From positions 27,590,001 through 27,654,000 of the forward strand of contig CM069154.1 in the NCBI GenBank assembly GCA_035221665.1: 64,000 bases of DNA, in the 5' to 3' direction. Shown here one piece after another: positions 1-64,000 of the stretch. Positions within the stretch are counted from its first letter, which is position 1; every line of letters begins with the position of its first letter. Below the pieces are notes generated by a model. The model did not search any database. It was not told the origin of the DNA and worked only from the letters and a program-made list of their open reading frames with translations. Both the position numbers and the translations under genes were made by a program. This DNA comes from Okamejei kenojei (lineage: Eukaryota).

Positions 1-470
1 GCTGGTCTCTGAATTTCTCCTAGTCCTCTGGTAGGCTGCTTTTTCTGGCTACTTTGTATGCATCATCCTTTGCTTTGATACTATCCCTGATTTCCCTTGT
101 TATCCACGGATGCACTACCTTCCCTGATTTATTCTTTTGCCAAACTGGGGTGAACAATTTTTGTAGTTCATCCATGCAGTCTTTAAATGTCTTCCATTGC
201 ATATCCACCGTCAACCCTTTTAGAATTAATTGCCAGTCAATCTTGGCCAATTCATGTCTCATACCCTCAAAGTTACCCTTTCTTTAAGTTCAGAACCATT
301 GTTTCTGAATTAACAATGTCACTCTACATCCTAATGAAGAACTCAACCATATTATGGTCACTCTTGAAAAATTATCACTAATGCATCCACTATTTCTGTG
401 GCTACTTCTTTGAGTACTCTGGGATGCAGACTATCTGGCCCTGGGGATTTATCGGCCTTTAATCCATGGG
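1..470 (-). mobile_element. CR1-clade LINE ORF2 fragment
   Basis: Minus ORF 20..262 (IDWQLILKGLTVDMQWKTFK...HPWITREIRDSIKAK) resembles the CR1 ORF2 linker between endonuclease and RT; an adjacent GPDSLHPRVLKEVA-like segment lies at ~395-445. Confidence 0.75.
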
Positions 471-3400
471 GTATCTACCCCATGAAGCCCTCCAAAAATA
501 TAATTTGCTGTAATCAGATCATCTCCTGTTCTTCTAAACTCCAGAGAATATAAAGGCAGTCTGTTTACTATCTCTGCAACTGATAAGCCTGCAATCCTAG
601 GAACTCATAAAGTGAACATTTACTGCAGTCAATCCTTTGCAAAGATTCCATGTCTCCATTTTGCAGAGATGTCCTTCCTTTGATGGGGCAACATGATTTG
701 TACACAATATTTCAGATGCGGTCCCACTAGACTTTATAAAATTTGAGTTAGGGGTCTCTATTTTTGTATTCGAAATCCTCCTCCAGAAAAACTAATCTGA
801 AGAAGGGTCTCAACCCAAAACGTTGTCTATTCATGTTCTCCAACGATGCTGTCTGACCCATTGAGTTACTCCAGCACTTTGTGCCTTTTTTTGTAAGCCA
901 GCATCTGCAGTTCCTAATGTCTTCAGGTCAACATTTAGGTTGTCTGTTAATTAGGTTAATTGCTTGTCTCACCTGCATACTAACTTTCAGAATTCTGTGC
1001 ACGAGAACATCCAGTTTTTGTACAACAACATCTTTTGAACTCTCAATGAAAAAATATTTCATCATCCAAAATGGACATTTCACATTTTTCTAGTTTATAA
1101 TTCATTTCCCATCTCCTTTAGTTTAGTTTTAGTTTAGTTTAGAGATACACCGTGGAGACAGGCACATTGTGTTTTGATGTGGAATATTTATTTCTACAAG
1201 GTCAGTTCATTTTCTTGCAAGTATTGCCATGTGATAGGTTTGCAAGCTAATAAAGTGAGATTATGCTTCAGATTATTACATAACACTCATTGATTGGCTT
1301 AAACTAAATATAAGACTGCCAATCAATTCTAGAAACAGACATTAGCAAATAAGGAAATGCTGATATAACTGCTGGTATCTTGCTTATACTTGCTGCCTGA
1401 CGTGCTGAGTTACTCCAGCATTTTGTTTTCTAAATAAATGAGGATTTCAACTCTCAGCAATGTAAAATGACACACCTTGTGCTAAGTTTGTAGGATAGTG
1501 TTAGTGTATGGGGATCGCTAGTCAGTGAGGTCTCAGTGGGCCGAAGGGCCTGTTCATCTGAACTAAACTAAACTAATGTGGCAATAAATTAAATGAATCT
1601 ACTTACAAGAGAACCCGAGTGACATCGGGCCAAAATGTGACAACTGTAGTGAACTGTGATCTGGAACCTGCTATCTAAAAGGGTGGTGAACCATATTTAA
1701 CATTTATAGTCAAAAAGGGCATGGGTAAATATTTTAAAAATATTTTCAAAAAGAGCCAAGGAGAAGGAGTAGGGACAGGGAGCCTGTAGACACTTCAGGC
1801 TAAATGTTCTCCCTCTGTGCTTCTGCGTGGCCTCCCTCTTTGAATCCCTGCAGACTTACATCCGAAGAGCAGTTTGGGGGGACCCGGTGTTGGGGGGGAG
1901 CCACCGAGAGAAAAAGGGGACCCGACGTGGGGTGGAGGGGGGGGGGGAATGAAGAAGGAACCAACATTACTGTAATTGTATATTTTGTTTCTTTGTCAGC
2001 GCCTTTGTAGTGACTCTTTTGTGTACTTTGTATGCATAAACAAATAATTTCAATGCACCTAGGTACCTATGACAATAAAGTATCGTCATCGTCACCATCA
2101 TTGCAACTTGGCTTTGCTACTTTCAATCCTCGGTTGATTTATGAGTCAGTATAAAATTAATGCTTTTCTCACCAATATCATATTTTTTATATCATGCCAA
2201 CACCCCTACACAGTTGGATTTCAGAACGGTTGAGACCGTTGGTCATCTGACCACGATACACAAGCAACTGTAACAGCAGTAATCATTCTATTTTCCTACT
2301 ATTTAACAAACCATTTGCTCTCTAAACTTTATTTTTTTTAGTCAATGGTATGAATACCGTTACAATACCGCTACAATCTGATTTACAAGGTGGAGGTGGT
2401 TCCGGCAGTCAGGAATGTGGAAAGCAGTAACCTCTTAAGTCAAAAAGTAAGTAAGGTAAAATCAAATATTTTTTTTTCAATATCAGTATTTCTACTAACA
2501 GTGGAGAATGCAGAAGGAGCCCAAAAAACACTCTGAAATAGGATTTCTGTCATAAATAAAATTTACGAGTTTATTGATAGAGTATGTAAACAAGCCTTTT
2601 GGCCCATCAGGTCCACATCAACCATGGATCACTAATTTACACTAGTTCTATGTTATCCAACTTTCCCATCCACTCGCTACACATTAACAGCAATTTACAG
2701 AGGCCAATTAACTGACAAAACTGCACGTCTTTGTGATGCAGGAGGAAATCAGAGTACCCAGAGAAAACCCATGTGGTCACAGGGAGAACCTGCAAACTCC
2801 ACACAGATGGCACCTGAGGTCAGAATCAAGTCAGAGTTTCTGGCGTTGTGAGGCAGCAGTTCTACCAGCTGCAGCACTGTGCTACCCGTATAATCTTATA
2901 ATTGTAGGTCTCAGAAGAAAAACTAGAATGAAGAACATTGTCAAGTTTTTTTTTAAGATTATGACAGTAAGCCAAAATCAATCAATCAATCATAGACTTT
3001 ATTGTCATTCAAAAATATACCAAGTCTGAACGAAATTTAGATGCATCTGTCTCACCGTGAAACATAAAATAACAAAATGATAAAATAGATAAAATGATAA
3101 AATAGACAAAAAGATAAAATAGTTAATAGTGGCGGCACATTATATGGAATTCAAGGGTCTGATGGCTCGGAGGAAAAAGCTGTTGCAAAACCTGGCCGTT
3201 CTGCCCCTTATACAGCGATACCTTTAGCCCGAGGGCAGCAGAGTGAATAGTCCATGATGGAGATGTGTGGAGTGTTTTATAATGCTGTTGGCCTTGGACA
3301 AGCAACGTTTGCACGCAATGTCCTGGATTGAAGGAAGAGAAGTCCCGATGATTTTTTCAATCAGGAATGAATTGGTTAATCAAAATGAGTGTTTGGAACA

Positions 3401-3877
3401 GGAAATATGCCCAACAAATCTTAGTATTAGCAGCTTTGGTGTAATTTCATAAACCACCATGGCACACTCCATCTGCACTTCATGCTGCCTCGGCAAGGTC
3501 CCAGTATAATTAAGGACTATTTTCATCCCAGTCACTCTCTTTTCTCCCCTCTGCCATCAGGGAAGTGGTAAAGAAGTTTGAAAACACATCCCTACAGATT
3601 CAAAGACAGTTTCTTCCCAGCTGTTATCAGGCGACTGAACGGCCCTCACATCAGCAAGAGTGCAGTCCTGACCTCCCATCTACCTCTATGTGTACTGTGG
3701 ACAGCTTGACTGTAATCATGTATAGTCTTTTTTATGACTGGATAGAACGCAAGTAAAACCTTTTCATTATACCACGGTACACGGTGCAATAATAAACAAA
3801 AATAAACTAAAGTTCAGCAAAATCTGTTACAAACAGCAGAATAGAAAATAGGGTGACGCGGTGCCACCGTGACAAGA

Positions 3878-4181
3878 GGGCATCACGGAGGTACAGCGGT
3901 AGAGTTGTTGCCTTACAGAGCCAGAGACCCGTGTTCGACCCTGACTATGGGTGCTCTCTGTACGGAGTTTGTATGCTCTCCCTGTGACCACGTGGGTTTT
4001 CTCCCGATGCCCTGGTTTCCCGCCACATTCCAAAGACATACAGGTTTGTATGCTTGATAGAATTGTAAATTGTCCCTAGTACGTAGGATAGTGTTAGTGT
4101 GCGGGGATCGCTGGTCGGCTTTGTCTCAGTGGGCTGAAGGGCCTGTTCCTGCACTGTGTATCTAAACTAAACTAAACTAAA
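3878..4181 (+). mobile_element. tRNA-derived SINE (HE1/V-SINE-like), near full length
   Basis: tRNA-like head (CAGCGGTAGAGTTG...GTTCGACCC), conserved core GGGTTTTCTCC...TTTCC..CACATTCCAAAGAC, and a (CTAAA)n tail. Confidence 0.8.
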
Positions 4182-4924
4182 AAGCTTGTGGTCTTTACTT
4201 TAAAACATCTAAGGTGCCCGAGGCATTGCATGATTGACATTGCAATTAACTACACATATACGATGTTACAGTTGAGGAACTCCTCATTGCACCATAGTTG
4301 TGTCTTTGCTACCACATCTCCAGAGTTTAAGGTGGATCATCTGCTAAGATATTGGCATCCACAAAATGTTATCAAAGCAGAAGTGAAGCGGCAGATATCA
4401 ATACAAATATTTGATCAGTTTTGATATTGCATTAAGCCAAACAGCTCAGATCAGTGCAGTAACTTTGCTTGCCAATTTCTTGGAGATTTGCACCTTAAAA
4501 AAACCCATTTCAATCCAATCTAAGTTTTTCAATCTTTTCATAGAGACAGTGAACTTGTGATGCGTGAAAACGAAAGTAACCTAGGTGTACACAAATGTAA
4601 AACTCTTAAAAGGTGGCTTTATCAGGTATCCATTCAGAGCAAATTATCTGACCACTGTTTGATATAGCATTCTCTACTCACCGCTTAAATACATATCAGT
4701 CCATTCAAGTTCAGAATTCAGATATTATGTGAAAATTGCTTTGCATCGTCGATTTTTGAAATGTGAAAATAAGAAATTGCTCTTACAGGCGGGTACAACA
4801 CCATCACATATCCATAAGCTGTTCATCCCCATTTTTTAGCCATGTGAAGTTAGTACTGAAGGCAAAGAACAATCGTTAATTGTTTAATTCAGAAATAACA
4901 ATTCCTCCAGTGTTGACACATAGC

Positions 4925-5200
4925 ACAGGGGCACAGCGGTAGAGTTGCTGCTTTACAGTGTCGGAGACCTGTGTTCGATCCTGAATAGGCGTGCTGTCTG
5001 TACGGAGTTCTCATGTTCTCCCTATGACCATGTGTGTTTTCTCTGGGTGCTCCAATTTCATTCTACATTCCAAAGACGTGCAGGCTTGTAGGTTAATTGG
5101 CTTCCATAAATTGCCCCCAGTGTATAGGATGCAAACTGAGATAATGGGTGATTGGACGAGGTGGGCCGTTGGGCCTGTTTCCATGCTGTATCTTTAAACT
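4925..5200 (+). mobile_element. HE1/V-SINE-like copy
   Basis: Same head, core and tail as 3878-4181. Confidence 0.75.
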
Positions 5201-5349
5201 GAAATAAACATACCGAAAATCAAAACCCGTCCTGAAACATTTACAAATTGTATTTTGAAAGGGGATAAACGTAAGTATTACAGTCAGAAAACAAATATTA
5301 TTTTTTAATGAAAAATATACATTGGAAGATTAGTAGCAGGATTCTGATG

Positions 5350-5940
5350 CGTATGGTATGCTTGCCTTCATTGCTAGAGGCATTGAATATAAGAGTCAGG
5401 AAATCATGAAGCAGCTCTATAGGATTATGGTTAGGCACATTTGGAGCATTGCATGCAGTTCTGGTCGCCAAATTACAGGAAAGATGTGGGCAGGCTTTGG
5501 AAAGGGTGCAGAGGAGACTGGATTAGAGGGTTTCAGCCACATGAAGAGATTGGATAGATTTGGATTATTTTCTCTGGAATGTTGGAGGTTGAGGGGACAC
5601 GATAGAAGTATATACAATTCTAAGAGGCTTGTATATAGTCAGAAACGTTTTCCTACAACACTAGAGGCCACAGCTATAAACTGAGAGGAGGTTTGTTTAA
5701 TGGAGAAATGCAGGGCAGGTATTTTACACAGAGAATGGTGGGGGCCTGAAATTCATTGCCTGAGGTGGTGGTGGGGCCGATACGATAGTGGAGAGAGGCA
5801 CATGGAAGTGCAGAGAATAGAGGGCTATGGATCATGTACAGGCAGATAAGATCAGTTTAATTTGGCATTATATTTGGCACAAACATTATGAGGTGAAGGG
5901 CTAATTTCCTGTGCTGTACTGTTCTATGTTCTATGTTCTA
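5350..5940 (+). mobile_element. CR1 LINE 3' fragment
   Basis: ORF MLAFIARGIEYKSQEIMKQLY...LDRFGLFSLE is the typical CR1 ORF2 C-terminus; (TTCTATG)n tail at ~5920-5940. Confidence 0.8.
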
Positions 5941-6269
5941 AGTATTATTAGAGATCAAATTCCGGTATGAAGGTCATTAAGCAAGGACTGAAAGAAACAC
6001 AGTGAAAAACATTATTATCACAGTTTGTGAAATTAATGCCTCATTTTCATAGAAATGCAATTTTGCTACATACATGATTGACTTTTGGCATCGGCTAAAA
6101 ATGCAGAAAAATAGTTCAGTCTTCCAGCTGCGTCTTATTATCACTTGAAAGCATATTCAGTGGAAGATTGTTTATCTCACAGACAGAACTGGAAAAATGT
6201 CAATCATCAAAGAGGAATAACTTCATTTAAAATATCGATTAAATGCCAACAGATCTCAAATGTAAAACA

Positions 6270-7215
6270 ACTTTTGTTGACTACAGCTCGGCATTAAATC
6301 CATCATCCCCTCCAAGCTGGTTACCAAGCTCTCAGATCTGGGTCTCTGCGCATCCCTCTGCAATTGTATCCTCGACTTCCTCATTCACAGACTACAGTCT
6401 GTCTTTATTGGTGGAAATGTGTCATCCTCGATAACAATCAGCATGGGAGCACCTCAAGGCTGCGTGCTCAGCCCCCTGCTTTACTCACTCTATACTCATG
6501 ACTGCCTAGCCAGACATAGTGCAAACACCATCATCAAGTTCGCTGATGACCACTCTGTTGTAGGACATATCACTGATGGGGACGAGTAAAGAACTTCAAA
6601 TTCCTTTGCGTGCATAGATCTCTCCTGGTCCCAGCACACTGATGCAATTATGAAGAAAGCACATCAGCGCCTCTACTTCCTGAGAAGATTACGGAGAGTC
6701 GGTATGTCAAGGAGGACTCTCTCGATCTTCTACTGGTGCACAGTAGAGAGCATGCTGACCCATTGCATTGTGGCTTGGTTCGGCAACTTGAGCATCCAGG
6801 AACGGAAACGGCTGCAAACACTGCCCAGGCCATCACTGGCTCTGACCTCCCTACCATCGAGGGGATCTATCGCAGTCGCTGCCTCAAAAAGGCTGCCAAC
6901 ATCATCGAGGACCCATACCATCCTGGCCGCACACTCATATCTCCGCTGCCATCAGGTAGAAGGTACAGAAGCCTGAAATCTGCAACATCCCAGGTTCAGG
7001 AACAGCTTCTTCCCCACAGCCATCACACTATTAAACACAAACTCTGAACTATAACAGCCAATTGCACTTTATCTGTTTATTTATGTGTATATATATGGTC
7101 TATGGTATATAGACACACTGATCTGTTCTGTATTTATGCCTATAATACTCTGTTGTGCTGCAGCAAGGAAGAATTTCATTGTCCTATCTGGGACACATGA
7201 CAATAAACTCTCTTG
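6270..7215 (+). mobile_element. Rex1/Babar-like LINE 3' fragment (degenerate RT)
   Basis: Frameshifted RT motifs FVDYSSA, GAPQGCVLSPLLYSLYTHDC, KFADD, then KKAHQRLYFLRRL; ends ATGACAATAAA. Confidence 0.75.
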
Positions 7216-8468
7216 ACCTAAAATAATGCATAAACAGGGAATAAAAAACCATTGCTTGTGCAAACTATGTATAACACCATTGAAGGTAAATATTTAATAT
7301 ATATGCAGTTTTGCAGTGGTGTTCACCAGGATATTTATAAATAGTTGCAGAAATATGCGTGACTTCATCTGAATATCTAACAAGGTTTTAACCTTTCTGG
7401 AAAAATAGATTAATGAATATTACAGTTTAAAATATGAATGAATATTACAGTCAAAGATACAATAAATATTACAGTTGGAGCATTTTTATTTTCATAAATT
7501 ATTCACATTAAATGATTTCAGAGAATATCTCTGCTTCCTTAAATTACAACGTGTGTACTGATGTTTATTAATAAATCCGATTTTTAAGAGGAATTGAAAT
7601 ATTTCCACCAGTTAGATAATTCAATAAAAGGTTACATTTTTGTTTGGAGAGCCAAGGAACTGCAGATAGAGTCATAGAGAGAGTCATAGAGTCAAACAAC
7701 ATGGAAACTGGCCCTTTGACCCAACTTGCCTACGCCGACCACCATCCCCTATCTACACTAGTCCCACCTGCCTGCGCTTGGCCCATATCCCTCTAAACAT
7801 ATCCTATTTATGGACCTGTCTAAATGTTTCTTAACCATTGTGATAGTACTTGCCTTAACAACTGCGGACATCTTGTGTAGAACACAACGTACTGGAGTAC
7901 TCAGATGGCCAGGCAGCATCTCTGGAGGACAGGGATAGGTGATTTGAAACATCGGCAGTCCATGTCCTCCAGAGAGGCTACCACCCTTGCTGAGTTACTC
8001 CAGCACTCTGTGCTCATCTTTTTATTTATTGCTTGCAGCATTGCAAACTTTTCATTTCTCTTTTGAACCTTTAAATAAAAATGGTAAATTATGGTAAAAA
8101 TGGTAAATTGGATTTCTATCTTTTTAAAACTATGCCAATCAAAATAACAGGGAGGATTTTAACCTACCCTGCCTTATATGGACTAATGTAATCTAACGGG
8201 TTACCTAGTTGTAGCTTAATTCATTATCGTCACGTGTATCAAGGTATAGTGATAAACGTTTGTTTGCGTACTATCCAGTAAAAGAAAAGACTATGCATGA
8301 TTTCAATCAATCCATCCACAGTGTACAGATACAGGACAAAGGGCATAATGTTTAGTGCAAGATAAAATCCAGTAAAGTCCGATACATTCAAATGAGGTAG
8401 ACGGTAAGTCAGGACGGCACTCTAGTGGTTGCCTGATAACAACCTTTTTGCCCCAGTTGTTTCCCAGT

Positions 8469-8471
<3 letters not shown>

Positions 8472-8518
<47 letters not shown>
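8472..8518. repeat. (AC)n microsatellite
   Basis: Perfect AC dinucleotide run immediately upstream of the Helitron 5' end. Confidence 0.95.
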
Positions 8519-8519
<1 letters not shown>

Positions 8520-8924
8520 CTATATAACTAAAAGTCTCATCTTGACGACTTCTTGTCTGCGCTGTATATTGATTTTAGAAAAAATGGTACTATATATCAC
8601 TATGATTTTTGGCCATCTTACTCACAATCCTCCTAAGGCAACCCTGAGGATTTTTCCGATCGATGAAAAAAAAAAGTTATGAGTGTTTAAAAAATCTTGA
8701 GATCAGCTGATTGGTCCTCTCGCCTGTCAATCACCACAACAAAGGTAGTGCCCCTTCTGAGGGGGCAGGACTATAAAACCCCGGATGCCTGGATGTGAGT
8801 CAGTCACTCTGGAAGATCATGAGGGAGAGTCCACAACTGTGATTCTAAGCTGTGAATCAACTGAGTCCGCAATGTCCTTGCAATAAATGATTTGTTAGCC
8901 CTTAATGACAAAGCAATGAGTTGT

Positions 8925-9085
8925 TTGGCAATTTGGTGGCTTGCACCCTGCCTGAAATGCTATGAAATTGAATTTGGTGGCCTGCATACTGCCTGAAATG
9001 CTATGAAATTGAATTTGGTGGCCTGCACTATGTTTGGAATACTATGAAATTGAATTTGGTGGCCTGCATTCTGCTTGAAATGGAA
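8925..9085. repeat. ~40-bp minisatellite inside Helitron copy 1
   Basis: About 4 copies of TGAAATGCTATGAAATTGAATTTGGTGGCCTGCA.... Confidence 0.85.
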
Positions 9086-9104
9086 TTTCAAGGAATAGCC
9101 ATGT

Positions 9105-9420
9105 GAACTGCCAGCCCACCAGCCCTGAATGACTGATCTGCCAGCCCACCAGCCCTGAGTGAGTGAGCTGCCAGCCCACCAGCCCTGAGTGACTGAGCTG
9201 CCAACACACCAGCTCTGAGTGACTGAGCTGCCAGCCCACCAGGCTTGAGTGACTGAGGGGCTGCCAGCCCACCAGGCCTGAGTGACTGAGCTGCCAACCC
9301 ACCAGCCCTGGGTGACTGAGCTGCCAGCCCACCAGGCCAGAGTGACTGAGCTGCCAGCCCACCAAGCCTGAGTGACTGTGCTGCCAGCCCACCAGGCCTG
9401 AGTGACTGAGCTGCCAGCCC
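9105..9420. repeat. 30-bp minisatellite inside Helitron copy 1
   Basis: About 10 copies of CTGAGTGACTGAGCTGCCAGCCCACCAGGC. Confidence 0.95.
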
Positions 9421-11732
9421 AAGGATCCATTCAGCGCACAATGTCCATACTATCCCTCTGGAAACGAGTCCCTTTGGCCCACAACACCCATACTAGCGGT
9501 CCAAACCCCACCTCGCACTGGCCACAAATATTGGAATTGGTGGAGAGGTGGAATATTGCATTAGGGCACCAGCCCTCCCATGTGAACATGGGACCCAACA
9601 CAGGGTCTCGACCCGAAACGTCGCCTATCTCCTTCGCTCCTTAGATGCTGCTGCACCCGCTGAGTTTCTCCAGCTTTTTGTGTACCCACATATATATATA
9701 GTTTTGTTTTTCATTGTTCTGTTTGGGACAAATTACAATAAAACACTCTTGATTCTTGACCCTTAGTCAACAGATGTAAATTAGGTTGCATCTCCCATAT
9801 GAAAAAAGCATAAAATATTAAAATCAGCATAGCCTGCCTAGCTCTGAAACACAAGCTAGACGGCATATCACACTGAACATCTAATTGCACCGTCATGTGA
9901 ACTTATATGGCTGTTCTCTCCATGAAATGAATCCCACTCAAGGTTGCTTTCAAAATTTCATGGATCTGCTAAAGATATTCTCTTCAGCTCAGTATGACTC
10001 TTCAATTCCGTATGCAAGTCACGTAGGAATGCACCTTTACTGCTCAATAGTTTAAACAGCAAAGGAATGAAACTATTGTAATATACTTGTGCATGTAGAA
10101 CTTGCTATAGTTACAAGTGCTGCATACTTGTTGTCCTGTATATTACAGAAGGTGGACTGAATGAAATGTAGGGATGGACCACTAAATTAATTTTATATAG
10201 ATGACAAAAATATGTCCTTCCAATTGAAATATGTCAAGGTATAATGACTCCCAATATAAACTTGATAAAGATGTGCTTGTCAAAATTCTAGGCAGATGTC
10301 ATGTAAAATCTAACTTCCCAGACCACTTTAGCATTAAGCAGCAATGGGTCAGACTACCAGTCATACATTGCTGGCTTACATTAGGCCTGATTTAAAATCT
10401 GTAAAATACTCAGGCCAGGAGCTCTGTACGGTGTGCAAGAATACCAGGTGGCAGTGGCACAGTTCGTGCTGCTGCCTCACAGCGCCAGAGACCTGGGTTC
10501 AAAGTTGACCTCAGGTGCACTCTGCGAGGAGTTCTAAGTTATCCCACTTTTTCATCCACTCGCTAAACACAAGCGACAATTTACAGAGGCTAATTAACCT
10601 ACAAACCCGAGATAGGCAAAAAGTGCTGGAGTAACTCAGCGGGTCAGTCGGCATCTCTGGAGAAAATAAGATGGGTCCCGATGCGAACTGTCACCTATCC
10701 TTTTTCTCCAGATACGCTGCCTGACCCGCTGAAATACACCAGCATCTTGTGTCTATTTTTGGTATAAGCTAGCATCTATCCAGTCAATGGAAAGATTATA
10801 GAACAGTACAATCATCCACAGTGTACAGATACAGGATAAGGGAATAACATTTGGTGCAAGATAAAGACCAGTAAAGTTTGATTAAAGATAGCCCAAGGGT
10901 CTAGAGTGGTAGATGGTAGGTCAGGACCACTCTAGTTTTGATAGGATGGTTCAGTTGCCTAATGACAGCTGGGTAGAAAATGTCCCTGAATCTGGAGGTG
11001 TGCGTTTTCAAACTTCTGTACCTTTTGCCAGATGGGAGAGGGGAGAAGAGGGAGTGACCAAGGTGAGACTCGTCTTTGATTATGATGGTGGCCTTGCTGA
11101 GGCAGTGTGAAGTGTAGATGGACTAACCTTGACTAATCTTGGTTGGCGTGGATGAGTTGAGCTGAAGGGCCAGTTCTGCATGACTCTAACTTAACAAGTG
11201 AGTAAAGGCAGATGTCGGAGACAGCTGTGGACAGCCTTCAGTGCAAGGTTGGCTCGGCTAGTTTTAGTTGCTGTGACTTGAAGCCACCAATGATGAGGAG
11301 GAAAAGTGGACACATCGACCATGAACATGGAACCAGGCGGATGCCTGCGTGCAGTGAATTGAAGAATCCAACGCCGAATACCATCTGCACCATATGGCAG
11401 CGCATAGTTTGGGAACATGCTGGAGGTCACATCTTTGCCCATCTCATCACTTGCTTAGCCCTTTGACTTCACCTGGTCTCCACCAGTGTTCTGAGCTGAG
11501 GGTGCAGAAGAAAATCTCTCTGAGTTTTACAGCCAAAGCTTGTGCTTCAAGCAAGCCCCATACACTTTAATTGAGTCGCAGATTTTATTTAAATAATATG
11601 TCCGTGTTAACATTTTATTAAATGTTTTTAAATGTTATTAAGTATTTAAATCATTTTAAAATAAACATTATTCTCTTGAATGTCAGAAGCAGAGGGGAGA
11701 TCCAATAATAGTATATAGAAGTATGAGAGACA

Positions 11733-12003
11733 GGGGTGGCATGGTGGTGCAGCGGTAGAGTTGCTGCCTTACAGTGCCAGAGACCCGGGTTCAATCCTGA
11801 CTAGGGGTTGTTGTCTGTGTCGAGTTTGTACGTTCTCCCCGTGAGTGCGTGGGTTTCCTTCAGGCACTCCGGTTTCCTCCAACACTCCAACGATGTACAG
11901 GTTTGTAGGTTACTTTGATTTGGTAAAATTATAAATTGTACCTAGTGTGTAGGGCAGTGCTAGTGTACGGGGTGATCATTGATCGGCACTGACTTGGTGG
12001 GCC
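11733..12003 (+). mobile_element. HE1/V-SINE-like copy
   Basis: Head GGTGGCATGGTGGTGCAGCGGTAGAG...GGTTCAATCC plus the conserved core. Confidence 0.75.
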
Positions 12004-13539
12004 TCAAATCCTGGTGCCATAGATACAACACTCAGGGAAAACATGTCATAGAAAAATGAGCTCAGGCTCCAGTGAGATTCTTCCTTTCCATTTGCAATTT
12101 TCTCACGTGGAATGTAGTCAGCCATACATCGTTGCTCTTGACATCCTGTCCACCAGAGGTTTTAGTGGAATGCAGCCAATTTACAGTGTAATGCTCAGCT
12201 GATTTGTTTGAATTACTCTCCATTCCTTTGCTCCAATGTCAGACTGCTTATGACAGGAATGGTTTCACAGCTGTTTCCAATATTTACAATATAGGAAACC
12301 TAGTCAGAAATTGCGTTGAGTTATCATCAGCGGTGTAAGTGACTTATTCATGAGGGTATTACTTTAAAGATAGATATCAAGAATATCTAGAGATCTAAAC
12401 TACTATTACAGGTAATATCATATTGTTTAAGAAACAATTTTGTTTAGGCAGGTACATGGATAGGACAGGTTTAGATGAATATGGGCCAAATACAGGCAGG
12501 TGGGACTAATGTAGATGGGGCATGTTAGTCGTTGTGGGCAATTTGGGCCGAAGGGTCTGTTTCCATGTTGTCTGACTATGACTCTAACTCCTTATGTGTT
12601 TATTGATTCTTTACACTAGTTTAGAGATATAGCATGAAAACAGGCCCTTCGGCCCACCGAGTCACCACTGACCATCAAGCACTCGTTCTCTATGTTATCC
12701 CATTTTCGCATTCCCTGCACCCTAGGTGCAGTTTACCGTGGGCCAAATAACCTGCAAACCCACACATCTTTGGAATGTGGGTGGAAACCAGGGCGCCCTG
12801 AGGAAACCCATGCAGTCACAGGGAGAATGTGCAAACTCCATACAGACAGCACCCGAGGTCAGGATCGAACCTGGTGTCTCTGGTGCTGTGAGGCAGCAGC
12901 TCTACCTGCTGCACCATCAATGACAAAAGAATGACATAAAAATGGAAAGTGGTGATAATTGTGGTGAGGTACTAGAAATACAGTTAAGAAAATAATATTG
13001 GGGATTTTTTTCTGGAACTTTTTAGACTTAAAATAACATGGAAACAGGCCCTTTGGCCCACCAAGTCCACCCCGACCAGTGATCACCCTGTAGACTAACA
13101 CTATCTTGCACACTAGGGGCAATTTACAATTTACAGAAGCCAATTAACTTGCAAACCTGTAACTCTTCTGATGTAGTTGGAAACCGGAGCTGCACTCGCA
13201 GTCACAGGGTGAATGTACAAACTCCGTACACATAGCACCCATAGTCAGGATCGATCCTGTTTTTCTGGTGCTGTAAATCAGCACCTCTACCGCGGCACCA
13301 CTGTGCCACCCACTGTGTCAAGATACCTCGACAAGTTAACTTGTCATGGCAAAGTGAAGAATTGCAGAGGGCTGATTATAAAAGAAGTTCAGTCATAAGT
13401 TGCATTGCAGAGAGAGTGGGGTATCTGGGGAATTGTAATGTTCATCGATTAGTTGGTAACAAACTTGCCTATGAAGCTAACGTTTATGGTGCAAGCCCTT
13501 CTCCATTGATTTCAGCCTAAAAATCTAGGTGGGAACTCA

Positions 13540-13830
13540 AATAAAGTATTGAGACAGAACTGCATATTTGGAGATACTTTCTTGCACTAAAGTTGCACCT
13601 GGTCTCTCAGATGAAAGATATACAAGATCCTGTAATACAATTTCAAAATGTAGTTATCCCCAATGCACTGTTAACATTTATTCCTCAGTTTTTCTAAAAC
13701 AGATAATTTGACTTGTGGCAGGATTTTAATTTTCTAACTTAAATCATTGATTACAGTATATCTCAACAATGTTTCATTAGCTGTGAAGAGCATTGGGATG
13801 CTTGAAAGGTAATGGGAAGGCTCTACATGG
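13540..13830 (+). mobile_element. Old Deu-domain SINE remnant (SacSINE1/AmnSINE-like)
   Basis: Diverged matches to the recalled consensus: CTCTCAGATG..AAGATCC, ATTTATTCCTCA..CTAAAACAGAT, TTCATTAGCTGTGAAGAGCATTGGGATG. Confidence 0.45.
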
Positions 13831-16349
13831 AGTGTAAATCATTCTAGAGGAGCTGCAGGTATTTGTGGAAAAATATTACCAATCACCAAGATAGAGAAGT
13901 TCAATTCACAAAGGGATTTGAAATTTAACGTGTAAAATATACGTACTGATACATGGGAAGCAATTAACAACATCGTTCTCCATCATGCACTTCAAGAACA
14001 TGGTAAAGTACAATGTAGAAACAAAGAACTGCAGATGCTCATTTATACTAAAGATAGACACAACATTCTGGAGTAACTCAGTGGGTTAGGCAGCATCACT
14101 GGAGGAAAAGGAGATGCAACGTTTCGGGATGGGACCCTTCTTCAGCCTCAGAAAAGTACAGTACAGGAACAGTCCCTTCAGTCTACAATGTCTGCGCCAA
14201 ACATAATGTCAAGATGAACTAATCCCATCTGCCTGCACATAATCCAGATGCCTCCATTCCCTGCATATCCATGTGCCTATCTAAAACCCTCTTGTACACC
14301 AATATATTGTATCCACCTCCACCATCACCCGAGGCAAGGCATTCCAGGCATCCACCACCACTTGCTGTGTTAAAAAAATCCCGCCTTGGACATCTCTGTT
14401 AAACTCGCAGCTTAAAGCTATGCCTTTAGTCTTTATGATTTCCACCCTAGGAGAAAAGGTTCTGACTGCCTAGCCTATCCATTCCTCTCATGATTTTACA
14501 TGCTTCTATCTGGGCTCCATTCAATTTTGCTTGTAATGTAGATCTCCAAGTCCTGAGGGGATATACTTCACTCCATACCTACATCCTCTTCGCAGTCGTC
14601 CCCCCACCCACCCCCACATCACATCCCCAGATAGAAGGTTTAGTTTAGTTTAAAGATATATTTTGGAAACAGACTATTTGTTCCATCGAGTTCACGGTGA
14701 GCATTAATCGAACTAGTTCTATGCTATCCAATTTATCATCCACTCTCTGCACATTGGGGGCAATTTACAGAGGCCAATAAACTTACAAGCCCAAACTTCT
14801 TAGGGATTTGGGAGGAAACCGGAGCACACAGAAGAAGCTCACACAATCACTGGGAAAATGTGTAAACTCCTTTCAGAGGCACCTGAAGTCGGGATCGCAC
14901 CCAAATCTCAGGCGCTGCGAGGCAGCAGTTCTAAGGTGTTCAAATCATGCTGCAGTTTCTGCCATCTATGGACATGTCCGCTACTTAGGCATTTAATTGC
15001 CTACCTATAAATTTGGCAAATTTGGCAAGTGGCTTCAGTGGAATCCTTTTATCACGGCTAAACATTGCAAAGAAACATGTGCCAGAAAAGTCAAAGATAA
15101 AGAAGAGAAGGGTGTGGTTTGCGGATGGGTAGAAATTATAAACCAGGATAAATAAGACACATAGATGCAACAAACAACAGAAACCTGATGAAAATAAGAA
15201 TGAAAAGTTATAACATGCATATTCACATTAAGTACCGTAACAATTCTCTCAAGAACTTGGAACAGGTAACAACCGTATCTTTTAGAGAGGGACTCTATCC
15301 GTGAAAGATTTATAACTCATGTGGAAACTAAACCATCAGTCAAAGACACACTAGCAACTCCAGCTGTCAAAGGAATATTTAAGCATGAAATTCTCCAGAG
15401 TGTTGACAGTAAATCCAAAGGAGGTCAGTGATAAATTCTTCAATTTTATGTTAAATTGAAATTTATTTCACATGATATGATCCAAAATATCTAGACTGAA
15501 GTAATTTTGTTTAACAATGGATATTGCATACTACATTAGAGACACCATCTGTGAAATATCGTTCGTCCAACCTTAAAGGAGACTTCCAATATTCAATCCA
15601 ACTTCTTGCTTCTACTTTTTAATTAGACATTTAGAAATTGCAATTTCTGTTGTTTTATTCAAATTAGATCAAGTGGCGTTTAAGAAGCTTTTAGATAGGC
15701 ACCTGGAAGTGCAGAGAATAGAGGGATACGGATCATGTACAGGCGGTTGCGATCAGTTTAACTTAGCATCAATAGAAACAAATAACCGCCGATACTAGTT
15801 TATACCAAAGATAGACACTGAGTGATGGAGTAACTCAACGGGTCAGGCAGCATCTCTGGAGAAAATGTCACCCATCCTTTTTCTCCCGAGATGCTGCCTG
15901 ACCCACTGAGTTACTCCAGTACTAACTTGGCATCATGCTTGGCATGTATTGAGGTCCAAAGGGCCCATTCCATAGTTGTACAGTTTTATGTTCTATCATT
16001 TGATAAACAGTTTAACATTCATCTTTTTCAGCCATAGTCTAGAACATGTGAAAATTAGTTCACCATCAAACTGATAAATACCATTAGAAATAAGCATTCC
16101 AAAACTAGAAGAGATTTGTATAAGATTTTCCTGTTCTGTTGAATTATTTATTTAACCAAAATAACTGCAACACTGAAATACTAATAGACACTTAAATACC
16201 ACACTGGATTGCAGTTTTCCTAATGCAGTAATAAATGTGACATAAAGTTTATAATAAATATATAACAATAACTCATGGCACATTTCCCCCTAAATTCCCA
16301 TAACTTTAACAACTTCTTACAGATATTGTCTGTAGAATTATCAGAGTTA

Positions 16350-16674
16350 GGGCGACACTGTGATACCATGGCATAGTGGTAGAGTTGCTGCTTTACAGCA
16401 CCAGCGATCACAGTTCAATCCTGACTATTAGTGCTGTCTGTACAGAGTTTGCACGTTTCCCCTTGTGACCACGTAGGTTTTCCCTGTGTGCTCCAGTTTC
16501 CTCCCACACTTCAAAGACGTACAGGTTTGTAGGTTAATTGGCTTCGGTAAAATTTGTAAATTGTCCCTAGTGTGTAGGATCGTGCTAGTGTGTGGGGTGG
16601 TCATTGGTCAGCATGGACTCTGTGGGCCGAAGGGCCTGTTTCTGTACTGTATCTCTAAAGTTTAAAGTCTAAAG
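16350..16674 (+). mobile_element. HE1/V-SINE-like copy
   Basis: Head, core and CTAAAG-type tail. Confidence 0.8.
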
Positions 16675-17258
16675 TTACTCTACAAGACAAATGTTGAAGA
16701 GAATACTTAATACTGTCACCCAAATTGCAGATCAATGTATCATCCTGTCAAAAGTCCCTAACAAATAGTGTTGACAATCTGCTTACACACCTCACTATCA
16801 CATTATGTTGCTTTGCATTGAATTAGGTGACTGATATGAAGAATATACAGAGTACAATATGTAATTTGAGAGATGAAATATTGCCATCAGTTTTTGCCAT
16901 TATTCTAATCTCTCAGGCTTTTCAACCCCTTTGGGGTTACTTGAGCATAAAAATAATAACAAAACAATTTGCTATGAATGCTTATATTAACGGAGCATCA
17001 AAGATACTTACTGAGACAGCTTGGTAACTATGTTAAGCCATATTGCTTTTCTGATGGTGAGACTTCTTTCGGGTGAATACTATCACCACGTTAATTTGTT
17101 GAGTCTGTAATAGCACCACTTTATTTCCAGTACATTTATGAGAGAGCTGCGAACTATAATAGTCAAACAATATTTGTCTGTTAATGGACTGTAAATGCTT
17201 GGCAGTAGGGCCTGTTGTTAGGGTGTGGCATCTCTCCAGTATTGGACTGCGCAATCTC

Positions 17259-17594
17259 TTTTAGTTTTAGATTAGATTTAGTTTTAGATTTAGATTTATA
17301 TTAGATTTAGTTTTAGAGACGCAGCGGGTGGAAAAAGCCCTATGGCCCATCAAGTCCGCACTGACCAACAATCACCCATACACTAGTTCTAACCTACACA
17401 ATAGGGACAATTTACAGAAGGCAATTAGCCTACACATTCTTTGGAATGTGGGGGGAAACCAGAGCACCTGGAGAAAACCCACACCGTCAGAGGGAGAACG
17501 TACAAACTCCGTACAAACAGCATCCATGGTCAGGGTCAGACACGGGTCGCTGTCGTTGTAAGGCAGCAACTCTACCGCTGCACCACTGTGCCGC
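17259..17594 (-). mobile_element. HE1/V-SINE-like copy
   Basis: Reverse-complement head ends at ...CACCACTGTGCCGC; (TTTAG)n-like tail at 17259-17315. Confidence 0.8.
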
Positions 17595-17989
17595 ATCTAT
17601 ATAATTAAGAGTCTCATCTTGACCACTTCCTGTCTGCACTGTATATTGATTTTACAAAAAATGCTACCTTATATCGCCATGATTTTTGGCCATCTTATTC
17701 ACAGTCCTCCTCTGCTGAGCAGGCCCCGAGGATTTTTCCCATAGATGAAAAATACAAAAGTTATGAGTGTTTAAAAAACCTTGAGATCCTCTCACCTGTC
17801 AATCACTGAGATGAAGGTAACGCCCCTTCCAGGGGGGGCGGGTGGGTGGGGCAGGTCCATAAAACCCTGGATGCCTGGACATGACTCAGTCACTCTGCAA
17901 GATCATGAGGGAGAGGCCACGACTCTCATTCTAAGCTGTGAATCAACTGAACTGTGAGTCTGCAATGTACTTGCAATAAATTATTTGTT

Positions 17990-19150
17990 CGCCCTTAATG
18001 AAAATGAAATGAGTTGTTTGGCCTGCCCTGTGTTTGAAACTGCAATGGAAATGAAATGAAAATGCAATGAGCTGTTTGGCATGCCCTGTGCTTGAAACTG
18101 CCATGGCAATGAAAATTAAATGACAATTAAATGAGCTGTTTGGCCTGCCCTGTGCTTGAAACTGCAATGGCAATGGAAATTAAATTAAAATGCAATGAGC
18201 TTTTTGGCCTGGCTTGCCCTGTGCTTGAAACTGCAATGGGCATGGAAATGGAATGAAAATGCAATTAGCTGTTTTGCCTGTCCTGCCCTATGCTTGAAAC
18301 TGCAATGGCAATGGAAATGAAATTAAAATGCAAATTAGCTGTTTGGCTTGGACTGCCCTATGCTTGAAAATGCAATGGCAATGGAAATGAAATGAAAATG
18401 CAATAAGCTGTTTGGCTTGGCCTGCCCAGTGCTTGAAACTGCAATGGCTTTGGATATGAAATAAAAATGCAATCAGTTGTTTGGCTTGGCCTGCCCTGTG
18501 TTTGAAACTGCAATGTAATGGAAATGAAATGAAAATGCAACACGCTCTTTGGCTTGGCCTGCCCTGTGCTTGAAACTGTAATGGCAATGGAAATGAAATG
18601 AAAATGCGATGAACTATTTGGCTTGGCGTGCCCTGCGTTTGAAACTGCAATGGCAATGGAAATGAAATGAAAATGCAATCAGCTGTTTGGCTATGCCTGC
18701 CCTGTGCTTGAAACTGGAATGGCAATGGAAATGAAATGAAAGTGCAATCAGCTGTTTGGCCTACCCTGTGTTTGAAACTGCAATGGCAATGGAAGTGAAA
18801 TGAAAATGCAATGAGCTGTTTGGCCTGCCCTGTGCTTATAACTGCAATGGCAATGGAAGTGAAATGAAAATGCAATGAGCTGTTTGACCTGCCCTATGCT
18901 TGAAACTGCAATGGCAATGGAAGTGAAATGAAAATGTAATGAGCTGTTTGACCTGCCCTGTGCTTGAAACGGCAATGGCAGTAGAAGTGAAATGAAAATG
19001 CAATGAGCTGTTTGGCTTGGCCTGCCCTGTACTTGAAACTGCAATGGCAATGGAAATGAATAGAAAATGCAATGAGCTGTTTGGCCTGCTCTGTGCTTGA
19101 AATTGAAATTGAAATGAAATGAAAAGAGTTGTTTAGCCTGCTTGAAACCA
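17990..19150. repeat. ~60-65-bp minisatellite inside Helitron copy 2
   Basis: About 18 copies of GCTGTTTGGC(TTGGC)CTGCCCTGTGCTTGAAACTGCAATGGCAATGGAAATGAAATGAAAATGCAATGA. Confidence 0.95.
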
Positions 19151-19560
19151 CTAATTTTGGCACACAAGGCCCGTATTAGCTGAGAAACCAGTCCCCTTTG
19201 CCCCAAATGCCCGTATTAACCCAGGAGGAGCATTTTGACCCAAAAGGCCTGTGCCAGGCCAGGAAAAGTCCAGAAAATGTGCCTTTCACTGAGATTTCAC
19301 TTTTTTTTTAAAGAGCCCCTTTGGCCCATCAGGCCTGTACTAGCACAGGATGAGTCCCTTCAGCCCATCAGTAAGTATTCCCCCTGAAAATATTAAACCT
19401 CACCCCAGTATTTTTCTCCCTCCCTGGCCAGGATAGACTTTCCTCCTTCATTGCTGTGATCTGCAGAAAAAGATGAAAATGTCTATAATTGATTCTCCAC
19501 CCTCTCCCCCTTCTCTCTCACAGAGTCTCTCACTTGTTTTGGGCCGAATTTCTGGCAGTT

Positions 19561-19787
19561 TCTGAGCTGCCACCCACCAGGCCTGAGTCACTGAGCTACC
19601 AGCCCACCAGGCCTGAGTGACTGAGCTGCCAGCCCACCAGGCCTGAGTTACTGAGCTGCCAGCCCACCAGGTCTGAGTGACTGAGCTACCAGCCCACCAG
19701 GCCTGAGTGACTGAGCTGCCAGCCCATCAGACCTGAGTGACTGAGCTGCCAGCCCACCAGGCCTGAGCAACTGAGCTGCCAGCCCAA
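19561..19787. repeat. 30-bp minisatellite inside Helitron copy 2
   Basis: About 7 copies of the same 30-mer as 9105-9420. Confidence 0.95.
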
Positions 19788-20636
19788 GAATCCATTTGGC
19801 CCACAATGTCCATACTAGCCCTCTGGAAACCAGTCCCTTCGACCCACAACACCCATTCCAGCAATCCAGAAAGCTCCCCTCCCCCACTGGCCACTAATAT
19901 TGGAATTTGTGGAGATGTGGAATATTGCGTTGGGGGACTAGCCCTCCCGTGTGAACACTTAGTCTATTAAGTAATTATAGGAATAATGGGGCAAATCGTT
20001 TCCCACATATAAGTATATCCAGTCCTAGCACCTTATCTAAGCCAATGAGACAGATTAAACCAAACCAAATAAGGAAGTTAGAGTCAAAGTGCTTTTGCCT
20101 ACATTTGATCTATGGCCCTCTAAACCTTTCCTATTCATATATCTGTTCAAATGTCTTTTAAAAGTCATGATTGTAACTAACTTCCTCCACATCATATTCT
20201 AGAGATCACGGACTACACTCTGAGTGAAAAGGTTGCCCCTGAGGTCCCTCAGAAATCCTTCGCCCCTCACTTTAAAACCACTTCCATGAGTTTTAGAACT
20301 TGCTACACTGGGGAATAGTCTGCAAACGCTCTCTTTGTCCATTTGAATCATCAGCAATGAATCCGGACAGACATGTTAATGCGGTCTGGAAGCCTCAGCT
20401 TAACATGCAGCCGATGAGTAGTGTGAACTAGTGCAAAGAGGCAGCTGATTAGTTGACAGTGCAATAAATCATGCATTTCCTATTGAAAACTAATTAACAG
20501 CTAAGTTCGATGTTGGCAGTCAGCCAAAGTGAAGGAACCAAAATGAGGATACCAGGATTTTAAAATAAATTGGATAGATTGCCACCATTATTCCCAATCT
20601 GAATAGAAAATCTTGGATATATTCCCAATCAATTAG

Positions 20637-20928
20637 TGCGGCACGGTGGCGCAGCGGTAGAGTTGCTGCCTTAAGACACCAAACACCCGTGTTCCATCCT
20701 GAATATGTGTGCTGACTGTACGGAGTTTGTACGTTCTCCCTGTGACCGAGTGGGTTTTCTCCCGGAGCTCCACTTTCCTCCCACTCTCCAAAGACGAACG
20801 GGTTTGTAGGTTAAATGGCTTGTTAATTGTAAATGGTCCCGTGCGTGTGTAGGATAGTGTTAATGTGCTGGGATTGCTGCTCGGCGCGGACTTGGTGGGC
20901 TGAAGGGCCTGTTTCCATGCTGAATCTC
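20637..20928 (+). mobile_element. HE1/V-SINE-like copy
   Basis: GCGGCACGGTGGCGCAGCGGTAGAG head plus core; tail-to-tail with a minus-strand copy that is split by the Tc1. Confidence 0.8.
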
Positions 20929-21021
20929 GAAATGGAGATTAGAGATACAGTGTGGAAACAAGCCCTTCGGCCCACCAAATCCATGCCGACCAACATTCAC
21001 CCATACACTAGTTTTATCCTA

Positions 21022-22647
21022 CAGTGGCTTGCAAAAGTTTTCATACCCCTTGAACTTTTCCACATTTTGTCACGTTACAACCACAAACGTAAATGTATTT
21101 TATTGGGATTTTATGTGATAGACCAACACAAAGTGGCAAATAATTGTGAAGTGGAAGGAAAATGATACATGGTTTTCAAATTCTTTTACAAATAAAAAAC
21201 TGAAAAGTGTGGCGTGCAAAAGTATTCAGCCCCCTTTACTCTGATACCCCTAAATAAAGTCCAGTGCAACAAATTGCCTTCAGAAGTCACCTAGTTAGTA
21301 AATAGAGTTCACTTGTGTGTAATCTAATCTCAGTATAAATACAGCTGTTCTGTGAAGGCCTCAGAGGTTTGTTAGAGAACATTCGTGAACAAACAGCATC
21401 ATGAAGCCCAAGGAACACCAGACAGGTCAGGGATAAAGTTGTGGAGAAGTTTAAAGCAGGGTTAGGTTATAAAAAAAATATCCCAAGCCTTGAACATCTC
21501 ACGGAGCACTGTTCAATCCATCATCCGAAAATGGAAAGATTATGGCACAACTACCTACCTATGTAAACCAACCAAGACATGGCCGTCCACCTAAACTGAC
21601 AAGCCGGGCAAGGAGAGCATTGATCAGAGAAGCAGCCAAGAGGCCCATGGTAACTGTGGAGGAGCTGCAGAGATCCACAGCTCAGGTGGGAGAATCTGTC
21701 CACAGGACAACTGTTAGTTGTGCACTCCACAAATCGGGCCTTTATGGAAGAGTGGCAAGAAGAAAGCCATGTTTGAAACAAAGCCATAAGAAGTCCCGTT
21801 TGCAGTTTGGCACAAGCCATGTGGGGGACACAGCAAACATGTGGAGGAAGGTGTTCTGGTGTGATGAGACCAAAATTGAAGTTTTTGGCCTAAATTCAAA
21901 ATGCTATGTGTGGCGGAAAACTAACACTGCACATCACCCTGAACACACCATCCCCACTGTGAAACATGGTGGTGGCAGCATCATGCTGTGGGGATGCTTT
22001 TCTTTAGTAGGGACAGGGAAGCTGGTCAGAGTTGATGGGAAGATGGATGGAGCCAAATACAGGGCAATCTTGGAAGAAAACCTGTTAGAGTCTGCAAAAG
22101 ACTTGAAACTGGGGCAGAGGTTCATCTTACAGCAGGACAACGACCCTCAACGTACAGCCAGAGCTACAATGGAATAGTTTAGATCAAAGCATATTCATGT
22201 GTTAGAATGGCCCAGTCAAAGTCCAGACCTAAATCCAATTGAGAATCTCTGGCAAGACTTGAAAATTGCTGTTCACAGACGCTCTCCATCCAATCTGACT
22301 GGGCTTCAGCTATTTTGCAAAGAAGAATGGGCAAAAATGTCAGTCTCTAAATGTGCAAAGCTGGTAGAGACATACTCTAAAAGACTTACAGCTGTAATTG
22401 TAGCAAAAGATGGTTCTACAAAGTATTGACTCAGGGGGGCAGAATACTTTTGCACGCCGCACTTTTCAGTTTTTTATTTGTAATAAGCTTTGGAAACCAT
22501 GTATCATTTTCCTTCCACTTCACAATTATGCACCACTTTGTATTCGTCTATTGCATAAAATCCCAATAAAATACATTTACGTTTGTGGTTGCAACGTGAC
22601 AAAATGTGGAAAAGATCAAAGGGTATGAAAACTTTTGCAAGCCACTG
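21022..22647 (+). mobile_element. Tc1-family DNA transposon, full length, inactivated transposase
   Basis: TA|CAGTGGCTTGCAAAAGT...ACTTTTGCAAGCCACTG|TA; ~210-bp IRs. Transposase runs from ATGAAGCCCAAG (21401) to ~22429 with DETK, QQDND and SPDLNPIE motifs (DD34E type), frameshifts and a TAG at 22175-22177. Confidence 0.95.
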
Positions 22648-23507
22648 TACACACGAGGGACAATTTACAGAAGCTAATTAATCTGCAAACCTGCATGTCT
22701 TTGGAATGTGGGATGAAACCAGAGCACCCAGAGAAAACCCACATGGCCATAAGGGTTGCAAATCATATTTATATTGTTTGATTATATTTTTCCTCATTGT
22801 GTTTTACTGCAGAGATATTATTGATCCCTTAATCACACTCTGTTATAGGTTAAGATATGAGTTCTGTTTATAATAGTTTGCTTTCTATTGGTATCAGAAC
22901 TGGCTGCTTCGGCCTGTCATCATTTTGGTATGGTTTATATTTTACTGCTAATACAATCTGGATCGCTGCGCCACAGCCTTCATATTAACAGCACCTTGCA
23001 CTGACAAAGACGCATAATGTGCTACTCCATCTGCACCATTAACCTATTTGATCTCTTATCAGAGATATTTCCTATGTTTTATCTATCTTCCTTCGTTACC
23101 TCTGCCACCGAAAACAAACTTGTTTTCTCTCACTCCCAAATCTGCCCAATAGCCCCAGATTTGAAACATTGACTGTCTCCCTTTCTGCAGATGCTGCCTG
23201 AGTATTTGGGCAACGTAAAATGTACTGGAGGAATTCAGTTGTTCAGGCAGCATCATAAACTAAACCATGCAATTAGATAGCATTACGGGTTCGGACCCTT
23301 GAAGCCACACGGATATGCAGGGAATAGAGGGATTATGTGCACGCAGATTAAAGTACACCACCTCCAAACCATCCTGATTTGGTAATATATTGCCGTTCCT
23401 TCACTGTTGCTGGGTCAAAATCTTCAAATTCCTCAATAATAGTGTTGTGAATATACCACATCTCAGCACCTACAGTAGCAGAAGACAGCAACTCATCAGC
23501 ATGACCT

Positions 23508-23578
23508 GGGGATGTAGTCAGTGGTTGAGTGCATGCTTTTCCTGTATGAGGCCTCAGGTTCAATCCCCAGCATCTCCA
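23508..23578 (+). pseudogene. tRNA-Ala-derived pseudogene (anticodon drifted TGC->TTC)
   Basis: GGGGATGTAG-TCAGTGGTTGAGTGCATGCTTTTCCTGTATGAGGCCTCAGGTTCAATCCCCAGCATCTCCA aligns end to end with vertebrate tRNA-Ala GGGGATGTAGCTCAGTGGTAGAGCGCATGCTTTGCATGTATGAGG...CATCTCCA. It has a D-stem deletion and T-stem mismatches. Confidence 0.85.
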
Positions 23579-26500
23579 CTCTTAGAAGAGTGGCATGGCA
23601 GCGCAGTAGTCGGATTGCTGCCTTCCAGCGCTGGAGACCCAGGTCCGATCCTGACTACGGGTTCTGTCTGTACAGAGTTTATACATTCACCCCTTAACCA
23701 TGTGGGTTTTCTCTGGGTGCTCTGGTTTCAAGTTCAAGTTTATTCGGCACATACACGTACGAGATGTGCATTGTGGTATCTCTGGAAAAGCTCAGTACTT
23801 CCGTTGTGTTGGACAAATACAGTCTGCTAACAACATTGTATATCTGGAATGTAAAGAATGTGCTATTGTGAGACAACAAATCAAGGATACATAAACTACA
23901 TTTTGTTCCAAATTCATATAAATGTCACCATATTTCAGTAACATCAAATATTCCCATATTTTGTGGCTCCCTGTATCCCTGCGACATGTTTCACTGCTCA
24001 GATTTCAGAGCAAAATGCTTGCAGAAAATTAAAAATCCAACCTTGATTAGAATGACATAGCAAATTCATCACTTAGTTCCAAGGAATGAAGATTGGTGCA
24101 ACGGGAGAAAAAGTGGCCATTTAAATTGTGATTGTGATTGACTTATTTTTCTCAGGTTTCCAGATTGTTTTTTTTTGTGAAGGCCACCAACATTGGAGAA
24201 TGTGATGTACAAATGCCCTCTAGTTTAGTTGTGCTGAAAATAAGAAGCACCACATAAGTAACCGCAAATTGAAACAATCACTGATTGAAATTCAAATAGG
24301 TCAAACTTTGACAAGTTTATTTATATGCTTCTCTTGATCCTCCTCAAATGATTCCAGTGATGATGACATGAACTAGAGGTATGTCCTGTGTGGTGTAAGG
24401 TGAGAGAGAAAAGATTTAATAGGGACCCGAGGGATAACTTTTTCACACAGAGAGTGGTGGGTATATGGAATGAGCTGCCCGAGGGGTTAGATGAGGCGGG
24501 TAGAGTAGCAACGTTAAAAAGACACTTGGATAGGCACATGGATAGGAAAGGTTGAAAGGCATATTGGCCAGATGCAGGCAAATGGGATGAGCTTAGATGG
24601 GATATCATGGTCGACTTGAACGATTTGGGCCAAAGGGCCTGTTTCTGTCTTGTTCATAAGTTCATAAGTTCCAGGAGCAGAATTAGGCAATTTGGCTCAT
24701 CATGTCCACTCCACCCATTCAATCACGGCTGATCTTTCCTTCCCTCTCAACCCCATTTCCTGCCTAGTCCCCATGATCCTATAATTCACTTTTCAATCAA
24801 ATTTTTCCCTGGTTTTATGGCTTGAACAGGAATTCATCATTGTTTTCTCAACAAAGTAAAAATAATGGGTTCAGTGTTAGATATGTGCAGGTTAGATAAT
24901 GGTAAGGGATTCAATAATATTGGTGTCTAATATTTAAACATAATTGCTATTCCCATTCACTTCCCAATTAACCAAGAATTCCAAGTATTCCTAATACAGG
25001 CAAATTGCAGTTGAACTATATAATTTTCACAATGGTTTTCTATGTCATATTGCAGCTGAATTTGTTCATTGTTACATTCTAGAAAGTCATAATGATAGAA
25101 GGTTTATCAAAATCAGTCCATTTGAGTTCTTATCATGAGAATATCATTGAATAAAACACAAAGCATTGGAGGAACTCAGCAGGTTAAGCAGCATCAGTGG
25201 AGGGAATGAATAGACAATGTTGTGTAGGAAGGAACAGCAATTGCTGATGTAAACCGAAGATAGACACAAAAAGCTGGAGAAACTCCACGGGTCAGACAGA
25301 AGAAGGGTCTTAACCCAAAATGTCACCTATTCCTTTTCTCCAGTGATGCTGCCTGACCCGCTGAGTGACTCCAGCTTTTTGTGTCTACCTTCGGAATAGA
25401 TAATGTTTCTTGTCGGGACATTTCTTTAGACTAAAATAAGTCAGATAACTTCAGATTGATATGATAACTTGAATGAATAAAAGTTAAATATGTTGAACTG
25501 TGATTTGAGGAGCAGAGAACAACCTGGCTTGAGATGAGACATCAACTTCAGATATACCTGATGTAGTAAACCTGCTAAACTTTAAACAAATCAAATTAAA
25601 GGCATTGGGATCAAAAAAGTGAAGGTGATGGAAAAGTAACAGAAAGAAAAACAGAAAACATAAGCAAAATAAAATGGAAAAGCAGAATTAATGATTCAGT
25701 TTGGAGATGTCTAGGGCTGTCATTCTGAAACATTAACTCTGCTTTTCTGTGCACAGATGCTGCCTGACCTGCTTGGTGTTTCCAAAATTAAAGGCATGCC
25801 TGAAATAACAGTGCAATATTTATCTAACCAACATAGAAAGAATTGTGGATAAAACAAATCTAACACTCTATCTGCAGCTCCGACCTATTGTAATGGTGGT
25901 AGGCATATAAAACTTAAAAGTTTAACAATGGGCTTCTGGTTTCAAGTTTGGTCTAGTTCTGTTTTAGATGTCATTTGTGGGACATTGACTGAAAATCCAC
26001 AAGAGATACTGTGTTTCTACACCTATGAAGCTAGATTTACGTCATTGGATTCCAAGGTTGGGGGTGTGAAGGTTACAAACAATTTCTACAGCCACACATA
26101 GTCTGATAGTAAATGAGTGAATAAGAAGCGCACTAATTAGGAAAGCAACATCTTTGTAGAATTTGGCTTTATCCTCATGTTCCCTGCCTCTATGAAATTT
26201 TGTATATGTAACAGTAAACCCTCTGTTCAACTTTGGCCACTGTCTCGCCAGATATGTTACCTTCCTTTCCAGGCACTGGCACTTCAGGTGGTCTCTCCTA
26301 AGCTTTCAATAGCCTTCTCACTTCACACACCTATCTTTATAAGCCTTCGAAGATGGCCTGGTGCATTGTGTCTCTTGTTAGTCAGCAATACTCGTTTAGA
26401 TTTATGTAAATTGTAAGCCAGATGCCTGGATGACATTTTGTTTTTACTTCTGAATTATGTCACAAAATACTTAAAGAAGGCAGAATTCTGAACTGGTAAA

Positions 26501-27744
26501 AGCTAATATATGGGTAACCTTTTCACAGATACTTAACAGTCGCTGACGCATGAGAGGAAGTGGAACTTTAAAGTCATTTACAATACAGCAGTGCACTGGA
26601 GAAACTCATTTTTTTGAGGTTGACAAAATCTATCTGTCTTATATTCATTATATGTGAGCTGTCAACTTTTAAAACTGGATGCATGCTAATCCAGATCTCC
26701 AAAGGTAAAAAAGCAGGGACTGGAATTAATATGTTAAGAGAATCCCACATCAGTGCCCCATCCTTTAACTGAAGTGGTCTCAACCCCAAACATCATCTAT
26801 CCATGTTCCCCAAGGATGCTGCCTGACCCACTGAGTTACTCCAGTAATTTGAGTCTTTTTTTGTGAACCAGCACTTGCAAGTCTTTGTTTCTGCAACTGG
26901 AATGGCATTCTCATGCGGTCCGTCACTTGCTAAACATCCACCTCATTTTAATGTTGCGGGGATGTGGTTGTAACCATATTAAATACCTAAAATATTTATG
27001 GTATTTCCAAGGATCTGTTCGGTAGACCATAATTTTTATTAGATGCTGTCCAATATTAATAACAAAGTAAAAATCTGGTGAAATAATTGTTAATTCAGTA
27101 ATGATAATTTCAATCAAAAATTATTTACGACATTAATCATTGATGTTAACTACAACATATTTGATTTACATTGAGAGTTTTCGTAATAATGATTTGCAAT
27201 GATTTTTCTAATGGGCAAGCTCATTACATGTAAATCCATGAACATAAACCTGTGTCAGTTTCCACCCGATATTATTATTGTCATTTTAAAAAGCCTTAAT
27301 ATGGTGCATTACTAACACTTTCCACTGATACTTAATTTTCCATCCTAATGAAATATAGCAAAGCAAAGCAATTATATTTTTCACTGGTTTTGTCAAAGCA
27401 CATATATCAATTATTAATCAGCATAGGGTGAAACATGTAATTAATACACAACTGTACATCATTTTATACATTAAAATTAACATAATGCCGTAAATCAATT
27501 GTTAATATCTTTGTTTTTCTTTGCATTTTGTTCCCCCTTACAGTTTTTTTTCTTTCTAACCCTCTCCATGCCTACTAGAGATGCAGTTCAAAGCTTGTAA
27601 ATGGTCATTAAGTGGCTAAACCCCATGAAAATGACTGATACTGTTTTAACACAAAGTGTTATTCACTCTGGGACACAGCTGCAGTCTTCTTTCATTAACT
27701 GTCTGGAGCCCGGTTTTAACCTATTGACAGGGCAGGACCTGCAC

Positions 27745-28090
27745 AGTAAATGGTAGGCCTCTGGGTAGTGTTGTAGAGCAGAGGGATCTAGGAGTACAGG
27801 TGCATGGTTCCATGACGGTCGAGTCGCAGGTGGTCGAAAAGGCTTTTGGCATTTTGGACTTCATCAGTCAGAGTTTTGAGTATAGTAATAATTGGGAGGT
27901 CATGTTGCAGATGTGGGGGAGACTGCATTTAGAATATTGTATTCAGTTCTGGGCACCATGTTATTGGAAAGATATTGTCAAGCTTGAAAGGGTTCAGCAA
28001 AGATTTACGAGGATGTTGCCAGGACTAGAGGGTGTGAGCTATGGGGAGAGGTTGAGTGGGCTGGGTCTCTATTCCATGGAGCGCAGGAGG
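27745..28090 (+). mobile_element. CR1 LINE fragment
   Basis: ORF ...HLEYCIQFWAPCYWKDIVKLERVQQRFTRMLPGL, the CR1 ORF2 C-terminus. Confidence 0.8.
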
Positions 28091-28644
28091 ATTCAAGATT
28101 CAAGAGAGATTCAAGAGACATTTATTGTCACATGCACTAATTGGTATGTCAGGGAGCCTAAATGAGAAAGATAATCCATCATCAACAACCTTTGGCTTTA
28201 TTTGCCTGTGGAACTTTGCTTCCCACCATAATGAGCCCCTAGCACTCTTTTCTTATATAGAGGGGATTTATTTACTTGTATTTCTATGCAATTGAGTACA
28301 TTGTAGTCACAGCTCATAATATAGTCTCTTACACACATGAGGGGAATCTCATGCAGTTTGAATGACTCTTGCAGAACATTTATGTCCACAAGTTCCCTCT
28401 TTAAAATCTATTCCAAAGAGCTGAGGAATAAAAGTACACTGAGGCAAACATACAGTGGGGTTCTGTGGGAGGGTTACTGTATTGGAGGTGCCATTCTTAA
28501 ATAAACCCTTCTCCGCCAGTTTAGTTTCCTTTATTCACTTTCGAGAGAGTCAAGGCCAATACTTATTTGTCAGACAATCAAGAATTAATGCAATTAATAT
28601 TTTTCCCTCTCATATTCCGATAGATAAAACATGGTATGGACATA

Positions 28645-29942
28645 CAGTGGTTTGCAAAGGTTTTCATACCCCTTGAACTTTTCCACGTTTTGTCACGTTA
28701 CAACCACAAACGTAAATGTATTTTATTGAGATTTTATGTGATAGACCAACACAAAGTGGCGCATAATTGTGAAGCGGAAGGAAAATAATACATGGTTTTC
28801 AAATTTTTTTACAAATAAAAAACTGAAAAGTGTGGCGTGCAAAAGTATTCAGCCCCCTTTACTCTGATACCCCTAAATAAAATCCAGTGCAACCAATTGC
28901 CTTCAGAGGTCACCTAGTTAATAAATAGAGTCCACTTGTGTGTATTCTAATCTCAGTATAAATACAGCTCTTCTGTGAAGGCCTCAGAGGTTTGTTAGAG
29001 AACATTAGTGAACAAACAGCATCATGAAGCCTAGGAACACACCAGACAGGTCAGGGATAAAGGTGTGGAGAAGTTTAAACCAGGGTTAGGTTATAAAAAA
29101 ATATCCCAAGCTTTGAACATCTCATGGAGCACTGTTTAATCCATCATCCGAAAATGGAAAGAGTATGGCACAACTGCAAACCTACCAAGACATGGCCGTC
29201 CACCTAAACTGACAGGCTGGTCAAGGAGAGCATTGATCAGAGAAGCAGCCAAAAGGCCCATGGTAACTCTGGAGGAGCCATGGTGAAACATGGTGTGGGG
29301 ATGCTTTTCTTCAGCAGGGACAGGGAAGCTGGTCAGAGTTGATGGGAAGATGGATGGAGCCAAATACAGGGCAATCTTGGAAGAAAACCTGTTAGAGTCT
29401 GCAAAAGACTTGAGACTGGGGCGGAGGTTCACCTTCCAGCAGGACAACAACCCTAAACATACAGCCAGAGCTACAATGGAATGGTTTACTTCAAAGCATA
29501 TTCATGTGTTAGAATGGCATAGTCAAAGTCCAGACCTAAATCCAATTGAGAATCTCTGGCAAGACTTGAAAATTGCTGTTCACAGATGCTCTCCATCCAA
29601 TCTGACTGAGCTTGAGCTATTTTGCAAAGAAGAATGGGCAAAAAATTCAGTCTATAGATGTGCAAAGCTGGTAGAGACATACCCCAAAAGACTTGCAGCT
29701 GTAATTGCAGCGAAAGGTGGTTCTACAAAGTATTGACTCAGGGGGACTGAATACTTTTGCACGCCACACTTTTCAGTTTTTTATTTGAAAACCATGTATC
29801 ATTTTCCTTCCACTTCACAATTATTTGCCACTTTGTGTTGGTCTATCACATAAAATCCCAATAAAATACATTTACGTTTGTGGTTGTAACATGACAAAAT
29901 GTGGAAGAGTTCAAGGGATATGAAAACTTTTGCAAGCCACTG
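28645..29942 (+). mobile_element. Tc1-family transposon, internally deleted copy
   Basis: Same IRs as 21022-22647; ~300-bp deletion near 29280 removes the first catalytic D; C-terminal ORF 29290..29736 is open. Confidence 0.95.
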
Positions 29943-30016
29943 CATTGGCTGTACATTGCTAGCAACAATAGAAACTAAAATTCAGATTACTTTAGTGGCA
30001 GTGAAGTGTTTTGGAA

Positions 30017-30111
30017 AGACACAAAATGCTGGAGTAACACAGCGGGACAGGCAGCATCTCTGGAGAGAAGGAATGGGTGACGTTTCGGGTCGAGACCCTT
30101 CTTCAGACTGA
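30017..30111 (-). mobile_element. Penelope-derived repeat with minimal hammerhead ribozyme core
   Basis: Minus strand reads GT-CTGAAGA-A-GGGTC-TC-GACCC-GAAA-CGTC-ACC, i.e. CUGANGA / stem II / GAAA / GUC. Confidence 0.6.
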
Positions 30112-33100
30112 TCCTTTAGTTTTGGATACCATGATATTGGGAGAGGTACTATAGAAATGCACATCAGTCGTTCCTCTGTCATTTTTTTTTATCCCCCAGA
30201 ATTATCTAAAGGTCTAAATGGAAAATACGAACATCATCCATTTTCTATTTTACATGGTTCACGTTAATTTATCATTTGTTTGCATGACACGTATAATGAC
30301 ATCCCGAAATAGCACAAAAAATTAAGTAGCTTTAAATATAATTTAAGATTTACTTGGGTTTAATCATTAGAAAAATACTTCTAAATTGGTATAGGGATTT
30401 AGTTATTTAAAAATTAATAACTTTGAATTTACAAACGATTACAAAGTGCTGGAGTAACTTGACAGATGAGGCAGCATCTCTGGATAACATGGATAGGTGA
30501 CAATTCGGGTCGAGACCCTTTTTCAGATTGATTGTAGGGGAGGAAGAAGAAAGCTGGATTGTATCCGGATGCAAAATGCTGGCGTAACTCAGTAGGTCAG
30601 ACAACATCTCTTAAAAACATGGATAGGTGACATTTCAGGCCGAGACACTTGTTCAGACTGAAGAAGGGCTCGATCTGAAACGTCACCTATCCATATTCTC
30701 CACAGATGCTGCCTGACCTGTTGAGTTATTTCAGCACTTTGTGTCATTTTGTTTGCTAACCAGCATCTGCAATTCCTCGTTTCTGCAGGTTTGAATTTGT
30801 TATTATTAATTCTTAATTTCAATTTTTTGAACTCAAGTCACATATATACAATGTAACTTGAACCAAATCCTTAAAACTTTAAACAAGATTAATTATATCC
30901 ATTTTCCTCAAAGCCAATTCCATTTTTCTCGATATTTTATTTGAATGTCCAAGGCAAAACCTGTGCATCTGAACATTGTCTGAGCTGCAGGTTTATCATT
31001 GTATGGCTTAATGATATATTTCACAACCTCTTTTTAAAATCCATCAAAAAGACACCGAATATAATCTACTCCATGAATAAAACTCCCTCACAGTAACTGC
31101 TTCCTGTAATGGAAGTATTCATGTTGTAAATGTTTTTTATCAATAGCAAAAACTTTCACTTATTGAGTTCACAGTCCTGCGATGTCAAGTAGCTTAATGG
31201 TAATGTTCTGAATTCCAACACTGATTCGTATTTTCTTTGGACCACATGTGAATTGTTTCCTGAATAACACAGTGTGGAGCTTTGGCTTCACTCAATGGAA
31301 TTTCATGCACTTCAATGCTTTAACACAGCAACCAGCCCTGAAGAGGAGCCTTATGTTTGGTTATTAAAAATGAAGCAGTAATCATAGCCGAGTGTATAAA
31401 TGAATTACCTGACGTCGTATTGAGCGATAGAATATCCCTCTTAGGTTCAATGTTGGAGGAATAGCTGAACTAATAGCTTCATTAATTTCCCATAGTGTTG
31501 AGCTGTTACTGTTTGTTTTCCTGCAATGTTACAGATTTGATGATGATTGGAAATGGGCACTTGTGTCCCACAGCGGTCGCCATTTAATTGACACAAGAGG
31601 ATGTTTTCTTACCCCACTGTTTGCTTTGCCTCTCAATTCGTAGCCTCGGGACAGTGATTGAGGGAAGCTCGTGCTGATGTCTCCTGAGAAGAAGGGACCC
31701 AGCACAAAACCAAACAGGGACCCTGGCATCATTTGCCTCCGGCAATATCCATAAAACCATGAGCTCCAAAACTAATGAAAAAATATTACTGCTGGTCTCA
31801 GAAGTCTACAGCTGTGCTCCAAATTTCTGCTTTAGCTGATTTTAAGCCCTAAACCTGCATCTGCATTTGTACGCCATCTTAATATTATTGTAGAAACAAG
31901 GAACTGTAGATGCAGGTTTTATAAAACGAGACACAAAGTGCTGGAGTAACTCCAGGAGCATCCCTGGAGAACATGGATAGGCAACATTTCAGGTTGAGAC
32001 CGTTCTTCTGACTAATGCAGACTTTACTTTAGACATTAGACCGTACACAGTACGGGAACAGGCCCTTCGGACCACCGAGTGCACGCCTACCAGCAATCAC
32101 CCCGTACACTAGCACTATCTTACACACGAAGGACAATTTACAATTTTACTGAAGCCAATTAACTTACAAACCTGCAGTGTGGGAAGAAATCGGAGCACCC
32201 GGAGAAAACTCAAGCAGCCACAGAGACTGTAAGGTAGCAACTCTACCGTTGCGCCACTGTGCCACCCCCTGTGTTGTGGTGGTGGAGGCATGGACGATAG
32301 TGATATTTAAGAGGCTTTTAGTTAGGCACATGGATATGGACATTGTGCAGGCAGATAAGATCAGTTTAATTTGTCATCGTGTTTGGCACAAAACGTTGTG
32401 AGACAAAGGGCCTGTTTCTGTGCTGTACAGTTCTGTGTTTTATGTTCTATGTTCTATTTCCTTAGCAGTATTTAAATAAAGTAAATCAGAACTGGGCAGG
32501 TAACCCTTATTGCAACCTTCCAAACCTCTCTTGCTTGCACATCTGTTAGATTTGTCTCTGACTGTACTGTTTATGAAAGGTGAGAGAGGGAAACCAGGGA
32601 ATTGTCGATTCGTCAGGCTAACGTCAGTTGTTGGGAAATTATAAGTGAGTATAATTAAAGATGGGGCTATTGAATGTGTTAACAATTTTCATCAGAGAGA
32701 ACTGGTTAAGGTTAATCACATTTGACTGAGCTGATTAAATATTCTGAAGTGATGCCTTAATTAGTGGACAAGGGGATGTCAAGAATTATGCTTGTGGACA
32801 TTCAGTAAGCAGTTAAATGCATACCCCCATGAGGAACTATGAGTTAAATTTAAAGTTCATTGAATTGAACACAAATTAAAGACCTGATTAGGAAATTGGT
32901 TCAGCAGTAGGTGACAGACGCAAGGAGTAATGGATATGGATTCAAATTGCCAGCAGTCATGTCTTAGGATCACAATTATCCAGAATTTTTATAGCTCATT
33001 TAAATAACTGATTAAAAATCTGTTGAAGATGTTGTCAGTACAAAGACTGCTGGCATTGTAAATGTTACACAATATATGCAAAATGTGGTGCTGAAATTAT

Positions 33101-35436
33101 CATTGTAATAAATAAATGGCTAAACGTGCAAACGGATATCAATGTAACAAAATTTAAAGTCAACAATTTTGGATGTTAATATATAGAATCGTGTACATCC
33201 CAAATGTACAGCTGAAAAGCTGACATTGATTCACATGGAGTCTGGTCGTAGATTATCAATAACTACAAAAATAAACTAAACATGAAGACAGACACAAAAA
33301 GCTGGAGTAACTCAGCGGGTTAGGCATAATATATATATTTTTTCTTGAGCAAAAGCAAACCGGATTTTTGTGTCTATCGTTGGTTTAAACCGGCATCTGC
33401 AGTTACTTCCTATACATGAACTAAACACTGTTGTTTTGCTCAAGAAATAAAAATATTATTTTTATATATTGTTTAGATGTTTTCTATCCATATTTCAATT
33501 ATGATTTGTTATTTCCTTCATTTCAGTTATAATTTCAGCTTAACTCTGATGTTTTTCTTCTGCCCACATACAGAAGGGAGGCGGGACAAGTGTATCTGGT
33601 ACATGTTGGCCGGTGTGAGCAAGTTGTGATGAAGGACCTGTTTCCACACTGTAAGACTTTATAAGTCACCAAGATGGAAATATAGCTCTGCATATTGTAA
33701 AAAGATATTATAGAAATACACCCAAATCTGGACTTAAGAATAATTGACATGAAAAATAATCTCATAATTTAATATTTGGGGTTTAAGCAATGGAGGTGGG
33801 TGGAAATGTCATACCTTTTGCATTTAATCTTTCCTGGATTTGAAATGATTGCTTTTGGGACTGACGGACTCACGGAATAGCTATAGCTCTATGCTATAGT
33901 GTTCTTAAATGTCTGCAATTCAGGAAGAAGCTGACAGAATGGATAAATTGATGCATTTTTGTCTGGGAGAGGTCATGAGGGTGAAATGGGAGGAATAGCC
34001 TCTCAGACAAAGAGATTACGAGAGCATTTGGGTGCCATTTATTTAATTGAGAAACCTGGGTGATAAGCCACAGCTCGTGACCCAATACAGGAGAGGGTGG
34101 AGATCATTGGATGAATAGATGAATCATGTGGCAATTAAATGCTGATTCATTTGATCTCTAAACCCCTTTAGTTTGGAAGAGAAATGGAAGTCTGAGAATT
34201 CTACACCAGGCTCAAATAAGCTTCTTTAAAATATATATATTCATAAATTAGAAATATGCAAAGACAATCTAATTTAATCGATTTTCCACAAATCCTGCAA
34301 TACATGCACCAGGAAGAGATGGCTGACAACATAGTTTGTGGTACGATCTAAAATAGTGATGCTTCACAACAGTGAGTGAAGTTAGGAACCACTGGATTTC
34401 ATAAAGTGCGAAGATAATGTGTAGTTGCGGGGCCACAGGAAATTCTATTCATTATAAACACAGATGTAAGGTGATTCGGATGATCGAAATCTGAAATAAA
34501 ACCTGAACTTTGTTTAAAATACTCTGTTCATTATGCAGCATTTGTGGAGGTAGGAATGAAGTTGTTTTTACAGGTAATATGTATAAAAAGGGACTTCAGA
34601 TGCTGGTTTATACTAAAGATAGACCACAAAGTGCTGGAGTAATTCAATGGGACAGGCAGCATCTTTAGAGAAAATGGACCGGTGACAATTCGGGTCGGGA
34701 CTTCAGATTCATTTTCTCCAGATTGGCGCAAAATATTGGAGTAACTCAGCAGGTCAGGCAGCATCTCTGGAGAAAAGGAATAGGTGCTGTTTCAGGTGAA
34801 TTTGTCACTTATTCCTTTTCTCCAGCAATGTTGCCTGACCCGCTGAGTTGCTCCAGCATTTTTTTGTCTATCTTCAGTGTAAACCAGTATCTGTAGTTCC
34901 TTCCTACTCATTTTCTCCAGAGATGCTGCCTGACCTGTTGAATTACTCTAGCATTTTGTGCCCAGGTTTGATATTTCAGGCCATTGCGAATTGAGAATAG
35001 CTAAAAGGAAACATGTTTGTTGGTGTTACAGAAATGGGAAGATAAAAGTGACAGAAAAGTCCACCACATTCAGTTTACTATTGTTGCTGTCTGCTTCTGG
35101 GTGAGTTAAAGAGTGAAAGCTGCTTCTGAACAAATCCCAAGACGGTGGTAACTCTCCCTCACCATCACACTCAGGTGAAACCCACAAAGAGCAGATACAG
35201 TATTAACACTGCTTTAGTCCTCCACCTTGCAGTGACTACCTTAAGCGTGTGGATCTGCCACACCCTGTGTTATAATTCCATCCCTCGAACCCCTATCACA
35301 TTTGTCAATCTACTACTCCCTCAAGATCATCACACCCAATAAGCATCCCTACAACCAATTGATTCCACCAGCCACTAGCCACTAGCCACTAGCCTCACTA
35401 GTAAACAAATGACCCAAATCACACCCAGAACATTTT

Positions 35437-35755
35437 GGGTGGCACAGTGGCGCAGCAGTAGAGTTGTTGCCTTACAGCGCCAGAGACCCAGATTCGATCC
35501 TGACTACAGGTAGTGTCTGTGCATGGAGTTTGCATGTTCCCCTCTGTGACCATGTGGGTTTTCTCTGGATGTTCCAGTTTCCTCCCATATACCAAAAAGT
35601 TAGTTGACTTCTGTAAATTGCCCCCAGTGTTTAAGATGCAAAAGTGAGATAACATGGAATGAGTATGCAGGTGATCAAAGCAGTGCAGACGAGTGACTGA
35701 TGGACTTTGAGGGCCGTGTGACATTTTTCCATGCTGTATCTCTAAGCTAAACTAG
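35437..35755 (+). mobile_element. HE1/V-SINE-like copy
   Basis: Head GGGTGGCACAGTGGCGCAGCAGTAGAG, core and CTAAA tail. Confidence 0.75.
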
Positions 35756-38700
35756 ACGAAACCATGTGTGGTGTGATCTGCAGGACTTGTTCTCTGATTT
35801 TCTATGGTAAGATTTTCACTGCATGTTGTTTGCAATAATTCAGTAGAACTGCAGATGCTGATTTACGAAAAAATAAACACAAAGTGCTGAACTAAGCAGC
35901 CGATCATGCAGTATCTCTAGTGGACATGGATAGGCATCGCTTTGGGTCAGGATGCTTCCCGAAACATCACCTACCTAAGTCCTCCACAGATGTTGCCTGA
36001 GTTATTCCAATACTTTGTCTTTGTTTGGAATATTTATGTTTTCTTTCCCTTTTTTTATATTTCTCGGACAATACCACACACTTTAAACAGAAATACAATG
36101 CATCAATATGCACTAATTAAAGTGTCGTAATGAGAATCAACGTAATATTTAAAGTAGATAGAGAGAGACCCTACAGTCTCTCAGTCATACAGCATGGAAA
36201 CAGGCCCTTCGGCCCAACTTGCACACACCGACCATCATGTCCCATCTACCTGTGTTTGGCCCATATCCTTCGAAACCTGTCCTATCCATGTGCCTGTCTA
36301 ATTGTGTCTTAGACATTGCAATAATTCCTGCCTCAACTACCTCCTCTGGCAGCGCATTCCATACACCCACCACCCTTTGTGTGGAAAGGTTACCCTCAGA
36401 TTCCTATTAAATCTTTCCCCCTTCATCTTCAACCTATGTCCTCAGGTTCTCGATTCCCCTACTCTAGGCAAGATTGGACAAAATTGTAAAGATTGTATAA
36501 AATAAGACATCTTGAAATGCAATCAATGTGATTTGCTGTAAGTTTAGTTTGGCGAGTTAGATATCAATGATTGTAACACATAACAAAATATTCATGGGAA
36601 AACATGAAGCCAAGAAAAACCAATGAGCAGTAATATTTCACAATTGCCATTGCTCCAAGAAGAGGGCATAGATAGGGTAGCCAATAGTTTCCAACATTAG
36701 AGGACATAGCTATAAGTTGAGAGAGGGAAAGTTTAATGATGTGCGGGGCAAGGTTTTTTACACAGAGTGGTGGGGACCTGCAATGCATCGCCTGGGATGG
36801 TGGTGGTGGAGGTAGATACGATAGTGGAATTTAAGAGGCTTTTAAATTGGTAGATGGAACTGCAGGGAATAGAGGGATAATATGGTTCATGTACAGGCAA
36901 TATGGATAATGTACAGATGAGAACAATTCAACTTGGCATCATGTTGGATATAAACATTGTGGGCTGCAGGGCCCATTCCTGTGCTGTACTGTTCATTCTT
37001 ATTCCTTTTTTCTTTCAATGAACAAACTATCCAAATGATGTAGCTGTTAATAACATTTATACAACAAAGAATATTCTTTGATGCATCCCGTTAAGCATTC
37101 ATTCTAATGCTTTACATTTTAAATTAATAAATTCCTGTCAAATATTTATTTTAGCTCTTTTTCGGCGTCCTAGCGGTGAAGTTCTTTTGACATAAGAGCA
37201 AGGAAAGGATTTTGATCTGCTTCAAGTGAAGAAGCAGAGGAGACTTGTCGCAGCAGGAAGCTGACAGCTACATACAAAGCAAGAGAACTATTGCTGCATA
37301 AGCAGTCCCATGAATATATTAATTATTCATTGTCATTGTAACCTAAACACTGTTATCCGGTTCCACTGTTGAAATGCAGACGCCACAAAAAAGTCATTTA
37401 CAGGAATCATCTCTGCACATCTGTTATCAAAGCCAACAATTGACATGTCAAGGAATACATTCAATCCATGTTTATTAATGATGACTTAGACGTGTTCTTT
37501 TAGACCGTGGTATAAATCAGACAAAGCACAAACTTACCCAGAGAGCTAAGCATCCTGGATATTACCTGTGAAGAAATACAGTTTATTTTTATGACTGGAT
37601 CTTAAAATTTGTCAAAAATGTTGGCAAAACTACTGAATGGACGTAATTCCATAAGGTTCAACTCCTTTTCTGAATCAATTCTTGTTGTTGACAATTAGTT
37701 TAGAGATACGTCGTGGAAACAGGCCCTTCGGCCCACCAAGCTCATTAGCCTACAAACCTGTTTGGCATTGGAGTGTGGGAAGAAACTGGAGACATGGAGA
37801 AAATTCACGCAGGTCACGGGGAGAACGTACAAACTCCACACAGACAGTACCCCGTAGTCAGGATCGAACCCTGGTCTCTGGCACTTTAAGGCAGCAACTG
37901 TACCGCTGTGCCACCGTGCTGCCCATAGGAGGAAATAGTAACAATGAGAGATGCTGTTATCAAACTAAAGGCATTTAATTGATTTTTTTGGTGACAGAGA
38001 CACTGGTTATGAAATATAATATGTAGCTAATTCAATATAACCCATTTTACATCATCACTCAATTTTGTATTTTTTGATTAAGATGTTGCTGCATGAAACG
38101 ATTAATTTAATGGAATGAATTGACAATATTCTCTCCTTTTCAAGTTTGCTTTAAATATAATTTGACATTGTTTTAAAGCATTTAATATCTTAGGCAGAAT
38201 TACATTTTGAAGCCCTTCTTATTTGACTATCCCAGTCTGACTGCAGTGAATAGAACACAATGTTTATAAGTAAAGACAGAAAATGCTGGAAATATTCAGC
38301 AGGTCAATAGACAATTGGTGCAGGATTAGGCCATTTGGCCCTTCGAGCCAGCACCGCCATTCAATATGATCGTGGCTGATCATCCACCATCAGTACCCCA
38401 TTCCTGCCTTCTCACCATATCCCCTGACTCCGCTATCTATAAGATCTTTCAGGCAGCATCTGCAGAGAAAGGGTAATAAAGGTAATGCTTCAGGTTGATG
38501 ACATCTCAATGAAATATTTCTGATGAAATGAATGAATTAATCATGAATGAATGAATAAATGATACTATCCTGAAACAGTCTATTCATCTTATCACAGATG
38601 CAGTCGCATCTTGCGGTTGCATGAATTATTTTTTGCATTGTGTCCTGTTTTGGTCACCCTGCTTTCAGAAGGATGCCACTGAGCAGGAAGAAGCGCAGAG

Positions 38701-41700
38701 TAGATGTACAAGGATGTTGCCAGGGTGTTGGCAAAAGATGGTGGGTGTATGGAATGAGCTGCCATAGGGGGCAGTTGAGGCAAGAACTATAACACTATTT
38801 ACAAGACACTTGGACAGGTGCATGGATAGGAAAGATTTGGAGGGATATGGGCCAAATCTGGGCAAATATGAGGACGAGCTTAAATAGGGCATCTTGGTCG
38901 GCATGGATGAGTTAGAATGTTTCCATGTTATATGAGTCTATGACTATATCTTGCACTATACAAAATGCTCTTCAAGACTCTTATCATGACCTGTGAAGGA
39001 AAGAGTGCAGTTGGGAAAGATTAATGGGTAGATGAGATTAATAAGATCAGTCTTTCAAAGAGATGTTATAAAGTTGAAAATATTTGGTGGAGGAAAGTCT
39101 TTAATCAGATGGTGGTGAACCTGTCGAATTCATTGCCATGCGCGGCTGCGGAGACCATGTCATTTAGCATTTTTAAGGCAGAGATTGACAGATTCCGGAT
39201 TGGTAAGGGTGTCAAAGGTTATGGGGAGAAGGCAGGAGAATGGGGTTGAGAGAGAAAGATAGATCAGCCACAATTGAATGGTGGAGTAGACTCGATGTGC
39301 TGAATGGCCTAATTCTGCTCCTAAAACTTATGAACTTATGGTGCATTAGGGACTGAGCTAAAACACATAGGATCCTTCATTAAAAATACATAATTGTTCA
39401 TTCACTCTTGCTAGATTAACATCCAGGAACTTGCAATCGGTTACAATATACTATCAAAACTTTTATACTATCAGCCGTCAAAACATAAACATGCATTCAT
39501 GGATGTAATCAACCTTGTTGCTTGAACTTGTGTTCATTTGACAGTAATATTACATTTGTCAGGAAAGTCTTAGAAAATAATCTATAATCCCCTCAGGATG
39601 TCTGCACCATTTAAAAAAAATAGTCTATTTGAAGCTTTCAGAAATAAATATTAAAATTTAAATTTTGAAGATCTATAAAGCTTAGTACTAACAACAATAT
39701 TCATTGAAATGCACTTCTGATTTATATATAAAAGGATTTTGCCAGCTCTTTGGCATCGCGATCTATCATACATCATGTTGCAATTGTCTGGGTATCTGCA
39801 GATTGCTCACCAGGGAAGCAAATCATAAGAAAAAAAAGTACAGAGGATTCTCTTAACTGGCTTGGAAAGATAAGGAAATGGTTGTTTACTACAGGATCTG
39901 TGCTGATACAGAAGAGCGAATTATGAAGGAATACCCTGCAGCAGAACCATGCATGGAGTAAGGGCAGATGAATGTGTAATTCAACATTCGGCTTAACTCA
40001 TATCTTTCCACTTAAATTGCAGTATATGTCAGAAGTGTAATCATACTAGCTCATCACATGCAGCAGTGATATGAGATATATTGGAAGGCAGTGTTTTGGT
40101 AGCAAATGCAGATGGTGGGAAGAAAGTCCTGAGTCTTGGTCCAGCATGAGTGGAAGTGATTGGGTGGGGATGGGAGGGGTGGGGGGTGAAGGAGGATGGG
40201 TGCAGGACTGGGGGCAGAGGGTGGCAGAGCAATTTGGAGGGTTAAAGCAAGTTGGGATTGGGGTGGGGGTGTCCAGGGTGATGGAGTGATGGACAGTAAG
40301 ACTGATATCTGGTGGCTTGGTAGTTAGACATAGGATCAGTAGCCAGAGGTGTACTTAGAGATTGACTGATAGACTTAATTGGTTTCAAAATAAAATAACT
40401 GAGAGCAGGGAACATTTGTCGGATTAGACACAAAGTACAGGAGTTAGTCCGCAGGTGAGGCAGTATCCTGGTATTAGCCACTGAGTTATTCCAGCACTTT
40501 GCATCGTGTTTTTGTAAATCAGCATCTGCGGTTCCTGGTTTCAATATTAGTATGATGGGTGGTTAATGGTAGGCTTGACAATTGTGGAGATGATGAATGG
40601 TCGTGAAGAGGGTGGGATAGGATTAATACAGAGGGTAAAGGGAAATGCTTGATAGTAATGGGATTGTCAGCTAGGGAGAAGACTGCAGTTTGATTAGGAT
40701 TGGTCATTGTGTGGTAAGATTGGTAGGGAATACAAATGGTGATCGATGGGGGATGGGTTTAGTTTAGTTTAGTTTAGTGATACAGTGTGGAAACAAGCCC
40801 TTCGACCCACCGAGTCCACGCAGACCATCAATCACTCATTCACACTAGTTCTACGTGATCTTATTTTTTCATCCACTTTCTACACATGAGGGGAAATTTT
40901 ATAGAGGCCAATTAAATTAAACCCATACGTCTTTGGGGTGTGTGGGAGGAAACCAGAGCACCCGGAGGAAACCAACTTGGTCACAGACAGCACCCAAGAT
41001 CAGGATTAAACTTGGGTCTCTGGTGCTATGAGGCAGCAGCATCACCCTACTCCAGTCTTTCTCTGGAAAGATGAAAGGACCAGTCCTGCAGGTCACACCA
41101 CATGAGTGGCTACTGTGCAATGGACTTTAGTCCACATGAAGTCATTTTAAACCAAATATAAATGAATGTAAAATACTGATCATAAATTGGTACTAAAGGA
41201 TGGCTGAGCAATTGAGGATTTTTGTAGCAGTTCCCATGAACTCCCCAGCATGAAAGGTGCTTGAGCGATCAAACAATGACACTCAAGATAGGTAAAAAAA
41301 TTAATTTAAGTTGCACATGTCATAAACTCAGCACACCACACATGAAAAAAATAAAGTCAAAGGCTGTGGTGCAGCAGTAGAGATCTAGCCCTACAGTGAC
41401 AGAGTTCAATCCTGACTTTGTACGACTTTCTCCCTGTGACTGTGTGGGTTTTCTCCGGGAGCTACAATTTTCCCCCACACTCCAAAGATGTTCAGGTTTG
41501 GAGGTTAATTGGTTCCAGTAAAAATTGTAAATTGTCCTTAGAGTGCAGCATAGTGCTAGTGTACAGGGTGATCACTGGTCGGCGTGAACTCGGTGAGCCG
41601 AAGGCCTGTTTCCGTCCTGTATCTAAGGTAAAGTAAAGTAAAGTATTTTGAATTGGCAGAGCCAGCAGAAAATTCATTAGGGGATCCATATTAGACACTG

Positions 41701-41782
41701 ACGCATCTAGACAAGAGAATGATACAATGTAAACTTACTTAGGTAACAAAAAAAAATGTCACAATTAATTAAAGTTCACTTA

Positions 41783-42786
41783 TGCCCCTGTCTCACTGTG
41801 CGAGTTGACCCACGAGGTACCCGAGTGATAGACTCGTGGCTGCCCATGAGACTGCAAGTGTATGATCAAGTGTGTGGCCGAGTTCCCACGGGTATGTAAT
41901 TGCTGCGATGTTGCAAGTTCCTCTCCCGAGTTAGCAAGTTCCTCTCCCGAGTTAGCAGTTCCTCTCCCGTTACTCTTGAGCCAACCGTGAATGAAGGTAT
42001 GGTTTAATAAAGCAACAATGTTAAAATACATCTCCATCCTGTGGTTTTTGAGTTATTTCAGCGCGGCCGCATCTATTGATATGACCTACAATGGGAAAAT
42101 GCGCATTCTACCAAGCATTTCTTGTTTTTTTATGTTTTTAAATACTTTTTTGCAATGGATCTCTATTTTAAATAATTTTAAAAAAGGAAGCAGCCCGGGT
42201 GACTGACATTGAGCGGNNNNNNNNNNNNNNNNNNNNNNNNNNNNNNNNNNNNNNNNNNNNNNNNNNNNNNNNNNNNNNNNNNNNNNNNNNNNNNNNNNNN
42301 NNNNNNNNNNNNNNNNNNNNNNNNNNNNNNNNNNNNNNNNNNNNNNNNNNNACCACTTCAGAGGAATTAAGCAGCGCGGGTGACTGAGCNNNNNNNNNNN
42401 NNNNNNNNNNNNNNNNNNNNNNNNNNNNNNNNNNNNNNNNNNNNNNNNNNNNNNNNNNNNNNNNNNNNNNNNNNNNNNNNNNNNNNNNNNNNNNNNNNNN
42501 NNNNNNNNNNNNNNNNNNNNNNNNNNNNNNNNAGCTGGCCACCACTTCAGAGGAATTAAGCAGCGCGGGTGACTGAGCNNNNNNNNNNNNNNNNNNNNNN
42601 NNNNNNNNNNNNNNNNNNNNNNNNNNNNNNNNNNNNNNNNNNNNNNNNNNNNNNNNNNNNNNNNNNNNNNNNNNNNNNNNNNNNNNNNNNNNNNNNNNNN
42701 NNNNNNNNNNNNNNNNNNNNNNNNNNNNNCCACCACTTCAGAGGAATTAAGCAGCGCGGGTGACTGAGCGGCCGCCAGGACCCGAC

Positions 42787-42821
<35 letters not shown>

Positions 42822-42995
42822 ATAGACAGAGAGGGAGAGAGAGAGAGACACACACACACACACACAGATAGAGATACACACAGACAGCAGCTGGCCACCA
42901 CTTCAGAGGAATTAAGCAGCGCGGGTGACTGAGCGGCCGCCAGGACCCGACAGTACACACACACACACACAGATAGACAGAGAGGGAGAGAGAGA

Positions 42996-43031
<36 letters not shown>

Positions 43032-43908
43032 TAGACAGAGAGGGAGAGAGAGAGACACACACACACACACACACAGATAGACAGAGAGGGAGAGAGACAC
43101 ACACACACAACTCAGCGGACCAGGCAGCATCTCTGGAGAGAAGGAATAGAGTCGAGACCCTTCTTCAGACTTACCCGAAATGCCACCCATTCCTTCGCTC
43201 CAGAGATGCAGCCTGTCCCGCCGAGTTACTCCAGCATTGTGTGTGTCTATCTCCGGTGTGAACCAGCATCTGCAGTTCCTTCCCAATCCCACACTCTCGG
43301 CCCCGGGGGGGTGGATGGAGCATCACACGTGGACACATCCCACCCACCACCCCAGACTTGCCCCTTCGGCAGGTCTTTAAGCCGTTCATTGAGACAGAGT
43401 GAAGCCACGGGGACAAGTGGCAGAAAGGCCGAAGATAGACACGAAATGCTGGAGTAACTCTGCGGGACAGGCTGCATCTCTGGAGCGAAGGAAAGTCTGA
43501 AGAAGGGTCTCGACTCTATTCCTTCTCTCCAGAGATGCTGCCTGGTCCGCTGAGTTATAAACTCCAGCATTTTGTGTCTATCTTTGGTTCAGTCTTACGA
43601 GCAAAAGAACAGATTATTAAAGTTCCCACGGTACACTCACGAGACACTAAGATAAACGCACGGGGCCACTACGTTATTGCAACGAGTTAAAATGTTTCCA
43701 TTTTACACTTGAACAGTTAATTTGACTCGTGGAAAAAATCAAACATGTTTGATTTTTTTCACGAGTTAACAAGTTTCCCGAGTACCTGCCGTTAGCGCCA
43801 CGAGTCGATAAGTTGCTCGTGCGAGTTCCGACGTTCCCGCTACGTGATCACCACGAGTGAAAAACTCGGGGTCACTCGTGGGCCAACTCGCACAGTGAGA
43901 CAGGAGTT
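41783..43908. mobile_element. Non-autonomous PIF/Harbinger-like TIR element with internal satellite
   Basis: TIRs CCTGTCTCACTGTGCGAGTTGACCCACGAG / CTCGTGGGCCAACTCGCACAGTGAGACAGG; TTA on both flanks (41780-82 and 43909-11). Confidence 0.75.
42190..43110. repeat. Composite tandem repeat (~170-190-bp unit) with (CA)n/(GA)n tracts and N gaps
   Basis: At least 4 identical cores ACCACTTCAGAGGAATTAAGCAGCGCGGGTGACTGAGC separated by microsatellite tracts or Ns. Confidence 0.9.
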
Positions 43909-43911
43909 TTA

Positions 43912-44398
43912 AGCTGGAAAGGGTGCGAAGAAGATTCACGAGGATGTTGCCAGGACTTGAGGGCCTGAGATAGGGTGGGGTTGGGCAGCCTACGACTTTA
44001 TTCCTTGGAGCGCTGGAGGATGAGGGGGTGATCTTATAGAGTTATATAAGATCATGATCAAAGATCAATAGATAGGATAGATGCACAGTTTTTTTTTAAA
44101 CTCAGCATAGGGGAATCAAGAACCAGAGGACATAGGTTTAAGCTGAGAGGGGAGAAAATTTAATAGGAACTAGAGGGGCATCCTTTTCACACAGAAGGTG
44201 GCGAGTGTATGGAATGAGCTACCAGAGGAGGTAGTTGAGGCAAGGACTATTTAAAAGACATTTGGACAGGTACATGGATAGGAAAGGTTTAGAGGCACAT
44301 AGGCCAAATCTAGGCAGGTGGGACTGATGTGGATGGGGCATCTTGGGCGACATGGGCAAGTTGGGCCGAAGGGCATGTTTTCATAATGTATGACTCTG
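43912..44398 (+). mobile_element. CR1 LINE 3' fragment
   Basis: KLERVRRRFTRMLPGL-type coding remnant, CR1 3'UTR and TATGACTC tail. Confidence 0.8.
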
Positions 44399-44874
44399 TG
44401 GCTTCAGAAACTTTGAGCAATAGTATTTACAAAAATTGCAGGTCATTAATTTCTCTTGCCATTATATTTTTCCAAGCTAATCCAAGCACAATCAGCAATA
44501 TTTATTTCAGAATTCACACATTGACATTGGAATTAGCATAGCAGGACAAATGTCTGCCTTTCCTGCAATTATTTAAAAGCAGCCATGTTAAATAATAAAA
44601 AATTTGACAGCATTAAAATGTCTTCGCATTGATTTTCTTTTCTGGTTAACAAATAGGGCATTATTGGTGCAAAGTGCAGATTCTATTAAAAGAAGCTAAC
44701 AAAAGGAGGATTATATTATTTTGTGCGCTATTATGGGAGCGCTATTTAAATACCTTTGCGAATATGGTACACATATTGTACTATCTCTAATGCCCAGAAG
44801 GAATGGAAGCAGAAGAAAACAAAAAAATGTTCAGTAAAGGTTATCCACCAGCAACCCTCTTGAAAATGAACATG

Positions 44875-45049
44875 TTTCAAGTAGTGAGAAAGTCTAGGAC
44901 AAGAGAACACAGATTCAGAATAAAAGGACGTACCTTTAGAATGAAGGTGAGGAGGATTTTCTTCAGTCAGATGGTGGCGAATCTGTGGAATTACCACATA
45001 TAGCAGTGGAGGTCAAGTCATTGGGTATTTTTAATGCGGAGATTGATAG
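44875..45049 (+). mobile_element. CR1 3' fragment, left half (continues at 48462-48680)
   Basis: ...GGTATTTTTAATGCGGAGATTGATAG resumes as TTGATAGGTTCTCAATTAGTACGGGTGTCAGGGGTTATGGGGAG after the insertion. An unsplit relative is at ~39100-39330. Confidence 0.85.
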
Positions 45050-47829
45050 CAAGGCTGCCAACATTGGGTGAGATTTGGGAGTGGGAAATTGCATGAGACC
45101 AAGCCCGAGGGAGCATAGCGACCGAAGGAGGGGGGGGGGGGGAGAGGGTGTGGGAAAGGGTTGTGTCCGCTCCCATTGGTACGGAGCTTTTGCATTTTTC
45201 ATCTTAAAATTGTGCAATCTGGTGCACACTGTAGCGAGTCTTTCAACTTACACTTGAATGCAATATTTATGCTTTAAATTGGCTTAGCTATGAATAAGCT
45301 TAGGCTAAATTACATTCCTACTTACATTCCACAGTAGAGCCAGGCTCTGATCAACAGGCACAACACATGAATGATCTTAGTATATTCTAGTATGGAAATC
45401 AGATTATAATCACACACTTGGCCCATGTTGACCAACCTGGGTCTCACTGCACACCTGATACTACTCCTGCCCCTGATTCCAGTTGCATTCCTTCTCTCAT
45501 TCCTGACCCTGAGTCCAGCTTTACACCTGGCCCCCTATTCTACCCTGATCATATCTGCTTACCTGCTTAGGTTCCCAGCGCTGAACACTCTCACTGTCCC
45601 AGCTTTGACTGCACACCTAGTACTATTCCTGACCTTGACTCTGGGTGCACATTTGACCTTGCTCCTTGCCCCTCTGCATTGACATATATCTGGCTCATGC
45701 ATAAAGCCCCATATCTGACCCGCTGGACTTAACCTATTACGTTCAAGTCCACAGGTGCTTATCTAATCTTTTATGGGGCACTTTACAGACAAAATATTGT
45801 ATAACAAAATTTGCTACATCCATTGGCTTCCTTGTTATCTAACATGCTAGTTACTTTGTCAAAGAAGTCATCAATTGGTTGAACACAATTTTCATCCATA
45901 AAATTATACTCACTCAGCTGTATAAGTATTCTGTTACCATTTCCTTCATTTTCTTAACAAACTGTCCTGTTGTCATTTTCACCCCCAATATTTTCTGAAT
46001 TTTGCTGTCTTCCTCTCAGCTGGGACTTTTCCGAAATGCAAAGTCCAATAGCTATATATTTAAGCAATATTATTCTATTAAATGTGATCTTGAGAGTACA
46101 TAATATTTTCTGTGGTATTCATAACACAACAATGATAAAAAGATCTTTGTTTTGATTGCACCTACCAACATGCATACATTATTATATTACAGTTCCAATT
46201 ATATTATGTTCCAATGCTCCCCATTCCCAATTACTTTTACATTGAAATGATTGAAATCCAAGTGAAGTTTAAATGGCATCATAAAAGTCAAGCCTACAGA
46301 GTGGATGATATTCATTACGTGGTTGGCTGGGGTCAGTATCAGTACAATTACTATATTAAACTTTGAATCTTCAGATGTCCTGGTTCAAGCTAAAACTAAA
46401 GACAAATAATAACCTCCTCACACATTCCCCTGCAAATATCTCTGTCACTTCTTTAAAATATGTCCCTTCTTTGAACAAGCTCTTAAACATCGCATCTGAA
46501 TCCGTTTCCTTCTGAATACACTCCTTGAGGATGTTCATCTACGTGTTCAATTAATAAAACAACGAGTTTGGGGACTTCTATTCAACCTGTCAAAGGAATT
46601 TGGGGAGGGGTTTAGAAATAGTCAGTGAGGTAAACAAGCATAATAGTTGAGTGGCAAATGAGAATAGTGGTATCTTCCCAATATTTAACTGAAGGAAATA
46701 ATGGGTTATCAGGGCTGTATGTTGTGACAGACAGCCTGACACCTTGCATGTCATTTTAATATTACACTTATCCCATCCCCCTGGATATTCTGGATTAATA
46801 AATTAAGGTTTTACATATCAGACTAATTACAAATCGATAACATTAGCCAACTCCGAAACACGAAGCACTGAGCATTGGGATCCAGACATCACGGACAACT
46901 GGCCCCAGTACCCGGTGAGGGAGTAGAGCAACTGAGTGGGGGTAGGGTGTGGGAGAGGGGTGTCCCCCCTCCCACGGTAGGGACTTTTTGAAATTTGATG
47001 TATTAAAATCATGTTTTAGTGCATTGTAGAATTGTGTATTATTTCAATGTTTTTTGTTTGAAGTATTTTTAAGAGGTAAATATTTAAGAGGTAACCGTTT
47101 TCACACAAAGGGTGGTGGGTGTATGGAACGAGCTGCCAGAGGAGGTAGTTGAGGCAGGGACTATCCCAACCTTTAAGAAATAGTTAGGCTGATACATGGA
47201 TAGGACACGTTTGGAGGGATATGGATCAAAAGCAGGCAGTGTAGCTGGGACATGTCGGCGGGTGTGGGCAAGTTGCGCCGAAGGGCCTGTTTTCACACTG
47301 TATCTCTCCAGGACTACATTATACCTCCACCATGTATGAATGCTTCAAAATCAGGTGATCGAGTTTTATTGCCATATACTCAAGCATAGAAACATAGAAA
47401 ATAGCAGGAAAGGGACATTCGGGCCTTCGAACCAGCACTGCCATTCAATATGATCATGACTGTTCATTTAAAATCAGTACCTCTTCTCCTGTTTTTTCCC
47501 CATATCCCTTGATCTCGCTTGCCCCAAGAGCTTAATGTAACTCTCTCTTGAAAACATCCGGTGAATTGGCCTCCACTGCCTTTTGTGGCAGTGAATTCCA
47601 CAGATTCACAACTCACTGCGTGAAGAAAATTTGTCCTCATCTCAGTCCTAACTGGTCTACCCTTTATTCTTAAGCTGTGACCCCTGGTTCTGAACTCCCC
47701 CAACATCGGGAACATTTTTCTTGCAGTTACAGTAACTAAAAATCTAGCAGGCAAGCTGGATGATTTCTCCAACCACCCCTATTTGAAGGTAACTCTCTTC
47801 CACCATTTCTACCCCGTGCTTGGTACTTA

Positions 47830-48033
47830 AGGGCCTGTCCCACTTGGCCGTCATTTGCGCGTCACGCAGATGGCACGTGAAGATTTTGTACATCCCAAAT
47901 TCCTGGGGCGTCGCGCGCGACTGCATGTCACAGCCTACGTCACCATGCACCATGCGCGCATCACGTGCGTCATGACGCGTAGATGATGTAGCGTAAATTA
48001 TGCGCAAATGATGCCCAAGTGGGACAGGCCCAT
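47830..48033. mobile_element. PIF/Harbinger-like MITE (204 bp)
   Basis: TIRs GGGCCTGTCCCACTTGG / CCAAGTGGGACAGGCCC; TTA TSD (47827-29 and 48034-36); CpG-rich interior. Confidence 0.85.
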
Positions 48034-48037
48034 TTAC

Positions 48038-48287
48038 TTCCAGCAGCCACTGCTTGTCCTCCAGGATGCACCGAGCCGCAGCCTGATCCATGCTGGTCAC
48101 TTGGGCGAATTCGGCAAAGACTCTCATGGCAGCGGTGCAACGCTTCTGACTCCTCCGACGGCCCTGGACTCTTGCACTGACGCTGCTCCATGGCCGAAGC
48201 TGCAGCGAGCGACTCGCCAGCCTGGCAAACACTCGCCAGCCCAGGCTCCCCGTCCGCATCTGTCTATGCCAATGTTTCTGCTTCCAT
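48038..48287 (-). pseudogene. TDP2: Pseudo-exon resembling coding exon 1 of a TDP2-family gene (N-terminal UBA-like domain)
   Basis: Reconstructed as MEAETLA*TDADGEPG...HRCHESLC/AEFAQVTSMDQAAARCILEDKQWLLE|gt. The last 28 aa match recalled human TDP2 LCVEFASVASCDAAVAQCFLAENDWEME at 14 positions. In-frame TAG at 48264-66 and an apparent 2-nt deletion near 48115. Confidence 0.7.
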
Positions 48288-51200
48288 CCCTCCCTCAGCC
48301 CCGGCTATCCAACACCCGCGGCCCATGCAGTTGATATGAGTTTTGAAATTTTCATTGATCACAGAATTTCTCATGACAGAGCGTGAGAATTTGGTGAAAT
48401 GCGTGATTCTCAAGCTCAATGCATGATTCTCACGCTCAATGCGTGAGAGTTGGCAGCCCTGTTGATAGGTTCTCAATTAGTACGGGTGTCAGGGGTTATG
48501 GGGAGAAAGCAGAAGAATGGGGTTAGGGGGGAGAGATAGAGTGAATAGCGGAGTAGACATGATGGTTCGAATGGCCTAATTCTGCTCCTATCCCGTCTGA
48601 CCTTATGATCAGCCATGATGGAATGGCAGAGCGACTCGATGGGCCGAATGGCCTAATTTTGCTCCTATGTCCTATGATCCTATGTTCCAAAATGGTTCAT
48701 CACAATCTGGTATATATTGATTGCTTCATTGTGCCTTGTCAGGCCTTTTGTGTTGACAAGCCCAAAATGTGGACAGGCCTTTTGGCCTGACTCATCCATG
48801 CCAACCAAAAATGCCCCAAAAGCATCAAGACAACTTTATTTCTCCAACAACCTCCTACAGCCCCTCATGCTCTACAGATATTTCACAGTTTAAATCCTTG
48901 TCACCATTACAACGGACACACACAATGAATTTTATTTAATCAAAACCAGTTATGCATCATAAATTATTCACACAATTATGACGTATGAGATTCCTTTTTA
49001 GATCTTGCATTCCATGTCAATTGCTTCCTTTCTGGAGATCAAGGTGGAATCTAATATAAAAGAACAGACTCACCAGGAAGGAGGATCAGAAAATGAAAAT
49101 TATTTTTGCCACCTTCAGGGATGCACTGTTTGAAATCATTGGGAAACTGAGACTTAGTGCCTGGAGGAATTTATTGAGATGGGAAGATACGTGACCCTGG
49201 AAGTACTTAAACAAGAGGATAACATTTTATGGCAGTAAAGGACTGTGAGACCATACATCGATGAGGAAAGGAGGAGTAAGGATGGGCCTTTGAAAGTGGA
49301 AGGAGGCAATTCTTGTAACGTTCATAAGTAATGGTAGGAGAATTAGGCCATTCGGCCCATCAAGTCTACTCTGATATTCAATCATGGTTGATCTATCTTT
49401 CCCTCTCAACCCCATTCTCCTGCCTTCTCCCCGTCTCCTTCTTAAGTAGAAGAGGATTATACAGTCACAAAGTCATGCAGACGCAGTCAGTTCTTTCGGC
49501 CCAACTCATTTATTTCTGTGTATCTGTCCAAGTGTCCTTTAAATATTGTTATTGTAACTGCCTCAACTACTTAATCCGGCAGTTTGTTCCATACACCAAC
49601 CATCCGCCATGTAAATAAATTTGTCCCTCAAGTTTCTACTAAATCTTTCCCCTCTTAAAGTTATGCTCAACAGTTCTTCATTACCCTACCCTGAGAAAAG
49701 ATACCATGCATTCACCCTATCTATTTCCCCTTGTGATTTTATACACCTCTATAAACCACCTCCCCCCCCCACCCCCTCAGTCTCCTGAAGCCAAAACAGT
49801 GATCTAGAAAGTTTCAGCATGATCCCGTTGGTTTCAGATTATGGGTCTCCATTTATAATGTGGAAAATATATTTGTCTTTTTTCAACTACATCACCTTGC
49901 TTGCCCACCTTTGAAGACTTGCAAATATGGAAATCGAGTTACTCCAGCATGTTGTGTCTTCCTTCTACTCACCAATAGTTTTACAAAATTGTCGCAATGA
50001 TAGAAAATCTATGACTTGATGCTGTTCCAATGTGCAATGTAACTGCTTTTTGACCTGAAAATTGATTGCCAAAAGCAATTGTCATTTTTATATGCACACT
50101 GCACTCTTCAGGAAATCGCGATTCGCTCTTTTATGCGCAAGAAGCACTTATGAGAGGAGACTGCTGTGCATAGAGCAATGATTCAATCGGAAATCAGAAC
50201 ATGATTGAGATTGTTGACAGGATATTGCAAATAGCAACTCAGCAAACAGCATGCACCTCACAGCAAGAAACAGACCTTCCTGCTTTCAACGTAAGTGTAA
50301 GGACTGTTCTGAACGATAGCCAGAACGTTTGACAGAGAGGTATTGAAGGAAGGTCACAAAGTTATCCATCTTCCTGAAATTCTTCCAACATTGCTGGTCA
50401 CCTATCGCTAATGATTTGCTCCCACCAATCACACCTGGTTCTAAATTATGATAGAAACAAAGAACTGCAGATGCCGGTTAATACACAAAAGGACACAAAT
50501 TGCTGGAGTAACTCAGCAGGTCAGGCAACATCTCTGGAGAACATGGACAGGAGATGACCAACTGAAACGTTGTCCCTATAAATTATAAATTATAAATTAT
50601 CTCCAATCAAGGATAGATGGACCCTAAAGTGGGACAACTACTTGATTCTGTCATTATCAGCATTAAGAAAACTCAAAGTGCTGGAGAAAACTCAGTGGGT
50701 TAGGCTGCATCTAGGGAAGGAATGGACAAATAGTAATTCGGGTTGGGACCGTTCTTCAGTGAGAAATCCCGATTGTTCAGTATCTGGCCCAATACGTGCC
50801 TATTGCATGGTTAACTATAAAACCACTGGGAAATTGGTTCCAATCCTTCCTTTAAACTCATGTAGAAAGGAATTTCTCAGCCCACTGGAGGTCAGCCCGC
50901 CAAACTACCATGTCCTTAGATAGGTACTGACCCGAAAAGTAGTCTTAAGAAAGGTCCCAACCCGAAACGCACCCATTCTTTTTCTGCCTGACCCGCTGAG
51001 TTACTCCAGCATTTTTGTGTCTATCTTCCTTTTAACTCATTGGTTTAAGGTGATGGGGTAAAGATTGAATGGGAACCTGAGGGGTTACACAAAGGGTGGT
51101 GGATGTATGGAACGAGTTGCCGGAGGAGGTGGTTGAGGCAGGTACTATTGCAACGTTTAAGAAACATATAGACAGGTACATGGATAGGATTGGTTCAGAG

Positions 51201-53498
51201 GGATATGGGCCAAAAGCAAGCAGGTTGAACTAGTGTAGACAGGGCATTTTGGACGGCGTGGGCAAGTTGGGACAAAGGGCCTGTTTTCATGCTGTATGAC
51301 TCTATGAATAGACAGATGATGTTCCAGGTTAGGATGAAGGGTCGTAAAATGTGACGAAGGGGTCCTGATCTGGAACTTTGCCAATACATCCCCACCAGAT
51401 GCTGCCTGACCCACTGAGTTTCTCCAGTATTTTGTGGTTTGAACAGGATTCCAGTGTCTGCAGTTCCTTGTGTCTTCCAGAATTCACAGTTGCTTCAAGC
51501 TTCCAGCATGGTAAACATATTGCATTTCAAGAATGAGGTATTTTAATTTAGTTTAGTTTAGTTTAGTTTAGCGATACAGTGTGGAAACAAGCCCTTCAAC
51601 ACACTGAATCCGCACAAGTCATCATATGTATCGAGGTGCAATGAAAAGCTTTTTTGTTGTGTGCTATCCAGTCAACGGAAAGACTATACATGATTACAAT
51701 CAAATCGTTCACAGTGTACAGATACAAGATAAGCGGATAACGTTTTGTGCAAGATAAAGACCAGTAAAGTGATTAAAGATAGCCCAAGGGTCTCCAGTGA
51801 GGTAGATGGTAGGTCAGGAACACTCTCTAGTTGTCATAGGAATAGTTCAGTTGCCTGATAACAGCTGGGAAGAAACTGTCCCTGAATCTGGAGGTGTGCA
51901 TTTTCATACTTCTGTACCTCTTGCCTGATGGGAGAGAGGAGGTCCGGGGTGAGACGAGCCCTTGATTATGCTGCTGGCCTTCTTTGTGTGATCCTTCTTT
52001 TTAATCCTAACAACATGTTACATTGCAGATTGTGGTGATTTAATGGATATATATTTGTTGTCCTCTTGCATCTAATGTGCCTGTAAATCTGCAGCAAGAT
52101 AGAATGTAATTGTTCTGGTCCTGGTGCATATGATAATTAAACACTTTTGACTCCTGACATTAAAATGGAGCCCTAAGCCCTTAAGAAAATATTGCTACCT
52201 ACAACATTGAACACATTTTTACATTTATCTCCCAAGCAATGCAGATTTAACTCACACTTTTAGGTACATTAGGTAGTTCCTTTTAAAGGGTTCCGAAGGT
52301 TTCGCTGCGATGAACAGTTTGCCCTGCATTTGTTATTATCAACGTTTAACAATATTAGTATTATTAATTGATTTTGTGACAGGTCAAACATAAGTGAAAA
52401 AGTGTCTCGACCGAAACGTCGCCTATCTCCTTCGCTCCTTAGATGCTGCTGCACCCGCTGAGTTTCTCCAGCTTTTTGAGTAATCCCTGAAAAAGTAGCT
52501 TGTTTGTAGCCCAAAAATGCTCACAATATTCCAAATGTAGCCAGCGTTCTATAAAGCCTCAGCATTAGTCAGATAACATAGAACGAGTGTGAATGGACGA
52601 TCGATTGTCAGCATGGACTTAGTGGACCGAAGAGTCTGTTTCCATTGTGTATTTCTAAACTAACCTAAACTTTAAATGCTATAAAAAGACCTTCTTTGTT
52701 ATCTTCCTAAAGAAAGCATGCTATTATTAACTTTCTAACATGCATCACATTCCTAACTTTGAGGTGCACCTCCTTTTTATTACTCATAATAATGCTGCAC
52801 TTCTATGCAGGATATTTTTTTTAACATTCTGCAGCAGAAAATACAATTTTTGATAAGCCAGGATGGTTTAACACCCTCAAGCAGTTCCTGACAAATAACC
52901 AAGAGTGATGAAATGGAACATTCTTCTTAATAACTGGCAAATGTCGGGCTCTACTAACTCAATCAATGGTACAGCGGTAAGAAAGCATTGAGAGCTCTAT
53001 AACATTTTAAAGGACAATCACTCAACTGAAACGTGAATAAACTAACTTGAAGCTTTTATAGCTTTCCATTAGACCCTACTGTAGGTCATGTAACGTGCAA
53101 TAAAAGACAGTAATTTAGCACGACAATCACGATATTTTTCTTCGATGATACAAGGGACACTAGAAACATTATGATAGGAGTAATCAAACTCTTTGAAGCA
53201 GCGTGAAACATCAGCAATGTGATTGAAACCAGTATTTTGCTTGATTAAAATTAATATGATGATTAATGATGCAAGGGCAAATATTTGGCTCCAACTCGGT
53301 ACATTTAGGACAAAACATCAGTTAGCGTAACACCAAACAAAAATATGCAACATCCCTCGGTTATACAAATATAATAAGCTCCCCCCCACAGACTTAGGCT
53401 TGCACAAGATATCTTTGTGAATGCGCTAAGAGAAAAAATAAAGTAGCAAAGAGAAATGTGGTCACACAAACCAATCTCCCTTCCATTGACTCCATTTA

Positions 53499-55071
53499 CA
53501 GTGGCTTGCAAAAGTATTCATACCCCTTGAACTTTTCCACGTTTTGTCACGTTACAACCCCAAATGTAAATGTATTTTATTGGGATTTTATGTGATAGAC
53601 CAACACAAAGTGGTGCATAATTGTGAAGTGGAAGGAAAATGATACATGCTTTCCAAATTTTATTACAAATAAAAAACTGAAAAGTGTGGCGTGCAAAAGT
53701 ATTCAGCCCCCCTCAGTCAATACTTTGTAGAACCACCTTTCGCTGCAATTACAGCTGCAAGTCTTTTGGGGTATGTCTCTACCAGCTTTGCACATCTAGA
53801 GACTAACATTTTTGCCCATTCTTCGTTGCAAAATAGCTCAAGCTCAATCAGATTGGATGGAGAGCGTCTGTGAACAGCAATTTTCAAGTCTTGCCAGAGA
53901 TTCTCAATTGGATTTAGGTCTGGAATTTGACTGGGCCATTCGAACACATGAATATGCTTTGATCTAAACCATTCCATTGTAGCTCTGGTTGTATGTTTAG
54001 GGTCGTTGTCCTGCTGGAAGGTGAACCTCCGCCCCAGTCTCAAGTCTTTTGCAGACTCCAACAGGTTTTCTTCCAAGATTGCCCTGTATTTGGCTCCATC
54101 CATCTTCCCATCAACTCTGACCAGCTTCCCTGTCCCTGCTGAAGAAAAGCATCCCCCGCAGCATGACGCTGCCACCACCATGTTTCACAATGGGGATGGT
54201 GTGTTCCGGGTGATGTGCAGTGTTAGTTTTGGTCTCATCAGACCAGAGCACCTTCCTCCATATGTTTGCTGTGTCCCCCACATGGCTTGTGGCAAACTGC
54301 AAACTGAACTTCTTATGGCTTTGTTTGAACAATGGCTTTCTTCTTGCCTCTCTTCCATAAAGGCCCAATTTGTGGAATGCACGACTAATAGTTGTCCTGT
54401 GGACAGATTCTCCCACCTGAGCTGTGGATCTCTGCAGCTCCTCCAGAGTTACCGTGGGCCTCTTGGTTGCTTCTCAGATCAATGCTCTCCTTGCCCGGCC
54501 TGTCAGTTTAGGTGGATGGCCATGTCTTGGTGGGTTTGCAGTTGTGCCATACTCTTTCCATTTTCGGATGATGGATTGAACAGTGCTCCGTGAGATGTTC
54601 AAGGCTTGGGATATTTTTTTATAACCTAACCCTGCTTTAAACTTCTCCACAACTTTTTCCCTGACCTGTCTGGTGTGTTCCTTGGGCTTCATGATGCTGT
54701 TTTTTCACTAATGTTCTCTAACAAATCTCTGAGGCCTTCACAGAACAGCTGTATTTATACTGAGATTAGATTACACACAAGAGGACTCTATTTACTAATT
54801 AGGTGACTTCTGAAGCCAATTGGTTGCACTAGATTTTATTTAGGGGTATCAGAGTAAAGGGGGCTGAATACTTTTGCACGCCACACATTTCAGTTTTTTA
54901 TTTGTAAAAAAATTTGAAAACCATGTATCATTTTTCTTCCACTTCACAATTATGCGCCACTTTGTGTTGGTCTATCACATAAATTTCCAATAAAATACAT
55001 TTACGTTTGTGGTTGTAATGTGACCAAATGTGGAAAAGTTCAAGGGGTATGAATACTTTTGCAAGCCACTG
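53499..55071 (-). mobile_element. Tc1-family transposon, inactivated copy
   Basis: TA-flanked IRs. Transposase 54692->53717 (MKPKEHTRQVREKVVEKFKAGLGYKKIS...SDETK...QQDNDPKH...[10 protein letters not shown]) with a stop, a deletion and a frameshift. Inserted in a Rex/L2-type fragment. Confidence 0.95.
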
Positions 55072-56019
55072 TATACTTCACGCTGCCTCGGCAAGGCCAC
55101 CAGCATAATCAAGGATGAATCTCACCCCAGTCACTCCTTCTTCTCCCTTCTCCCATCAGGCAAGCAGTCTGGTGTGTGAAAACGCACACCTCCAGATTCA
55201 GGGACAGTTTCTTCCCAGCTATTATCTGGCATCTGAACCGTCCTATCAAGAATAGGGTGGTCCTTTGCCACGATCTACTGCATTGGAGACCCTCAGACTA
55301 TGTTGACTCAGATTTTACTGGATTTTATCTTGCACTAAACATTATTCGCTTTATCATGCATCTGTACACTGTGGACGGCTCGATTGTATAGTATTTCAAC
55401 TAACTGGTTAGCATGCGACAAATGCTTTTCACTGTACCTTGGTACGTGACAAACTAAACTAAACTACCCAGCACTTTGTGTACTTTATTCCAAACCAGCA
55501 CCTGCAGTCCCTGTACCTGTATTTTAAGGAGTTTTTCTGCAAATTGCCATTCCATTTAATTTAAGGACAATAGACATGAGAGGATTTCATTCCCTTCTCT
55601 TTGTTTACCGTTCCATTTATCATGATTCATCTTTGGCCCAACTCCCCTTATCCAGCTTTGTTCCATATCCCTTAATAAGCAATATCAATAAAAAAATCCA
55701 ATAACACATTTCAATCTTGGAAATGGCACTTCACCCCACAGCTACAGAGAGATCCAAGTTTCCACTATCTTTCATGTGTGAAAGTGCTTGTCGATTTCAC
55801 TCTTGAAAGACCAGGGTGCAATGTTAAAATTCTGCCTATATTCCAGAACGCTCTCCCGAAGGAAATAATTTTCATGTGTCCATTCGGTGCAAATCTTTTA
55901 TAGCCGTAAGCACTTTGATTATTTCATCTCTCCCTCCCTCAACTAGGTCAATTTGTGCAATTTGTTTTCATAACTCCTATATTGCTTGGTTAATTTGTTG
56001 ACCCGTTTCCCTGCAAATA

Positions 56020-56295
56020 CCTAAGCCAGAGACCAGGTTTTGATCCAGAATATGGGTGCTGTCTGTGCGGAGTTTATACGTTCTCCCTGTGACCGTGTGA
56101 CCATTTCACCGGGTGCTCCGGTTTCCTGCCACACTCCAAAGACGTTCTGGTTTGTAGTTAATTGGCTTCTGTGAATTGAAAATTATCGCTAGTGTGTAGG
56201 ATAGTGCTGGTGTACGGGGTGATCGCCGGTCGGAGTGGGCTCGGTGGGTGGAACGGCCTGTCTTCATGCTGTATCTCTAAAGTTTAAAGTCTAAT
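56020..56295 (+). mobile_element. HE1/V-SINE-like copy (5' truncated)
   Basis: Conserved core and CTAAAG tail. Confidence 0.75.
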
Positions 56296-57124
56296 GTGAA
56301 GTAAACTAACTTCCGAATATTCATTGGAATCACATGCAAATTATCATTGAAACAATCACGTTAGAGGTTTAAACGCATGGTGAAAGCAATGTGTAGGAAT
56401 TAGAATTAGAATACATTTTATTGTCATTGCACAGCAACTGTACAACAGAATTTCAGTGCATCTCCTTCAGTGGTATACAATACAAGGCACAGGATAAAAA
56501 GATTTAAAAGAACAAAAACACAATCAACCATTAACTCTCTTTCATTTACCGGCAAGATCAATCAATAAAATAAGTAAATAGACAGTAGAAATATTGCAGA
56601 AGGAAGGAATTGCAGATGCTGGTTTCAACTGAAGATAGATACAAAAAGCTGGAGTAACTCAGCGGAACAGGCAGCATCACTGTAGTGAAGGAATGGGTGA
56701 CGTTTCAGGTCGAGACCCTTCTTCAGACGAAGGAGTGACGTTTGTGTCTTTCTTTGGTGAAAGTATAGTGTGAGTGGCAGAGACTTCAAGTCATGGGGCA
56801 CTGACACTGCTACTAGGGAAACAGGGAGGTGTTTTCGAGAACAAATTTAATCTAAATCAGATTGGCATCAGTGTCCTACAAATCAAATGACTCGGGTTAT
56901 AAATAGGGCCTTAAGCTAATAAAGATGACGGAGACTCCAGGCAAATAGTCTTATGAGAATGGTTTGTAGACCAAGGTAGTGAATTAAGTCAGGGCAGAGA
57001 TGTTGTCAAGACACATCAGAAATTCTTACTACCATAACAGGATGTGGAGAAAGATGTTGCCAGAGCGTGGTTGATGCTTTGCGTGCTCTTCCCAGAAAAG
57101 GATCTACATTCATCTAATACAATG

Positions 57125-57672
57125 TATAAGATGATGGTGAGGCCACATGTACAGTATCCTGTTCAGCTTTGGGCACCATGCTATAGGAAAGATGTTGTCA
57201 AGCTGGAAAGGATGTAGAGAAGATTTACAATTATGTTGCCGGGACTTGAGGGCCTGAGCCGTAGATAGAGTTTGGACTCTATTCCATGGAATGCAGGAAG
57301 GTGAGGAGTGATCTCACAGAGGTATACAAAATCATGAGAGGAATAGATTCGGGGAGACGCACAGAGTCTCTTGCCTAGAGTGGGGGAATTGAGAACCAAG
57401 GGACATAGGTTTAAGGTGATGGGGGAAAGATTTAATAGGAACCTGAGGGGCAACCTTTTCACACAAAGGGTGGTGGGTGTATGGAACAAGCTGCCAGAGG
57501 AGGTAGTTGAGACAGGTAGTATCACAATGTTTAAGAAACAGGTACATGGATAGTACAGGTTTGGAGGGATATGGGCCTTATGTAAGCAGGTGGGACAAGT
57601 GTAGATGGGACAAGTTGGCCAGTGTGGGCAAGTTGGGCTGAAGGGCATGTTTCCGTGCTGTATGACTCTATG
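57125..57672 (+). mobile_element. CR1 LINE 3' fragment
   Basis: LRTKGHRFKVMGERFNRNLRGNLFTQRVVGVWNKLP; TATGACTCTATGAC tail. Confidence 0.85.
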
Positions 57673-59719
57673 ACAATTGCTCTGCTCTTTTGAAAATTAT
57701 TTTCTACCTAAATCTAGTACCGTCTTGAAATGTTCGATCGATTGGACTTGATTTTGCTTTGATTGTATCTGATCTGTTTGGATAGCATGCAATACAAAGC
57801 TTTTCACTATACCTCAGATAGATACAAAATGCTGGAGTAACTCAGCAGGCCAGGCAGCATCTCAGAAGAAAAGGAATAGGTGACATTTCGGGTCGGAACC
57901 CTTCTTCACACTCTTCTTCAAGTCTTCAGTCTGAAGATGAGTTCTAACCTAAAACATCTCCTATTCCTTTTCTCCGGAGATGTTGCCTGACCCGCTGAGT
58001 TACTCCAGCACTTTGTGTCTTTCTTCGGTATAAAACAGCATCTGCAGTTCCTTCCTACTCACTGTACCTCTGTGCACTTATTAAGAACAATAAAGCTAAA
58101 CCTAATATCGAATAAGTCACCATAAGTGGAAAAAAAAATGTTGACGTGCATGAATCTATGAAGCATTTGTAAATAGATGGAATATTAACGAATAAAGACA
58201 TAAGTGACTTTAATGTGATGGCAGAATGATTAAAGTTAGAAACTACATTTTAAGGAGGTGGAGTAGCCTTGATGATGATTGTTTAAAGGCAGTCATGAGG
58301 ATCATCGTGATTCAGAAAACAAGGATGTGAAAGCTTATGAATGGAGCTGAGAGTTAATAAACACCAGAAACCATTGGTGGAAACTATTCTAGCTTCCCTG
58401 GAGTTTAATCATAAGATTAGAGAAAGTATGCATCAAAAGAAAATTGAAGATGGAAGATTGTGTAATAATAGAAGTTTGTTTAACAAGTATATAGCATGAA
58501 TCATAGCTCCCAACTATTTTTCCATCCTCAGCCAAAAATTGAGCAAACATTTGGAATTACAGCCCATATTTTAAGAACGCATGATAATTTTGTCAAAATG
58601 ATTCAAGATTTCAAACACTGTTTGGTTAAGCTTTGTAGCTTAGTAATTAAGCATTAAAGCACAAAATTAAAACAGTGAAATACATGAAAATCAAATTAAA
58701 ATGATTGAAAACAAAATGAAAGCATAAAATAAAATTCAAATTATTTTCCATAATTCTGTTAAAAAGTTTTTTGACTTCATCATGGCCCAGTTTGAATCCT
58801 TCACCGTCCAATTTTTGGCCCTGGCTGGAGGTTGGGAACCAGTTATCTAAATGAACCACACATTGGCAAGGAGATGAGAGGTTGTAGTATGCGAGGGATA
58901 ATTTGGGAGAAAAGTATGTTGAGAAACTAACCTAGTAACTAATGATTTTAGATAAAAAATTTATGTAAGGAATGAATGATTTCTGGTCCATTAACCCATG
59001 TCCATTAGTAACATGATTTATTTGTTCAATGTACAGGCTCCTCCAGGAGTGAAAATGAATTAAATGATTGAATTAGATTCTAAGCTTGAGCAGGATGTGG
59101 TTAAGTATTGAAGTGTGATGTTCAATTTAATAAGATCAATTCATCAAGAATGAAATCTAAATGGACTGAAGTAGGCTGGGAAATTTGATTGAAAAAACAT
59201 TAAATATGGCAAACATTTGACTGTTAAGTTCATAATTCTCAGTTAATATACATTCCTTTAAAGAATTTATGTTCAATAGACAATAGACATTAGGTGCAGG
59301 AGTAGACCATTCGGCCCTTCGAGCCAGCACCACCATTCAATGTGATCATGATTGATCATCCCCAATCAGTACCCCGTTCCTGCCTTCTGCCCATATCCCT
59401 TGATATATATCTTTAAGAGCTCTATCTAACTCTCTCTTGAAAGCATCCAGAGAATCGGCCTCCACTGCCTTTTGAGGCAGAGAATTCCATGGAAAAGTTG
59501 CACAACTGCGTAAACCAAATAATTTACTGGTATTATAAATGTTATTTATTCAATGGTACTTTATTTGTCATGTACTGAGTGCAGTAAATTTATTTTTGTA
59601 TATAGTTAAGTACGTATCACTATACATACTTACTTAGATACATCTTCGATAAGCGTGTCAGATGCAGTAAAAGTGTGTCGCGGTAGTACACTGAGATAGC
59701 TATACAGAGTCGCCAGATA

Positions 59720-60320
59720 GAGTCATAGCTTCATACAGAGTGGGAAAAGGTACTTTGGCCCAACATGCCCACACTGACCAATATGTCCCATATACATTAG
59801 TCCCACCTGCCTGCCCACCTGTTTGCCCAATGTTCCTCCAAACCTGTCCTATACATGTACCTGCCTAACTGTTTCTTAAATGTGGCATAAGTCCCTGGCT
59901 CAATTACTTCTTCTGGCAACTCGTTCCATACACCCACCACCGTTTGTGTGAAAAAATAAGCTCAAGATTCCTATTCAATCTTTTCCTCTTCATCATAAAC
60001 CAATGTCCTCACATTCTCATTCTCTACTCTGGGCAAGAGACTGGGCACCACCCAATCTATTCCACTCATGATTTTGTACACCTCTATAACATCACCCTAA
60101 TCCTCCTGCACTCCAAGGAATAGAGTCCTAGCCTGCTCAACCTCTCCCTATAGTTCAGACACTCGAGTCCTGGCAACATCCTCGTAAATCTTCTCTGTAC
60201 TCTTTCCAACTTGGCAATACGTTCCCTGAAACATGGTGACCAGAACTGAACACAATACTCAAAATGCAGCTTCACCAATGTCTTATATAACTGCAATATG
60301 ACCCCCCAACTTGTATACAA
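59720..60320 (-). mobile_element. CR1 LINE 3' fragment
   Basis: ORF LQLYKTLVKLHFEYCVQFWSP...LERVQRRFTRMLPGL. Confidence 0.85.
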
Positions 60321-60589
60321 TGCTTTGGCACCATTTTCAAGTCGTAGTAAGTATAGGATTCTTGACATGACCTGGCTTGTTTAAAGTTAATATTAGTTCA
60401 TGCTAAGAAATTTATAGGATTTCAAAAAGGATTTAAAAAAACCCATCAAATATTGATCAAGGAATTTGGTAAAGTGAAAGAATATTGATGAGAAACTCAA
60501 ACTCAAGATCTAAAAAATTAATATTGTGGAATAAACGCAAGTAGAAGCAGTGGCAGAAGAGTTATGGACTGTAAATAAGCAGAGATATT

Positions 60590-61455
60590 TGATTTTGATT
60601 TGATTGGATTTAATTTATTGTCATTGTCTTCAATTAAGAGACAACGGAATTCTCTTTCATACAAAAAATAAAATTAAAAAAAAACACAAAAACACAGAAC
60701 ACAGTAGTCCACAACACAAACATCCCCACAGCGGCACCAAAGTTCCCCACTGTGAAGGGAAGGACCAAAGTCCAGTCAACCTCCTCGCTGATGTTCCCCA
60801 ATGTTCACCCGTGGTCGGGACCTTCCGAGTACCCCCATGGGCGGCCCAATGTACAGGCCCTCTCGCCGGGAATGATGGAACCCCGACGTCGAACGGGAGA
60901 ACATCCTCAGCGGCCTGGACCTCTGAATTGGCCACCTTCCACCGGAGTCCGCGGCTCCAAATGCCCACAGGCCGCGTTGGGCGGAGATACGCACTGGTGA
61001 CCCCTGGCAAAGGGTTCCAGGACTCTGCGATGTTAAAGTCAGCGCCGCCCGCGTTGGGAGCCCCGCACCCACAGCTCCGCGATGTTAGAGCAGCGGCCCA
61101 ACACTCCAGAGCTCCAAGCGGCAATCCCAGGTAAGGCCTCGCCCGCTCCGTGATGTATCGAGCGCAGCGCCGCAGCTGCGGAAGCTCTGGTCCGGTCCCG
61201 GCAGGAAAGGCCGCGCCAATCCAGTTGGTAGGCCACAAGGGTGGTGGGGGGGGGGGGGGGGGGGGTGGACGTGACTCGGATAATAGCCGCATCCTTGCCA
61301 GGAAACGACTGAAAGACAGTTCCCCCCTTATCCTACCCACTTCCCCCCACATAAAATACTGAAAAAAAACAAAAAAACACTCTAAACATAACAAAATTAA
61401 AGAAGACAGCCAGACCGTGGGCGGAGGCAGCTATTAAAAGCGTCACTGGATGTCC
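60590..61455 (-). mobile_element. GC-rich non-autonomous retroposon (LINE 5'UTR-like body, Rex/L2-type 3' tail)
   Basis: Minus-strand 3' end GACAATGACAATAAA followed by short (AATC/AAATC) repeats; CpG-rich body; embedded in an old decayed CR1 ORF2. Confidence 0.5.
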
Positions 61456-61964
61456 TAGGATAATTAAATAATTGTCATTGCATAATTTATAAAAGAAAAC
61501 ATTCCAGGAAAATTAGGGAATTGGAGATGTAATAAGAACAGGAATTTAAAGAAATTAAAATGAGTAAATTAATAGTACAGTAGAAATTAATGGGACCAAA
61601 AGCCAGCAAATCCAAAATTCGATATTCAAGGGTTTTAAAAGAGGTGGCTACAGAAAAACCAAGGACATACATTTTCATCTTCTATGACTTGCGAGATTTT
61701 AGAATTGCATAAAAGCTAACAAAATTCAATACCAGCGTTTAAGCTACAAGAAACATCATGTAAATTGAGAGTTGCGCCAGTTAAAAAATATTTTAGAAAG
61801 AGAAAATGTTAGAATTGCCTCATAAATAATTGAGCATAGTTAACTCTGATTTATGGAAAGGAAACCTTTTTGAAATGTATTTGATTTTGGAATCTGGCGG
61901 CTCATGGCAAAGCCAACATTTAATACCCAACTTTTTTTTTAAATGGTGACGAAACTCTGGAGTC

Positions 61965-62250
61965 CTTCATTCTCCCCCACATACCCCACCCCTTTTTCCC
62001 GCTCCCTCCTGTGCTCCACCTGGACTCGTAACTATTCCATCTTCTAGCTTCACAATTCGCAACTCTTCAATCCTTTTGTCGCACAACTTCTGCTTTTCAT
62101 CATCTTTGTTCAACTATCCGCCTATCAGAAAACTCTCCTCACTTATATCAAACCATTATCTGCCAGGCCTTGACCTGCCCCTTCTCTCTTCCAGCTTACA
62201 CTCTGTCTGAAGGAGGAACCAATCTGAAACGTCACCTCGCCATGTTCAAG
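61965..62250 (+). mobile_element. Longer Penelope-derived terminal-repeat fragment
   Basis: Pyrimidine-rich stretch ending in a degenerate CTGAAGG...GAAACGTCACC hammerhead-like motif. Confidence 0.45.
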
Positions 62251-64000
62251 CTATTTACTCACATATCCATAGAAGAGCAGATTTCCTTCCATGCATTGCC
62301 ACCATCTGATGTGACAAATAGCTGTTTGAAATACTTCTGTTCAAACACGTTATGGAAACTCTAACTGTGCCTGCAACAGTAACCTGTGCCTAGAACTATT
62401 ACCCTCAGTGCTCCTCTATTCTACAGTCCTGCAGCCTATCTCACAACAGTAGGCTACCTTCCGTTGTCCCTCTTGCAATTATTTTAATACACCAATTTGT
62501 GTAAAAACAATTATCCGGTTCCTTTATATTCACACGTTCTTAGTTCAATTTAGAGATACAGCAAGGAAACAAGCCCACGTTCTGGACACAATTTACAGAG
62601 GCCAATTAACCTACAAATCCACATGTCTTTGGGATGTGAAAGGAAACCAGAACACCCTGAGGAAACCCATGTGGTCACAGGGAGAACATGTAAACTCCAC
62701 GCAGACAACACCAGAGTTCAGGACTGAACCTGCGTCTGCGATGCTGAGACAGTATCTCTGCCAGTTGCACCAGTGTAAAGTAAACTCTGTCCTTGTAAAG
62801 TCTGTTTAATTTACAATATTAATCATTCCTATATTAACCATAACAGTTCAGTGCTGCACAATACTCCCATGCACGGAAAAATATATTCCATTGCTTCTCA
62901 AACTTTAAACCTTTAAAATACACCTCTCCATAGCCCAAGTGCAATTCAGTAGTGACAAATACAAATCTGTATTGCCAGCTAAGCTCTGAACTACATAGAC
63001 TTGGGGGATAGACACAAAGTGCTGGAGCAACTCAATGGGCCAGGCAGCATCACCGGAGAAAATGAATGGGTGATGTTTCAGGTCGGTGCCTGTTCCTGTG
63101 CTTTACTTTACCGAGTCTCAAGAAGGGTCCCGACCTGAAATGTCACCCTTCCTTTTTCTCCAGCGATGCTGCCTATCCCGCTGAGTTACTCCAGCACTTT
63201 GTGTCTATCTTTGGAATATATACTGAACTTCTTTTTCATTGTTTATTACGGTGTCTCCAGAGTATTACGTTTACATACCTGTTGTACTGCTGCAGGAAAT
63301 AATTTAATTGTTCCGTTTCAGGACACTCTTGACTCAAATTTGATATCAATACCATATAATTGCACTTAAGACTAAATGTACTCATTTATGCACTCCTGTC
63401 ATCAGCAATTAAAAAAAAATGTGTGCTTTTCTCAGATGCTCTACCAAAACTATTATTAAACATTTTACTGATACTGAGTAATCCTGTGATCAAATGCATC
63501 ATAATTGCAAGCGACACAGTACACAAAACATCACACAAAATGAAAATACTTCATCTATCAACCATTACTTGGGGAAAAAAAAGAGGAAAAAAAGGTCATT
63601 AAATGCAATCAAGCAGACCAGTGAAATCAGAGACTTTTTGTAGCGTGGATTTGCAGGGCACTCAAATGCCTCAGGGTCACTGACAACACATCAATCAGCT
63701 TAGTTAGATTTCCATTGTCATTCTTGAAAGCCTCATATTTAAGCAATTTCTGAGTGTTGTGACAAGACCATAAAATATTAATCTTTGCTCTGTTGCACTT
63801 CCCTGAACAAATACAGTAGACAAATGCTGTTCGCTTGGATGTATTTTTCATTTTCTGGCAAAGTAGTTTCAATTACTGGGCCTGAAACTACGCTCTGGAT
63901 ACGTGTCCTTCGAAGTGAAGTAAACGCCCGAGTTTGTTGTTGCTTTCACAATGAAATGAAATCAAATTTGTTTTACATAAGATTTGTAGCAACGATTGTC

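Follow-up and report, generated by a model that had tools for sequence, protein, structure and literature searches.

How did the first exon of a host gene, TDP2, come to lie within a DNA transposon of a skate, by what machinery was it dispersed, and does it serve any function there? Here, we consider it highly probable that the locus holds a non-autonomous hAT-type element, which took up TDP2 exon 1 together with part of intron 1 in one capture, was mobilised in trans to at least 1,600 sites and carries the exon as a neutral passenger. The element lies in the window, i.e. the whole stretch of 64,000 nucleotides that was analysed, and is composed as follows.

45043-45049, plus strand: left target-site duplication (TSD) TTGATAG, 7 bp, within the interrupted CR1 3' end
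45050-48461, no strand: whole Pack element, family A, non-autonomous, likely hAT-type, 3,412 bp in the window copy
45050-45062, plus strand: left TIR CAAGGCTGCCAAC
45063-45410, no strand: left subterminal region, also present in family B, the sister family, at 87% across 359 bp
45411-47086, no strand: family-A interior, AT-rich, ~1.7 kb
47087-48307, minus strand: cargo from the host TDP2 locus (parent G000:C2:145913215-145914142), split by a MITE
47087-47725, no strand: two CR1 fragments, arranged and oriented as they are in intron 1 of the host
47726-47829, minus strand: unique (non-repeat) beginning of TDP2 intron 1
47830-48033, no strand: MITE, a later insertion of 204 bp with ~30-bp TIRs and a TTA duplication
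48034-48037, minus strand: splice donor GTAA, whose final bases lie beyond the MITE
48038-48287, minus strand: TDP2 coding exon 1, from the ATG up to the final codon ahead of the donor (UBA-coding part about 48038-48130)
48308-48461, no strand: right subterminal region, including the right TIR; GTGAGA motifs recur in it
48449-48461: right TIR (reverse CAGGGCTGCCAAC)
48462-48468, plus strand: right TSD TTGATAG, 7 bp

Both the 13-bp TIRs, which differ from each other by one mismatch, and the perfect 7-bp TSD that an earlier sequence-only reading had proposed were found at these positions. The same reading had placed the insertion in a single CR1 copy; indeed, the rejoined flanks align across the junction to other CR1 copies, and 10 of 13 junction-spanning matches are free of gaps within 10 bp. 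The majority length of family A, from 22 aligned copies, is ~3,350 bp. At 46908-47086 the interior contains repeats of a motif that is also present near the left end. A search of its 20 frames returned no transposase or other domain over the Pfam cut-off, and tblastn of an 848-aa hAT against the family-A element gave nothing under E 0.4. As for the source of this interior, 29/29 other best matches inspected were copies of the family, and no match elsewhere was found within 120 kb around host TDP2.

The origin of the cargo can be read from the host gene. An intact TDP2 lies on another contig without flanking element TIRs, its exons 2-7 follow downstream with 81-98% identity to Leucoraja TDP2, and none of the other TDP2 exons occurs in the window. 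Host exon 1/intron 1 and cargo are collinear over ~930 bp, with 83-95% ungapped identity per 100 columns. The captured extent comprises ~25 bp 5' of the ATG, the complete coding exon 1, whose frame spans 84 codons in most copies, followed by ~640 bp of intron 1. Since the donor, the unique intron and the two CR1 fragments are all collinear with the host, the capture took place at the DNA level and the cargo is not a retrocopy. Thus, the proposal of a captured GC-rich, TDP2-like UBA exon plus intron is supported by the host locus, while the limit of 47725 given for it was too narrow, as the captured intron extends to 47087. The cargo UBA matches PDB 6q00 (E 0.059) and Pfam UBA_4 (E 0.06) weakly and Leucoraja TDP2 more clearly (E 1.1e-4); the UBA exon alone was captured, and the catalytic TDP2 exons are absent. 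The reverse origin, a TDP2 exon derived from the transposon, was ruled out by the presence of the UBA in TDP2 across vertebrates. At the cargo junction on the intron side, a near-tandem repeat of 15 bp is compatible with microhomology, and the exon 1/intron 1 DNA was likely captured in one event, through a template switch in the course of DNA repair.

How widely was this cargo dispersed? The sequence-only reading had asked whether the termini are repeated, how many copies exist and how their TSDs compare. The 19-bp right end has 1,585 exact matches in the genome (control, 0), and a first-look search gave 2,476 candidates for the left end and 2,875 for the exon cargo. Allowing up to 2 mismatches, a 21-mer from the exon matched 1,603 times (control, 1), so that the family-A cargo is present at about 1,600 or more genomic sites. 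In 70 stretches examined for TSDs, 34 elements had both ends; the duplication was 7 bp in 15 of them (11 exact), 6 bp in 5, 8 bp in 4 and 5 bp in 1, none was recognisable in 9, and a mismatched-pair control for the 7-bp length gave 0.2%. The TSDs of the 25/34 elements that have one are each different, which indicates transposition after capture. In a tree of the cargo, whose bootstrap had not settled, the 44 rows from elements cluster together, apart from the host exon and its local duplicate, with a support of 100/100 and a star-like pattern within, and the sampled cargoes share one capture origin. A copy that lies 24 kb upstream of the host's own exon 1 was considered as the founder and ruled out, as it shares only 3/78 parent-specific letters and is not basal. 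The dispersal to at least 1,600 sites was likely driven in trans by the transposase of a related hAT, as suggested by shared termini rather than by an exact parent. TIR ends, a host parent, differing TSDs and the lack of a transposase of its own all agree with the Pack-type, non-autonomous classification made before; copy number, near-neutral decay and a sister family were not part of it.

Could some copies be functional? A CpG-rich exon with ATG and donor might act as a portable first exon, be spliced to genes nearby and endow them with a ubiquitin-binding UBA. Indeed, the majority sequence retains the full 84-codon frame and a GT donor, and in a survey of 49 of the more than 1,600 copies, 17 were free of frameshifts and stops and 38 carried GTAAGT or GTAGGT as donor; with so many copies, some chimeric splicing is likely. 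However, 24/49 copies are frameshifted and 11 have stops, and non-synonymous changes number 447 against 509 expected from synonymous rates (ratio 0.88, slightly below 1). The exon apparently decays nearly neutrally throughout the family, as a passenger, which speaks against function. As the captured DNA begins just ~25 bp ahead of the ATG, the promoter was probably left behind. A weak test (four runs, contigs only, RNA status a guess) returned no donor joint among the best 15 of 585 joints. Sequencing runs searched with the interior, rather than the exon, as query listed none of RNA, which says nothing about expression. The window copy itself argues in the same direction. It had been read as coding for the UBA up to a GT donor, and although the exon is there, a 2-bp deletion shifts the UBA part relative to the frame set by the ATG, and a MITE, which we take to be PIF/Harbinger-like, sits 4 bp inside the donor and turns GTAAGT into GTAAAT. 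This MITE is private to the window copy (0/19 other loci). A precedent for function comes from bats, in which a Helitron-borne NUBPL first exon is fused to a host transcript, according to sections of PMC4224331. Nevertheless, functional copies appear unlikely to us, and the copies likely yield no useful protein; for every single copy, we infer this from 49 of more than 1,600.

The host exon has diverged as well. Host exon 1 is further from other skates than the element copies are, it differs from the copies at 21 amino acids, 15 of them through changes in the host, and the Leucoraja exon is still element-like. The host exon shows a strong G/C shift, and its donor changed from GT to GC or retained GC. 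Small RNAs against the copies that also match host exon 1 might have created a silencing conflict which drove this divergence. We regard this as improbable; if true, it would add a vertebrate example to the epigenetic conflicts triggered by capture that have been described in maize. A simpler account of the host pattern is GC-biased gene conversion acting on a CpG island.

Which transposase family do the ends belong to? Three decayed loci that encode a Dimer_Tnp_hAT domain (E 1.8e-10 at one of them) end in the element's terminus over 18-19 of 19 bp, and unrelated flanks follow directly beyond it. The left TIR with 6 bp inward corresponds to the 3' terminus of these hAT transposase remnants (19/19 in one of them, L269). 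A decayed hAT copy, L299, has both element ends (17/19 bp at the 5' end) and lacks a clear TSD; its 5' end aligns loosely to the element's right subterminal region over ~130 bp, of which BLASTN recovers only 40 bp at 78%. From these shared termini, the element family is likely hAT. The TIR was found within 1.5 kb at 0/30 best Dimer_Tnp_hAT loci in a first screen and at 1/20 further, hand-picked loci in a second, the 848-aa hAT gave no match to solved structures, and none of the hAT and P-domain loci examined in the genome held an intact transposase bounded by exactly these ends. For the autonomous partner with the same TIRs that the sequence-only reading had called for, the decayed hAT remnants are the candidate relatives.

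That reading had instead leaned towards P-like elements. Members of the P superfamily (P, Galileo, 1360) make 7-bp TSDs, the modal length here, and a 19-22-bp right-end remnant of the element's TIR family lies inside the one THAP/P-transposase family that Pfam PF12017 and PF21787 retrieved from the genome. This remnant, however, is located in the first intron of the P family, in the orientation of a nested end, the P family itself starts differently (CCAAAGATTATAGAG...), and at the sole P locus with the left TIR, this TIR belongs to a family-B copy inserted there. No P transposase with the element's termini was found at 30 of 39 P-domain loci with 1.5-kb flanks, 15 of them with 10-kb stretches. 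As the hAT remnants end precisely at the element's terminus, and related hATs in the genome have 6-7-bp TSDs (14 exact 6-bp and 3 exact 7-bp in 19 end pairs), the P assignment is largely refuted and we give it very little credence. The classical 8-bp hAT TSD, present in only 4/34 Pack elements, does not define the superfamily in short-TSD groups, since hATs with 5-, 6- and 7-bp TSDs are described in sections of PMC12730594. Like its hAT5, hAT6 and hAT7 groups, the present family would combine a hAT transposase with TSDs below 8 bp; hAT7, as published, is fungal, unlike the present host. Relatives of autonomous type in this genome mostly have 6 bp (14/19 pairs, versus 5/34 Pack-family elements) and the Pack family mostly 7.

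Sister family B has the same ends as family A and a different GC-rich insert, whose parent was not among the best 40 matches, amid ~2,000 family copies. That the cargo aided the spread, TDP2 being a repair factor for protein-DNA adducts, is scarcely credible: the family did reach high copy number with the cargo retained, but only the UBA exon and no catalytic exon is present, DDE/hAT transposases are not known to form 5'-phosphotyrosyl adducts, and family B with its other cargo is about as common (11 versus 14 among the first 30 right ends), so that the ends rather than the cargo explain the success.

With the exon as an apparently neutral passenger of a probable hAT-type element, its copies are a record, neutral and dated, of the ancestral TDP2 exon 1 of skates, against which changes of the host gene after capture and a possible small-RNA cross-talk can be tested directly. 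In these species, TDP2 exon 1 would be masked by repeat libraries built de novo, and counts of UBA domains would come out too high. In Amblyraja, the model of TDP2 has no UBA match, and repeat masking of exon 1 may be the cause.

The element is of a known kind, a Pack-hAT, with a copy number hundreds of times above that of reported vertebrate Pack-TIRs. We found no paper on this Pack family, which may be in Repbase or Dfam under a name without its cargo noted. Plant Pack-MULEs and Pack-CACTA elements also capture GC-rich 5' gene fragments at the DNA level and form families with shared ends and different cargo, as A and B do here. Pack-MULEs comprise many families, each at low copy, whereas here a single capture with short 13-bp TIRs reached very high copy. 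Among animal Pack-TIRs, hAT is the commonest carrier (208/370; Tan et al. 2021, PMC8277862), and the sections of this 100-genome survey drawn on here give only four multicopy cases. Its pipeline, as described there, relied on annotated TE ends and on a single parent matching at 90% identity, and a family such as this could have been missed for that reason. Pack-hAT-N8_XT, with the CAPSL 5' UTR, likewise has TIR ends around host DNA and distinct TSDs per copy, but is reported there with three copies, against at least 1,600 for family A. Closest in scale is HelibatN3 of bats, which, according to sections of PMC4224331, also took a 5' gene end, the first exon and partial intron of NUBPL, and reached about a thousand vertebrate copies; both elements show a bias to 5' ends. 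HelibatN3 is a rolling-circle Helitron without TIRs or TSDs and includes the promoter, whereas the present element is of the cut-and-paste type with almost no upstream sequence. A vertebrate cut-and-paste element is therefore able to multiply a host coding exon to a scale of thousands, as so far seen in bat Helitrons and not in the parts of the 100-genome Pack-TIR survey considered here (PMC8277862).

The window copy of family A, a non-autonomous TIR element of ~3.35 kb, carries 13-bp inverted termini with one mismatch and is flanked at both ends by TTGATAG in the window sequence, much as the sequence-only reading described. The same reading placed the insertion in a CR1 copy, and indeed the CR1 3' end is continuous once the flanks are rejoined: 13 CR1 matches in the loci examined run across this junction, 10 of them gap-free within 10 bp. 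The GC-rich segment translates into a TDP2-like N-terminus, with Leucoraja erinacea TDP2 as the top named match. In this copy the exon has a 2-bp deletion ahead of the UBA part, and a MITE that is missing from 19 other loci sits in the splice donor. The window features are:

45050-48461, copy of family A
45050-45062 and 48449-48461, its inverted termini
47830-48033, MITE of 204 bp
21494-22174 and 53720-54590, two transposase remnants, presumably Tc1/mariner-like, judged by motifs in their translations
60600-61430, GC-rich with long open frames, possibly a neighbouring gene's first exon within a CpG island

The intact parent gene was found on contig C2 (exon 1 at ~145913232-145913501, exons 2-7 up to 145941822), with 81-98% identity of exons 2-7 to L. 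erinacea TDP2, which makes a skate the likely source of this DNA. The window contains no TDP2 exon other than exon 1. The alignment of element and host starts ~25 bp upstream of the ATG, crosses exon 1 and the donor, and continues over ~100 bp of intron that is unique and then over two CR1 fragments, whose order is unchanged, ending at 145914142. Because donor, unique intron and ordered CR1 fragments all align with the host, we conclude that capture occurred at the DNA level, which bears out the proposed capture of intron-bearing genomic DNA. Of the 46 rows of a tree whose bootstrap was not settled, 44 are element rows (43 of them different), and these cluster together, star-like within, separate from both the host exon and a local duplicate of it (support 100/100). 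The sequences suggest a single capture, followed by a burst of copies. The majority sequence (the consensus of aligned copies) contains a 15-bp near-tandem repeat at the junction on the intron side of the cargo, which would fit microhomology-guided template switching as the capture step; such models for Pack-TIR capture are among those set out in PMC8277862.

The 40 kb that precede exon 1 of host TDP2 contain three insertions, with four right ends, of family A and its sister family B (L092-L094, G000:C2:145873000-145897000); the other loci examined (718 kb) have none, a contrast spotted after the fact. The copy nearest to host exon 1 is not basal. Partial TDP2 duplicates, namely one exon 1, now decayed, and three additional last exons, flank the intact gene (G000:C2:145727000-145757400 and 145967600-145967900).

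How abundant is the family? Genome-wide first-look candidates numbered 2,875 for the exon segment, 2,476 for the left end and 1,457 for the interior. In whole-genome counts, the 19-bp right end matched exactly at 1,585 places (control 0) and an exon 21-mer matched at 1,603 with ≤2 mismatches (control 1); the latter count possibly scores a locus twice, since the right end is duplicated in some copies. The majority sequence measures 3,353 bp and derives from 22 aligned copies, most segments being 88-96% identical, with internal deletions and later insertions among them; in one subfamily (L060, L065, L107-L110, L185) the duplicated right end repeats part of the exon. Among 70 stretches, 34 had both ends; 15 of these carry target site duplications of 7 bp (11 of them exact), five carry 6 bp, four 8 bp, one 5 bp, and nine carry none; mismatched end pairs gave 7 bp in 0.2%. 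Sequencing-run contigs from four organisms bridge the junction of right end and cargo, and runs of eight organisms contain 31-41% of sampled interior words (by word matching, one run aligned); thus, family A is not confined to this genome.

The full 84-codon exon is retained in the majority sequence. Among 49 exon-spanning copies, a sample that excludes matches chosen by protein similarity, 24 are frameshifted, 11 have stops and 17 have neither; non-synonymous changes amount to 447 versus 509 expected from class-matched synonymous rates. The decay of the cargo exon appears to be close to neutral.

The element is best interpreted as a hAT derivative of the short-TSD type, since hAT loci share its termini, related hATs give 6-7-bp duplications and short-TSD hATs have been described. 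At contig C8, the left terminus of the element follows a hAT dimerisation domain (Pfam E 1.8e-10), an ending shared by the two closest relatives of this locus (84% and 70%), in one case at 19/19. L299, a decayed hAT transposase locus that has both ends, matches 17/19 letters of the right terminus at its start, and the subterminal repeats are alike; L299 is a relative and at most a candidate for the parent. Related hAT families show the same terminus pattern, one with intact 848-aa frames. Among the 19 end pairs obtained from 31 of their stretches (one element accounts for two of the pairs), exact duplications measured 6 bp in 14 and 7 bp in three. hATs with 5-, 6- and 7-bp duplications are among those described in PMC12730594. 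The captured exon lies ~160 bp inside the element end corresponding to the 5' side of the transposase gene and has the same orientation as that gene. The earlier lean toward P-like elements is not upheld: the genome does have a THAP/P-transposase family with a short right-end remnant of the element's TIR, but this remnant lies within its first intron and the family's own start differs, while hAT loci end in the element's terminus. The P family is multi-exon, with about 40-50 copies (L148-L154) and a decayed transposase. A young hAT family (L300, L301, L348-L361), whose 848-aa frames are intact and whose copies are nearly identical and carry 6-bp duplications, was possibly active recently and could be of use in a transposition assay.

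Of 251 exon sites, 29 distinguish the host from the majority sequence, with G/C in the host and A/T in the element at 21 and the reverse at one, while base changes in the intronic CR1 part are balanced (16 to 17). Eight exon differences could reflect CpG decay in the element. At the 21 amino-acid differences, other skates agree with the element in 15 and with the host in four (three in a poorly aligned stretch); as other skates mostly side with the element, the copies keep a more ancestral version of exon 1 than the host. GC-biased gene conversion at a CpG island is the simplest explanation for the shift in the host exon. That the host exon instead escaped small-RNA cross-talk with its copies, for which maize offers a precedent (10.1101/777037), strikes us as very improbable. 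Host exon 1 (L096:3232-3510) is GC-shifted (79% vs 68%), lacks the internal Met that begins TDP2 in other rays, and stays in frame only with a GC-AG intron, the donor being GC in the host and GT in the copies. The AQVT residue (protein P0002; cargo site 207) is Gln in Leucoraja TDP2 and 37 of 58 copies, and Leu in the host, 20 copies and Rhinoraja, a pattern that may stem either from homoplasy or from conversion of the host gene by the copies.

When the first 30 of the exact right-end matches were assigned, 14 went to family A (12 with the UBA part), 11 to family B, three to the P-intron remnant and two to others. Family B, about as abundant as the TDP2 family, measures 2.2 kb and shares with family A 359 bp at the left end and 91 bp at the right; seven full copies show duplications of 7 bp (five) or 6 bp (two). 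Its loci are:

L262, L309, L310, L313-L316, e.g. G000:C1:16230804-16233002, family B

The insert is unlike the TDP2 cargo, CpG-rich at 71% GC and with donor-like motifs, and resembles a further first exon plus intron; no parent locus for it was found among the best-scoring matches. A second capture event is likely, judging from these features.

By the Pack-TIR criteria that were tested, family A is a Pack-type DNA transposon, as the window copy had been called. Our search, of papers rather than of Repbase or Dfam, found no publication on it. Pack-type capture itself is already known, and we make no claim of function; family A stands out by copy number. The account of 100 animal genomes by Tan et al. 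(PMC8277862) gives four multicopy Pack-TIRs and an example with three copies, next to which family A is exceptional. Closest in scale, as described in PMC4224331, is the bat Helitron carrying the NUBPL first exon, with about a thousand copies.
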